Part shown: positions 1 through 57,135 of the stretch, in pieces
How the letters are laid out: each line of letters begins with the position of its first letter
How positions within the stretch are numbered: the first letter of the stretch is position 1
Source: an uncultured Streptococcus sp.
Lineage (GTDB): Bacteria; Bacillota; Bacilli; Lactobacillales; Streptococcaceae
Direction: 5' to 3'
Assembly (NCBI GenBank): GCA_963533645.1
Contig: CAUSQY010000001.1
Span: 1 to 57,135 of the forward strand
Length of the DNA stretch: 57,135 nucleotides
The notes under the pieces: model-generated
Database searches by the model: none
The model's input: only the letters and a program-made list of their open reading frames with translations
What the model was told of the DNA's origin: nothing
Program-made: the position numbers and the translations under genes

Positions 1-484
1 TCCCTGCCTTGTAGCGTGGGCGCTGAACCCCCACAAACTGAACCATGTCAACCAGCTCATCAATTCGGTACCACTTAGGCAGATAGTCCACCATATCAGC
101 TCCGATAATGAAGTAATAATCTGTGTCAGGATGTTGCTCGGTCAAAATCTTCATGGTGTCGTAGGTGTAGGAAATGCCCTTGCGCTCCAGCTCAATAGTT
201 TCAATGGCTAGGCCTTCGATCCCCTCAATCGCCAATTCAAGCATCTTGAGACGATGGTGTTCAGGGATGGTTTCTTTTTTGTCTACATGAGGTGGTTGGT
301 ATTCGGGCATAAGCAGGACCTGGTCCAGTCCCAACTGTTGTCGTACCTGGTCCGCCACAACAAGATGGGCATTGTGAACAGGGTTAAAATTCCCCCCTAA
401 AATTCCGACTTGTTTGCGTTTTTTCTCCTTGATTTCTGGCTCCAACTCTACCTTGGTAAAGGGAGTCAATAATTCGATTGCCAT
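1..484 (-). CDS. nadD: nicotinate-nucleotide adenylyltransferase (3' end outside window)
   Basis: Manual translation from ATG at 484: MAIELLTPFTKVELEPEIKEKKRKQVGILGGNFNPVHNAH, the GGxFNPxHxxH motif; follows yhbY as in the conserved yqeG-yqeH-yhbY-nadD operon. Confidence 0.95.
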   Translation of the reverse strand, partial: MAIELLTPFTKVELEPEIKEKKRKQVGILGGNFNPVHNAHLVVADQVRQQLGLDQVLLMPEYQPPHVDKKETIPEHHRLKMLELAIEGIEGLAIETIELERKGISYTYDTMKILTEQHPDTDYYFIIGADMVDYLPKWYRIDELVDMVQFVGVQRPRYKAG

Positions 485-535
485 AGGCTCGTCTTCCTTT
501 AATTCTCTGTAAAAACAGTTGTTTGGAGTAGGTGT

Positions 536-847
536 TTAGATTTCTTTAACTTTCTTGGAAATCTTGCGATTTTCTTTTTTGCTGGATTGTTTAAACAAAA
601 TCAAGATGCGTCCGATTTTTTGGACAGTATCCACACCAATTTCTTCTTCCAAGATTTCAGCTACTTCGTGGATGTTTTCATCTGTGTTTTGCAAGAGTGT
701 GACTTTAATCAATTCGCGGGCGTCAAGAGCTTGACGGATGCTGGTTTTTATTTGGTCGTTAAGTCCATTTTTCCCGATTTGGATGATGGGTTTGAGGGTG
801 TGTGCCTGGCTATTGAGGAAGGCACGTTGTTTCGATGTTAATGACAT
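536..847 (-). CDS. yhbY: YhbY/CRM-domain RNA-binding ribosome assembly protein
   Basis: LTSKQRAFL..AH.LKP.IQIGKNG..ELIKV..VQKIG motifs; operon context. Confidence 0.95.
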   Translation of the reverse strand: MSLTSKQRAFLNSQAHTLKPIIQIGKNGLNDQIKTSIRQALDARELIKVTLLQNTDENIHEVAEILEEEIGVDTVQKIGRILILFKQSSKKENRKISKKVKEI

Positions 848-857
848 GATTTCTTTA

Positions 858-1049
858 AAAGAGTTTCTTTTTATACTTTTCTAAAGTGGTGACGGACGTC
901 AGCAAAGTCCTTCGAACTTTCATGACTAAAATTTGAGCCTAAGGTCTCAAATTTTCCGCATTTGGTACAATCACTTGTACCAAATGACACCACGGCGAAA
1001 AGTATTCTCTAGGGGCTCGCAATGCTCGCCCGAATCCAGACAACTCTTT
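858..1049. repeat. MITE-like nested inverted-repeat intergenic element
   Basis: Outer IRs aaagagtt(858)/aactcttt(1049) and atacttttc..gtggtg/caccac..gaaaagtat (873-1005) enclose hairpins aaaatttgag..ctcaaatttt and catttggtacaa-tcac-ttgtaccaaatg. Confidence 0.55.
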
Positions 1050-1060
1050 CCTTTCTGTGT

Positions 1061-2167
1061 TTAAATAATGGCTTTTCGTGTGACGACGGCGACGCCTTCT
1101 GGTGCCCAGACGGCGACTTTGGCGGTGCCTGTTACGCGGATCCAGCCGAGTCCTGAGATGACTAGGTCTGTCTTGTCCTTGATGGTAAATACATGCTGGA
1201 CTAGTTTTGGAAAATCTTCTTTTTCTTTGCTATTTGGTGGTGTGAGAAGAGTTCCCAGATGCTTATCATAAAAGGCACTAGCGCCTTCTAGTTTGGTACG
1301 GTGGAGTTTGAGTTCATTATCAAAGAAGGCTGTAAAACCTTGCTTTTCTCCTGATATAAAGTCAAATCGTCCGAGACCACCTAGAAACAGGGTTTGCTCA
1401 GGGTTAAGCTGATAGGTTTTGGGCTTGATTTCCTTTTTAGGGCTGACATACTTGAGGTTTTTGGCCGTCAAGTAGTGGGCCATCTGGTGGCGGTGGATAA
1501 TCCCTGGTGTATCGTAAATATAAGATCCGTCGTCAAGCGGAATCTCAATCTTGTCTAAGGTTGTCCCTGGAAAGCGTGAAGTCGTGATGACATTCTGGTC
1601 ACCCGTGATTTCTTGGATAATAGCGTTGATAAGGGTTGACTTTCCAACGTTGGTCACACCGACCACGTATACATCACGGCCCTTACGGTAGTGTTCAATC
1701 TTGTCAATGACTTCCTTAATGGCATGCTTGTTTTGGGCTGAAGTCAGAACGACATCTACTGGACGAAGTCCTTCTTCGTGGGCACGTTCCATGAGCCACT
1801 GGCTAATCTTGCTCGGTTTAACAGACTTGGGCAGAATATCTTTTTTATTTCCGACCAAGAGGACATCATTACCCGATACAAAGCGTGGCAAGCCTGGGAT
1901 GACAGAGCCATTAAAGTCAAAGATATCAATGACATTGACCACTAAGGCATCACTGTCTCCCACCTCGTGCAAGAGCTTGAGGAAATCATCGTCCGTCAAC
2001 TGGACATCCGTGATTTCATTGTAGTGGCGGAGACGGAAACAGCGTTGGCAATAGACTTCGCCAGTCTCCAAACCTTTTTCAAGTGCCGACTGGGGAGTAA
2101 AACCAAGACCAGCCTTGTCTGTCGTCTGAATGGTTGCTCCACAACCAATACAGAGAATTTCTTCCAT
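1061..2167 (-). CDS. yqeH: ribosome biogenesis GTPase YqeH
   Basis: N-terminal CxGCG..CQRC zinc finger; circularly permuted GTPase motifs NKKD, GVTNVGKS, PGTT, DTPG. Confidence 0.97.
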   Translation of the reverse strand: MEEILCIGCGATIQTTDKAGLGFTPQSALEKGLETGEVYCQRCFRLRHYNEITDVQLTDDDFLKLLHEVGDSDALVVNVIDIFDFNGSVIPGLPRFVSGNDVLLVGNKKDILPKSVKPSKISQWLMERAHEEGLRPVDVVLTSAQNKHAIKEVIDKIEHYRKGRDVYVVGVTNVGKSTLINAIIQEITGDQNVITTSRFPGTTLDKIEIPLDDGSYIYDTPGIIHRHQMAHYLTAKNLKYVSPKKEIKPKTYQLNPEQTLFLGGLGRFDFISGEKQGFTAFFDNELKLHRTKLEGASAFYDKHLGTLLTPPNSKEKEDFPKLVQHVFTIKDKTDLVISGLGWIRVTGTAKVAVWAPEGVAVVTRKAII

Positions 2168-2169
2168 AG

Positions 2170-2697
2170 TTAAATTCCTTTTTTATATGTAATCGGTCCG
2201 TACTTTTCAGTAATTTGCTTCATGACACGGCGCTCGCGAGCTCGGTTAATCTGCGTTTTGATCGAGTCATGTTGGACTAAAGGTTTGACTAATATTGAGC
2301 GAATGCCTGCACGATGGGCTGCACGAATATCCGTCATGAGTTGGTCGCCGACCATGACAACTTCATTTTTTTCATAGTGAAATTCCTTCATGGCACGGTC
2401 AATCCCAAAAGTGAAAGGTTTCAAGGCCCAATAAACGTAATCAATCCCAAATTGCTCAACTGCGCGTTGAACCCGTTTTTTGGTATTATTTGAGACCACG
2501 ATGATGCGAATGCCCGCGTCACGGAGATCATGTAGCCATTGCTTCATCTCTGGTGTCCCATCAGGGTTGTTCCAAGCAATGAGGGTATTGTCCAAATCGA
2601 CCAAAACAGCCTTGATTCCCTGCGCCTGCAGGCTTGGGACTGTCAGATCATAGACTGCTTCCACAGCAAAATCTGGCATATAGTTTTCAATCGCCAT
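2170..2697 (-). CDS. yqeG: YqeG-family HAD IIIA phosphatase
   Basis: DLDNTL, SNN, KP and GDQLMTD motifs; upstream of yqeH. Confidence 0.93.
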   Translation of the reverse strand: MAIENYMPDFAVEAVYDLTVPSLQAQGIKAVLVDLDNTLIAWNNPDGTPEMKQWLHDLRDAGIRIIVVSNNTKKRVQRAVEQFGIDYVYWALKPFTFGIDRAMKEFHYEKNEVVMVGDQLMTDIRAAHRAGIRSILVKPLVQHDSIKTQINRARERRVMKQITEKYGPITYKKGI

Positions 2698-2711
2698 TCT
2701 GGCTCCTTTTC

Positions 2712-3620
2712 TTAACTATTTTTCGCAATTTTTCTTAAAATCAATGACAAAACCAGCCATAAGATCGCACTAGCCAAGCTGATGTAGACCCAAGCATAGG
2801 GCTCGTCTGTGAAGGGGAGGGGAACATTCATCCCGAAAAAACCCGTCACTACTGCCAAGACTGCTAGTAAAACTGAAATAATGGTCAAGGTTGTCAAGTT
2901 ATCATTCAGGTTATTATTCAGAATGTTGTTGTAAGAGGCTGATAGTTGTTGGAGAACTTGAGAAATCAAGTCTGTCATGGATACCAGCTGATGAGCCTCA
3001 ATCATGGCATCATCAAACTGTTCTCTCTCAACCTCGTTAAATCTGCGATAAAGGGCATGTCCTTGGATATGTTCTAGCAACATGCGATTTTGCTTGGCAG
3101 CCGCTGTCAGATAGACCATACCAGTCTCCAAGTCGGAAAGAGCAAAGAGGTTTTTCTTAGTCGTTCGCTGACGCAAGAGGCCGTTGACCTCATCCTTACT
3201 CTTGTCCATCTGTTCGATGACAGGATAGTAGGCATTGCTGATGATTTCCAGACTAGCAAAGAGAAATTTGTAGATAGAAAGCATATCATGACTCTCTAAA
3301 TAACGTGTCATCTGTTCAATCACATAGGCATTTTTCTTATTGCTAATCGTAATCAAGCGCTGATGTTCTACGATAAAGGTCATGGGAAAGGCTTCATAGT
3401 ATTCCTTATCCTTTTTCAAATCCAATACATTGTAGATAAAGGTGACGGTTCCACTTTCGCGGTGATAGTCCATGTGGGCACGCTCGTTTCTATCCAGTGC
3501 GTATTCGATGGTTTCCTTGTCCAATCCATAGATTTCAGAGAGATCTTCTAGTTTTTTCAATTTTCCCAAATCTAGGTTAATCCAAGTGCATCCATTGCCC
3601 AACTGCTTTTCTACAAACAT
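2712..3620 (-). CDS. corA: CorA-family divalent cation (Mg2+) transporter
   Basis: C-terminal GFFGMNV signature and two TM helices. Confidence 0.9.
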   Translation of the reverse strand: MFVEKQLGNGCTWINLDLGKLKKLEDLSEIYGLDKETIEYALDRNERAHMDYHRESGTVTFIYNVLDLKKDKEYYEAFPMTFIVEHQRLITISNKKNAYVIEQMTRYLESHDMLSIYKFLFASLEIISNAYYPVIEQMDKSKDEVNGLLRQRTTKKNLFALSDLETGMVYLTAAAKQNRMLLEHIQGHALYRRFNEVEREQFDDAMIEAHQLVSMTDLISQVLQQLSASYNNILNNNLNDNLTTLTIISVLLAVLAVVTGFFGMNVPLPFTDEPYAWVYISLASAILWLVLSLILRKIAKNS

Positions 3621-3677
3621 GTTTTCTCCTTTACCAAACTCTTTCTATTGTACCACAAATCTGCCAAAATAGCAGAC

Positions 3678-4238
3678 CTACTCTGTGCGGGAAAAGTTGC
3701 TGACAACAGTGATATTTCGGTTAGGAACAAAGTGAAGGGCTTGATCGTCACCTCGGAGTTGCGTTGTACGGATTCCTACGCTAACGACCTTTCCAGAAAC
3801 GGTAATCGGTCCATTTGTGAGAACGACTTCATCACCCACATCAAGCTGGCGTTCAAAAAGGATGAAGAAGCCATTAATGACATCGGATAGAAAGCCTTGC
3901 GCCCCCATACCAATGGCCACCCCAGCAATCCCTGCACCAGCAAGGAGACTAGAAACCGGCAAACCTAAAATAGACAGGATACAGTAGAGCAAAAAGAAAT
4001 AAAGAATGTAGTTAAAGACATTCTCTAGCAAACGCGAGATGGTCTTTTGCCTTCCTGCATCTCGATTTGAAAATTTAAGTGAGGGCTTGACAATCTTTCG
4101 GACAGTCGCATGAAGCATCTTTTTAGCTATATAAAATAGTAAAAACAAAATCAAAAGAGAGATCACCTTGGTCAAGAGATTCTCTAACATGGTTGTTAAG
4201 TCAAGTCTATCAAAATAGCGTTGAAAAAAATCTTGCAT
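3678..4238 (-). CDS. MscS-family small mechanosensitive channel
   Basis: GIAGVAIGMGAQGFLSDVINGFFIL..VGD..G.V..VGIRTT motif; ATG at 4238 after AAGGAG RBS. Confidence 0.9.
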   Translation of the reverse strand: MQDFFQRYFDRLDLTTMLENLLTKVISLLILFLLFYIAKKMLHATVRKIVKPSLKFSNRDAGRQKTISRLLENVFNYILYFFLLYCILSILGLPVSSLLAGAGIAGVAIGMGAQGFLSDVINGFFILFERQLDVGDEVVLTNGPITVSGKVVSVGIRTTQLRGDDQALHFVPNRNITVVSNFSRTE

Positions 4239-4256
4239 ATAAAACTCCTTTTTCCT

Positions 4257-4265
4257 ATTATACCA
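4257..4265 (-). promoter_or_regulatory. extended -10 promoter (TGGTATAAT) for mscS
   Basis: Perfect TGnTATAAT just upstream of the RBS. Confidence 0.7.
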
Positions 4266-4329
4266 TAAAATCGTCCTTCTCTTTTCTTTCATAATTATTC
4301 AATTATCGGCCCTATTTTCAAAATATCAC

Positions 4330-4358
4330 TTGCCTCTATAGCATATTTATACTATAAT
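4330..4358 (+). promoter_or_regulatory. sigma-A promoter for sstT
   Basis: TTGCCT-17nt-TATAAT. Confidence 0.7.
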
Positions 4359-4387
4359 TATAAACAATACATTTGAAGGAGACTGCT

Positions 4388-5599
4388 ATGAAACGAATCA
4401 TTAGAGCCTGGACCAAGGCAAGCCTCATCAAACGAATCCTTATTGGAATGATTTTTGGAGCGACATTGGGGATGCTCTTTCCAAACCTTACAGGAATTGG
4501 TCTGCTTGGAGATCTCTTTGTAGGCGGACTGAAAGCCATCGCTCCTATTCTAGTTTTTGCTCTTGTTGCCAATGCTCTTTCCCAGCACCAAAAGGGACAA
4601 AACACCAATATGAAGACGGTTATTTTCCTATACTTGCTCGGAACCTTTGCTGCTGCATTGATGGCCGTTCTAGCTAGTTTCTTACTGCCTGTTCAAATCA
4701 CCCTGACCAGTGCAAATACTGAAGTTGCTGCTCCTGACGGCATCGGTCAAGTCCTCAGCAACCTCTTGCTCAAACTGGTGGACAATCCCTTAAATGCCAT
4801 TGTTGAAGCCAATTATATCGGAATTCTCTCTTGGGCAGTCGTCTTTGGTCTGGCTATGAGAGAGGCAAGTAAACATAGTAAAGAATTGCTGAAAACCATG
4901 GCGGATGTCACCTCTAAAATCGTGGAATGGATTATCAATCTAGCTCCCTTTGGAATTTTAGGTTTGGTGTTTAAGACCATCTCAGACAAGGGCATTGCCA
5001 GTCTGGCAAACTACGGTGTCCTCCTAGGACTTTTGATTGCTACCATGGCCTTTGTAGCTCTCATCGTCAACCCGCTCATCGCCTTTCTCTTTATGAGGAA
5101 AAATCCCTATCCCCTTGTTTTGAAATGCCTACGTGTCAGTGGTATTACAGCCTTCTTCACTCGTAGCTCTGCTGCAAATATCCCTGTCAATATGAAACTC
5201 TGCCAAGACTTGGGACTGAATCCTGACACCTACTCTGTCTCTATCCCGCTTGGTTCGACCATCAATATGGCTGGCGCTGCCGTTACCATAAATGTCCTGA
5301 CTCTGGCTGCGGTCAATACACTCGGAATCTCGGTAGACTTTGGGACAGCATTTGTACTCAGTGTAGTGGCTGCCATTTCTGCCTGCGGTGCCTCTGGAAT
5401 CGCTGGGGGATCCCTTCTCCTCATTCCTGTCGCTTGTAGCCTCTTTGGGATTTCAAATGACTTGGCTATGCAGGTTGTCGGAGTCGGTTTTGTGATTGGG
5501 GTCGTTCAAGACTCCTGCGAAACAGCCCTGAACTCTTCAACAGATGTCCTCTTTACAGCGGTTGCTGAGTATGCTACAAACCGAAAAATTCGTCCCTAG
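4388..5599 (+). CDS. sstT: serine/threonine:Na+ symporter (DAACS family)
   Basis: [53 protein letters not shown] motifs; ATG at 4388 after AAGGAG. Confidence 0.93.
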
Positions 5600-5648
5600 T
5601 CTCTGACTCCTCGTTAAACACTCGATTCTATTAGTTTAGGAAATTTTC

Positions 5649-6602
5649 ATGTCCCTCACTCAACGTACAACAAAACTGATCTTAGCGACCTGTCTCGCTT
5701 GTTTTCTCGCTTATTTTTTAGATTTATCATCAGCAGTTTCAGCTGGAATTATCGCCCTCTTAAGCCTATCTGACACACGCAGAAGCACGCTGAAATTAGC
5801 ACGCAACCGCCTCTTTTCCATGCTCCTAGCGCTCGCTATCGGCGTTCTAGCCTTTCAGCTGACAGGCTTTCACATCTGGAGCCTGGGCCTTTATCTGGCT
5901 CTCTACGTCCCTCTTGCTTACAAAATGGGTTGGGAAATCGGCATCACACCTAGCAGTGTCTTGGTCGGTCATCTCTTGGTACAGGAGTCTACCTCCCCAG
6001 ATCTCTTGCTCAATGAAGTGCTCCTCTTTCTCATCGGGACAAGCTTTGCTCTGTTGGTCAACCTTTACATGCCCTCTCGTGAGAAAGCCATTCAAAGTTA
6101 CCACCTTCAAGTCGAAGAAAAGTTAAAAGACATCCTGCTTCGCTTTAAATACTATCTGTCAAGAGGAGACGGGCGCAACCAAGCCCAACTCGTTGACCAA
6201 TTAGACAAGCTCCTCGATGAAGCCCTCAAACTGGTCTATTTGGACCACTCGGATCATCTCTTTCACCAGACGGACTACCACATCCACTACTTTGAGATGA
6301 GACAGCGACAAAGTCGCATCCTGCGAAATATGGCCCAGCAGATTAATACCTGTCATCTGGCCGCAAGTGAAAGTTTGATCTTGGCCCAGCTCTTTTCTAA
6401 GATTGCTACCCAGCTAAGTCAGATCAATCCTGCTCATGACCTACTTGATGACATCGAACGCTATCTGCAATTCTTCCGCAATCGGAGTCTCCCGAAAACA
6501 CGTGAGGAGTTTGAAACCCGTGCCACCCTCCTGCAGCTACTACGCGAAGCCGAAACCTTTATCCAAGTCAAGGTCGATTTTTACCAAAAATATGGAAACT
6601 AG
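5649..6602 (+). CDS. aromatic acid exporter family (DUF939/ArAE_1) membrane protein
   Basis: N-terminal TM bundle with SAGIIALLS; C-terminal YFEMR and LPKTREEFETRA.L motifs. Confidence 0.85.
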   Translation: MSLTQRTTKLILATCLACFLAYFLDLSSAVSAGIIALLSLSDTRRSTLKLARNRLFSMLLALAIGVLAFQLTGFHIWSLGLYLALYVPLAYKMGWEIGITPSSVLVGHLLVQESTSPDLLLNEVLLFLIGTSFALLVNLYMPSREKAIQSYHLQVEEKLKDILLRFKYYLSRGDGRNQAQLVDQLDKLLDEALKLVYLDHSDHLFHQTDYHIHYFEMRQRQSRILRNMAQQINTCHLAASESLILAQLFSKIATQLSQINPAHDLLDDIERYLQFFRNRSLPKTREEFETRATLLQLLREAETFIQVKVDFYQKYGN

Positions 6603-6607
6603 AACGC

Positions 6608-6640
6608 AAAGAACCTCAGAGAATTCCTCTGAGATTCTTT
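6608..6640. terminator. bidirectional Rho-independent terminator
   Basis: aaagaacctcagag-aattc-ctctgagattcttt hairpin between convergent genes. Confidence 0.75.
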
Positions 6641-6703
6641 TGTTTTGCATTTGGAAGAGAGTTTTATTCCCTCACACTGTTCTCAAAAAAGAAATAGCAA
6701 CTC

Positions 6704-7246
6704 CTAGTCGTCCATCACACCACCTGTCAGCCGGTACATGAGGTAGATGTGCTCCAAGGCTTTTACCTTATCCATGTGGTCTACATCTTTAAAGCCTCCT
6801 AATGCTAGAAGTGGAACAAAACCGAAACATTCATCGTAGGCTAGCTGACTATGTTTGGCAACAGCTTTTTTATAGAGTGGGATATCAAAATAATCATCTT
6901 TGAAATCTTCATCATCAACATACTCTATGAAACGATCCATACGCTTAATCATAATATCTAAATCCTGAATATTATATTGGACAATTCCCACGTAAGCATT
7001 CTTTTCCCAAGTAATAATATCTCCAAATGCTGTTACGAACATAGGAAAAGCGACATCTCCTCTGAAATAGCTATCTTGGAGAAGTTCAAGATAGTCATCT
7101 GGATTAATGACTTTTAGATAACCATCAAGAAAAGTTCCTAGACCATCCTCCTGCCAAATTTGAACCAACTCAGCAGGAACTTGATCCTTATATTTTTCAA
7201 TAACTTCTTGGGGCATATCTGCTACTTTGACAAAATCTTTTAACAT
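6704..7246 (-). CDS. GAD-like / DUF1851 (Tdi1-type) immunity protein
   Basis: YKD.VP.EL..IW...G.G....GYLKVINP.DY, F.TAFGDI..W and L..DECFGFVPLLALGG motifs typical of GAD-like + Tdi1 C-terminal domain. Confidence 0.8.
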   Translation of the reverse strand: MLKDFVKVADMPQEVIEKYKDQVPAELVQIWQEDGLGTFLDGYLKVINPDDYLELLQDSYFRGDVAFPMFVTAFGDIITWEKNAYVGIVQYNIQDLDIMIKRMDRFIEYVDDEDFKDDYFDIPLYKKAVAKHSQLAYDECFGFVPLLALGGFKDVDHMDKVKALEHIYLMYRLTGGVMDD

Positions 7247-7249
7247 CTA

Positions 7250-7726
7250 TTAATCCTCTGCTGCAATCTTCATAAAAGCCTGTTTAAAGTCTTCGTACAT
7301 CTCAAAAGCAACTTTCATGACATTTTCAAAGTCATCATAATTAGCAATCACTGGATCCATGATTCTATAGTCCGGAGAGATGAGTCTCCTAGAAAACTCC
7401 ATCAGTGGAGTCCCTAGTATAACTTTGTTTTGAGAGTCCCTAACAACCCATATCAATTCTACTAATCCTTTAAAGATACTAATATGGAATCCAAAAGTAT
7501 AACCATTTTCTTTAATAGGTTCAATATAAAAGAATTTTTCACGCCCATCAAATTTAACTCGATGCCCTAAATCTTCGAAAACGTCAAATATCAACTCGCC
7601 TGTAATAATATTTAAGCGTTTTTCTTTAGGCGTTCTATCTAAGCTAAATTTATCTGAAAGTTCCTTATATCGCTCCACAAAATCTATAGCTTGCAAAGCC
7701 TGTTCAACTCTGCTGTCTAAATTCAT
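7250..7726 (-). CDS. hypothetical soluble protein, putative toxin immunity protein
   Basis: 158-aa ORF with AAGGAG RBS; function inferred from array context and a toxin-like tail immediately upstream. Confidence 0.55.
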   Translation of the reverse strand: MNLDSRVEQALQAIDFVERYKELSDKFSLDRTPKEKRLNIITGELIFDVFEDLGHRVKFDGREKFFYIEPIKENGYTFGFHISIFKGLVELIWVVRDSQNKVILGTPLMEFSRRLISPDYRIMDPVIANYDDFENVMKVAFEMYEDFKQAFMKIAAED

Positions 7727-7747
7727 CTCTCCACTCCTTTGTAAATC

Positions 7748-7837
7748 TTAGTTCAACTCCGTATTCTTTGGCAATCTTCTTATATTTTCAATCACTTCTT
7801 GGGGCATATCAGCCACTTTGACAAAGTTTTCTAACAT
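7748..7837 (-). pseudogene. 5' fragment of a second GAD-like immunity gene fused to unrelated sequence
   Basis: MLENFVKVADMPQEVIE.. after GGAGG RBS; 7779-7837 closely matches 7187-7246, then frameshifts and diverges. Confidence 0.8.
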
Positions 7838-7907
7838 TTTATCCTCCATTTCTCGATAACAGTAATGCTCGAAAAATCACATTTTTCAAAATGTAATCAA
7901 GCTTACT

Positions 7908-8393
7908 CTACTTTTGATTATGTTCCTGCTGGAAGGCTTCCATGGCCTTGAACTGTTCTAGTTCTTTTTCGTTAGCTGGTTGCTTGCCGAGGTATTTGTA
8001 TTCAAATAAATCCATTCGAGCACTTGGACCAAAACCACTTTCCAACCATGGTGCGTAGTCAAAGTCTACTGATAACTTATTATTTCCATCTAAGTGAATA
8101 ATACAAGAATACCAATCTGCTAACTCATTATCCATGAAGACTTTTTTTAATTCCTGAGCTTTTTCAAACAAAACATCATACTCCTTATCAAATAAATCAC
8201 TTGACAGCGAGTATAGCTCTGGAATATCTAAAAAGTATTGATACTCATTCAAAATCTTATAAAAGAAGTAAATCCCTCCACTCAAAGTTCTATCTAATTC
8301 AATATTAATATACAAATCATCCCACTCAACTGGAATCATATCGTTGACTTGATGCACAATTTCGATAATTTTTTCATTAATCTGTTTTTCCAT
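7908..8393 (-). CDS. DUF600/TIGR01741 (EsaG/YezG-like) immunity protein, copy A
   Basis: I...V.DMIPVEWD.LY, W..C.I, DFDY.PW, F.YKYLG..P..E.E motifs; 161 aa from ATG 8393 after GGAGG. Confidence 0.85.
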   Translation of the reverse strand: MEKQINEKIIEIVHQVNDMIPVEWDDLYINIELDRTLSGGIYFFYKILNEYQYFLDIPELYSLSSDLFDKEYDVLFEKAQELKKVFMDNELADWYSCIIHLDGNNKLSVDFDYAPWLESGFGPSARMDLFEYKYLGKQPANEKELEQFKAMEAFQQEHNQK

Positions 8394-8435
8394 ATTTTCC
8401 TCCAATTCATTCTATTATTGTTACGCTACAATCCT

Positions 8436-8444
8436 AGTATACCA
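8436..8444 (-). promoter_or_regulatory. extended -10 (TGGTATACT), internal promoter of the array
   Basis: TGnTATACT about 40 nt upstream of DUF600 copy A; same motif at 11691-11699. Confidence 0.6.
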
Positions 8445-8473
8445 CAAAGAATGCTTCCCACGTTTTCCTAGCT

Positions 8474-8495
8474 AAAAACCACCCTTGGGGTGGTT
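8474..8495 (-). terminator. Rho-independent terminator
   Basis: aaccaccc-loop-gggtggtt hairpin followed by a U-run on the minus strand. Confidence 0.7.
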
Positions 8496-8548
8496 AAGTC
8501 ACAATCAGTTTTCTCCCTAAATTCGTCAGTTATCAAGAAAGAAACTAT

Positions 8549-9028
8549 TTATAAAAGTATATCTTGAGGACCAATCTCAGACAATACGCCGTTGGTAAAT
8601 TTTATCCCTAGTCCGTTATCCTTGTCCCAATCACAATCACATAAAAAACCAACTTCTTCAACATTTTCATCAAAAGTTAAAGGAAACATCATTTGTTTGG
8701 GTTTCAACAGAGAAAAAATTTCTTCTTCATTTCCAATTTTATCTAAAAAGTATTGTTTTTCACTGCTATCGGTATAACCAGAAACAATCTCTGAGATTTC
8801 GTTATGATAGTAAGATACAACAGCAGCATTCGCTTCCTTTATCATTTCCTCTTGATGTTCCTTAAAAAAGACATAGGCTCTTTCTTGATTGACTTCAAAT
8901 TTTCCATCATCATCTGCATCAATAATCATTTCTAAAACATACTGCTCACCAAAAATAGTGACGGTAAGTTCTCGAGTCCAACCATAATTAAATGTTAGTT
9001 TACCAAAAATGTGATGATTCAATTCCAT
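8549..9028 (-). CDS. acidic hypothetical protein, DUF6985/DUF2004-like putative immunity protein
   Basis: FG.L.FNYGW N-terminus; C-terminal GFLCDCDWD.DNGLGIKF..G....IG.QDIL; family recognised from memory. Confidence 0.6.
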   Translation of the reverse strand: MELNHHIFGKLTFNYGWTRELTVTIFGEQYVLEMIIDADDDGKFEVNQERAYVFFKEHQEEMIKEANAAVVSYYHNEISEIVSGYTDSSEKQYFLDKIGNEEEIFSLLKPKQMMFPLTFDENVEEVGFLCDCDWDKDNGLGIKFTNGVLSEIGPQDILL

Positions 9029-9092
9029 TATTTACAACTGCCTCTCTAGAATCCTAATATATTTTATTGCTCTGTTTAGAACTCCAATTCCC

Positions 9093-9974
9093 TCACGTTC
9101 TCTCTTCCTGCAACTGTCCACTTTTAACCAGCTTTTTATAGTATCGTTTGCTGTACCATTCTTGGTCTGATATCTTTAAATAAACCTTATACTCTTCTGG
9201 GTATTTGTGGATATAGTAGGCTTGAAAGATATGGACATTGATCATAAAGGCGATAAAATGAGCTCCAATAACAAACCAAATCGGCAAAAACAAGCCTAAA
9301 ATGTAGAAATACCACTGAAGAGGGACTTGATATAGCAGATGATAGGCCAGCGACACTGGAAAGAGAACTGCCGTGGTTCCAGCGAGAATCCTGACTAGCT
9401 GCCTGAGGATTGACTTTTCCTCTTGATCATTTAGTCTGCGCTTGAGATTCTGGATACTATTGAGAATAATCCAGAAAAAGAGAGCCATACCTATCCCAAG
9501 CTCAAGCCAGAAGCCCAGCCATGTATAAGCATCATAGGCCACTGCACTGGCAAAGTACAGTCCTGATATGAAAGCGCAAATGGACATGGCAAAGTAGAAG
9601 GGAAAGTAGGTCCAAAGTTGGCTAGTCAAACGTTTTTTGGGCCAAAAAACAAGCACCATTCCTAGATAGGATATCACATATACCGTCAGATTAAAGGGCT
9701 TTAGAAAGCTACTCATGTTATGAATCAGCAATCCTGCTTCTAGGGAAATGACCTGAACATCACTATCTACACCTATAAACTCTGGTATCCCGATTAATAC
9801 GCCATAGATCAGAATCCCTAAAAAGCAAAATCCAAGAATAATCACTGTAAAGAGGCGGTTGATGATACCCATATGAATGGGATTGGGCATACCTGCTGTG
9901 AGGGCAAAATCCCCCTGGGTCACAATGCGCTTACTTCTTTCAAAGTCGGCACCGAAAATACGGATGTCTTTCAT
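9093..9974 (-). CDS. multi-pass membrane protein, putative immunity protein
   Basis: About 6 hydrophobic segments; C-terminal YYIHKYPEEYK..LKISDQEWY motif; array context. Confidence 0.55.
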   Translation of the reverse strand: MKDIRIFGADFERSKRIVTQGDFALTAGMPNPIHMGIINRLFTVIILGFCFLGILIYGVLIGIPEFIGVDSDVQVISLEAGLLIHNMSSFLKPFNLTVYVISYLGMVLVFWPKKRLTSQLWTYFPFYFAMSICAFISGLYFASAVAYDAYTWLGFWLELGIGMALFFWIILNSIQNLKRRLNDQEEKSILRQLVRILAGTTAVLFPVSLAYHLLYQVPLQWYFYILGLFLPIWFVIGAHFIAFMINVHIFQAYYIHKYPEEYKVYLKISDQEWYSKRYYKKLVKSGQLQEERT

Positions 9975-10127
9975 TTTTCATCTCCAAACTTCATCTGGCA
10001 GAACGCCGTATATTCTTGAGAATCTTCCATTTGAGGAGGTCACCACATAGCAACTATCGTAGCAGCTACACCTCGCTTCGTTAAAGATACAGCACTCACT
10101 TTCTGGGATTTGACTCTTCCCTAACAT

Positions 10128-10799
10128 CTAGTTACACGTTTCGCTCTCCGGTTCTTTCTTGAACAAGATTTTCCCTTGGCTATAGAGCTTCATAATCTTT
10201 ACAAAACGAACGGGATTGTTTTGGTTGTACAACAAAAAGAGCACGAAAAACATTATACCTGCTCCCCAAAAATCATAGCCGCGTTCGATCGGTTGCCCAA
10301 ATTTTTGAGTACAGTCGTAAAAAACATACAAAAAATAGATAACAAAGGCAAGTATGATGTAACGAGTGATTCGATAGATCGTAGCAGATGCCTCAGCTGG
10401 ATCAAAGTGTTCGTCCCTCACCATCAAATTATGTGACACTGCATAGTAAAAGACCTTCTCCGTTGTTGGCTGAGCCTTGCGCACATTTTTATAAAGTCCT
10501 CGCTCAAGAATTGCGGTAAACAATAGAAACTCAGCCAACCACAATAGTAACACATAGCTCAAACTGGTCCAATTATAGACACCAATATCCAAGGCTGAAA
10601 GGAGGCCATAGAGACCAGGTCCACCTGCCATCAGAAAAATAACCATTTCAGGAATGTAAGCATTGGTCTTATAAGCACCTTCCGTATTGAGTAAAACACT
10701 CTTTGGAGCAGCCAAGGCCTCCCCAGTCTTTTGGTCATAGTAAACCGCCTGACCATTGCATTCTCCGATAAAAACCCGACGACGTCTCAGAAAAAACAT
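10128..10799 (-). CDS. 4-TM membrane protein, paralogue of 10839-11585
   Basis: Shared motifs MF..RRR.F, A.YYD.KT.E.L.APKS.LL.TE, ER.LY.NV and LYNQNN. Confidence 0.65.
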   Translation of the reverse strand: MFFLRRRRVFIGECNGQAVYYDQKTGEALAAPKSVLLNTEGAYKTNAYIPEMVIFLMAGGPGLYGLLSALDIGVYNWTSLSYVLLLWLAEFLLFTAILERGLYKNVRKAQPTTEKVFYYAVSHNLMVRDEHFDPAEASATIYRITRYIILAFVIYFLYVFYDCTQKFGQPIERGYDFWGAGIMFFVLFLLYNQNNPVRFVKIMKLYSQGKILFKKEPESETCN

Positions 10800-10838
10800 A
10801 CTCTACCTCTTTCTATCTCATTCTTTCAAAAAAAGATC

Positions 10839-11585
10839 TTAGTCCTTCTTCACTTCCTTGATAACAAATTCTTCATCCGTCCCCATACTCACTTCCAGAT
10901 AGACATCTGGATTGTCATCCGCTCGGCAGATGAGGCTCAGTTTTCTAGCATAAAAGCGGTCCAGGATATCAAATATTCTGGGTAAATTGTTTTGGTTATA
11001 AAGAACAAATGTCAATCCTAATAAAAGTCCTGTTAGGATAATCTTGATAATCTCTCCTCCGATGGGAGTGCCCAACCTCTCTTGGTAATTCCAAATAAAA
11101 TTATAGGCATAGAAAAATCCAACCAAGGGAACCAGAGAAAGCAATGCTCTTATCCAGCGAGTAGCGTTGCGACTATCTTTTTCACTCATCTCTGCCTCAG
11201 CTTCCTTTGTTTCCTCTGACTTTTCCATAAGCGCCAGACAAATAGTTTGAGTAGTCACCTGAGCTCTGTTGACATTTCGATACAAGGCGCGTTCAACAAG
11301 GATGGTGATGAAAGCAAACTGCCCTAACCAAATGAGAAGAACACTCCAGAAGGTAGACATGGTATAGGTTCCTTGTATAAACAAGCGGAAGAAGGAAATC
11401 AACCCACTACCACTTGATAACAAGAGGACTACCATTAGGGGGATATGGCGATTCATCTTGCTAGACTTTTCTGTATCCAAGAGCTTGCTCTTTGGTGCCT
11501 CCAAAAGTTCATGGGTTTTGCGATCATAATAGATCGCTTTATCATAGTATTGGTTAAAAAATATCCGACGTCTTCCTAAAAACAT
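10839..11585 (-). CDS. 4-TM membrane protein, paralogue of 10128-10799
   Basis: Same motifs as the adjacent gene; purine-rich RBS. Confidence 0.65.
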   Translation of the reverse strand: MFLGRRRIFFNQYYDKAIYYDRKTHELLEAPKSKLLDTEKSSKMNRHIPLMVVLLLSSGSGLISFFRLFIQGTYTMSTFWSVLLIWLGQFAFITILVERALYRNVNRAQVTTQTICLALMEKSEETKEAEAEMSEKDSRNATRWIRALLSLVPLVGFFYAYNFIWNYQERLGTPIGGEIIKIILTGLLLGLTFVLYNQNNLPRIFDILDRFYARKLSLICRADDNPDVYLEVSMGTDEEFVIKEVKKD

Positions 11586-11690
11586 CTCTTTCTCTTTCTA
11601 GTTTCTTTCAGGAAAAGGCGCACATTTCTGACCTTTCCCTTTTGACTTGCATGAAATCAGTCTCTTATCCCATAGATAAACTGTCCTACT

Positions 11691-11699
11691 AGTATACCA
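11691..11699 (-). promoter_or_regulatory. extended -10 (TGGTATACT), internal promoter of the array
   Basis: ctagtatacca repeat shared with 8434-8444, likewise downstream of a hairpin. Confidence 0.55.
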
Positions 11700-11731
11700 T
11701 AAACCCTATGGACTAGCGTTTGGAAAACAAT

Positions 11732-11758
11732 AAAAGACCACCTCGAGGGGGGCCGTTT
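11732..11758 (-). terminator. imperfect Rho-independent terminator
   Basis: GC-rich imperfect hairpin plus U-run just after the DUF600 copy B stop. Confidence 0.5.
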
Positions 11759-11768
11759 ATCCAAGAAA

Positions 11769-12254
11769 CTAGTTCCCATTATGTTCCTTCTGAAAGGATT
11801 CCATAGCTTTGAACTGTTCTAGTTCTTCTTCATTAGCTGGCTGCTTGCCAAGGTATTTGTATTCAAAAAAATCCATTTGTTGGCCTGAGGTAAACCCACT
11901 CTCGAACCAAGGTGCGTAGTCAAATGTAGCAGTCAATTTTGTACCAATAATCTTTATAACACATGTTGTCCATTAAGCCTGCTCTTCATTTTTAAAGATT
12001 TCCCTCAATTCCCAAGCTAATTTGAAGGTGCGTCTTTCATTTTCTCTAAATTCTGAATTAGGCAACTTATACTTCTTGGGAATAAAAAGATTATAAATAT
12101 AGTCACTTTTTCCTTCTTCGTTGAAGAAATAGTAGACTTCTCCACCATCAAAAGTCAGGGTAATATTAATAAAAAGATTTTCCCAAGCTACAGGTATAGT
12201 CTTATGGACACTCTGAGCAATTTCCATCACTTTCTCATTAATCTGTTGTTCCAT
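11769..12254 (-). pseudogene. DUF600 immunity gene copy B with in-frame nonsense codon
   Basis: TAA at 11973-11975; the frame continues WTTCVIKIIGTKLTATFDYAPWFESGFTSGQQMDFFEYKYLGKQPANEEELEQFKAMESFQKEHNGN to TAG at 11769; 486 nt like copies A and C. Confidence 0.88.
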
Positions 12255-12308
12255 ATGTTCCTCCAATTTGGTTTATACATTTCAGGACAAGCATGGGATC
12301 TAGACATC

Positions 12309-12968
12309 CTAATCTTCCTTGAGTTTTTCTTTACAATAATCAACGATATATTCATTAATCCATTTACTCTTATTTTGGAATTTTCCAAGTTTATGCTTTG
12401 CGATCAAGCCTTCAGCCTTTTGGAGTGCCTCTGCATACTGCTTCCGGTGGATCATTAACAGCATTCCCATCAAGTCATGGCAGGCAGGATTTGGCGAATT
12501 TTCGATTGCATAAGCGTAAAAATCTTCAAAAGTTGGGAAGCTATTTATAAGTTTTACAACTTCTTCATGCACTTCTGAGAGCACTTCGAAAACTTTGGTT
12601 TCAACCTTTTCTAAGTCAAGATCCTCCATCGTCCAGTCTTCTTCGGCGATCTTAGTTGGTAACGTAAAGGTATCTACTGTAAAAGCCCCAACCGCTCGAA
12701 GACTCATAGGTGCTTGAGAATTACTCGCCATATCAAAGACCTCCCAAAAAATATCATCAATGATATAGGGTTTGATATAAGGACGAATGATTAGACGAAA
12801 CTTATTATTGGGGAAATTAATATCAATCATATACGAAACTAAATAGTCTCCCACTTTGTTGAAATAGGCCCAATCACGAGACTTTAATTGTAATTTTTTT
12901 GCTGCATTGCGCTGAACTTTTTTCAATTCTTTTTTTAGTTGTTTATCTATTTTTGAAAATTTCACCAT
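12309..12968 (-). CDS. hypothetical soluble protein, putative immunity protein
   Basis: 219-aa ORF with GAGGT RBS; function inferred from context only. Confidence 0.5.
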   Translation of the reverse strand: MVKFSKIDKQLKKELKKVQRNAAKKLQLKSRDWAYFNKVGDYLVSYMIDINFPNNKFRLIIRPYIKPYIIDDIFWEVFDMASNSQAPMSLRAVGAFTVDTFTLPTKIAEEDWTMEDLDLEKVETKVFEVLSEVHEEVVKLINSFPTFEDFYAYAIENSPNPACHDLMGMLLMIHRKQYAEALQKAEGLIAKHKLGKFQNKSKWINEYIVDYCKEKLKED

Positions 12969-13012
12969 TGAATTACCTCACTAATCTGGTCTTTTTCCTC
13001 TTATCCAATAAA

Positions 13013-13498
13013 CTAGTTCCCATTATGTTCCTGCTGGAAGGCTTCCATGGCCTTGAACTGTTCTAGTTCTTTTTCGTTTCTTGGTTCAAATCCTAGAAAT
13101 TGATATCTGAAAAAGTTCATTCGAGCAGTTGGCCCAAAATTACTTTTCAACCATGGAGCATAGTCATATTCTACTGAAAGCTTGTTATTTTCATCCAAAT
13201 GGATAATACAAATATACCAATCTGCCAAGTCATTTTCAATAAACACTCTTTTCAGATCTTCTGATTTATCAAATAATATATCACTTTGGTTAAATACTTC
13301 ATCCTGCGATAACCCAAAATCTCTGGGAAGGTATAAATTATAATGATATTCACCTTCATACTTAAAATAAAAATATGCACTTCCACTATATGTCTTATCC
13401 ATCTCGATTACAATATACAAATCATCCCACTCAACTGGAATCATATCGTTGACTTGATGCACGATTTCGATAATTTTTTCATTAATCTGTTGTTCCAT
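13013..13498 (-). CDS. DUF600/TIGR01741 (EsaG/YezG-like) immunity protein, copy C
   Basis: Same motifs as copy A; 161 aa; near-identical 5' and 3' DNA. Confidence 0.85.
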   Translation of the reverse strand: MEQQINEKIIEIVHQVNDMIPVEWDDLYIVIEMDKTYSGSAYFYFKYEGEYHYNLYLPRDFGLSQDEVFNQSDILFDKSEDLKRVFIENDLADWYICIIHLDENNKLSVEYDYAPWLKSNFGPTARMNFFRYQFLGFEPRNEKELEQFKAMEAFQQEHNGN

Positions 13499-13566
13499 AT
13501 TTCCCTCCGGTTTAGATGTATTTTCCCCGTCTCTAGTATCCTTTATCTGTGAATGGTGCCTCGTTC

Positions 13567-13788
13567 TTACTGATAGGTCACTATCATAAAAACAAGGAGC
13601 AAGACAAACAAGGCTAAGCTAATCAAGAGGGTCACCATTTTTACCAAGCGGTTATTCTGCCAGTAGCCTGGTTTTCCGATATTGCTGGTCGCATCCATGG
13701 AAAAGAGTTGGCTTTGGCGAGGTTGGATGAGAACCAGGATAATCAAGGCGACGGCTAGGATTATTCCTATAATCATCAAAATTTCCAT
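13567..13788 (-). CDS. asp5: accessory Sec protein Asp5 (SecG-like)
   Basis: Two TMs with IQPRQSQLFSMDATSNIGKP; last gene of the accessory Sec locus. Confidence 0.85.
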   Translation of the reverse strand: MEILMIIGIILAVALIILVLIQPRQSQLFSMDATSNIGKPGYWQNNRLVKMVTLLISLALFVLLLVFMIVTYQ

Positions 13789-13793
13789 CAATT

Positions 13794-13973
13794 TCACCTC
13801 AAGATTCCTAATAGTGTAAAGATCAGGGTAAGTAGGATGAGCAAGCCGAGTAAAATGGAGAAGGTTTTACTGATCTTTTCTCCTCGGCTAGGCTTTTCTT
13901 TCTTAAGCGCTCCTTGCTTTAACTCTTCCATTCGTCCTTCGACATCCTTGTAAAATAAATCTTTTTTAGTCAT
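13794..13973 (-). CDS. asp4: accessory Sec protein Asp4 (SecE-like)
   Basis: 59-aa ORF absent from the track: MTKKDLFYKDVEGRMEELKQ..GEKISKTFSILLGLLILLTLIFTLLGILR; overlaps the gtfB stop. Confidence 0.85.
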   Translation of the reverse strand: MTKKDLFYKDVEGRMEELKQGALKKEKPSRGEKISKTFSILLGLLILLTLIFTLLGILR

Positions 13974-15312
13974 GTCCTTCCCCTATTATCCTTTCCATCC
14001 TCTCTTGGTAAGTAGCCAAGTCCACATAGTTGGCATGGCGGCCTTGATGTCCAAGGGCTCGGCCCATCTTGTCAAGACTGCTGAGAGCTTCTTGAATCTT
14101 CGCAATCATGTCTCCAACAGCCTGCACATCAAAGAGGTGTTCTGGAGCTGTGTAAGGTCTGTTATGAGCTGTCTGGTCAAAGGCTAGGATGAGCATATTG
14201 TGCTCGAAGGCTTGACGGACAGCATCCAAAAGCTCGTTTCCGTAATTGATATCCAGATAGAGATCCGACAGCTGGTAGAGTTCTCGAATCTTTTGCGGAC
14301 TGGCGTTTTGGTAGAGAACGACATTGGGATAGGAAAGCAAGGTCAGCAACTTGGACGACATCTCAGTCACTGCCGCGATTCGGAAGGTCACCATTGGCAA
14401 GGACTCAATCAGGGTTTCGATATGCTCGATCTGATCTGAGTTGGTAACGATCAAGGCATCTGGTCGAACGAAGTTTTCTCTCTTAAATTGATAATGATAA
14501 CCTAGATGGACAAACTTGTCATGATAGGCTGGATTGGCCAAGGCCAAGGCTTGTTCATAGGTAGCCTTGTCTGGTATGAGGATCTGCTTGGCTCTCAGCT
14601 CCTCTTGCTCCAGTAGCAACTGCATATTACCAGGAAGACAATCATCTAGCGGTTCTTGCCAGACTAAGATATCCTGTCCACTCTTGTCTGGATAATGGTA
14701 TGAGACCAAGAAAGAGGTGGCTAGAGTGTTAAAGACAAGGTGGCGAGTGTCGATTCCTAAGTCTTGCAAAAAGAAAATCGTGAACTCTACTCGATTTTTA
14801 AAATGGCGCAGAGCTTGTCCAGGCAAGGTTAGGAGAATATCGCCTGTCACATGGTTTTCCAGTAGGATCTCCTGTCCCTTTGCATCCTGGTACTTGGTCA
14901 GGATAGCCTGCCCATCTGCACTATAGGTGGTCTTGGCAAAGCAGGTTCCGTATCGGTTATAGTGGTCTGCTTGGTAGATACGGCCGGATAGGTCCTTCCA
15001 GTCGACTTGCTTGACCAAACGGGCCTGAGGAGCCTCCACATAGTGAATCACGCCCCTCTCCCGAGAATCCTCTAGGATATGCGCCGACTGGTTATTGCCC
15101 GCAATCTCCCAAAATTCAGGTACGGCTACTTGATTGAAATAAAGAGCTTTTCCCGAATTGTAACCTAGATAGTAGGTAAAGGGAGAGAGAATCCCATCTG
15201 GGAGAAATCCATCTGGTTCGATCACAACTGTGGCATGGGATAGACCAGCAGCTTCTAAACTTTCGTGCAAATCGCGGCTTTCCTGGCCATAACGATCAAA
15301 TAGTTGAATCAT
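13966..15312 (-). CDS. gtfB: accessory Sec glycosylation chaperone GtfB (Gtf2)
   Basis: MIQLFD.Y..ES.DL..SL, DGFLPD...SPF, F.IAA.TEMS.KL, YLDIN motifs. Confidence 0.93.
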   Translation of the reverse strand: MIQLFDRYGQESRDLHESLEAAGLSHATVVIEPDGFLPDGILSPFTYYLGYNSGKALYFNQVAVPEFWEIAGNNQSAHILEDSRERGVIHYVEAPQARLVKQVDWKDLSGRIYQADHYNRYGTCFAKTTYSADGQAILTKYQDAKGQEILLENHVTGDILLTLPGQALRHFKNRVEFTIFFLQDLGIDTRHLVFNTLATSFLVSYHYPDKSGQDILVWQEPLDDCLPGNMQLLLEQEELRAKQILIPDKATYEQALALANPAYHDKFVHLGYHYQFKRENFVRPDALIVTNSDQIEHIETLIESLPMVTFRIAAVTEMSSKLLTLLSYPNVVLYQNASPQKIRELYQLSDLYLDINYGNELLDAVRQAFEHNMLILAFDQTAHNRPYTAPEHLFDVQAVGDMIAKIQEALSSLDKMGRALGHQGRHANYVDLATYQERMERIIGEGHD

Positions 15313-16816
15313 GCAGGACCTCCTCTATCGTTTTCTTCCACTTGTCCCTTACCTTATCTGTTAAAAATTCTCTAGCTAGGTCATAAGATGCTGTTCGCAT
15401 AGCTGGCAAATGATTTTCCTGATAGAGCTGGCAGATCTTTTCCGCGAAGGCCCTTTTAATCGCCGTTTCAACATGGTCATCCGAACTTGGAATCAAGTAG
15501 CCATTTTGACCGTCCTGGATAAAGGTCTGGTTGCCATAAGGCACATCAAAGCCAATCAGGGGCAAGCCTGAACCAACTGCCTCCATCAAGGTCAGACCAA
15601 AGCCTTCGCTGGTTGAGGCTGTCAGATAGACCTCATACTGGGGATAGATCTGAGCCAGGTCTGCATGCCCTTTGAGCTGGATATAGTTCTCCGCTTGGTG
15701 AGCCGTGATGATTTCCCTTAAAAGGGACTCCTCACCCCCACTGCCATAAATGTCAAAGGTGAGCTCTGGAAGGACTTGATGCGCCTGGATAACCGCCTTG
15801 ACGAGCCAGTCGATGTGTTTTTCCTTGGCCAGACGCGAAGCGGTAATGAGAGAAAAGGGCTTGCGTTCCCTAGCAGGCTCCGTCAGATGATCAATGCTCC
15901 CAACCGGAATCGTGACGATTCGTGGACGATGCTGACTGTACTGGGCAAATTGACCTTCGAGAACTTCCTTCTGCCGATCCGTAGACACGATAAAACAATC
16001 GACCTTGTCCGCATTTGTAAACTGATACTCATAGTAGTTATTCCAGAGGAGATAGTCTTCGTTACTAGCATTTTCACTATAGTGCTCTGCGTGGACGACA
16101 ACTGCTAGATGGGCCTTTTGTGCTTCTTCAAAAACAGCCTGACCAATCCCTGTTTCCCTATCCAAGATGACCAAATCAGACTTGCTCAAGTTCAAACTTT
16201 GCATAAAATAGCGCATAAGGGCTGGTTTCCCGTACAGAATCCGGTCCTTAAATCGATAGACCTCTTCCTGGCCTTCAGTCAGCAAGATATCGTAAGCGTT
16301 GCTACCATCTTCATTGAAAAAGCTTCGTTGATAGAGTCTAGCCACTTGGTCTTTGGGCGCGAAATATTCTGTACAGTAGCGTGTGTAGGAGAAATAATCC
16401 TTGCGAATCAAGTTCCCCCCAAATACATACTCTGCATGTTGTACTAGATTCTTAGCCGAGTCTACCAAGTAGCAGGTCACAAACTTGTTCTCGTCAGAAA
16501 AGTAGACACGCAAAATCTTGCCATCCTGCTCCCTATGACTCTCAAGGCCACCGAAAGAGGCTAAGACCTCATCAACTGTAACACTGGTCGGTGCTAGCCT
16601 GATATCTGTAAAATGATTGTAAAGCCAGATTACCTGATCATCCGCAAAGCCGATATTGGCCGTTAAATGCTGAATATTGTCCGCTAAAATCAAGTCTGTA
16701 AAGATAAACTTAGATGCTAGGTCTAAACTTCTAAAAATCCCTGCTCGGTAGGCCTGAGCATATTCGACACCGCTGCTCGCCCAACCGATTCCTAGATTTA
16801 TATTGTAAATTGTCAT
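15296..16816 (-). CDS. gtfA: accessory Sec O-GlcNAc transferase GtfA (Gtf1)
   Basis: MTIYNINLGIGWASSGVEYAQAYR, SRLAKEKH, SEGFGLTLMEA motifs. Confidence 0.96.
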   Translation of the reverse strand: MTIYNINLGIGWASSGVEYAQAYRAGIFRSLDLASKFIFTDLILADNIQHLTANIGFADDQVIWLYNHFTDIRLAPTSVTVDEVLASFGGLESHREQDGKILRVYFSDENKFVTCYLVDSAKNLVQHAEYVFGGNLIRKDYFSYTRYCTEYFAPKDQVARLYQRSFFNEDGSNAYDILLTEGQEEVYRFKDRILYGKPALMRYFMQSLNLSKSDLVILDRETGIGQAVFEEAQKAHLAVVVHAEHYSENASNEDYLLWNNYYEYQFTNADKVDCFIVSTDRQKEVLEGQFAQYSQHRPRIVTIPVGSIDHLTEPARERKPFSLITASRLAKEKHIDWLVKAVIQAHQVLPELTFDIYGSGGEESLLREIITAHQAENYIQLKGHADLAQIYPQYEVYLTASTSEGFGLTLMEAVGSGLPLIGFDVPYGNQTFIQDGQNGYLIPSSDDHVETAIKRAFAEKICQLYQENHLPAMRTASYDLAREFLTDKVRDKWKKTIEEVLHDSTI

Positions 16817-16828
16817 ATGATCCTCTTT

Positions 16829-19201
16829 TTATGGAAAATGGGTGAGAATCTCACCTTTGGGCGTTACTTCCACAATCCCCATGAGAAGATTGCGTACCAT
16901 ATCTGTACGGATTTGTTGCTTCATGGTTTCAAAGCCTGCATAGGCCTCCTGATAGTACTCCACGATAGGGTTCTTTTGAGAAGCAGACTGGCTCCCGATT
17001 GCTAGACTGAGCTGTTGCAGGTAGTCGACTTGCTCAACCCAGTTGTCATCAATAGCCTTTAGCATGGATATTCTCAGAAAAGAATCATAGAGTTGGTGAG
17101 GTTGGAGGACTTCCTTTTTAGCTGCGATTTCCTTGGCTATTATTTCCTCTAGTAACTCCCGAATCTGATCTGCATCAGCTAAATCCAGATCAGCTGGTAA
17201 TTCTCTCATCCCAAAGCTAATATTGGTCACGATGAAGTGAAAGAGTTCTTGGGGGCTGCTATAGGCTTTTTCTGAGATTTGGTTGGTATAGTCTGCCAGT
17301 ATATCCTCAAGGATATGCTCTAGATCACGACTTCCATCCAGCAAGCGATCTCTTTCTTTGTAGATCATCTGACGCTGGATATTGACGCTTTCCGCATACT
17401 CTAAGGTTTGTCTGCGTACTGAGCGACTGGCACTATCACTAGCCTCTTGGGCTTTTCTGACGAGATTGCGGTACTTGCGAGCCTTGAGTGGGATAGGTTT
17501 GCTGATATCTTCCACTTGGTAGTCTTGATACAGGTCGTGAACCCAAGACGGTCCGAACTTTTTGATCACATCATCTTCAAGCGACACGAAAAATTGAGAC
17601 ATACCTGGATCACCCTGCCGGCCAGAACGACCTCTGATTTGCAGGTCAATTCGTCGGCTCTCCATTCGCTCGGTACCAATCACAACCAAACCGCCCAATT
17701 CTGCAACACCTGGACCGAGTTTGATATCTGTCCCGCGACCTGCCATAGAAGTCGCAACGGTGACTGCCCCCATCTGTCCAGACTCTGCGATAATCTGGGC
17801 TTCACGCGCCGCATGATTGGCATTAAGGACATTGTGAGAAATCCCCTCTCGCAAGAGCAAGGACGAGTAAAGCTGGGACATTTCAACAGATCCGACAAAG
17901 ATCAGGAGTGGATTGCCTTTGGCGTGATAGATCTTGATAGTTTCGAGAGAAGCATACACTTTCTCAGGGAGGGTCACATAGAGATTGTCCGGATGGTCCA
18001 TTCGTCTAAGTGGGCGATTGGTCGGAATGCGAATGACAGACATGTTGTAGGTTTCGAAAAATTCTTTTTCTGCCACCTTTCCCGTTCCCGTCATACCTGA
18101 GATTTTGCGAAACATCTTAAAGAGACTCTGGTAGGTGATCGAAGCCATGGCTCTGGTTTCAGGAGAGAGCTTCACATGTTCCTTGGCTTCGATGGCTTGA
18201 TGGAGACCTCCTTGAAGCTTGGTCATTTCCATCAGGCGACCTGTGCTCTTATCCAGCAAAACCATCTCTTGACCTCGAACCAGATAGTCCTTGTCCTTGG
18301 TAAAGAGCGTATGAGCTCTGAGCGCATAGACTAGATGTCGAACATAACTGGCGTACTCTTCCTTATAGAGATGATCGATTCCTAGGAATCCTTCAACCGT
18401 CTGAGCACCCTTACGGGTCAACCAAACTTGGTCTTTTTCTTCCTTGTAGATGTAGTCCTCTCCTTCAACCAAGGTCGTCACTAGGGTATCAATCATCCTA
18501 TAATAGTTAGACTGGACGCGGGGAGAGCCTGCGATAATCAAGGGAGTTTGGGCACTATCGAGTAGAATATCATCGATCTCATCGATGATAACATAGTTAA
18601 AGGGAGGCAGGAATTTCCCCTCACGAGTGGAGGCAAGGTTGTCATTGAGATAGTCAAATCCCAATACACTATTGGTCGTGTAGACGATATCTGAGGCGTA
18701 GATTTTTCTTTTCTCTTCGGCAGTCAAGTCCTCTTTTGGATCCTCTGAAAAAGGCAGACCGACAGTGAGACCTAAAAATTGGTAGACTGGGCCCATTTCA
18801 CTTGCGTCCCGTCTAGCCAGATAGTCATTGGTCGTGACCAGCACACTGCCTTTACCTGTTAGGGCATTGAGGTAGAGGGGCATGGTTGCAGTCAAGGTCT
18901 TGCCTTCACCTGTATTCATCTCAGCCACATTTCCTTGGTGGATCACAATGGCTCCCATGACCTGCACATCATAGGGAAAGAGACCCAAGACCCGTTTATC
19001 GGCCTCACGGACAAGGGCATAGGCTTCTACCAACAGTTCATCCAAGGATTCTCCTCTGGCAAGTCGCTGGCGAAACTCCTCTGTCTTTGTAGCCATTTCC
19101 TCATCACTGAGAGCTGCCATCTCTTCTTTGAGGGCATTGATTTGGCTTAAAAGTTTCTTGACCTTTCTCAGTTGTCTTTCTTGATACAAACGATTAAACA
19201 C
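16829..19201 (-). CDS. secA2: accessory Sec translocase ATPase SecA2
   Basis: [36 protein letters not shown]; likely GTG start at 19201 after GAGGAGG (790 aa). Confidence 0.96.
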
Positions 19202-19634
19202 CATCATCCTCCTCAATAGAAAACGAAACAAAGTCAAGAGCCTCAAAACCTGCACTAATCAAGGAAAGGCGGTAGGTGTAGGCCGCTTCAGGATAGGTGA
19301 AGCTAAAAGAAAATTGTCTTTCAATCTTCTCTTCGATGATTTCTTCATAACGGTTTAAAAAAGTCAGTTTGAGATAGAGGCCATTGGTCGGTTGAACCTG
19401 CATCTTCATAGATAAACGGTAGGTGTGATTTTTCTTGAGAAGAGGGAGGCTGGGCTGGCTTCTAGTGGCCTGGTAGTTGACACTGGAAAACCAGGTTTTA
19501 AGGGTTTCACCTGAAGCCAGCAAAGGATTTTTCAGGGTAACATGACCATCTGCATGATAGGTGATCTGGCTACCGTAAAGATAAGTGGCTCCCATCTCGC
19601 CCCACCTAATATCCTCTCTCTTGATGATAATCAT
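19194..19634 (-). CDS. asp3: accessory Sec protein Asp3
   Basis: TYLYGS.I, W.S..NYQ..R..PSLPLL motifs; position. Confidence 0.9.
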
Positions 19635-21160
19635 GTCTCACCTCTTCCGTATTCTTCTAGTATCATCTTATAAAAATGAATAAACCAGGCAACGTTTGTT
19701 CCTGTGTCATCATTGTGTCGACCTGCGGTTCCTTTGGACAAGATCTTGGCTCCTGTCTGACAGAGTGTCTCCACTAGTTGGTCATAGGCTCCACTATCCA
19801 TATCCTCGTCCTTCATGTAAGAAAGACCAAAGGTCGTCTGGGAAAAATCAGCTTGTTTAAATCGGGTCCAAAAACGTTGGTCCAAGTCCTTCATGTCTTT
19901 CTGGCTCACTCCTCCTGTCTGAAGGTGCAAGACATCAAAGCTAGTTGGAAAGACTCCTGGCGCCTCTAGTCGGCCCCGCTGTGCGATGGTTCCTAGATTG
20001 GTCAAGGGTTTTCCGACTACAATCCCCTTGGGTTCAAAGTAGGCTCCGTAGTAGAGGGCTGGGAAGGTTCCCATTGACAGCCCAGATAGGATCAAGTCAC
20101 TTCTATCCAAGCCTAGATAGTCCAGATAGTGTTGGATTGTTGCTTGTATGCTGGCTTCTAATTCCTCAGTTCCTAGGTAAAAGGCTCCTCCTTCTAATCG
20201 AGGGTCCGAAAAGAGGAGAAAGGGGCATCTGAGATTCTTCATCATCCAGTAACCCTCAAAACCTTCCGCCGGACGGTAACCTGAGAAATAGACTGCTAGA
20301 GGAGGCTTGAAATCCCCCGGGTGAAAGAAATAGTTGATTTCCTCGCGTTTTTTGTCATGTAGGATATTGCCTCCGAGAACAAACTTTCCAAACTGTTTCC
20401 GGCTCCAGCGTTGGTGGAGATTGCCGATGTTGACCTTTCCCTGACCACGCGCTTCAAGAGAAATGCTCAGATAAGCATCATAGTCTTGCTCCACTATGAT
20501 TGCTGAGGCAAAGTCTGCTTCCTCAAGGAGAATATCCTGTTTTATCTCTGAGATGGATCCTGCTGGGATCTTTCGCAAACGCAAGCGCAATTCCACTGGT
20601 CCACTCTTTTCATATTCGAGCCAGAGTTCGATTGGTGCATGGGCTTGGACAGACTGATTATAGGCCCAAGAGGCTAGCTGGGTATAGGTTTTCCCAAAAT
20701 CACCTTCTAATTCCAGATGCTCAAATCCTTGATAGGAGACAGAGCCTTGAAAACTCGGGTGAATTCGTATCGTAGCTGGGCTCAGCTTGTCTCCATAACC
20801 GCCTTCAAAGAGGGAGGTGGAAAGGTCTCGAACAAAGCCCTGTCGGTCTGTTAGGTCCATCGCCTGCATGCAGTGCTGTTTTATGAGCTTCTGAATGTTT
20901 TTATCCTGACTTACAAACGGTTCTGGATAGAAAACTGTATAGGGTTCCAAGCTATCTGTAAAAGGCAGTAAATCTCCTAGATAAGCTCCATCCGCAAGAA
21001 TGACAGCATGAAAGTGCTCTAAGTCATTCTCATCCATGATTTTCTGGATGGCAGACGGTGTATCGGGAGAGACATGATACCAGTCTAGTTGGGCTGGTAA
21101 GGCAAGTGTATCTCGCCAATCCTCTGGACTGATTTGCAAGATCTTATATTTCTTTTCCAT
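19631..21160 (-). CDS. asp2: accessory Sec protein Asp2 (O-acetyltransferase)
   Basis: GDFKPPL.VYFSGYR.AEGFEG, GLSMG, GRHND motifs. Confidence 0.93.
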   Translation of the reverse strand: MEKKYKILQISPEDWRDTLALPAQLDWYHVSPDTPSAIQKIMDENDLEHFHAVILADGAYLGDLLPFTDSLEPYTVFYPEPFVSQDKNIQKLIKQHCMQAMDLTDRQGFVRDLSTSLFEGGYGDKLSPATIRIHPSFQGSVSYQGFEHLELEGDFGKTYTQLASWAYNQSVQAHAPIELWLEYEKSGPVELRLRLRKIPAGSISEIKQDILLEEADFASAIIVEQDYDAYLSISLEARGQGKVNIGNLHQRWSRKQFGKFVLGGNILHDKKREEINYFFHPGDFKPPLAVYFSGYRPAEGFEGYWMMKNLRCPFLLFSDPRLEGGAFYLGTEELEASIQATIQHYLDYLGLDRSDLILSGLSMGTFPALYYGAYFEPKGIVVGKPLTNLGTIAQRGRLEAPGVFPTSFDVLHLQTGGVSQKDMKDLDQRFWTRFKQADFSQTTFGLSYMKDEDMDSGAYDQLVETLCQTGAKILSKGTAGRHNDDTGTNVAWFIHFYKMILEEYGRGET

Positions 21161-22724
21161 GAGTCACCTCCTCCAACCACTTCTCTAGTTTAATCAGAAA
21201 TTGCTCCCCAGTGTGTTCCTTTATCTTTTCGATGGAATGGATCAAAGCATCATTCCACACCTGCAGGCTATCGAGATAGTAATGGGCAGCTTGAGCAAAA
21301 TCAGCAGTGTTTTCCAACAGATAGCCATTCTTCTGATGGCTGACATACTCTGTTTTGACCCTATTGATTTGAGGGATACCAGCACTAATACCCGCTATCT
21401 GGGTATAGAGGAGAGGTTGACTGTTCAAATCGACAATCAAACGAACAAATTCCAGCTGCTTGATTAACTCCGATTCATCCTTCATATTGACAAACGAATA
21501 GTGCTTGCTCTGATGGCGATTGTCCTCAAGCGGATTTTCAGCTCCTTGGTAATCAACTTCCTTCTCCAGTTCCTGGTCTTGAAACTGCTCTGCAACCATC
21601 TCAGAAACACGTGTTTCCAGCTGTTTCATTTCTTCTTGACTAGCAGCAAAGGCTCCAAAGACCAACTCCGTATCCTTGTTTTCAGAAAGGAAATGCAAGA
21701 CCTGATAGAGCGCTTGGGCCTCTATCCCCTGCTCAAAGTCCAGTTGATAGTAGAGGAGCGACTCCTTCCGAGTCTGACTCTTTCCTAGCTCCAAGCGGGT
21801 ATCAAAAGGTGATAAATGACGAAACTTCGTTGCTTGATTTGGAAAGGCAGACTGAGCCAAGTGCAAGGTGTCCTCTCTGTCGACCAGAACAAGGTCCACC
21901 TTAGGCAACAAATTCGCCAACTGAGGTAGTTTCTCTTGGGGATTTCGTCCGATAAAAAGGCTGAGAACCTTAGTGGTTTGGTGAGGCAATCGTTCTAAAA
22001 GGAAGTCATTGTGCTGATCACAAGCAGGCAGAAAATAGGTCGCTCCTTCCTCAGGGAGTTGAGCTAATCTCTTCTCAAAAAACTCCGAAATCAATTCCCC
22101 CATATCTCGGTAGGCCTCTTTTTGGAAGCGAAAAGCAAAGATAGGATTGACCTCGATACGGCCCTCATCTTGCAAATGCTCTCTAAACTGCCACAGTCCC
22201 TTGGGATTGAGGTAGTCTTGGCAGAGAGCCTGACCCTCTTCGTAGTAAATCACACTGGAAACCAGGCCCCGATCATCCATCAGGTAATTAGCAGACAATA
22301 GCCCATCTTCCTTGAAATACTGAATCGTACTGATAAAACCTTCAATCCCATGCTCTACCTGGGCATAGGGCTTGCCATCCTTCAGCACCAGAATAGTAAA
22401 GGGACTGTAAACAAACTCGCAGTCCTCTTCCCACTCAATATCTCTGAGCTGCAAGACCTGTGGTCGAATCTCATGAAAATCCTGCAATTCATCAAATAAG
22501 GAATAAACCTGTGCTTCTAAAATACCTTGGCGATGGAGAAAATAGCGTAGATGAGGCTGATAGGACAAAAGGAGGACCTGTGCAGGAATCCCTTGGCGTT
22601 GCATTAAGCGAATCTGATTGAAGGTGTCATCAAATTCTAGCTTAAAATGAGAAAAATACCAGGGTGTCAAATCAGCATGCCAGGGACGCTCCTTGCCATA
22701 CCAAGCCGGGATAAAGTAATACAT
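21144..22724 (-). CDS. asp1: accessory Sec protein Asp1
   Basis: MYYFIPAWY, EFDDT.NQIR, TQIAGISAGIPQIN motifs. Confidence 0.93.
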   Translation of the reverse strand: MYYFIPAWYGKERPWHADLTPWYFSHFKLEFDDTFNQIRLMQRQGIPAQVLLLSYQPHLRYFLHRQGILEAQVYSLFDELQDFHEIRPQVLQLRDIEWEEDCEFVYSPFTILVLKDGKPYAQVEHGIEGFISTIQYFKEDGLLSANYLMDDRGLVSSVIYYEEGQALCQDYLNPKGLWQFREHLQDEGRIEVNPIFAFRFQKEAYRDMGELISEFFEKRLAQLPEEGATYFLPACDQHNDFLLERLPHQTTKVLSLFIGRNPQEKLPQLANLLPKVDLVLVDREDTLHLAQSAFPNQATKFRHLSPFDTRLELGKSQTRKESLLYYQLDFEQGIEAQALYQVLHFLSENKDTELVFGAFAASQEEMKQLETRVSEMVAEQFQDQELEKEVDYQGAENPLEDNRHQSKHYSFVNMKDESELIKQLEFVRLIVDLNSQPLLYTQIAGISAGIPQINRVKTEYVSHQKNGYLLENTADFAQAAHYYLDSLQVWNDALIHSIEKIKEHTGEQFLIKLEKWLEEVTHGKEI

Positions 22725-22733
22725 CAAAACCTC

Positions 22734-23951
22734 CTAGAATAGTGGCCGATACCTTTCATTTAATCTGAGCGCCTGCAATTCATCATGAATCGTAAACAAC
22801 ATGCCACTCAAAATTAAAAAGAGTCCAGGAATCATGCTGACTTTTAACAAACTCTCATCCTTCAAGACAAACAAGATTGGAAGTCCAGCCAAGGTAACGT
22901 TAAAGACTGCACCTATCAGAGCAAATCGCAGAACCAAGCGATTAATAAAGCGACTGGTATCCTCACCAGGATAGACCCCGTAGATGTAATCTCCTGATTG
23001 CTTCATCCGATCTGCGATCTGTTGACCACTCACATTGACAAAGGCAAAGGCAATGCTAAAGACAAAGAGGATAAGGATATAAGCGTAGATCCACAAGGGT
23101 TTCCCCATCGCATACTGCTCCAGTATGGCAGGGTAGAGCGGATTACCCTTATCCAGATGTTGAAGCAAGATCAAGAGATAGGAAGGTAAGCCCATGAGAC
23201 TCATCACATACATATAAGGCATGCCACCCGCAGGATTGAGCATGATTTCCAGATAAGAATAGCGTTTAAAGCGAGAATGAAGTCCGATTTTATTGATAGG
23301 GATGCGGTATCTAGCTCGATAAAATAGAACGACTAGATAGGTAAAGAGGACGCCAAGTATCAGCAACAGGAAAAGCAACCAAGGAGAGATCTTATGCACT
23401 TGGACCGATTGGATGATGTCCTGAGGGAGTGAAGCCACCATACTCGCCAATAAAATGACCACAGGGCCTCCAACTCCGATAGTCGCATTGATGTCTGACA
23501 GCCAAACCAAGAAGAAGGTCCCCGCAACCAAAATGCTGGTATTGAGGAGAAAGACCAAGAAGGGATTGTAGGGAGCTTGGACAGGAAGGTTTGTAGTCAA
23601 GGCCAAGGCCTGAATCAAGGCAATTCCTAACGTCAAGTACATTTTCCGTCTATCCTGGACTTCCGAAGAAACCGAGTTTAGGCCCAGTTTCTTTGAAAAG
23701 GAAAACATCTGCCACAAGATCATAGCTGACATCCAAGGTGAAAGTCCGATGGAAAAGAGAGAGAGGCTACGAAGATTTCCACCAGTTAGGGCTACTGAAA
23801 AGTCCAGATAGGCTGCGCCTCCTCCGAGAAAATTCCGGCTATTGAGGTCAACAAAGGGAAGAGCCAGACGACTCCCGAGCACATAAATAAAGAGCAAAAA
23901 CAGGGTGTGCATCCCTTTTTTTACTGCAATCGATGAACGAAATTCTTTCAC
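22734..23951 (-). CDS. secY2: accessory Sec translocase subunit SecY2
   Basis: [36 protein letters not shown] motifs; GTG start at 23951 after AGGAGG (405 aa). Confidence 0.93.
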
Positions 23952-24037
23952 TAGCTCCTCCTTTTCATTTTTATCTTTCTGTCCTGTCACACGGGAACAA
24001 TCTTGTCCTTCCATCTTAGAATTTTCAAATCTCTATC

Positions 24038-25267
24038 TCAGTTTTCGTGAGTTTTATCATCCAGATAAGCCTTCAAAGTAGCCACCATTTCTTCTGGTCT
24101 TTCTGCTGAGAAAATACCTGCATAGGCACTTTCGGGTAGTTCCTGGGACTGGGTATTGTCAAAAGTCAAGATCGGTTTCTCAAAGCGTGAAATATAGTCA
24201 TAAACAACACTCAACTTGTCATCGTGGTTAATATCAAGGTAGACATCTGTCTGCTGGATCAATTTCTCAATCAAGAGAGGGAAGGTGTTGGGATAGAGGG
24301 TCACATTTTCAAAACGTGACAAGAGCATGAGTTCCGGTGCCATCGTCGTATAGGCTGCGATGTAGAAATGCACCTCTGGCAAGGCTTGAACCAGATAGTC
24401 AATTTTCTCAAGATGCCAGGAGTTGGTCAAATTAACACAAGACATAGCTGGCTGATAGACTGTGACTGGATAGTCAATTCCAGCCTGACGCCATTTTTCA
24501 GTAATGGTAGACCACTCCATCAGATGATAGTGCCACCAAACCTCACGCAAACGCCCAACTGAATGAGTGTTCCAAGGTTTGTCCTGAGAGAGGAAATGCA
24601 AGATGGCTGGCAGGGGCTCTAGGGGAATCTGGAAGATGAACTCATGTCCATGTGAGGCAGCCCCACTGTCAAAACCAATCTGGAAATTATAGTTCTGATC
24701 CAGAGGAGCATAGCTGTCATGAAAGAGCATATTGAGGATAGACTGGTCCCCTTCACTGACATGTTGGTGTTCCCGCTCCGTCAGCTCAACTAGCTCTTGT
24801 CTCATAGCTTCTGCTCGCCATTTTTTGTTGTTTATCAAGAGAACCCCTGCATTAAAACCAACCCCAACTCCAAAACAAGATGGTGCAGCAGCTAGATAGT
24901 TTTCGCCTAAGTCCATTTCAAAGAGGGGCGTCAAATCAGCCGTCACTACCAGATCACTGTCCAAGTAAAGAACCTTGTCCTCTTCAACAAAATCAGGAAT
25001 AAAATAACGGGCAAAGGTCATGTGATTGATATGGGGCAATTTGTTGCTCCAGTTCATCTGAAACTGGGCGCCAAGCATCTTGACATCCACCAACTCACCG
25101 CCCATTTGCTCTACTATCGGTCTGAGAGCGCGGAACCATTCCTGGGGTATATCCTGGTTAAAGATATAGACCTTGACATGGCTATTATGGTAGCAGAGAG
25201 ACTTGAGCGCTGTTTCAATCTGGCGGATATAGGCATAATCTCCTGCGAGAACAATTGTTTTTTTCAT
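24038..25267 (-). CDS. GT8 glycosyltransferase with C-terminal add-on domain (Gly-like)
   Basis: ARYFIP, LYLDSD, FNAGVLLIN, GDQSILN, HF...KPW; C-terminal YLDINH. Confidence 0.9.
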   Translation of the reverse strand: MKKTIVLAGDYAYIRQIETALKSLCYHNSHVKVYIFNQDIPQEWFRALRPIVEQMGGELVDVKMLGAQFQMNWSNKLPHINHMTFARYFIPDFVEEDKVLYLDSDLVVTADLTPLFEMDLGENYLAAAPSCFGVGVGFNAGVLLINNKKWRAEAMRQELVELTEREHQHVSEGDQSILNMLFHDSYAPLDQNYNFQIGFDSGAASHGHEFIFQIPLEPLPAILHFLSQDKPWNTHSVGRLREVWWHYHLMEWSTITEKWRQAGIDYPVTVYQPAMSCVNLTNSWHLEKIDYLVQALPEVHFYIAAYTTMAPELMLLSRFENVTLYPNTFPLLIEKLIQQTDVYLDINHDDKLSVVYDYISRFEKPILTFDNTQSQELPESAYAGIFSAERPEEMVATLKAYLDDKTHEN

Positions 25268-25282
25268 TTAGTTTCCTTCAGT

Positions 25283-26509
25283 TCACAACGACTGCTTCTG
25301 TGATTCCAAAAGCGTGCGGATAGACTCGATCATTTGATCTACGGCAGCTGGTGAGTAGACATGACTGTAACCACTCGAGTCATGACTAGTGGTCTCAAAA
25401 GCAAATATAGGGATTTCTCTTTGCTGCACCTCTTGGATGGTGTTTGCAATTTCATCCTCATGATTGATATCCAAGTAAAAATCAATCTTTTCCAAGACTT
25501 TTCTGACATTCATGGGATTAAAGTAAGGATAGAGGCGTACATTTAGATGTGATTGCAAATTCATAATCTCCGGTGCAAAATTGGTGTGAGCTAGGATAGA
25601 GAACTCTACATCTGGCAATTCTTGGATCAGGTGTTCGATTTGCTCTATGTGACACGTATTGGTAAAAATAGCGGTCGCATACTGGGGAGCTTGAACTAAA
25701 GATGCTAAACCTTTATGGAAATCACATTTTTTCATGACAATATCAGACCACTCTAGTCCGTAGTAAAACCACCAGTCCTCCCTCAAACGATTGAGGTTGA
25801 TTTGATACCAAGGCTTGTCCCCAGTATAATGGATAATCTTGGCTGTCTTTTCAGTAGCAAGAGAATCCCTATACCAAGAATCCATCTGGTAATTTCGAGC
25901 CACTGTATCCATACCAACCATAAAATTATAGGTAGCTGGCAGCGATTTCCAACGACCTTCAAAAAGGTGATTTAACACGCCCTGATCGCCAAAAACTTGG
26001 TCATGCAGTTGGTCTGTCAAGCTCAACAAGTGCTCCGTCACCTTTTCTTGACGCCAGAGAGCCACATTAATCAGCAAGACACCTGCATTAAAAGTGCTAG
26101 GAACTAGAGCATCTGCTACAGCAGCTACTGGCCAGTCTGCCATATCTTCTAAAAAGAGTTGATCCAGGTTTGATCTAACGATGATATCCGAATCCAGGTA
26201 CAAGGCTAGATCTTCGCTAACAAACTGAGGAATAAAATAACGAAAGAAAGTTGCATAACTTAGGTGGGCTAGTGGCAAACTATACTCTTTCAAACCTTGA
26301 TGACTAATCTTGACATTGACGATTTTTGAGGCTAGAGGTTCTAAACGTCTCTCCATGAGCTGAAACCATTCTGATGGCAAATCATCATTGAAAACATAAA
26401 AAGTCACTGCTCGGTTATGGGCGCAGATTGACTTGATTGTTGTCTCAATCTTGTCCATATATGCATTATCACCACCGAGTACAATGGCTTTTTGAAGCTC
26501 TTTTTTCAT
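25283..26509 (-). CDS. GT8 glycosyltransferase with C-terminal add-on domain (Gly-like)
   Basis: RYFIP, LYLDSD, FNAGVLLIN, GDQGVLN, HYTG.KPW; ATG at 26509. Confidence 0.9.
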   Translation of the reverse strand: MKKELQKAIVLGGDNAYMDKIETTIKSICAHNRAVTFYVFNDDLPSEWFQLMERRLEPLASKIVNVKISHQGLKEYSLPLAHLSYATFFRYFIPQFVSEDLALYLDSDIIVRSNLDQLFLEDMADWPVAAVADALVPSTFNAGVLLINVALWRQEKVTEHLLSLTDQLHDQVFGDQGVLNHLFEGRWKSLPATYNFMVGMDTVARNYQMDSWYRDSLATEKTAKIIHYTGDKPWYQINLNRLREDWWFYYGLEWSDIVMKKCDFHKGLASLVQAPQYATAIFTNTCHIEQIEHLIQELPDVEFSILAHTNFAPEIMNLQSHLNVRLYPYFNPMNVRKVLEKIDFYLDINHEDEIANTIQEVQQREIPIFAFETTSHDSSGYSHVYSPAAVDQMIESIRTLLESQKQSL

Positions 26510-26592
26510 TTCGTCCCCTTTTCTTTTCACATTCTTTTGGCTACTTTTCTACTACTATAGTTCTGATTTTTCGATGATTCTCTCACCTTCCT

Positions 26593-26621
26593 ATTATACC
26601 TTTTCCCCTAATTTATTTCAA
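26593..26621 (-). promoter_or_regulatory. sigma-A promoter for the GT8-secY2-asp-secA2-gtf operon
   Basis: TTGAAA-17nt-TATAAT on the minus strand. Confidence 0.7.
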
Positions 26622-26655
26622 ACTCAAAAGAGGATTTTCCCCTTCTCACATATAG

Positions 26656-26691
26656 AAAAAACCTTTGAAAAATCATGTTTTCAAAGGTTTT
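26656..26691 (-). terminator. terminator of the SRR adhesin gene
   Basis: aaaacctttgaaaa-atcatg-ttttcaaaggtttt hairpin. Confidence 0.75.
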
Positions 26692-26727
26692 CCATTTTAT
26701 TATTTATTCATTGATTTTTATATCTTA

Positions 26728-29700
26728 TCAATGACTTTCTTTATCGTCATTCTGACCCTTCTTGGCAAGAAGACCGATACCTGTCACAGCTGCCAATGCT
26801 CCCAACAAAGCAGATGCTACCGAAGTCGACGCTCCTGTATTTGGCAAGACTTGTTTTGGCTTGCTTGAAGCGGATTGACCTTGGCTTGCAATGTTTGCCA
26901 TTGAGAGAGAAGTACTTGTTGAAGTAGATACCAGAGCACTTGCTGACACAGAGCTACTAATAGAATCTGAAATCGAAAGACTAGTGCTAATCGACGTTGA
27001 CTCGCTCGCTGACATGCTTGCTGAAATCGAAGCACTTGTTAGAGCCGATTCACTGGCTAATACGCTAGCTGAGAGTGAGGCGCTCGTTGAAGTAGATTCG
27101 CTCACTGATGTGCTTGCTGAGATGGAGGCACTTTCCAACGCTAACTCGTCTGCTAGCATACTTGCAGAAGTTGAAGTACTTGTTGAAGCTGATTGGCTGG
27201 CGCTGGCTGAGGCTGACTCACTCGAGCTGACTGAGGCAGACTGGCTCGAACTCAATGATGCTGATTGGCTGGAACTTACTGATGCAGACTCACTCGAACT
27301 TACCGATGCAGATTCACTCGAGCTCACTGAAGCAGACTGGCTCGTACTCAATGATGCTGATTGACTGGCGCTCAATGATGCCGATTCGCTTGCGCTTACT
27401 GACGCTGACTGACTCGAACTTACTGAAGTGGACTGACTAGCACTGGCCGAAGCTGATTCACTTGTGCTTACTGAGGCTGATTGGCTAGCACTTACTGAAG
27501 CTGATTGGCTGGCGCTCGCTGAAGCGGATTGACTTGAGCTTACAGACGCTGATTGACTAGCGCTGACTGAAGCGGACTGACTAGCGCTTACGGAAGCGGA
27601 CTGGTTGGAGCTTGCAGATGCAGACTGACTGGCACTCACTGAAGCCGATTGGCTGGAGCCTGCAGATGCGGACTGGCTGGAGCTTGCAGACGCAGATTGA
27701 CTCGAACTTGCTGAAGCCGATTGGCTGGAGCTTGCAGACGCAGATTGACTCGATCTGACTGAGGCCGATTCGCTTGAACTTACTGAAGCTGATTGGCTCG
27801 CGCTGACTGAGGCGGATTCACTTGAACTTACTGAGGCTGACTCACTTGCGCTTACTGATGCGGATTGACTCGAACTTACTGAAGCGGTTTGGCTTAAACT
27901 TACCGATGCTGACTCACTCGAACTTACTGACACCGATTGACTTGCGCTCGCTGAAGTGGATTGACTGGCACTTGCAGATGCAGACTCACTCGAACTTACT
28001 GAGGCTGATTGACTGGCACTCACCGATGCTGACTCACTTGCGCTCACCGATGCTGACTCACTCGAACTTACTGAGGCTGATTGGCTAGCGCTCGCTGAAG
28101 CGGACTGGCTGGCACTTACTGAAGCCGATTCACTTGAGCTTACCGAAGCAGACTCACTCGAGCTTACTGAGGCGGATTGGCTAGCGCTCGCTGAAGCGGA
28201 TTGACTGGCACTTGCCGATGCAGACTCACTCGAACTTACTGAGGCTGATTGACTTGCGCTTACAGACGCAGACTGACTCGAGCTTACTGATGCGGACTGG
28301 CTGGAGCTTACCGATGCAGATTGACTAGAGCTTACTGAAGCCGATTCGCTGGAGCTCAATGATGCAGACTGGCTCGAGCTGACTGAAGCTGACTCACTCG
28401 AACTTACAGAAGCGGATTGGCTAGCGCTGGTTGAGGCTGACTGACTCGAACTTACCGAAGCTGACTGGCTAGCGCTCACTGACTCAGACTGGCTAGCACT
28501 TGCAGATGCTGATTGGCTGGCACTTGCCGAAGCTGACTGACTCGAGCTTACTGAAGCCGATTCGCTGGAGCTTGCAGATGCAGACTGGCTGGAGCTGACT
28601 GAAGCAGATTCACTGGAGCTGACTGAAGCCGATTGACTCGCACTTGTCGATGCTGATTGACTCGAGCTTACTGATGCAGACTGGCTCGCACTCACTGAAG
28701 CTGACTGGCTAGCGCTGGCTGAAGCCGATTCACTTGAGCTTACTGATGCGGATTGGCTCGAACTTACTGAAGCCGATTCACTTGAGCTTACTGAGGCAGA
28801 CTGACTTGCGCTTACTGATGCGGATTGGCTCGAACTTACTGATGCGGACTCACTTGCACTCACTGAGGCTGATTGACTCGAGCTTACTGATGCGGATTGG
28901 CTGGCACTAGCTGAAGCTGATTCGCTGGAGCTCGCTGAGGCAGATTCACTCGAACTTACCGATGCTGATTGACTCGAGCTCAATGAAGCAGATTGGCTGG
29001 AGCTTGCAGATGCAGACTGACTGGCACTCACTGAAGCGGATTGACTAGCACTTGCTGAGGCTGACTCACTTGCACTCAATGATGCGGATTGGCTGGCACT
29101 TACTGAGGCTGATTGACTCGAGCTTACTGATGCGGATTGGCTCGAGCTTACAGACGCTGACTCACTCGCACTTACAGAAGCAGATTGACTAGCACTCACT
29201 GAAGCGGATTGGCTCGAGCTCGCTGAAGCAGATTGGCTAGCGCTCTCTGAGGCAGACTGGCTAGCGCTGGCTGAGGCGGATTCGCTAGAGCTTACTGAAG
29301 CTGATTGACTCGCGCTTACGGATGCGGACTGGCTGGAGCTTGCCGACGCAGATTCGCTCGAACTTGCAGATGCAGACTGACTCGAACTTAATGAGGCAGA
29401 CTGACTAGCGCTCGTTGACGCAGATTGGCTTGAACTTGCTGAAGCAGACTGGCTGGCACTTGCCGAAGCTGACTGACTCGAACTTAATGAGGCAGATTCA
29501 CTTGCGCTGGCTGAGGCGGATTCGCTAGAGCTTACAGATGCCGATTGACTCGAACTTACTGAAGCGGATTGGCTAGCGCTGGCTGAAGCTGACTCACTTG
29601 AACTTGCTGAAGCAGATTGACTTGAGCTTACAGATGCCGATTGACTCGAGCTGGCTGATGCGGATTGACTGGCACTTACAGATGCTGACTCACTCGAACT

Positions 29701-32700
29701 TACTGAGGCTGATCGACTCGCACTCGCTGAAGCGGATTGGCTTGAACTTACGGATGCTGACTGGCTTGAGCTTACTGAGGCTGATTGGCTGGAGCTTACC
29801 GAAGCAGACTGACTAGCGCTGACTGAAGCAGACTGGCTCGAGCTAGCTGAAGCGGATTCGCTGGAGCTGACCGATGCAGATTGACTGGCACTTACTGAGG
29901 CTGACTCACTTGCGCTTACTGAGGCAGATTGGCTTGAGCTCGCTGAAGCTGATTGACTCGAGCTTACTGAGGCTGATTGGCTAGCACTCACTGACGCCGA
30001 TTGACTGGAGCTGGCTGATGCTGACTGGCTAGAGCTTGCCGATACAGATTGGCTTGAGCTTACCGATGCAGATTCACTCGAACTTACTGAGGCTGACTCA
30101 CTCGAACTTACTGAGGCAGACTGGCTAGCGCTCACAGATGCAGATTGGCTGGAGCTTACTGAAGCGGACTGACTGGCGCTTGCTGAAGCTGATTGACTCG
30201 AACTTACAGACGCTGACTCACTCGCACTCAATGAAGCGGATTGGCTGGAGCTTACCGAAGCTGACTGGCTGGCACTTGCCGAAGCAGACTGACTTGAGCT
30301 TACTGAGGCTGACTGACTTGAGCTTACTGATGCAGATTCACTCGCGCTCACTGAAGCGGATTGGCTGGCACTTGCTGATGCAGACTCAGATTGGCTTGAG
30401 CTTACAGACGCTGATTGGCTCGCACTCGCTGACGCTGACTGACTCGAACTTACCGAAGCTGATTGACTGGCTGGAGCTGATGCAGACTCACTTGAGCTCG
30501 CTGACGCTGACTGACTCGAGCTGACCGATGCGGACTGACTAGCACTTACAGATGCCGATTGGCTTGAACTTACGGAAGCTGACTGGCTGGAGCTGACTGA
30601 AGCTGATTGGCTTGAACTTGCTGAAGCCGATTGACTCGAACTTACAGACGCCGATTGGCTGGCACTTGCTGATGCAGACTCACTTGAACTCACCGATGCG
30701 GACTGACTAGCACTTACAGATGCTGACTCACTCGAGCTTACAGATGCCGATTGGCTTGAACTTACAGAAGCTGACTGGCTGGCACTTACAGATGCTGACT
30801 CACTCGAGCTTACAGATGCCGATTGGCTGGCACTTACAGATGCTGACTGGCTGGAGCTGACTGAAGCAGATTGGCTAGCACTTGCTGAAGCCGATTGACT
30901 CGAACTTACAGACGCCGATTGACTGACGCTAGCTGAGGCAGACTCACTGGCACTTGCTGAAGCAGACTGACTCGAGCTGACTGATGCGGACTGGCTGGAG
31001 CTGACTGAAACAGATTGGCTGGAGCTCGCTGACGCTGACTGACTCGAGCTTACAGACGCTGATTGACTGGCACTTGCTGATGCCGATTGACTGGAGCTGG
31101 CTGATGCTGACTGACTCGAGCTGATCGATGCGGACTGACTAGCACTTACAGATGCCGATTGGCTTGAACTTACGGAAGCTGACTGGCTGGAGCTGACTGA
31201 AGCAGATTGACTAGCACTTGCTGAAGCCGATTGACTCGAACTTACAGACGCCGATTGGCTGGCGCTCACCGATGCTGACTGGCTGGCACTGGCCGATGCT
31301 GACTCAGATTGGCTTGAGCTTACAGACGCTGATTGGCTCGCACTCGCTGACGCTGATTGGCTCGAACTTACTGAAGCAGACTGACTTGCGCTCACTGAAG
31401 CTGATCGACTCGCACTCGCTGAAGCGGACTGACTCGAACTTGCAGACGCTGACTGACTCGAGCTCACCGAGGCTGACTCACTCGAGCTCACCGAGGCTGA
31501 CTGGCTATTACTTACTGAAATTGACGCTTGATTTGGCGTAATTTGTCCATTAAACACATCTGAAACCAAACCATCCACTGTCGTACTAGCAGTCACTGGT
31601 CCACTAGGAAGTCGTCCTCCATTGCGATCATATACTTTCTTCAAGTCAGTTGCAGTAAAGGTTACACTAGTCGAGCTCCCCGTTGCCTGTTTGGTAAATG
31701 TTTCACCTGCAATTGTTAAAGTAACTGTCCCACCTGGAGCAACCCCATCCACCGTAATCGCTTGATTTGAGAGCCCACCTTTTTCGTTAAGATATTGATT
31801 CTCTATCCTTGGCGTCTGAGGACGCACAGTAAAGCTCACGTCAATTTCATCCGTACTTCCATCTGGATAAGTTACCACGGCTGTTAACTGATGACGACCA
31901 GCTGGTAAATCTGTATTGGTTCCAGATTTCCAAGTATAGGTTGTTCTAGTTCCCTTAGTAATTCCTGAGGTAGGAAACTCCGGAGTCCCTTGGGCATTCG
32001 TGATGTACTGACTAGCTTCACCAACAGAGATTGTTCCCGAATTTGTCGTAAGAGTAAAGTTTCGATTCACCTCAGCATTGATGGCTGGTTCGTACTTTTC
32101 AGACTGAGCATGGACTTCAAATTGAATTGCGGCAGGGTTGGCTGTTAAATCTTTTACAAGACCTACGTCAGTAGTATTTCCGCTAAAATTACCTTCCTGA
32201 TCATAGGTGAAAACATAACGGGTCCACAAACTATTTACTGCTTGATTTTTTCCAACAGAACCCGTGATTGAAACGGTGAAAGGATTGGTTGTTGTCGCAT
32301 TTCCATCCTTCGCTAGCCTATCTGTCGGAACAATCATTCTGATACTTTGACCATTACTCGTAGTGAATGAGACAACAGTTGAAGTAGCCGGATAGGCCGC
32401 GGGAACAGCAGTAGGGACAAATTTTGCATGTTCAATTCGACCACTGTTATCAGTAAACTCAATGGTCGCAGAAAAATTTTCTTCTCGATAAATTTTAAAT
32501 TTTTGTCCTTCTAGAACTGCGCCACCTGTAACGGTTATTTTCTGAAGTTCTGGCTTCTCAGTATCCCTAGCAGCTCTGAAGCTAGCGGTATTTGAAGCTT
32601 TGGTCAAAGCTTGTCCGTTTCTGCTGTCACGAAGTCCAGACTTGGCACGTAACACAGCATTTGCAATGCTATTTCGAGCTTCTGTAGCCTTATTCAAAAT

Positions 32701-33684
32701 AGAAGTAAAATCAGAAAGCTCCCCTTTCAAGGCATCTGCTATCTCATTCTTCGCTAGACTAGCCTTCGTGATCGCCTCATCCGAGTTTGGAAGCCCCTGA
32801 GCTTGAGCTAGAAACTGCCCAATCTCAGCAGACAAAGCCTCTAATTTCTTCCGTTTTTCTTCACTTTGCTTTTCTGTCAAGGCTAGGGAAGTCATTGTGA
32901 GACTCGATTCAGCCGTCACACCTTCATTCTTTACACGACCAGACTGACTTTGAGGCAAGGATTCTGTAGAAAAATCAACTGCTTTTAATTCTTTCGAAGG
33001 TTGTGATTCTTTCACTGTCTCCCGAGCTGACTCACTTGCTTGGTACTGACTTTGAACACCAACTGAAGCTCTCTCTGACAGATTACTATTCTCTTGATTT
33101 TGTGTTCCAAGGGATTCACTTGAACTAGCAGTTACACTTTGACTGTTTGCCAAAGATTGACTAGTAGAAGCAGATTGGCTCATCGACTGACTCATACTAG
33201 ATGAGCTTGAGGCACTGATGGACTGACTCGTAGAGGCAGATTGACTGGCGCTCTGCGAATTGAATTCTGACAATGACTGGCTTTGACTGGTAGACAAAGA
33301 CAGACTCGCAGTATCTTGATGATCCTGTGTCGTCCCTAGCACTACTGAATCTCTCGTCGCCAGGGTATCTTTTGATTCGACAGTCTTTTCAACAGCGACT
33401 GCATCATTGGCATAAACACGCGTTTGCGTCGCAGCAAAACCACCTAAGATCGTTCCCGTAGCTGCTATCCCTTTCAAGACATCCACGCCGGTCAACTTCT
33501 GACCTTCTTGCTTTTCAACCATTTCTGTCTTTACTTGGCTCGTATCCGCACTTCCACGCATCACCTTAAATAAGCCAAAAAGGGAAGTCGAGGCCCGTAG
33601 CCAATGCTTCCCTGATTTGATTAATTTGAACCGAGTTACACGGTCTGTTTCTCTATATTCACCCTTCTGGCGTCTAAAAAACAT
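26728..33684 (-). CDS. serine-rich repeat glycoprotein adhesin (Fap1/GspB/Hsa-type, Siglec-like binding region, LPNTG anchor)
   Basis: KxxKxGKxW-type signal ([11 protein letters not shown]), short SRR1, Siglec-like region with WTRY, YPDG-containing Unique domain, long SRR2, LPNTG + TM + charged tail; start ATG 33684 (or 33690). Confidence 0.96.
27180..31505 (-). repeat. SRR2 tandem coding repeat, 24-nt unit SAS(V/A)S(S/A)S(Q/E)
   Basis: Roughly 180 degenerate octapeptide units with heavy synonymous variation. Confidence 0.95.
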
Positions 33685-33738
33685 GTTCATCCCCTCAACT
33701 TGAAAAAGATCTATTCACCTATAAAATACTATCTTCTT

Positions 33739-33767
33739 ATTATATACCAAATATACCGACAATTCAA
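33739..33767 (-). promoter_or_regulatory. sigma-A promoter for the SRR adhesin
   Basis: TTGAAT-17nt-TATAAT on the minus strand. Confidence 0.65.
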
Positions 33768-33964
33768 TATCTATAATATATCCTAAAGAAAGAAAATGAT
33801 TTCAAAAATAACTTGATTTCAAATCTATTCTGTTTTTTCAATATAATCTTCATTTTATTGTTCTGTTAATATATTTTATTTATTTTTTAACCATTTCTAT
33901 ATGCTTTAAAAATTGAGCAAATAATTCCAATCACTCAGGGAATTGATTTTTATTCAAAATATAG

Positions 33965-34285
33965 AAAAAGTCCATGAATCAATAGCATCCACAGACTTTT
34001 AGGAGTAGAGTATTTAAAGGTAGTTTCACAAATGAACTAATGAGGCCGGTAGCCGAGGTAACTTTCTATCCTTTCCAACGAAAAAATCCACGAATCGAAA
34101 GCATTCGCGGACTTTTCTTACAACGCATTTAAGCAAAATGCCATACTAATTAATAGCCGTAATCTACGACACGAAGAGGCGAAAACGATTATTTTTCGCC
34201 GATGAATTAGTAAGGCAGTTAGCTAGTTCGCCAAATAGCGACTAGCGTCCAACAATTAGGAACTTTAGTTCCAATTGTTGGTACT
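33965..34285 (-). other. structured prfC 3' region: multi-hairpin element plus two paralogous terminators
   Basis: Hairpins at 34249-34281, 34222-34246, 34178-34200 and 34139-34217; terminators at 34081-34116 and 33965-34000. Confidence 0.6.
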
Positions 34286-34288
34286 GAG

Positions 34289-35833
34289 TTACATCTTCTC
34301 CTCCAACTCTACGTCTGGATACTTGTCCGCAAACCAGCGGAGGGCAAAGTCATTTTCAAAGAGGAAGACTGGTTGGTCAAAACGGTCTTTGGCCAAGATA
34401 TTTCGGCTTGATGACATCCGTTCATCCAAGTCCTCAGGCTTGATCCAACGAACGGTCTTTTTACCCATTGGGCTCATGACCACTTCCGCATTGTACTCGC
34501 CTTCCATACGGTGCTTAAAGACTTCAAACTGGAGTTGACCAACAGCGCCTAGCATGTACTCGCCTGTTTGGTAATTCTTATAAAGCTGAATAGCTCCTTC
34601 TTGCACCAATTGCTCAATCCCCTTGTGGAAGGATTTTTGCTTCATGACGTTCTTAGCAGAAACTTTCATGAAAATCTCAGGTGTAAAGGTTGGCAATGGT
34701 TCAAATTCAAACTTATTTTTTCCAACCGTCAAGGTGTCTCCAACCTGATAAGTACCGGTATCGTAAACCCCGATGATATCACCTGCAACAGCGTTTGTCA
34801 CATTCTCACGACTTTCCGCCATAAACTGGGTGACATTAGAAAGCTTGGCAGTCTTCCCAGTACGAGGCAAATTGACACTCATTCCTCGCTCAAATTCACC
34901 CGATACGATACGGACAAAGGCAATGCGGTCACGGTGACGAGGGTCCATGTTGGCTTGGATTTTAAAGACAAATCCTGAGAAATCCTTATCATAAGGATCC
35001 ACAATTTCGCCATCTGGTTTCTTGTGGCCATGTGGTTCTGGAGCAAACTCAAGGAAGGTTTCAAGGAAGGTCTGAACCCCAAAGTTTGTCAAGGCTGATC
35101 CGAAGAAGACTGGTGTTAATTCACCCGCTAAAATAGCTTCTTCTGAAAACTCATTCCCAGCTTCTTGAAGGAGTTCGATATCGTCCTTAACCTGAGCGTA
35201 GAAAGGATTGCTTCCAAAAAGCTTATCCCCATCTTCTAGACTGGCAAAGCGTTCATCCCCTTTATAAAGCTCCAAACGTTGGTTATAAAGGTCATACAAG
35301 CCTTCAAAGGCTTTCCCCATCCCGATTGGCCAGTTCATCGGATAGCTCGCAATACCTAGGACTTCTTCTAGTTCTTGCAAGAGGTCCAGTGGCTCACGAC
35401 CATCACGGTCCAGCTTGTTCATAAAGGTAAAGACTGGAATGCCACGGTGCTTCACAACCTCAAACAATTTCTTGGTTTGGGCCTCGATACCCTTGGCAGA
35501 GTCCACGACCATGACCGCAGCATCCACCGCCATCAAGGTACGATAAGTATCTTCTGAGAAGTCCTCGTGTCCTGGTGTGTCGAGGATATTGACGCGCTTG
35601 CCGTCGTAGTCAAACTGCATAACAGATGACGTGACCGAAATTCCACGTTGTTTCTCAATATCCATCCAGTCAGACTTGGCAAAAGTCCCTGTTTTCTTTC
35701 CTTTAACCGTACCAGCCTCACGAATCTCGCCCCCAAAATAGAGCAACTGCTCCGTAATGGTTGTCTTACCCGCGTCCGGGTGGGAGATGATGGCAAAGGT
35801 ACGGCGTTTCTTTATTTCTTCTTGAATAGTCAT
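34289..35833 (-). CDS. prfC: peptide chain release factor 3
   Basis: [45 protein letters not shown]. Confidence 0.98.
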
Positions 35834-35975
35834 AAGTTCTCTTTCTTTGATGTTCTATTTTTAGTTGTTTCAGTAGCTAAGAATGATGTTTACATTGGAT
35901 TTTACTATTCCTTTCAACTCTCCATTATAGCGGATTTTGGGGAGTTTTTCAATTGCTCGTCTGACGAAAAGCAAG

Positions 35976-36668
35976 CTAGAGCACAGATTGCACCTGATTT
36001 CTCTTTTTCCACCGTTTCTTGAACAAGATATCAAAGAGAACCAGAGCCAGCGAAAGGATGACGGACACAAGAAGGTATTTTAGCCACAAGGGAGCATCTG
36101 GAATAAAAGGTGTCTTGTTTAACAAACCATAATTTCCACCCGTCACCTGATTAACCCCAACTAGAAAGAGATTGAGGATAAAGGTATAGGCTACAATCAT
36201 ATATTTCTTGAGCAAAGTCTTATCATAGTGATTCATCAAGTAAACCAAGGAATTCACTAGAAGGGCATAGTGCCCAATCAAAAATGAAAAACTGGTGATA
36301 TGGGGGAAATCATAGGGGTCAAAAACGGGGTAAACCAATGCAAAGACCGCTCCACTTGCTCCTAAGAGGGCAAAATATTGCTTGCTCCGCCATTTATCTG
36401 GCAAGAAAACCACCGCAAACATAGCCAAACGGCAATGGTAAAATGGAAGGCTATTAGAAAATGGAATCCCAAAGCCAACATACCAGCTATATAGGGCTAG
36501 CAACTGGAGAATCTGAATTCCCTTAAACAAGCGAACAAATTTCGGATTTTTGTGATAAGCAAGTGCTCCATATATACAAAGCACTAATAGGAGCATCATA
36601 ATCCCATACCAAAAGAGCGAAATGGGAGGAGGAACCGTTTGAGATCTGGTGATAAATTGATGGAACAT
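35976..36668 (-). CDS. YwaF/TIGR02206 integral membrane protein
   Basis: LP.YHCR, FPH....F..GH, GGNYG.L motifs. Confidence 0.85.
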   Translation of the reverse strand: MFHQFITRSQTVPPPISLFWYGIMMLLLVLCIYGALAYHKNPKFVRLFKGIQILQLLALYSWYVGFGIPFSNSLPFYHCRLAMFAVVFLPDKWRSKQYFALLGASGAVFALVYPVFDPYDFPHITSFSFLIGHYALLVNSLVYLMNHYDKTLLKKYMIVAYTFILNLFLVGVNQVTGGNYGLLNKTPFIPDAPLWLKYLLVSVILSLALVLFDILFKKRWKKRNQVQSVL

Positions 36669-36784
36669 ATTTCTATCCTAACTCTTATTTTTTCTATTCT
36701 CTAGTTTAACCATTATAGCGAATTAAAAGCGATTTTTCAATTTCTATTTCTTTTCAGTTTGGCTCCCTTATTTATAGGAAAATA

Positions 36785-36793
36785 TGGTAAAAT
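36785..36793 (+). promoter_or_regulatory. extended -10 (TGGTAAAAT) for gatCAB
   Basis: TGnTAAAAT about 40 nt upstream of gatC. Confidence 0.6.
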
Positions 36794-36833
36794 AGAACAG
36801 ACTAAAAATCATCATTTCACGAAAGGATGCAAG

Positions 36834-37136
36834 ATGAAAATTACGCAAGAAGAGGTAACACACGTTGCCAATCTTTCAAAATTAAGATTCTCTGAAGAAG
36901 AAACTGCTGCCTTTGCGACTACCTTGTCTAAGATTGTTGACATGGTTGAATTGCTGGGCGAAGTTGACACAACTGGTGTCGCACCTACTACAACTATGGC
37001 TGACCGCAAGACCGTACTCCGCCCTGATGTGGCCGAAGAAGGAACAGACCGTGATCGCTTGTTTAAAAACGTACCTGAAAAAGATAACTACTATATCAAG
37101 GTACCAGCTATCCTAGATGATGGAGGAGATGCCTAA
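36834..37136 (+). CDS. gatC: Asp/Glu-tRNA amidotransferase subunit C
   Basis: [20 protein letters not shown] at 36834 after AAAGGA. Confidence 0.96.
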
Positions 37137-38602
37137 TGACTTTTAATCATAAAACCATTGAAGAGTTACACAATCTCCTTGTCTCTAAAGAGATTTCAGC
37201 AACTGAATTGACCCAAGCAACTCTTGAAGATATCAAATCTCGCGAGACAGCTATCAACGCTTTTGTCACCATCGCTGAAGAGCAAGCCCTTGCTCAAGCT
37301 AAGGCCATTGATGAAGCTGGAATTGACGCGGATAATGTCCTTTCAGGAATTCCGCTTGCCGTTAAAGATAATATCTCTACAGATAGTATCCTGACAACTG
37401 CTGCCTCAAAAATGCTCTACAACTACGAGCCTATCTTTGATGCGACAGCCGTTGCCAATGCAAAATCTAAGGGCATGATCGTTGTTGGGAAAACCAACAT
37501 GGACGAGTTTGCCATGGGTGGTTCTGGTGAGACTTCTTACTACGGCGCAACAAAAAATGCTTGGGATCATAGCAAGGTTCCTGGTGGATCATCAAGTGGT
37601 TCTGCTGCAGCTGTAGCGTCAGGGCAAGTCCGCTTGTCACTCGGTTCTGATACTGGTGGTTCCATCCGCCAACCTGCCGCCTTCAACGGGATTGTTGGTC
37701 TCAAACCAACCTACGGAACGGTTTCTCGTTTCGGTCTCATTGCCTTTGGTAGCTCTCTAGATCAAATCGGACCTTTTGCACCAACTGTTAAGGAAAATGC
37801 CCTCTTGCTCAACGCTATTGCCAGCGAAGATGCCAAAGATTCTACTTCTGCTCCTGTCCGCATTGCTGACTTTACTTCAAAAATCGGGCAAGACATCAAG
37901 GGCATGAAAATTGCTTTGCCTAAGGAATACCTCGGTGAAGGAATTGACCCAGAAGTTAAAGAAACCATTATCAAGGCAGCCAAACACTTTGAGAAACTTG
38001 GCGCTATCGTCGAAGAAGTCAGTCTACCTCACTCAAAATACGGAGTTGCCGTTTACTATATCATTGCTTCATCAGAAGCATCCTCAAACTTGCAACGCTT
38101 TGACGGTATCCGTTACGGCTATCGTGCAGAGGATGCGACCAACCTTGATGAAATCTATGTAAACAGCCGCAGCCAAGGTTTCGGTGAAGAGGTAAAACGC
38201 CGCATCATGCTGGGTACTTTCAGTCTATCATCAGGTTACTACGATGCCTACTACAAGAAGGCTGGACAGGTCCGTACCCTCATCATCCAAGATTTCGAAA
38301 AAGTCTTTGCGGATTACGACTTGATTTTGGGACCAACTGCTCCAAGTGTTGCTTATGACTTGGACTCACTCAACCATGACCCAGTTGCCATGTACTTGGC
38401 TGACCTTTTGACCATCCCTGTCAACTTGGCAGGCCTCCCAGGAATTTCAATTCCTGCTGGATTCTCTCAAGGTCTACCAGTCGGTCTCCAATTGATCGGT
38501 CCTAAATACTCAGAAGAAACCATTTACCAAGCTGCTGCTGCCTTTGAAGCAACAACAGACTACCACAAACAACAACCCGTGATTTTTGGAGGTGACAACT
38601 AA
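37136..38602 (+). CDS. gatA: Asp/Glu-tRNA amidotransferase subunit A
   Basis: Amidase signature [24 protein letters not shown]. Confidence 0.98.
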
Positions 38603-40047
38603 TGAACTTTGAAACAGTCATTGGACTTGAAGTCCACGTAGAGCTCAACACCAATTCAAAAATCTTCTCACCTACATCTGCCCACTTTGGAAATGACCAA
38701 AATGCCAATACCAACGTAATTGACTGGTCTTTCCCAGGAGTTCTTCCAGTTCTCAATAAAGGTGTTGTTGATGCTGGTATCAAGGCTGCTCTTGCCCTCA
38801 ACATGGACATCCACAAGCACATGCACTTTGACCGCAAGAACTACTTCTATCCCGATAATCCTAAAGCCTACCAAATTTCTCAGTTTGATGAGCCAATCGG
38901 CTACAACGGTTGGATTGAAGTGGAGCTCGAAGACGGTACGACTAAGAAAATCGGTATCGAACGCGCTCACTTGGAAGAAGACGCTGGTAAAAACACCCAC
39001 GGTACAGATGGCTACTCCTATGTCGACCTCAATCGTCAAGGGGTGCCTTTGATTGAGATCGTATCTGAAGCTGACATGCGTTCTCCAGAGGAAGCCTACG
39101 CTTATCTAACAGCCCTCAAGGAAGTTATCCAATACGCTGGCATTTCTGACGTTAAGATGGAAGAAGGTTCCATGCGTGTGGATGCCAATATCTCTCTTCG
39201 TCCTTATGGTCAAGAGAAATTCGGTACCAAGACTGAGTTGAAGAACTTGAATTCCTTCTCAAACGTTCGCAAGGGTCTTGAATACGAAGTCCAACGTCAA
39301 GCTGAAATCCTTCGCTCAGGTGGTCAAATCCGCCAAGAAACACGCCGTTACGATGAAGCTAACAAAGCAACCATCCTCATGCGTGTCAAAGAAGGAGCTG
39401 CGGACTACCGCTACTTCCCAGAGCCAGACCTACCACTCTTTGAAATCTCAGACGAGTGGATCGAAGAAATGCGAACTGAGTTGCCAGAATTTCCAAAAGA
39501 ACGCCGTGCGCGCTATGTGTCTGACCTTGGCTTGTCAGACTACGATGCTAGTCAGTTGACGGCAAACAAAGTCACTTCTGACTTCTTTGAAAAAGCTGTT
39601 GCCCTTGGTGGCGATGCTAAGCAAGTCTCTAACTGGCTCCAAGGTGAAGTCGCTCAGTTCTTGAATGCTGAAGGTAAAACACTGGAACAAATCGAATTGA
39701 CACCAGAAAACTTAGTAGAAATGATTGCCATCATTGAAGATGGTACCATCTCATCTAAGATTGCCAAGAAAGTCTTTGTTCATCTAGCTAAAAATGGTGG
39801 TAGCGCGCGTGAATACGTGGAAAAAGCAGGCTTGGTGCAAATCTCAGATCCAGATGTTCTGATTCCAATCATTCACCAAGTCTTTGCCGATAATGAAGCT
39901 GCTGTTGCTGACTTCAAATCAGGCAAACGAAACGCAGACAAGGCCTTCACAGGATTCCTTATGAAGGCAACCAAAGGCCAAGCCAACCCACAAGTTGCTC
40001 TTAAACTACTTGCCCAGGAATTGGCTAAGTTGAAAGACAGTGAGTAA
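38602..40047 (+). CDS. gatB: Asp/Glu-tRNA amidotransferase subunit B
   Basis: [39 protein letters not shown]. Confidence 0.98.
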
Positions 40048-40109
40048 TTCGCTAGTAGCCACCCAGTAGTCTAGCCAGCTACCTTTTCAATCATATAGTT
40101 AGGAGACAC

Positions 40110-41066
40110 ATGAAAAAGTTTTACGCTCTTTTAATGACCTGTTTATTACTTGTTTTTCTATCCGTGCCTCAAATCGTTGATGCGGGTGTCGGACATTCCA
40201 GAAGTGGAGGGAGCAGCCGCAGTAGCTCCAGAAGTAGCAGCCGCTCAAGTGGAGGTGGAAGTCGTTCTGGCGGATCATCCTACCACTACTACCGCTCTGG
40301 ATACGGATCATCCTCTGACAGTTCTACTAGCTCTCCCTATCTAGGATTTATGTTCATATTAGTCGGAGGAATCATACTAGTTGTTATCGTCAAATCCTTG
40401 CAGAATAAGTCTGGAGATTCGAGTTCAACCTACACTAGTAATGATTATCAGACGCTCCATCGTCGAGTTGAACACAACACACTGGCCATTAGTCGTGTGA
40501 AATATGGGGATCCAAACTTTGACGCGGAAGCCTTCACATCTTGGGTTAAGGAAGTCTACCTTAAATTGCAGGTTGCCTGGACTGAAAAAAATTGGAACTC
40601 TGTCCGCACTTTGGAAAGTACCAGTCTCTACTCTCAACATAGCACCCAACTCGAAGACCATATTCGAGCTAAAACAACCAATGTTTTAGAGAAAGTTTGT
40701 ATCGAAAATGTTCGCATCAAGGAGTTCATTGAAAATCCTGACGGAAACGACACCTTAGTGGTGATCCTGTCATCTACCTTGCGTGACTATGTCATTGACG
40801 ATGAGACTCGCCGTGTCCTTGAAGGAGACCCTAAAAAAGATCTCTTCACCGTGTATCAATTGAACTTTATCCGTCAACACGGTAGCCAAACACAAGCAGT
40901 CAATCCAGACGAAGTTGTGAGCGACCACTGTCCAAACTGTGGCGCCCCATTGAAAATCTCTGCAGTTAGCGAGTGCGACTACTGTGGTGCCAATCTCTCT
41001 CGCAGTCCAAACCAATGGGTACTGGATACCTATGATGTTGTGGATGAAGACGAGCTTTATAATTAG
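40110..41066 (+). CDS. membrane protein with Tim44-like domain and C-terminal zinc ribbon
   Basis: Signal peptide, Gly/Ser/Arg-rich linker, one TM, DPNFD...F......Y...Q.AW Tim44-like region, CPNCG..CDYCG. Confidence 0.75.
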   Translation: MKKFYALLMTCLLLVFLSVPQIVDAGVGHSRSGGSSRSSSRSSSRSSGGGSRSGGSSYHYYRSGYGSSSDSSTSSPYLGFMFILVGGIILVVIVKSLQNKSGDSSSTYTSNDYQTLHRRVEHNTLAISRVKYGDPNFDAEAFTSWVKEVYLKLQVAWTEKNWNSVRTLESTSLYSQHSTQLEDHIRAKTTNVLEKVCIENVRIKEFIENPDGNDTLVVILSSTLRDYVIDDETRRVLEGDPKKDLFTVYQLNFIRQHGSQTQAVNPDEVVSDHCPNCGAPLKISAVSECDYCGANLSRSPNQWVLDTYDVVDEDELYN

Positions 41067-41074
41067 GAGGAATT

Positions 41075-42202
41075 ATGGGATTTATACGTGCAGCCTTATC
41101 AGCAGGCTTAAATAGTTTTAATGATAGTAAATTCAAGGAAGCCATTGTCCTTCCAGATAATGTCTCTGGCGACGCCTTGGCCATCAAGGGGCAATTGCTC
41201 ACAAAAGACCCAGATGGACGTTCTCGTCACAGCAATCAAAATACAGGCCTCTTGTCAGATGGCAGTGTAGTCATCGTTCCTCAAGGCTATAGCGCTGTTT
41301 TGGTAAACAACGGTACCTTCCTTGGTGAAGTTCTCGAAGCTGGTAGCCACGAATGGCAAGCTGGTGATAATGCCTGGCTCCTTGAAAAAGGTGGTTTAAA
41401 AGGCACTTGGGAAAACTTTAAAAACCGTTTCTCTTTTGGTGGACAAGTCATCACTCAACAAGAAATCATCTTTATCCGCATGCAACCTATTGCAGGTAAT
41501 AAGTTCGGCACACAAAATGCGGTCGAATATTTCAGTGAACGTTACCAACAACTGCTCAACATTCGTTTCTATGGCTTGTTTGATGTAAAAATAGCTGACC
41601 CAGTCCTCTTCTACGTGAGTTCTGTTAGCCGTCAAATTACTGACGGACAGCCATTTACTCTCCAAGATGTAGCTCAAGGAACGCTCCGTCAAAATATCGC
41701 ACCAAAAATCGCGATTGCCATCGCCAAATATACCAACGAAAACAAGGTTGATATCTATAGCCTCAATGCCAACCAAGATACCTTTAACGAACTCGCTAAA
41801 CAAGAGGTCAACAAGGTTTGGACAGGCCTCTACGGAATTGAAGCAACTAATATCTTGCTTGAAGACCTCAGCTACGACCAAGAAAGTCTTGATATCGTTC
41901 GCAAGCTTGATAGTGAGCTCGTGGCAATGAAGTACAACACGATTGAAATCGAAGAACGCCGTGCTCGTAACGAAGCCCTCATTGCTGCAGCTGCCAACGA
42001 AGGAAATGGCAATGGGATGAACATGTTTATGGGTATGAATCTTGGCCAAACTCTCGGTGGTCAACTAAGCCAACAAGTCCAAAATCAAGCGCCGGCTCAA
42101 AACACTGGGCAAACTGCCAGCAAGAATTTTTACATCGAAGTCGATGGAAAATACGTTCTCGTTACCAAAGACGAAGATGGAAATATCGTACCAGTCAACT
42201 AA
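41075..42202 (+). CDS. SPFH/Band-7 domain protein (YdjI / virion-core-protein-like)
   Basis: L.DGS..IVP.G..A.LV.NG, RFSFGG, NKFGT, RFYG.F...I.DP.LF and AAANEG.G.GM.MGMNLG motifs. Confidence 0.8.
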   Translation: MGFIRAALSAGLNSFNDSKFKEAIVLPDNVSGDALAIKGQLLTKDPDGRSRHSNQNTGLLSDGSVVIVPQGYSAVLVNNGTFLGEVLEAGSHEWQAGDNAWLLEKGGLKGTWENFKNRFSFGGQVITQQEIIFIRMQPIAGNKFGTQNAVEYFSERYQQLLNIRFYGLFDVKIADPVLFYVSSVSRQITDGQPFTLQDVAQGTLRQNIAPKIAIAIAKYTNENKVDIYSLNANQDTFNELAKQEVNKVWTGLYGIEATNILLEDLSYDQESLDIVRKLDSELVAMKYNTIEIEERRARNEALIAAAANEGNGNGMNMFMGMNLGQTLGGQLSQQVQNQAPAQNTGQTASKNFYIEVDGKYVLVTKDEDGNIVPVN

Positions 42203-42283
42203 TTAAGCTCCTTCTGACATTTGAGTAATGTTGTCTTTTATGGTACAATAAAGAGTAAATTATTTTATTAAAGAGGTAAAAAC

Positions 42284-42844
42284 ATGATTGAAGCAAGTAA
42301 ATTAAAGGCTGGTATGACCTTTGAAACAGCTGACGGAAAATTGATCCGCGTTTTGGAAGCTAGCCACCACAAACCAGGTAAAGGAAACACCATCATGCGT
42401 ATGAAATTGCGTGATGTCCGTACTGGTTCTACATTTGACACAAGCTACCGTCCAGAGGAAAAATTTGAACAAGCCATCATCGAGACTGTCCCAGCTCAAT
42501 ACTTGTACAAAATGGATGACACAGCTTACTTCATGAATACAGAAACTTACGACCAATACGAAATTCCTGTAGTCAACGTTGAAAACGAATTGCTTTACAT
42601 CCTTGAAAACTCAGATGTGAAGATCCAATTCTACGGAACTGAAGTAATCGGTGTGACAGTTCCAACTACTGTTGAATTGACAGTTGCAGAAACTCAACCA
42701 TCTATCAAAGGTGCTACTGTTACAGGTTCTGGTAAACCAGCAACGATGGAAACTGGACTTGTCGTAAACGTTCCAGACTTCATCGAAGCAGGACAAAAAC
42801 TCGTTATCAACACTGCAGAAGGAACTTACGTTTCTCGTGCCTAA
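42284..42844 (+). CDS. efp: elongation factor P
   Basis: [23 protein letters not shown]. Confidence 0.98.
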
Positions 42845-42865
42845 TCTCTAGAAAGAGGTCATTCT

Positions 42866-43255
42866 ATGGGAATTGAAGAACAACTTGGCGAAATCGTTAT
42901 CGCCCCACGTGTACTTGAAAAAATCATTGCTATTGCTACTGCAAAAGTAGAGGGTGTTCACTCTTTTTCAAACAAATCAGTATCTGACACCCTTTCAAAA
43001 CTTTCACTCGGCCGTGGCGTTTATCTAAAAAACGTGGACGAAGAACTCACAGCTGATATCTACCTCTACCTAGAGTACGGAGTAAAAGTTCCTAAGGTAG
43101 CGGTTGCTATCCAGAAAGCTGTCAAAGATGCCGTCCGTAATATGGCTGATGTAGAACTCGCTGCTATCAATATTCACGTTGCAGGTATCGTTCCAGATAA
43201 AACACCAAAACCAGAATTGAAAGATCTATTTGACGAGGACTTCCTCAATGACTAG
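42866..43255 (+). CDS. Asp23/Gls24 family envelope stress protein
   Basis: GEIVIAPRVLEKII.IA, YG..VP.VA..IQ..V motifs; efp-nusB context. Confidence 0.9.
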   Translation: MGIEEQLGEIVIAPRVLEKIIAIATAKVEGVHSFSNKSVSDTLSKLSLGRGVYLKNVDEELTADIYLYLEYGVKVPKVAVAIQKAVKDAVRNMADVELAAINIHVAGIVPDKTPKPELKDLFDEDFLND

Positions 43256-43670
43256 TCCACTATTAGAATCTAGACGCCAACTCCGTAAATGCGCTTTTCA
43301 AGCTCTCATGAGTCTTGAGTTCGGTACGGATGTCGAAACTGCTTGTCGTTTCGCCTATACTCATGATCGTGAAGATACGGATGTGCAGCTTCCAGCCTTT
43401 TTGACAGAGCTAGTTTCTGGTGTTCAAGCTAAAAAGGAAGAACTAGACAAGCAAATCACACAGCATTTAAAAGCAGGTTGGACCATCGAGCGTTTAACAC
43501 TCGTGGAGAGAAACCTCCTTCGCTTGGGAGTCTTTGAAATCACTTCATTTGACACCCCTCAGTTGGTTGCTGTTAATGAAGCTATTGAGCTTGCAAAGGA
43601 CTTCTCAGATCAAAAATCTGCCCGTTTTATCAACGGACTGCTCAGCCAGTTTGTAACAGAAGAACAGTAA
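43248..43670 (+). CDS. nusB: transcription antitermination factor NusB
   Basis: RR..R..AFQAL, W..ERL..VERN.LRL, NEAIELAK.F, FINGLL. Confidence 0.96.
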   Translation: MTSPLLESRRQLRKCAFQALMSLEFGTDVETACRFAYTHDREDTDVQLPAFLTELVSGVQAKKEELDKQITQHLKAGWTIERLTLVERNLLRLGVFEITSFDTPQLVAVNEAIELAKDFSDQKSARFINGLLSQFVTEEQ

Positions 43671-43674
43671 AAAG

Positions 43675-43706
43675 AAAAAGTGTTTGACAGCTATCAAACA
43701 CTTTTT
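43675..43706. terminator. bidirectional terminator (copy 1)
   Basis: aaaaagtgtttga-cagcta-tcaaacacttttt. Confidence 0.8.
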
Positions 43707-43719
43707 TCTTTGCCTACCA

Positions 43720-44445
43720 CTATCTAAAAAAGTGGTAATAGACATAATTATAAACAAAAATCCAGATGGGTTTTGCATAAATAAGGAAGTTGAAAAAACT
43801 ATGGCAAAGGATGGTGATTGTTAAGTTCTTTGTCCAACGGTAGACAAGGGCATAGAAGAGACCGCCTAAACTATAAATAATCAAACTGATAGGATCTCGG
43901 TGAGTTAGGATCAAATGACTAAGTCCAAAGATAAGAGCAGATAGGATAACATCCAGATAGTACTTGGACTGGGGGAAAAAGGTATTCATAAAGTACCCTC
44001 TATGAATCAGTTCCTCTAATATAGGTCCGACGACTACTGTTAAACTAAAACTGAGAACAGTTGATAGAAAAGTTGGTTGCCCATTGGAGTATAGAATCGA
44101 AAGAAGGTCTTGAAAGATATACTTGTTATCAATTAAGTGATGAAACTGTAACTGAAAAGCATCCACCAATTGACGATCAAAATAAGTAGCCACTAGACCA
44201 AATACAAGGTAAAAGAATCTTGACTTCTTCGAACCCTTTTTCTCAAAAATATAGAGCATCTCTTTCTTTTTGAGCCAGTAGATAAATAATAGCAAAAGAG
44301 CTATTACTTCAACTGTTAAAAAGATAGAATAGCCATCTATCCCCCATCCTAAAAACTTAGTTAGATGCATAATCCCTAACTCTGGTAGATAAATCGATAG
44401 AAATACCAGTAAGATAAAGACTCCCAAATGCCCTAGTTTTTTCAT
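43720..44445 (-). CDS. CPBP/Abi (CAAX protease-like) membrane protein
   Basis: EExxxR (EELIHRG), FGLSH, HSFFN motifs. Confidence 0.9.
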   Translation of the reverse strand: MKKLGHLGVFILLVFLSIYLPELGIMHLTKFLGWGIDGYSIFLTVEVIALLLLFIYWLKKKEMLYIFEKKGSKKSRFFYLVFGLVATYFDRQLVDAFQLQFHHLIDNKYIFQDLLSILYSNGQPTFLSTVLSFSLTVVVGPILEELIHRGYFMNTFFPQSKYYLDVILSALIFGLSHLILTHRDPISLIIYSLGGLFYALVYRWTKNLTITILCHSFFNFLIYAKPIWIFVYNYVYYHFFR

Positions 44446-44463
44446 ACTTACCCCTTTAAATTA

Positions 44464-44646
44464 TCAATAGCCAATACCAGAACCACGTCTAGTCGCATGA
44501 GTCAATATTGTACTCGAGTCAGTTGCAATGCTATAAGCATAAGGCCAACTCCAATTTATATCATCAACCAACCAAATCATGCCACTACCTGAAACTTGGT
44601 CTAACTCTTCAGATGAAAGAACTGTAAATGTATCTGTACCTGTCAT
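44464..44646 (-). CDS. 60-aa double-glycine-type peptide, divergent BriC-like
   Basis: ATG at 44646 after AAGGAG; leader MTGTDTFTVLSSEELDQVSGSG resembles the pneumococcal BriC leader; same position downstream of accA. Confidence 0.75.
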   Translation of the reverse strand: MTGTDTFTVLSSEELDQVSGSGMIWLVDDINWSWPYAYSIATDSSTILTHATRRGSGIGY

Positions 44647-44690
44647 TCCAAGTAGCTCCTTAAAATAAAATTTTGTAAGCTTACATCTAC

Positions 44691-44757
44691 AGTATACATC
44701 TTTTTTATCTATTTTATAGTCCATTTCCTCAACTGTCAATTTATCACCCTAAATGGT
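44691..44757 (-). promoter_or_regulatory. ComE/BlpR-type direct repeat plus -10 box
   Basis: ACCATTTAG-12nt-ACAGTTGAG (44757-44728), 31 nt, then TATACT (44696-44691). Confidence 0.75.
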
Positions 44758-44821
44758 GGCTTTACTCATTGAGAAATAAGAAATTGATAAAAGAGATTTC
44801 TCTATCTTCCCATCAAATTAG

Positions 44822-44853
44822 AAAAAGTGTTTGACAATTATCAAACACTTTTT
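44822..44853 (-). terminator. terminator (copy 2, paralogue of 43675-43706)
   Basis: aaaaagtgtttga-caatta-tcaaacacttttt. Confidence 0.8.
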
Positions 44854-44866
44854 TCTTTGTTTCCTA

Positions 44867-45568
44867 CTATCTAAAAATCAAATAATAAATATAAAATAAA
44901 ATCGACGGTGCATAGGGAATCGCATTATAGAAACTATGACAAACAATGGTAAATCGAAGACTACCCGTAACTCGATAAGCGACTGCAAATAGAAGACCAA
45001 GAATACTATAAATGATGAGGCTGATGGGATCATGATGGGATAGAATCAAGTGACTGAGACCAAAGATGAAAGAAGACAAGATCACATCCAAATAAAACTC
45101 CGACTTCGGAAAGAAGGTATTCATAAAATAACCCCTATAGATTGTCTCCTCAACAACAGGTACAATCGAAATGTTAAAGATTAAAAATATAAGACTTGAT
45201 AGAGTCGTTTCTCTTCCGTTTAAGTAAAGTTCTGAAAGAAGGTCTTGGAAAATAAAGCTATGGTCAATCAATCGAATATTCTGCATTCTAAATCCATTTA
45301 AAAAAGAATAGATAAGAAAGCAAGCCACTAAGAAAGCGAGATAGGACCAGCGCCAACCCTTTTTCTCGAAGATAAAGAGCATCTTCTTCTTTTTCAACCA
45401 CAAAACGAATAAAAAGAAAATAAGCAACACTTCTCCAACTAGGAAGATTATATAGCTGTCCATTCCTAAACCAAAGGTTCTAGCTAGAGTTATAGCTCCT
45501 AATGGCGTTAAATAAATGTACAGGAACATTAAAATCATACAGATTCCTAAATGTATTGTCTTTTTCAT
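44867..45568 (-). CDS. CPBP/Abi (CAAX protease-like) membrane protein, paralogue
   Basis: EETIYRGYFMNTFFP, FGLSH, HSFYN; aligns along its length with 43720-44445. Confidence 0.9.
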   Translation of the reverse strand: MKKTIHLGICMILMFLYIYLTPLGAITLARTFGLGMDSYIIFLVGEVLLIFFLFVLWLKKKKMLFIFEKKGWRWSYLAFLVACFLIYSFLNGFRMQNIRLIDHSFIFQDLLSELYLNGRETTLSSLIFLIFNISIVPVVEETIYRGYFMNTFFPKSEFYLDVILSSFIFGLSHLILSHHDPISLIIYSILGLLFAVAYRVTGSLRFTIVCHSFYNAIPYAPSILFYIYYLIFR

Positions 45569-45662
45569 TCTTTCTCTCCTAATGGTAAACTCTCTATTAG
45601 TGCTCTATAGAGGATATACTATTGATTGTTTTTCTTATTTATCTATGCTCTATTATCAAAAT

Positions 45663-45688
45663 AGCTAGAACAAATTGTTCTAGCTTTT
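45663..45688 (-). terminator. hairpin after accA
   Basis: agctagaaca-aat-tgttctagct inverted repeat. Confidence 0.6.
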
Positions 45689-45696
45689 AAATGTTC

Positions 45697-46464
45697 TTAG
45701 TATTTTCTAAATCGTTGGTAACGTTCTTCAATAAGTTGGTCGAGTGGTAGTTCTTGCAACCTATCTAGTTCTGCACGCAATTCATTTTTAACGCAACCTA
45801 GCAGTTCTTTACTTGACAGCCCTGCTTCTGAGATTACCTTGTCTACGATTCCCATTTCTAGAAGTTCGTGTGAAGTGATTTTCATCAACTCCGCTGCTTC
45901 CATAGCACGACTTCCATCCTTCCAAAGGATAGAGGCAAATCCTTCAGGGCTAAGTACGGCGTAGATTGAGTTTTCTAACATCCAGACACGGTTAGCTACG
46001 GCTAGAGCTAGGGCCCCACCAGATCCTCCTTCACCGATAATAATCGCGATGATTGGAACCTTGAGATCACTCATTTCCATCAGGTTTCGGGCGATTGCTT
46101 CACCTTGTCCACGTTCCTCGGCTCCAACACCTGGGTAAGCACCCGCCGTATTGATAAAGGTCACAACTGGACGGCCAAACTTTTCTGCCTGTTTCATCAA
46201 ACGTAAGGCCTTACGATAACCTTCTGGATGAGGTTGCCCGAAATTCCGTTTGAGGTTGTCATGAAGACTCTTCCCCTTTTGGATACCAAGGACAGTTACT
46301 GCTTGTTCACCTAACCAGCCAATTCCACCGATAACCGCACCATCATCGCGGAAAGAGCGATCTCCATGCAATTCGATAAACTCGTCAAAGATTCCATTGG
46401 CAAAATCAAGTGCGGTCAAACGACTCTGCTCGCGTGCCTCTCTGACTATTTTTGCAATATTCAT
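45697..46464 (-). CDS. accA: acetyl-CoA carboxylase carboxyltransferase alpha
   Basis: [24 protein letters not shown]. Confidence 0.97.
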
Positions 46465-47327
46465 CCGCGACTTCCTCCATGCAATCTTACTAATTTAGCA
46501 ATTGTTTCAGGCAATTCTCTCCGTTTGACAATTGCATCAACAAATCCATGTTCAAGCAAAAATTCTGCCTTTTGGAAGTCATCCGGCAAGGTCTCTCGAA
46601 CTGTATTTTCGATAACACGACGCCCAGCAAAACCAACCAAACTCTGTGGCTCCGCTAGGATAATATCACCTTCCATAGCAAAAGAAGCGGTCACCCCACC
46701 TGTTGTCGGATCGGTCAAAATAGTTAGGTAAAAAAGTCCGGCCTTGGAATGACGTTGAACTGCCGCAGAAATTTTAGCCATCTGCATCAAGCTCATGATT
46801 CCTTCTTGCATACGGGCTCCACCAGAAGCTGTGAAAAGTACGACTGGCAAGTTTTCTACCGTTGCATACTCAAACAAGCACGTGATTTTTTCACCCACAA
46901 CGGTTCCCATAGAAGCCATGATAAAGTTTGAATCCATAATCCCAAGGGCAACTTTTTGTCCCTTGATGTTAGCTGTACCAGTCAGCACTGCTTCATCCAA
47001 ACCTGTCTTTTCACGCATAGTAGCAAGTTTTTTCTGGTAGCCAGGAAAGTTTAATGGATCTTGAGTTTCAATACCCGTAAACATCTCCACAAAGCTGTCA
47101 GAATCAATCGTCAAATCCAAGCGTTCCTGAGCTGAAATACGGAAAGTATAGCTACAATGGGGACAAATGCGCTCACTCCCAAGGTCCTTTTGGTAAATGG
47201 TGTGTTTACAACCAGGACACTGGGAAAAGAGTTCATCCGGAACCTCAGGCTTGGCTTGTGGTTTCTGCCTTACGGAACGGTTAGGATTGATCCGAATATA
47301 CTTATCCTTTTTACTAAATAGAGCCAT
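46461..47327 (-). CDS. accD: acetyl-CoA carboxylase carboxyltransferase beta
   Basis: Zn finger [28 protein letters not shown]. Confidence 0.97.
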
Positions 47328-47362
47328 AACTCCCCCTTTTAGTTCTCATACTGTTTGAAAGT

Positions 47363-48730
47363 CTATTCTTTTTCTTGGTATTTTGGCAAGAAAGTTTCCA
47401 TCAAGAAGGAAGTATCATAGTCACCAGCGATAACTCGGCGGTCTGAAATCAGATCCAACTGGAAGTCTGCATTGGTTTGCACTCCTTCAATATCAAGTTC
47501 ATAAAGTGCCCGTTGCATCTTCATAAGAGCGTCAAAACGATTCTCCCCATGAACAATGATTTTGGCAATCATACTATCATAGAAAGGAGGAATGGTATAA
47601 CCTGGATAGACTGCAGAGTCTACACGCAATCCAACTCCTCCACTTGGAAGGTAGAGGTTGGTGATTTTTCCTGGGCTTGGAGCAAAGTTAAATGCTGGAT
47701 TTTCCGCATTGATCCGGCACTCGATAGCATGACCTCGTAGGACAATATCTTCTTGTTTGAAAGGTAAAGGTTGCCCGGCAGCAATGCGAATCTGTTCCTT
47801 CACGATATCCACACCTGAAACAAACTCTGTGACTGGGTGTTCAACTTGCACACGAGTATTCATTTCCATGAAGTAGAAATTGCCACTCGCTTCATCGAGA
47901 AGAAATTCAATCGTACCTGCATTTTCATAGCCTACAGACTCTGCTGCACGAACGGCTGCAGCACCAATTTCATGACGAAGGGTTTTACCGATCGCAATGG
48001 ATGGGCTTTCTTCTAAGACCTTTTGGTTATTCCGTTGGAGTGAACAATCCCGTTCACCAAGATGGACAACATGACCCTCTTGATCTGCAAGAATCTGAAC
48101 TTCGATATGACGAGCTGGATAAATCACACGTTCAAGATACATAGCGCCATTTCCAAAATTGGCCTTAGCTTCACTGGATGCTGTCTCAAAGGCTGCGACC
48201 AAGTCTTCTGCCTTTTCAACCTTACGAATTCCCTTTCCACCACCACCTGCCGATGCCTTAAGCATGACTGGATAGCCAATTTTTTCTGCAACTGCAAGGG
48301 CCTCTTCAGCCGTGTGAACTTCACCATCAGATCCTGGGATAACTGGAACCCCAGCCTTGATCATTTGCTCACGCGCATTGATCTTATCTCCCATGGTATC
48401 CATTACTGCCCCAGAAGGACCGATGAACTTGATCCCCACTTCGTCACACATAGTGGCAAACTTGGAATTCTCACTAAGAAATCCAAAACCTGGGTGGATG
48501 GCTTCTGCCTCTGTCAAGACTGCAGCCGATAAAATAGCGTTGATATTGAGATAAGATTCTGTCGCCTTACCAGGTCCGATACAGATAGCTTCATCTGCTA
48601 GGAGTGTGTGAAGAGCTTCCTTATCAGCAGTTGAATAGACTGCTACAGTCGCAATGCCCAATTCACGCGCAGCTCGAATAATGCGAACCGCAATCTCACC
48701 ACGGTTGGCAATCAAAATTTTACGAAACAT
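47363..48730 (-). CDS. accC: biotin carboxylase
   Basis: ANRGEIAVR, GGGGKGIR, EMNTRVQVEHPVTE. Confidence 0.98.
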   Translation of the reverse strand: MFRKILIANRGEIAVRIIRAARELGIATVAVYSTADKEALHTLLADEAICIGPGKATESYLNINAILSAAVLTEAEAIHPGFGFLSENSKFATMCDEVGIKFIGPSGAVMDTMGDKINAREQMIKAGVPVIPGSDGEVHTAEEALAVAEKIGYPVMLKASAGGGGKGIRKVEKAEDLVAAFETASSEAKANFGNGAMYLERVIYPARHIEVQILADQEGHVVHLGERDCSLQRNNQKVLEESPSIAIGKTLRHEIGAAAVRAAESVGYENAGTIEFLLDEASGNFYFMEMNTRVQVEHPVTEFVSGVDIVKEQIRIAAGQPLPFKQEDIVLRGHAIECRINAENPAFNFAPSPGKITNLYLPSGGVGLRVDSAVYPGYTIPPFYDSMIAKIIVHGENRFDALMKMQRALYELDIEGVQTNADFQLDLISDRRVIAGDYDTSFLMETFLPKYQEKE

Positions 48731-48741
48731 GGAGAACCTCC

Positions 48742-49164
48742 TTAGTTTCCAATTGCAAAGGTAAGAGTACCACTCGCTGCAAGCTTACCATCTACTTCAG
48801 CCTTTGCTTCAACCACAGCAATCGTACCACGACGTTTGACAAAAGTAGCCGTCATGACTAATTGGTCACCTGGTACAACTTGCTTCTTGAACTTAACCTT
48901 GTCCATGCCAGCATAGAAGACCAGTTTCCCTTTATTTTCAGGTTTGGACAATTCCAAGACACCAGCAGTCTGGGCCAAGGCTTCCATGATAAGAACACCT
49001 GGCATAACTGGGTATTGAGGAAAATGACCATTGAAGAAAGGTTCGTTGATGGTGACATTTTTAATGGCAACAATGGTATCCTCGCTCACTTCCAAGACAC
49101 GGTCCACTAGGAGCATAGGATAACGGTGGGGAAGAGCTTCTTTGATTCCTTGAATATCGATCAT
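48742..49164 (-). CDS. fabZ: 3-hydroxyacyl-ACP dehydratase
   Basis: [27 protein letters not shown]. Confidence 0.97.
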
Positions 49165-49649
49165 TTGATACGTACCAATCCTTTACCGAACTCAACCATT
49201 TCTTCATTTGAAACGAGAATTTCTGTCACCACACCATCCTTAGGTGCAGGGATTTCATTCATGACTTTCATGGCTTCGATGATCACCAAAGTCTGACCTT
49301 TTTTAACACTGTCTCCGACTGTGACAAAGGCAGGTTTATCTGGTCCAGCAGCCAAGTAAGCCACCCCTACAAGTGGACTCTCAACGACATCACCCTCTGG
49401 AGCAACCGTCGTTTCAGCTGGTGCTGGAGCTTCTTCCACTGCACTCTCTACTGGAGTTGAAGGGGCAGAAACTACTGGATTTGCAGCTACTGTAGTTGGC
49501 ACTGGAGCAACTTGAGCTGGTGCTTCAGAAGCCATTCTTGCTTCATTCTTACTAAACTGCAATTCATCCGTTCCGTTTTTATAAGAAAATTCTCTCAAAC
49601 TTGATTGGTCAAATTGAGCCATCAAGTCCTTGATCTCATTTAAATTCAT
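49161..49649 (-). CDS. accB: biotin carboxyl carrier protein
   Basis: EAMKVMNEI biotinylation motif; Ala/Pro linker. Confidence 0.97.
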
Positions 49650-49651
49650 AA

Positions 49652-50887
49652 TTATTTATTCTCCCAACGTTTGAAAGCAAGAACCGCATTGTGTCCACCA
49701 AAACCAAAAGTGTTTGAAATAGCATAAGGGATTTCTTGCTCCAAGCCTTGTCCATAAACGACATTCGCTTCGATATAGTCTGATAACTCGCTTGTTCCAG
49801 CTGTCATTGGTACATAGTTATGACGCATAGCTTCGATGGTAGCGATGGCTTCTACTGCCCCTGCAGCACCAAGCAAGTGTCCTGTAAAGGACTTGGTTGA
49901 AGATACAGGTACTTCTTTACCAAGAACAGCTACGATCGCACCACTTTCTCCTTTTTCATTAGCAGGAGTTGAAGTTCCGTGGGCGTTGACATAAGCCACT
50001 TGCTCTGGAGAAATTTCTGCTTCTTCCAAAGCCAACTTCATAGCCTTAATCGCACCTTGACCTTCTGGATGAGGTGAAGTCATATGGTAAGCATCACAGG
50101 TATTACCATAGCCAACTACTTCAGCCAAGATGGTCGCCCCACGTTTTTCAGCATGTTCAAGGCTTTCAAGAACCAACATTCCTGAACCTTCTCCCATCAC
50201 AAAACCATTACGGTCTTTGTCAAATGGGATAGAAGCACGAGTTGGATCCTCTGTAGTTGATAGGGCGGTCAAAGCTTGGAAACCAGCGATAGCAAAAGGA
50301 GTGATAGATGATTCTGATCCACCAACTAACATGACATCTTGGAAACCAAACTTGATAGAACGGAAGGCATCCCCAATGGCATCGTTTGATGAGGCACAGG
50401 CTGTATTGATTGATTTACAGATACCGTTTGCTCCGAAACGCATAGCAACATTTCCTGAAGCCATATTTGGCAAGGCTTTTGGAAGTGTCATTGGTTTAAC
50501 GCGTTTTGGACCTTTTTCATGAAGGCGGATAACCTGATCTTCGATTTCTTTAATTCCCCCAATACCAGAAGCAACGATGACACCAAAGCGATCTTTATCG
50601 ATTGCTTCTACATCAAGATTTGCATTTGTCACCGCTTCTTGAGCTGCATACAAGGCATACAAAGAATAGTTATCAAAACGGTTGGTATCTTTTTTGACAA
50701 AGTATTTATCAAATGGGAAATCTTGGACTTCTGCTGCATTGTGCACAGCAAATTCGCTATGATCAAACTTAGTGATTTCTCCAATTCCAATCTTCCCAGT
50801 TTGCAAACTGTTCCAAAATTCTTCTGGAGTATTTCCGATAGGAGAGGTCAATCCGTAACCTGTTACTACAACTCGATTTAGTTTCAT
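49652..50887 (-). CDS. fabF: 3-oxoacyl-ACP synthase II
   Basis: TACASS, NAHGTST, GHLLGAAG, SNTFGFGGHN. Confidence 0.97.
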   Translation of the reverse strand: MKLNRVVVTGYGLTSPIGNTPEEFWNSLQTGKIGIGEITKFDHSEFAVHNAAEVQDFPFDKYFVKKDTNRFDNYSLYALYAAQEAVTNANLDVEAIDKDRFGVIVASGIGGIKEIEDQVIRLHEKGPKRVKPMTLPKALPNMASGNVAMRFGANGICKSINTACASSNDAIGDAFRSIKFGFQDVMLVGGSESSITPFAIAGFQALTALSTTEDPTRASIPFDKDRNGFVMGEGSGMLVLESLEHAEKRGATILAEVVGYGNTCDAYHMTSPHPEGQGAIKAMKLALEEAEISPEQVAYVNAHGTSTPANEKGESGAIVAVLGKEVPVSSTKSFTGHLLGAAGAVEAIATIEAMRHNYVPMTAGTSELSDYIEANVVYGQGLEQEIPYAISNTFGFGGHNAVLAFKRWENK

Positions 50888-50915
50888 CTGTCTTACCTAT
50901 ATCTTTCCTTATTTT

Positions 50916-51647
50916 TTACATGCTAAGTCCGCCATCAACAGCGAGAACTTGTCCAGTCAAATAATCCTGTCCAGCCAGGAACACTGTAGCATCTGCGATA
51001 TGTTCTGCTTGACCGAACTGTTTCATTGGGATTTGTGCCAATGTCGCTTCCTTGACCTTATCAGACAAAACAGCAGTCATATCTGACTCGATCATTCCTG
51101 GTGCAAGAGCATTTACGCGCACATTGCGATTGGCAACTTCACGTGCTACTGACTTGGTAAACCCAATCAAACCCGCTTTAGAAGCCGCATAGTTGGCTTG
51201 TCCGATATTTCCCATCAAACCGACCACACTCGACATATTGATAATCGCACCTTCACGTGCCTTGATCATCTGTTTCAAGACTGCTTGCGTCATGTTGAAA
51301 GCACCTGTCAAGTTGATCTTAATCACTTTTTCAAAGTCTTCCTCGGTCATCTTAAGCATGAGGGTATCCTGAGTGATCCCAGCATTGTTGACCAAGACAT
51401 CAACAGAACCGAGTTCTGCAATCGCTTGATCTACCATACGCTTGGCATCTGCAAAGTCTGAAACATCACCTGAAATCGGTACTACTTTGACACCATAGTT
51501 TGAAAACTCAGCCAGCAATTCTTCTGAGATTGCTCCGCGACTATTCAAAACTACATTAGCGCCTAGTTGGGCAAATTTGTGAGCAATGGCAAGTCCGATA
51601 CCACGACTTGAACCTGTTACAAAGACATTTTTGTTTGTAAGTTGCAT
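50916..51647 (-). CDS. fabG: 3-oxoacyl-ACP reductase
   Basis: TGSSRGIG, NNAGIT, YAASK. Confidence 0.97.
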   Translation of the reverse strand: MQLTNKNVFVTGSSRGIGLAIAHKFAQLGANVVLNSRGAISEELLAEFSNYGVKVVPISGDVSDFADAKRMVDQAIAELGSVDVLVNNAGITQDTLMLKMTEEDFEKVIKINLTGAFNMTQAVLKQMIKAREGAIINMSSVVGLMGNIGQANYAASKAGLIGFTKSVAREVANRNVRVNALAPGMIESDMTAVLSDKVKEATLAQIPMKQFGQAEHIADATVFLAGQDYLTGQVLAVDGGLSM

Positions 51648-51692
51648 TCTATTTCTCCTATTTCCTGTTGTATTTTGTGGGAGAAGGGATCA

Positions 51693-52613
51693 TTAGTTTC
51701 CTAACAAAGCACCCAAGCTTGCTTGGTCTTCAACGTTAGCTAGCTGGGCTGTTTTATCGATTTTTTTGACAAAGCCTGATAGGACCTTACCAGGACCAAT
51801 TTCAATAAAGTTGGTTACCCCAGCATCCTGCATCACAGCAATACTTTCATAAAAACGAACAGGTTCTTTGACCTGACGCGTCAAAAGCTCTTGGATTCGA
51901 CCTTTTTCCATAACAGCAGCTTCCGTATTGCCGACTAGTGGGCAAGTAAAGTCAGAGAAACTCACTCCTTCAAGAACTCCAGCTAGTTGCTGACTGGCTG
52001 GCTCAAGAAGGGCTGTATGAAAAGGACCAGATACATTTAAAGGAATCAATCGTTTTGCTCCTGCTTCCTGCAAGAGTTCAACTGCGCGGTCAACTGCAGT
52101 CACCTCACCACCGATAACGATTTGGCTTGGGGTGTTGTAGTTAGCTGGAGTCACTACTCCAACTTTAGAGGCTGTTTCACAAGCTTCCTCAATCACTTCA
52201 ACTGGAGTATTAAGAACGGCTACCATCTTTCCAGATCCTGCAGGTGCAGCCTCTTCCATATAAGCACCACGCTTAGCAACCAAGGCAACTGCCTCTTCGA
52301 AGTCCAAGGCACCACTTGCTACAAGAGCAGAATATTCCCCAAGAGACAATCCTGCTACCATATCCGGCTGATAACCCTTTTCTTTCAATAGTCGGTAAAT
52401 AGAAACCGAAGTCGCTAAAATAGCTGGCTGCGTATAGCGAGTCTGGTTTAACTTGGTTTCTTCCTTATCGATCAAGTCACGAAGGTCATAACCCAAAACC
52501 TGACTGGCTTGGTCAATTGTTTCCTTGACGATAGGATAGCGATCATAGAGATCTCGCCCCATTCCTAGATACTGAGCACCTTGACCTGCAAATAGAAAGG
52601 CTGTTTTAGTCAT
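51693..52613 (-). CDS. fabD: malonyl-CoA:ACP transacylase
   Basis: GQGAQ, GLSLGEY, VSGPFHT. Confidence 0.97.
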   Translation of the reverse strand: MTKTAFLFAGQGAQYLGMGRDLYDRYPIVKETIDQASQVLGYDLRDLIDKEETKLNQTRYTQPAILATSVSIYRLLKEKGYQPDMVAGLSLGEYSALVASGALDFEEAVALVAKRGAYMEEAAPAGSGKMVAVLNTPVEVIEEACETASKVGVVTPANYNTPSQIVIGGEVTAVDRAVELLQEAGAKRLIPLNVSGPFHTALLEPASQQLAGVLEGVSFSDFTCPLVGNTEAAVMEKGRIQELLTRQVKEPVRFYESIAVMQDAGVTNFIEIGPGKVLSGFVKKIDKTAQLANVEDQASLGALLGN

Positions 52614-53580
52614 TTCTTACAACTCCTGCCCAACGAGAGGCTTCTTCTTGAATTTTTTTGGCAGCGCCATAGTATAGATCTTTTAGGATTTCTTCGACAG
52701 TTTCCTCTTTAGAAACCAAACCAGCAATCTGACCTGCCATGACAGATCCACCTTCTACATCTCCATGAACAACGGCTTTAGCAAGAGCACCAGCTCCCAT
52801 TTGCTCAAAAATTTCTAAATCTGGATCTTCTTGTTTAAAGGCATCCTTTTCAGCCTGTTCAAAGTCACGTGTCAACTGATTTTTAATGGCGCGAACAGCA
52901 TGTCCAAAATGTTGAGCTGAAATAGTCGTATCGATATCACGCGCTTTTAAGATTTTTTCCTTGTATTTTGGATGAGCGTTAGATTCCTTAGCTACTACGA
53001 AACGCGTACCAACTTGAACAGCCTCTGCACCAAGCATAAAGCCTGCAGCGACACCTTCACCGTCGGCAATTCCTCCAGCTGCGATAACTGGAATTGAAAC
53101 AGCTGCAGCAACTTGGCGAACCAAGGTCATGGTTGTTAATTTACCAATATGTCCACCGGCTTCCATTCCCTCTGCAATAACTGCATCTGCACCAATTTTT
53201 TCCATACGTTTTGCCAAAGCAACACTTGGAACAACAGGAATAACTGTAATTCCTGCATCATGGAAACGAGTCATGTATTTACTTGGATTTCCTGCACCAG
53301 TTGTAACCACCTTGACCCCTTCTTCAATCACGAGATCAACGATGTCTTCTACAAAAGGTGACAAGAGCATGATGTTGACACCAAAAGGTTTGTCCGTAAG
53401 TGATTTGATTTTATCGATATTAGCCTTTACGACCTCTTTAGGTGCATTCCCACCACCAATGATCCCTAGACCACCAGCTTTTGATACTGCACCAGCCAAG
53501 TCACCATCAGCAACCCAGGCCATTCCTCCTTGAAAAATAGGATAATCAATGTTCAATAATTCTGTAATACGTGTTTTCAT
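52606..53580 (-). CDS. fabK: enoyl-ACP reductase II
   Basis: PIFQGGMAWVA, EGMEAGGHIG, AAGGIADG. Confidence 0.97.
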   Translation of the reverse strand: MKTRITELLNIDYPIFQGGMAWVADGDLAGAVSKAGGLGIIGGGNAPKEVVKANIDKIKSLTDKPFGVNIMLLSPFVEDIVDLVIEEGVKVVTTGAGNPSKYMTRFHDAGITVIPVVPSVALAKRMEKIGADAVIAEGMEAGGHIGKLTTMTLVRQVAAAVSIPVIAAGGIADGEGVAAGFMLGAEAVQVGTRFVVAKESNAHPKYKEKILKARDIDTTISAQHFGHAVRAIKNQLTRDFEQAEKDAFKQEDPDLEIFEQMGAGALAKAVVHGDVEGGSVMAGQIAGLVSKEETVEEILKDLYYGAAKKIQEEASRWAGVVRND

Positions 53581-53626
53581 AGTGCCTCCATCATTCCTTG
53601 CTTACGTAATAGTTCGACGAGTTTAT

Positions 53627-53643
53627 CATTTGAGTTTCAAACT
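53627..53643. promoter_or_regulatory. probable FabT operator at the fabK promoter
   Basis: tttga-gtt-tcaaa palindrome next to an extended -10 (TGATAAACT, minus strand). Confidence 0.55.
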
Positions 53644-53697
53644 ATTACCTAAACAAGAGGGAGTGGGTTTCCCCTACTCCTTCTAGTAATATGTTAA

Positions 53698-53922
53698 TTA
53701 TTTTGTTTGCTCTTCAACGTAGGCAACCAAGTCACCAACTGTTTTCAAATTATCTTCTGCTTCGATTTGGATATCAAAAGCATCTTCGATTTCAGAGATT
53801 ACTTGGAACAAGTCCAATGAATCTGCATCCAAATCATCAAAAGTAGACTCAAGTGTTACTTCTGATGCGTCTTTCCCAAGTTCTTCAACGATAATTTCTT
53901 GTACTTTTTCAAATACTGCCAT
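53698..53922 (-). CDS. acpP: acyl carrier protein
   Basis: DLDADSLDL phosphopantetheine site. Confidence 0.97.
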
Positions 53923-53979
53923 GATAGGACTCCTTTAAAATATAAAAAATTTATAACTATGTGTTTACCACATGATTAC

Positions 53980-54954
53980 CTAGATTGTAAGAATGAGTGT
54001 GCCCCATGTCAAACCTCCTCCGAAGCCTGATAGGAGAATCGTCTGGCTACCATCTAAACGAATCATACCATTCTCCACACACTCTGAGAGCAAAATCGGG
54101 ATACTTGCTGCACTGGTATTCCCATACTCCATCATATTGGCTGGAAGTTTGTCTCGGTCAACGCCGATCTTCTTAGCCATCTTATCCAAAATGCGGATAT
54201 TTGCCTGATGAAGCAAGAGATAATCCAATTCCGATGCTGCGATTGGACCATTTTCAATGGTTTCTTTGATCGATCTAGCAACATCACGATTTGCAAAATC
54301 AAAAACTGCTCGTCCATCCATTTTCAAAAAAGCAGGAACTACTTCTTGATCCGAGAAAGGAGAAGCCAAAGCCGTTTGACCATAGGTCAAACACTCGCTC
54401 CGAGAGCCATCTGTATAGAGACTTTCCACAAGGAAGTGACGTGTTTCGCTCGCTTCCAAGAGAACCCCACCAGCTCCATCTCCAAAGAGAACAGCTGTCG
54501 AACGATCTGACCAATCAACTGCCTTGGACAAGGTCTCAGCCCCGATAACAATCCCTTTTTTGAACTGTCCAGAACTTAAAAACTTTTCTGCAGTTGAGAG
54601 AGCGAATACAAAGCCACTGCAAGCTGCTGTCAGATCAAAGGCGAAAGCTCTATGCGCTCCGATATTTGCCTGAACTCGAGCTGCCGTGGAAGGCATCATC
54701 GAGTCTGGAGTAATCGTCGCTACAATAATAAAATCAATCTGATCCGCTGTTAAGCTCCCTTTAGCCAACAAGCTCTTAGCTACTTCTGTCGCCAAATCAC
54801 TTGTAGACTCTGTTTTTGAGATATGTCTCTGTTTAATTCCTGTCCGACTTGAAATCCACTCATCGCTTGTGTCCATTATTTGGGCTAAGTCATGATTAGT
54901 GACCACTTGCTCTGGAACATAATGAGCAACCTGGCTTATTTTTGCAAAAGCCAT
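53980..54954 (-). CDS. fabH: 3-oxoacyl-ACP synthase III
   Basis: [26 protein letters not shown]. Confidence 0.97.
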
Positions 54955-55388
54955 TATTTCAAATCCTCCAAAAATTGATAAAGGTTCGTCAATCCCCTGC
55001 CCATCACTTCTATCTCTTCAGGACTCATGCCATCGATAATTTTTTCGACCATGGCCTTGTGGAAACGTTTATGAAGGCGGTGAACCAAACGACCTTTCTT
55101 TGTCAAATGCAGATAGACCACTCGACGGTCTTGGTCAGAACGAATACGCTCAATATAACCTTTTCTCTCCAGGTTATTCAAACTCGTCGTCACTGTTCCA
55201 AGAGTTACCATCAGTTCTTTGGAAACCTTACTTGGCGTTGCCTCCGGGAACTTCCCAATCACATCGATCGTGTGCATTTCTTTGATGGAGATGTCTTTGA
55301 ATCGACTACCTCGTAAGCTAACCTCCTCAATCACAAGGACGTTATTAAAAATAGATGTTAGATAATCATTTACTTGTTGGTAGTCCAA
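54954..55388 (-). CDS. fabT: MarR-family fatty acid biosynthesis repressor
   Basis: wHTH with [16 protein letters not shown]...LT.KG; TTG start; position. Confidence 0.95.
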
Positions 55389-55411
55389 ATCGTTTCCCTC
55401 CCCCTCAAAAA

Positions 55412-55428
55412 GCTTTTACAATCAAAAC
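55412..55428 (-). promoter_or_regulatory. FabT operator at the fabT promoter
   Basis: GTTTTGATTGTAAAAGC, matching the pneumococcal PfabT palindrome as recalled. Confidence 0.7.
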
Positions 55429-55478
55429 ATTTGATAAAAGAAGTATAACAAACTTCAAAAAATTGTGCAAGTATTTTT

Positions 55479-56264
55479 TTACATTCCTGTAAATTTCGGT
55501 CTTCTTCTTTCAGAATGTGCTCGAACCCCTTCTTTAAAATCTTCAGTTAAAGATAACGATTCTTGTAATTTCAATTCTAATTCAGCATAATTCTGCCAAT
55601 CCTTAAATTGACTTTCCCAAACTAACTTTTTAATCGCTGCGTATGAGTTTGCTGAACCTCTTCTTAATTTTTTCAGAACTTGTTCTCTTGTTTTTTCTAA
55701 TTTGTCAACTTCACAAACACGGTATACCACGCCCCATTCTAGCGCTTTTTCAGCAGTTAAGGCTTCACCTGTCATAGCAAGTTGTGCAGCCCGTGTTACC
55801 CCGATACTACGACTCAAGAGATGAATCCCACCAGCGTCTGGCGCCAATCCCACTCCGACAAAGGCTTGGATAAATTTTGCCTTGTCAGTCGCCAAACAAA
55901 AATCGACTGCTACTGCCATATTTGCTGCAGCACCAGCAACCGCTCCATCTACCTCCATCAAAACAGGTTTTGGAATTTGCTTTATTTTAAAAGAAATTGT
56001 ATTGACTAATTCTGCAATCTTATTCAAAGAAGGGATATCATCTTCGTCTACTGCTCGTTTCATCTCAACCAAGTCTCCCCCGACTGAAAAAACCTTCCCA
56101 TTAGCATTAATCAAGATGAACTGCACAGCTTGATCCTGCTCTGCTAGAGTCAAAGCTTCTAAAATCTCCTCACACATTGGGATATGGAAACCATTTGCCA
56201 CTTCGGGACGATTCAAAGTAATGATAGCCAGATCATCTACGATCTGATATAAGATATGATTCAT
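55479..56264 (-). CDS. fabM: trans-2,cis-3-decenoyl-ACP isomerase
   Basis: Crotonase fold LNRPE..N, FSVGGDL, AF..VGLAPD.GG; ATG at 56264 after AAGGAG (261 aa). Confidence 0.95.
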
Positions 56265-56488
56265 AGCTTCTCCTTTTCTTTTATAAGGCAATAAAATTGT
56301 TTTATCATCAAAGTATACCTTTTTTTGGATAAAGAGGCAAGAAAAAACTAAAGGAAAGTGTCTCAGCTGATTATTCACCCATCATTTATGAATGTGAGAG
56401 AAATTTTACACACTTACTTTTAAACCGTTATCGCTTTTCAGAATAAGTTAGTGTTTTCTTCTATTATAATAGGAAGTTATTTTCTTCA

Positions 56489-56517
56489 TTGAAAAATACC
56501 CCTCTTTCTGCTATAAT
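56489..56517 (+). promoter_or_regulatory. sigma-A promoter for lysC
   Basis: TTGAAA-17nt-TATAAT with TG extension. Confidence 0.75.
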
Positions 56518-56546
56518 CGTATAAAATACTTACTTGAGGAGTCCTT

Positions 56547-57135
56547 ATGAAGGTTGTAAAATTTGGCGGAAGCTCGCTTGCCTCTGCTGGTCAGTTAGAA
56601 AAAGTCTTAAACATCGTTAAAAGTGATAAAGAACGCCGTTTTGTAGTTGTTTCTGCACCCGGCAAACGCAATGCTGAAGATACCAAGGTAACTGATGCCT
56701 TGATTAAATACTATCGCGACTATGTGGCTGGAAATGACATCAGTGCTAGCCAAAGCTGGATCATTGATCGTTATGCCGCTATGGTTAGTGAACTAGGGTT
56801 AAAACCTGCTGTTTTAGAAAAAATCTCTAAAAGTATTCGAGCCTTGGCAACTCTTCCTATAGAGGACAATGAATTTCTCTATGATACCTTCCTAGCTGCT
56901 GGAGAAAATAACAATGCCAAATTGATTGCAGCCTACTTTAACCAAAACGGCATTGATGCACGCTATGTTCACCCAAGAGAAGCTGGGATCGTTGTCACAA
57001 GTGAACCAGGAAACGCACGCATCATCCCATCTAGTTATGACAAGATTGAAGGCTTGGCTGATAGCAACGAAGTCCTTGTTATCCCTGGTTTCTTTGGTGT
57101 GACTAAGGAAAATCAAATCTGTACTTTTTCACGTG
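56547..57135 (+). CDS. lysC: aspartate kinase (3' end outside window)
   Basis: Manual translation: MKVVKFGGSSLASAGQLEKV..VVVSAPGKR..KVTD, open to the window end. Confidence 0.95.
   Translation, partial: MKVVKFGGSSLASAGQLEKVLNIVKSDKERRFVVVSAPGKRNAEDTKVTDALIKYYRDYVAGNDISASQSWIIDRYAAMVSELGLKPAVLEKISKSIRALATLPIEDNEFLYDTFLAAGENNNAKLIAAYFNQNGIDARYVHPREAGIVVTSEPGNARIIPSSYDKIEGLADSNEVLVIPGFFGVTKENQICTFSR

Follow-up and report, generated by a model that had tools for sequence, protein, structure and literature searches.

An orphan immunity-gene array between asp5 and a DUF939 gene in a Streptococcus oralis-like genome, probably a heterogeneous polyimmunity locus

The window, that is the whole stretch of 57,135 nucleotides analysed here, comes from an S. 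oralis-like genome and contains a slot between asp5 and a DUF939/ArAE gene (6704-13498) that holds nine intact ORFs, a broken yezG and a short relic. ORF calls and Pfam confirm the nine co-oriented small genes plus fragments reported at this place in a preliminary description. All array ORFs lie on the minus strand, separated by spacers of 3-183 nt, and no toxin gene interrupts them; the toxin sequence in the window consists of a 61-nt tail. The array is also AT-richer than its neighbours, as first stated, its GC content being 37.3%, compared with 46.9% and 45.4% for the two flanks and 41.3% genome-wide (41.4% in the block of membrane-protein genes); the array value is low and not extreme, because 9.7% of 474 genome segments of the same size lie at or below 37.5%. 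The features are as follows.

5649-6602, DUF939/ArAE gene, flank, convergent to the array (Pfam)
6615..6633, no strand assigned, hairpin, terminator-like match, between the array and the DUF939 gene
6704..7246, minus, GAD-like + Tdi1_C immunity gene (tdi1), last of the array (PF08906 E 1e-21; PF08887 E 4e-14)
7250..7726, minus, unnamed 158-aa soluble protein, no Pfam match
7733..7792, minus, partner-toxin tail before the 158-aa gene (61 aligned nt, 91.8%, E 5e-18)
7785..7837, minus, remnant of another tdi1 copy, 5' end only (53 nt matching the beginning of the intact gene at 89% identity)
7908..8405, minus, YezG/EsaG-like (DUF600) immunity gene (PF04634 E 7.5e-30; TIGR01741; 68% identical to the first yezG)
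8434..8444, minus, second exact copy of the TGGTATACTAG element
8549..9028, minus, DUF6985 protein (PF22481 E 3e-31)
9093..9974, minus, 293-aa polytopic membrane protein, 5 hydrophobic segments
9978..10127, minus, 49-codon ORF filling a spacer, no Pfam match
10128..10799, minus, 223-aa membrane protein, paralogue of the 248-aa protein (35%)
10839..11585, minus, 248-aa membrane protein, 3 hydrophobic segments by hydropathy
11689..11699, minus, TGGTATACTAG element, possible promoter of extended -10 type, ahead of the membrane-protein genes
11769..12266, minus, YezG-like pseudogene (in-frame TAA at 11973-11975; PF04634 matches both halves)
12309..12968, minus, unnamed 219-aa soluble protein, no Pfam match
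12981..12993, minus, end of the partner toxin gene with its stop codon, before the 219-aa gene (13 nt, exact match to locus L047)
13013..13498, minus, YezG/EsaG-like (DUF600) immunity gene, first of the array (PF04634 E 1e-25; TIGR01741 above cut-off)
13567-13797, asp5, flank (Pfam)

Five of the array proteins (158, 219, 223, 248 and 293 aa) belong to no named family. For each array family, another streptococcus carries a homologue immediately after a T7SS-type toxin gene, YezG and Tdi1 being recognised by Pfam and five further families or paralogues by this position, which bears out the earlier proposal of immunity-type genes drawn from several unrelated toxin systems. The first yezG shares 36% identity with a YezG that immediately follows an Endonuclea_NS_2 + PT-TG toxin (an EsaD-like nuclease, L314); identity between array and toxin-adjacent YezG is just 36-38%, and a toxin adjoined none of 73 yezG homologues in the first neighbourhood survey and one of 29 in later loci. 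Tdi1 carries both the GAD-like and the Tdi1_C domain and has Ntox15-adjacent homologues, the features that mark Tdi1 immunity proteins: genes immediately after Ntox15 toxins in L275, L279 and L280 match it at 67%, 62% and 59% identity, toxin-adjacent homologues amounting to 0/32 in the first survey and 3/29 in the later loci. Ntox15 is present in the three genomes with a toxin-adjacent tdi1 and was not found in two single-contig genomes with a slot tdi1, nor in the source genome.

The 158-aa protein shares 92% identity with the product of a gene that lies 4 nt after an LXG + PT-TG toxin (L056); a toxin adjoins one of its eight homologues. The C-terminal domain of that toxin occurs in 694 clusters and also ends RHS, PT-HINT and eCIS proteins. 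The toxin tail of the window is the best match genome-wide for the end of the L056 toxin, and it joins the tdi1 stub via a short word common to both. The 158-aa protein is consequently presented as a candidate immunity protein to an unnamed polymorphic toxin domain. Its fold model (pLDDT 85.9) had no Foldseek match at E 0.001; the best VIA Z of 6.2 (rmsd 3.7, 101 aligned, YbjN-type) is already within background, and the comparison with the TriTu immunity protein gave Z 5.6 (rmsd 3.5, 82 aligned). Similarly, the 219-aa protein is 83% identical to the product of a gene 12 nt behind a 725-aa toxin (L047), close homologues of which bear PF04740 LXG, and residues E637, D656, E671 and K673 of this toxin type, conserved in 19 sequences, form a PD-(D/E)xK-like nuclease motif. 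In the array the 13-nt toxin end also lies 12 nt from the start codon of the 219-aa gene, equal to the L047 spacing, the 13-nt match alone not being significant across the genome (E 4.3). The protein is a candidate immunity to an LXG toxin with such a motif; a toxin adjoins 1/22 of its homologues, and a DUF6572 gene that comes behind the homologue in L047 could instead be the true antidote of that toxin. The 219-aa model (pLDDT 83.9) likewise had no Foldseek match at E 0.001, with a best VIA Z of 7.6 (rmsd 3.4, 102 aligned) within background, and neither the two proteins nor the two toxin domains paired with them had relatives in PDB sequence searches.

The DUF6985 protein is 65% identical to the product of a gene 21 nt behind a toxin with PT-TG and WHH/colicin-DNase domains (L250; 1/30 homologues adjoin a toxin) and has a WHH (HNH/EndoVII) nuclease toxin as its candidate target, a pairing that is less sure because a SUKH gene comes next in L250. 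The 293-aa protein has 81 homologues, of which seven immediately follow an LXG-cluster gene within T7SS loci (up to 75% identity); it is a candidate immunity protein for a family of 487-aa LXG toxins. The 49-codon ORF has a counterpart 80-88% identical in six related loci. In L185 and L178 a 459-aa LXG toxin is followed, after 34 nt, by a gene whose product shares 82% and 78% identity, respectively, with the 223-aa protein (2/274 homologues adjoin a toxin); the L185 toxin has LXG and Gly-zipper domains. The 248-aa protein has counterparts of 64% and 63% identity immediately after LXG + Gly-zipper toxins (L102 and L103). The 223-aa and 248-aa proteins are both candidate immunity proteins to glycine-zipper LXG toxins. 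Weak Atlas leads connect the 293-aa protein to DUF5079/ExiC (0.83; no Pfam match, PF16882 included, in seven members) and the 223-aa protein to DUF443/TsaI (0.84, the family being on 23% of that cluster; no Pfam match, PF04276 included, in 11 members of the 223/248-aa group). Toxin-tail relics before the 293-aa and DUF6985 genes appeared possible by eye and failed their control.

Transcription signals are less distinct. The TGGTATACTAG pattern, with at most one mismatch, has three matches in the window vs 0.46 expected and is a lead only, because the pattern was picked after being seen. Scans for sigma-70 promoters (25 vs 21.7) and terminators (4 vs 4.8) were at chance level, and the terminator scan found nothing in the 68-nt gap between asp5 and the array. 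The hairpin at the other end is retained in the 36-nt empty slot of L059.

The content of the slot varies across strains, a point that the preliminary description had set as a test: 27 loci comprise 18 filled, four collapsed and five empty slots, with 13 gene orders among those filled. The first gene is yezG in 18/18 filled slots and the last is tdi1 in 10 and one other gene in eight, and the four collapsed strains retain a fusion between the yezG start and the last gene's end. Slots of relatives hold further immunity families (Imm47, SUFU, Imm33-like, Imm22 and SUKH homologues). Since one yezG copy is broken and 9/27 slots are empty or collapsed, the array is dispensable. Among 26 yezG copies, likeness is 0.76-0.86 at the start and 0.81-0.85 at the end vs 0.51-0.72 in the middle, and the array itself holds three non-identical DUF600 paralogues with conserved homology blocks, as in S. 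aureus-type esaG islands. These are signs of slot assembly by short-homology recombination. In rAID systems a tyrosine recombinase adjoins the array; here the four genome matches to PF00589 all lie off the window's contig, and a mobile element is unsupported, with a single short match to plasmid and another to phage collections. In two genomes the nanA/nanE and asp5/DUF939 neighbours are swapped.

Whole-genome searches for essC, LXG and WXG100 gave no match on the window's contig, in agreement with the earlier statement that no toxin, LXG, WXG100 or ess gene is in the window, apart from the 61-nt tail. The accompanying picture of an unarmed commensal has to be given up: the source genome carries essC (contig C43), two WXG100 genes and several toxin genes including LXG, all off the window's contig. 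The array as a marker of T7SS-negative strains was also rejected, essC occurring in 11/14 carriers vs 16/22 close relatives without an array at this site. Partner toxins may be unseen, because the assembly reaches 77% completeness and a contig end truncates one LXG gene, and a WHH search of the source genome was blank with no working control.

The array is very likely a chromosomal heterogeneous polyimmunity locus of S. oralis, holding immunity genes to T7SSb (LXG or PT-TG) effectors of other streptococci. An eroded locus, in which the slot once held whole LXG toxin-immunity modules whose toxins were lost and whose immunity leftovers are of little present use, is unlikely. The toxin-tail relic, the tdi1 stub, the broken yezG, the HNH-like toxin fragment seen in 2/18 filled slots and one metagenome contig where the same genes are followed by LXG toxin modules (L183, L190) are in line with it, whereas 9/10 genes are intact with low dN/dS, none of the 18 filled slots contains an LXG gene and the partner toxins are of at least two N-terminal types in different species. 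The dN/dS values (0.08-0.21 for eight array genes and 0.47 for DUF6985; asp5 0.23, gtfB 0.09) may partly be a legacy of donors, and the array may form when whole modules are captured and then lose their toxins, which need not make it useless. It is distinctly unlikely that the array backs up protection from the strain's own T7SS toxins on other contigs. The own Endonuclea_NS_2 toxin is 40% identical to the yezG partner domain, but it is followed by two genes of another family without useful likeness to the array yezG; another own domain is 39% identical to the 219-aa partner domain, and the assembly is incomplete. Against this stand an own NADase-containing gene that is followed by IFS-DUF6572, the lack of any match in the source genome to the partner domains of tdi1, DUF6985 and the three membrane proteins, the tail relic as the sole trace there of the 158-aa partner, and complete genomes that have a slot tdi1 without Ntox15. 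Functions outside interbacterial immunity, as accessory factors of the adjoining accessory Sec system or as an anti-phage island, are highly improbable: the array is co-oriented with asp5, 68 nt behind it and with no terminator found between, yet accessory Sec loci also exist with an empty slot, array genes also follow prfC in loci without Sec genes, and PADLOC gave two marginal partial matches for the nine proteins.

Under the favoured reading of a polyimmunity locus, the genes would have been taken from toxin loci and would be expressed by read-through from the accessory Sec operon and from internal promoters, their products binding incoming toxins and protecting the cell. The soluble proteins (YezG, Tdi1, DUF6985, 219-aa and probably 158-aa) would counter cytoplasmic nucleases and the membrane proteins membrane-acting LXG toxins. 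Recombination at common gene ends (yezG, tdi1) and at short shared words would reshuffle the genes without a dedicated recombinase, and exchange would most likely follow natural transformation, S. oralis being competent. More speculatively, and with considerable doubt, the slot might be a recombinase-free cassette exchanger whose fixed homology arms are the conserved start of yezG and the end of tdi1 (or of the other last gene), a competent streptococcus sampling its neighbours' T7SS antidotes as a running record of local toxins. The shared genes might also join distant arrays and rearrange the chromosome, as in the nanA/nanE and asp5/DUF939 swaps, and the 158-aa, 219-aa and membrane proteins would then be new immunity families for uncharacterised toxins, including the widespread unnamed domain. 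From the array come candidate toxin-immunity pairs that involve five unnamed proteins as well as two unnamed toxin domains. It also offers a small, deletable, strain-variable locus for testing whether orphan immunity genes decide survival of T7SS attack in plaque; what dictates prey susceptibility is named as an open question in the accessible part of a 2026 review (PMC13492133).

The comparisons below follow the accessible parts of the papers cited. The preliminary description took the island for an undescribed system, which does not hold, as heterogeneous polyimmunity loci were defined by Zhang et al. in 2012 (PMC3482391), with oral taxa, S. oralis among them, rich in such loci; the asp5/DUF939 locus may already be listed in Additional File 1 of that paper. 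The array resembles these loci in its tandem unrelated immunity genes, single orientation, short spacers, absence of toxin genes and strain-variable content. It differs in having no adjoining recombinase, which was noted beside polyimmunity arrays in "several cases" (PMC3482391), and in five members of no named family. Orphan T7SS immunity islands are also known from S. aureus and Listeria. The S. aureus esaG/DUF600 antitoxin islands with orphan exiC/exiD (PMC9484751, PMC12744356) share with the array non-identical DUF600 strings mixed with membrane immunity genes, as well as conserved DUF600 blocks permitting recombination; unlike islands of that type, the array lies between asp5 and DUF939 with essC elsewhere (contig C43). 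Bacteroidales AID/rAID systems (PMC10470768) are similar in placing an orphan Tdi1-type gene against Ntox15 nucleases in a mixed immunity cluster, whereas the present array sits in a Gram-positive host, draws on T7SS donors instead of T6SS ones and has neither a recombinase nor a mobile-element match beyond two short pieces. Finally, streptococcal LXG modules (PMC13492133, PMC9900821) consist of Lap genes, LXG toxin, membrane immunity gene and DUF4176, the same layout as in L102, L103, L114 and L185, the donor loci for the three membrane-protein genes, while the window holds immunity-position genes only. The kind of locus is therefore already known, and what is new is its site, five toxin-immunity pairings and the signs of short-homology assembly.

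According to the ORF list and the Pfam/NCBIfam scans of the window, the stretch bounded by asp5 and by the convergent DUF939 gene (6704-13498) encodes nine intact genes on the minus strand, which confirms the preliminary description of nine co-oriented small genes at this site. In reading order the array consists of:

13013-13498, minus strand: YezG-like gene, position 1 (Pfam/NCBIfam)
position 2, minus strand: unnamed protein of 219 aa
position 3, minus strand: YezG-like gene broken by an in-frame stop
positions 4-6, minus strand: membrane proteins of 248, 223 and 293 aa
position 7, minus strand: DUF6985 (Pfam)
7908-8405, minus strand: YezG-like gene, position 8 (Pfam/NCBIfam)
position 9, minus strand: unnamed protein of 158 aa
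final position, minus strand: GAD-like/Tdi1 (Pfam)

Intergenic spacers measure 3-183 nt, and a 49-codon ORF without family (9978-10127), kept at 80-88% in six related loci, fills the one between two membrane genes. The array is AT-richer than its neighbours, as described earlier, with a GC content of 37.3% compared to 45-47% in the flanks and 41.3% in the genome, a value that is equally low in about one tenth of genome windows of array size. Among named genomes, the nearest loci belong to S. oralis (95-97% protein identity). Elsewhere in the window, a 2320-aa serine-rich repeat adhesin of known kind (26728-33690; KxYKxGKxW signal, Siglec-like and Rib domains, LPXTG anchor) is located upstream of GT8 genes and the accessory Sec operon.

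Loci around homologues of the array genes were fetched, their ORFs were called mechanically and the direct upstream neighbour was scored. In the first count, which includes repeated loci, a toxin-cluster gene was found directly upstream of 1/8 homologues of the 158-aa gene (92% identical; LXG + PT-TG toxin), 1/22 of the 219-aa gene (83% identical), 1/30 of DUF6985 (65% identical; WHH/colicin-DNase toxin) and none of the 32 tdi1 or 73 yezG homologues; toxin-cluster neighbours also accompanied 7/81 homologues of the 293-aa gene (best 75%; LXG toxin within a T7SS locus) and 2/274 of the 223-aa gene (82% and 78%; the one toxin scanned combines LXG and a glycine zipper). Two closer toxin-adjacent homologues of the 248-aa gene (64% and 63%) follow toxins with LXG and a glycine zipper. 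A second locus set, which left out the loci already mapped, placed at least 3 of 29 tdi1 homologues directly behind an Ntox15 toxin (59-67% identical) and at least 1 of 29 yezG homologues behind an Endonuclea_NS_2 toxin (36-38% identical). Homologues directly downstream of toxins, a check named in the preliminary description, exist but are few; the majority reside within other immunity arrays without an adjoining toxin. Members of 694 clusters contain the toxin domain partnered with the 158-aa gene, which has no match in Pfam or PDB; it forms the C-terminus of RHS, PT-HINT and eCIS proteins, a distribution typical of polymorphic toxins. In 19 sequences of the domain partnered with the 219-aa gene, E, D and ExK residues are conserved, an arrangement that would fit a PD-(D/E)xK nuclease.

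When the partner domains were searched in the host's own genome, whose assembly is 77% complete (which limits the point), the yezG partner had one match of 40% and the 219-aa partner one of 39%, each preceding downstream genes of its own that differ from the array genes, and besides these there was only a short toxin-tail relic. The Ntox15 profile gave zero matches in this 77% complete assembly and none in two single-contig genomes bearing tdi1 in the asp5-DUF939 slot; as a control, it matched three genomes having tdi1 behind a toxin. A profile search for the host's own T7SS did detect essC, together with one WXG100 gene, on contig C43; a second WXG100 gene is on C13 and LXG matches are on C17, C43, C5 and C158. 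Its own toxin genes comprise a NADase-containing piece followed by IFS-DUF6572, an LXG protein followed by PoNi, an Endonuclea_NS_2 toxin and an EndoU piece. Of the close relatives among 200 sampled genomes of the genus, 11/14 with the array gave an essC match versus 16/22 without the array at this site (one of these 16 a partial match), so the array is not a mark of unarmed strains. Two other small-gene clusters were seen in the own genome: a string of about nine paralogues (L019, C17:9600-14000; 115-129 aa, no Pfam family) downstream of LXG toxin genes, and a probably membrane-encoding cluster (L023, C15:10000-16000) with one 25% homologue of the 223-aa protein.

Traces of capture are found within the array. 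Directly before the 158-aa gene, positions 7733-7792 match the final 61 nt of its partner toxin gene in locus L056 (91.8%, E 5e-18), the best match of that toxin end in the own genome, and a common short word connects this relic to the 53-nt stub of another tdi1. The 219-aa gene is preceded by the final 13 nt of its partner's toxin gene at an unchanged spacing, a stretch too short for significance alone. On one metagenome contig (L183 and L190), the same array genes pass directly into modules of LXG toxins of 442 and 487 aa (PF04740), beyond which lies the nanE operon, possibly a snapshot of whole-module capture.

Of thirty-one loci that have both asp5 and DUF939, four were duplicates, which leaves 27 including the window: 18 slots were filled in 13 gene orders, 4 collapsed and 5 empty, a sample skewed to filled slots because loci were picked by likeness to the array. 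Locus content varies across strains. All 18 filled slots begin with yezG, and their last gene is tdi1 in 10 and one other gene in 8; an LXG gene occurs in none of them and an HNH-like fragment in two. Imm47, SUFU, Imm33-like genes and homologues of Imm22 and SUKH proteins appear only in the slots of relatives. All four collapsed slots carry a fusion of the yezG start with the end of the last gene, and yezG copies show their highest likeness at both ends. No tyrosine recombinase was found on the window's contig, and plasmid and phage collections returned two short matches only. Against 1 to 14 close homologues per gene, pooled dN/dS was 0.08-0.21 in eight genes and 0.47 in DUF6985, values that may partly be a donor-era legacy.

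Rearrangements were also observed around these genes. One site of genome G159 carries, in this order, nanA, PoNe fragments with a PoNi array, tdi1 and DUF939, and another carries secA2, a yezG array and the nanE operon. The nanA-DUF939 side also occurs in G132 (L030, L031, L032, L316, L317, L319 and L320 for both). In own contig C111 the end of nanA adjoins nanE. This layout suggests that two immunity arrays recombined reciprocally. The array persists where the accessory Sec operon is lost, since in L087, L092, L096, L098, L101, L115 and L035 its genes sit immediately between prfC and DUF939 without accessory Sec genes. In S. sanguinis-like genomes (L044-L046, L048, L049, L104-L113), the 223/248-aa and 293-aa membrane families form long tandem arrays that follow an ABC-type gene close to murA/atpC, and no toxin gene is visible there.

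Most probably, the array supplies antidotes against the T7SS toxins that other streptococci produce; we infer its expression, and binding and protection by its products. The soluble proteins would bind nuclease toxins, and the membrane proteins would be directed against membrane-acting ones. In the portions of the sources consulted, EsaD is neutralised by EsaG/DUF600 and glycine-zipper toxins by membrane proteins (PMC9484751, PMC10765036, PMC12744356), and an orphan Tdi gives protection against Ntox15 (PMC10470768).

According to the partial texts consulted, orphan T7SS immunity genes are known from S. aureus and Listeria, orphan toxin-immunity modules are on record in E. faecalis, and so are LXG modules with membrane genes in group B streptococci. 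The part consulted of a 2026 review does not name S. oralis (PMC13492133), and the literature searched, partial and mostly outside subscription journals, contained no description of the asp5-DUF939 site or of these toxin-immunity pairings. The suggestion of an undescribed system was not borne out, given that heterogeneous polyimmunity loci are already defined in the consulted part of PMC3482391, where S. oralis is among the oral taxa with an immunity-gene excess. The array is of value for the toxin pairings it gives to unnamed proteins and for a mode of change that is testable and recombinase-free. It shares the defining features of those loci as far as that part sets them out, and is a real, strain-variable orphan immunity array of an already known kind.
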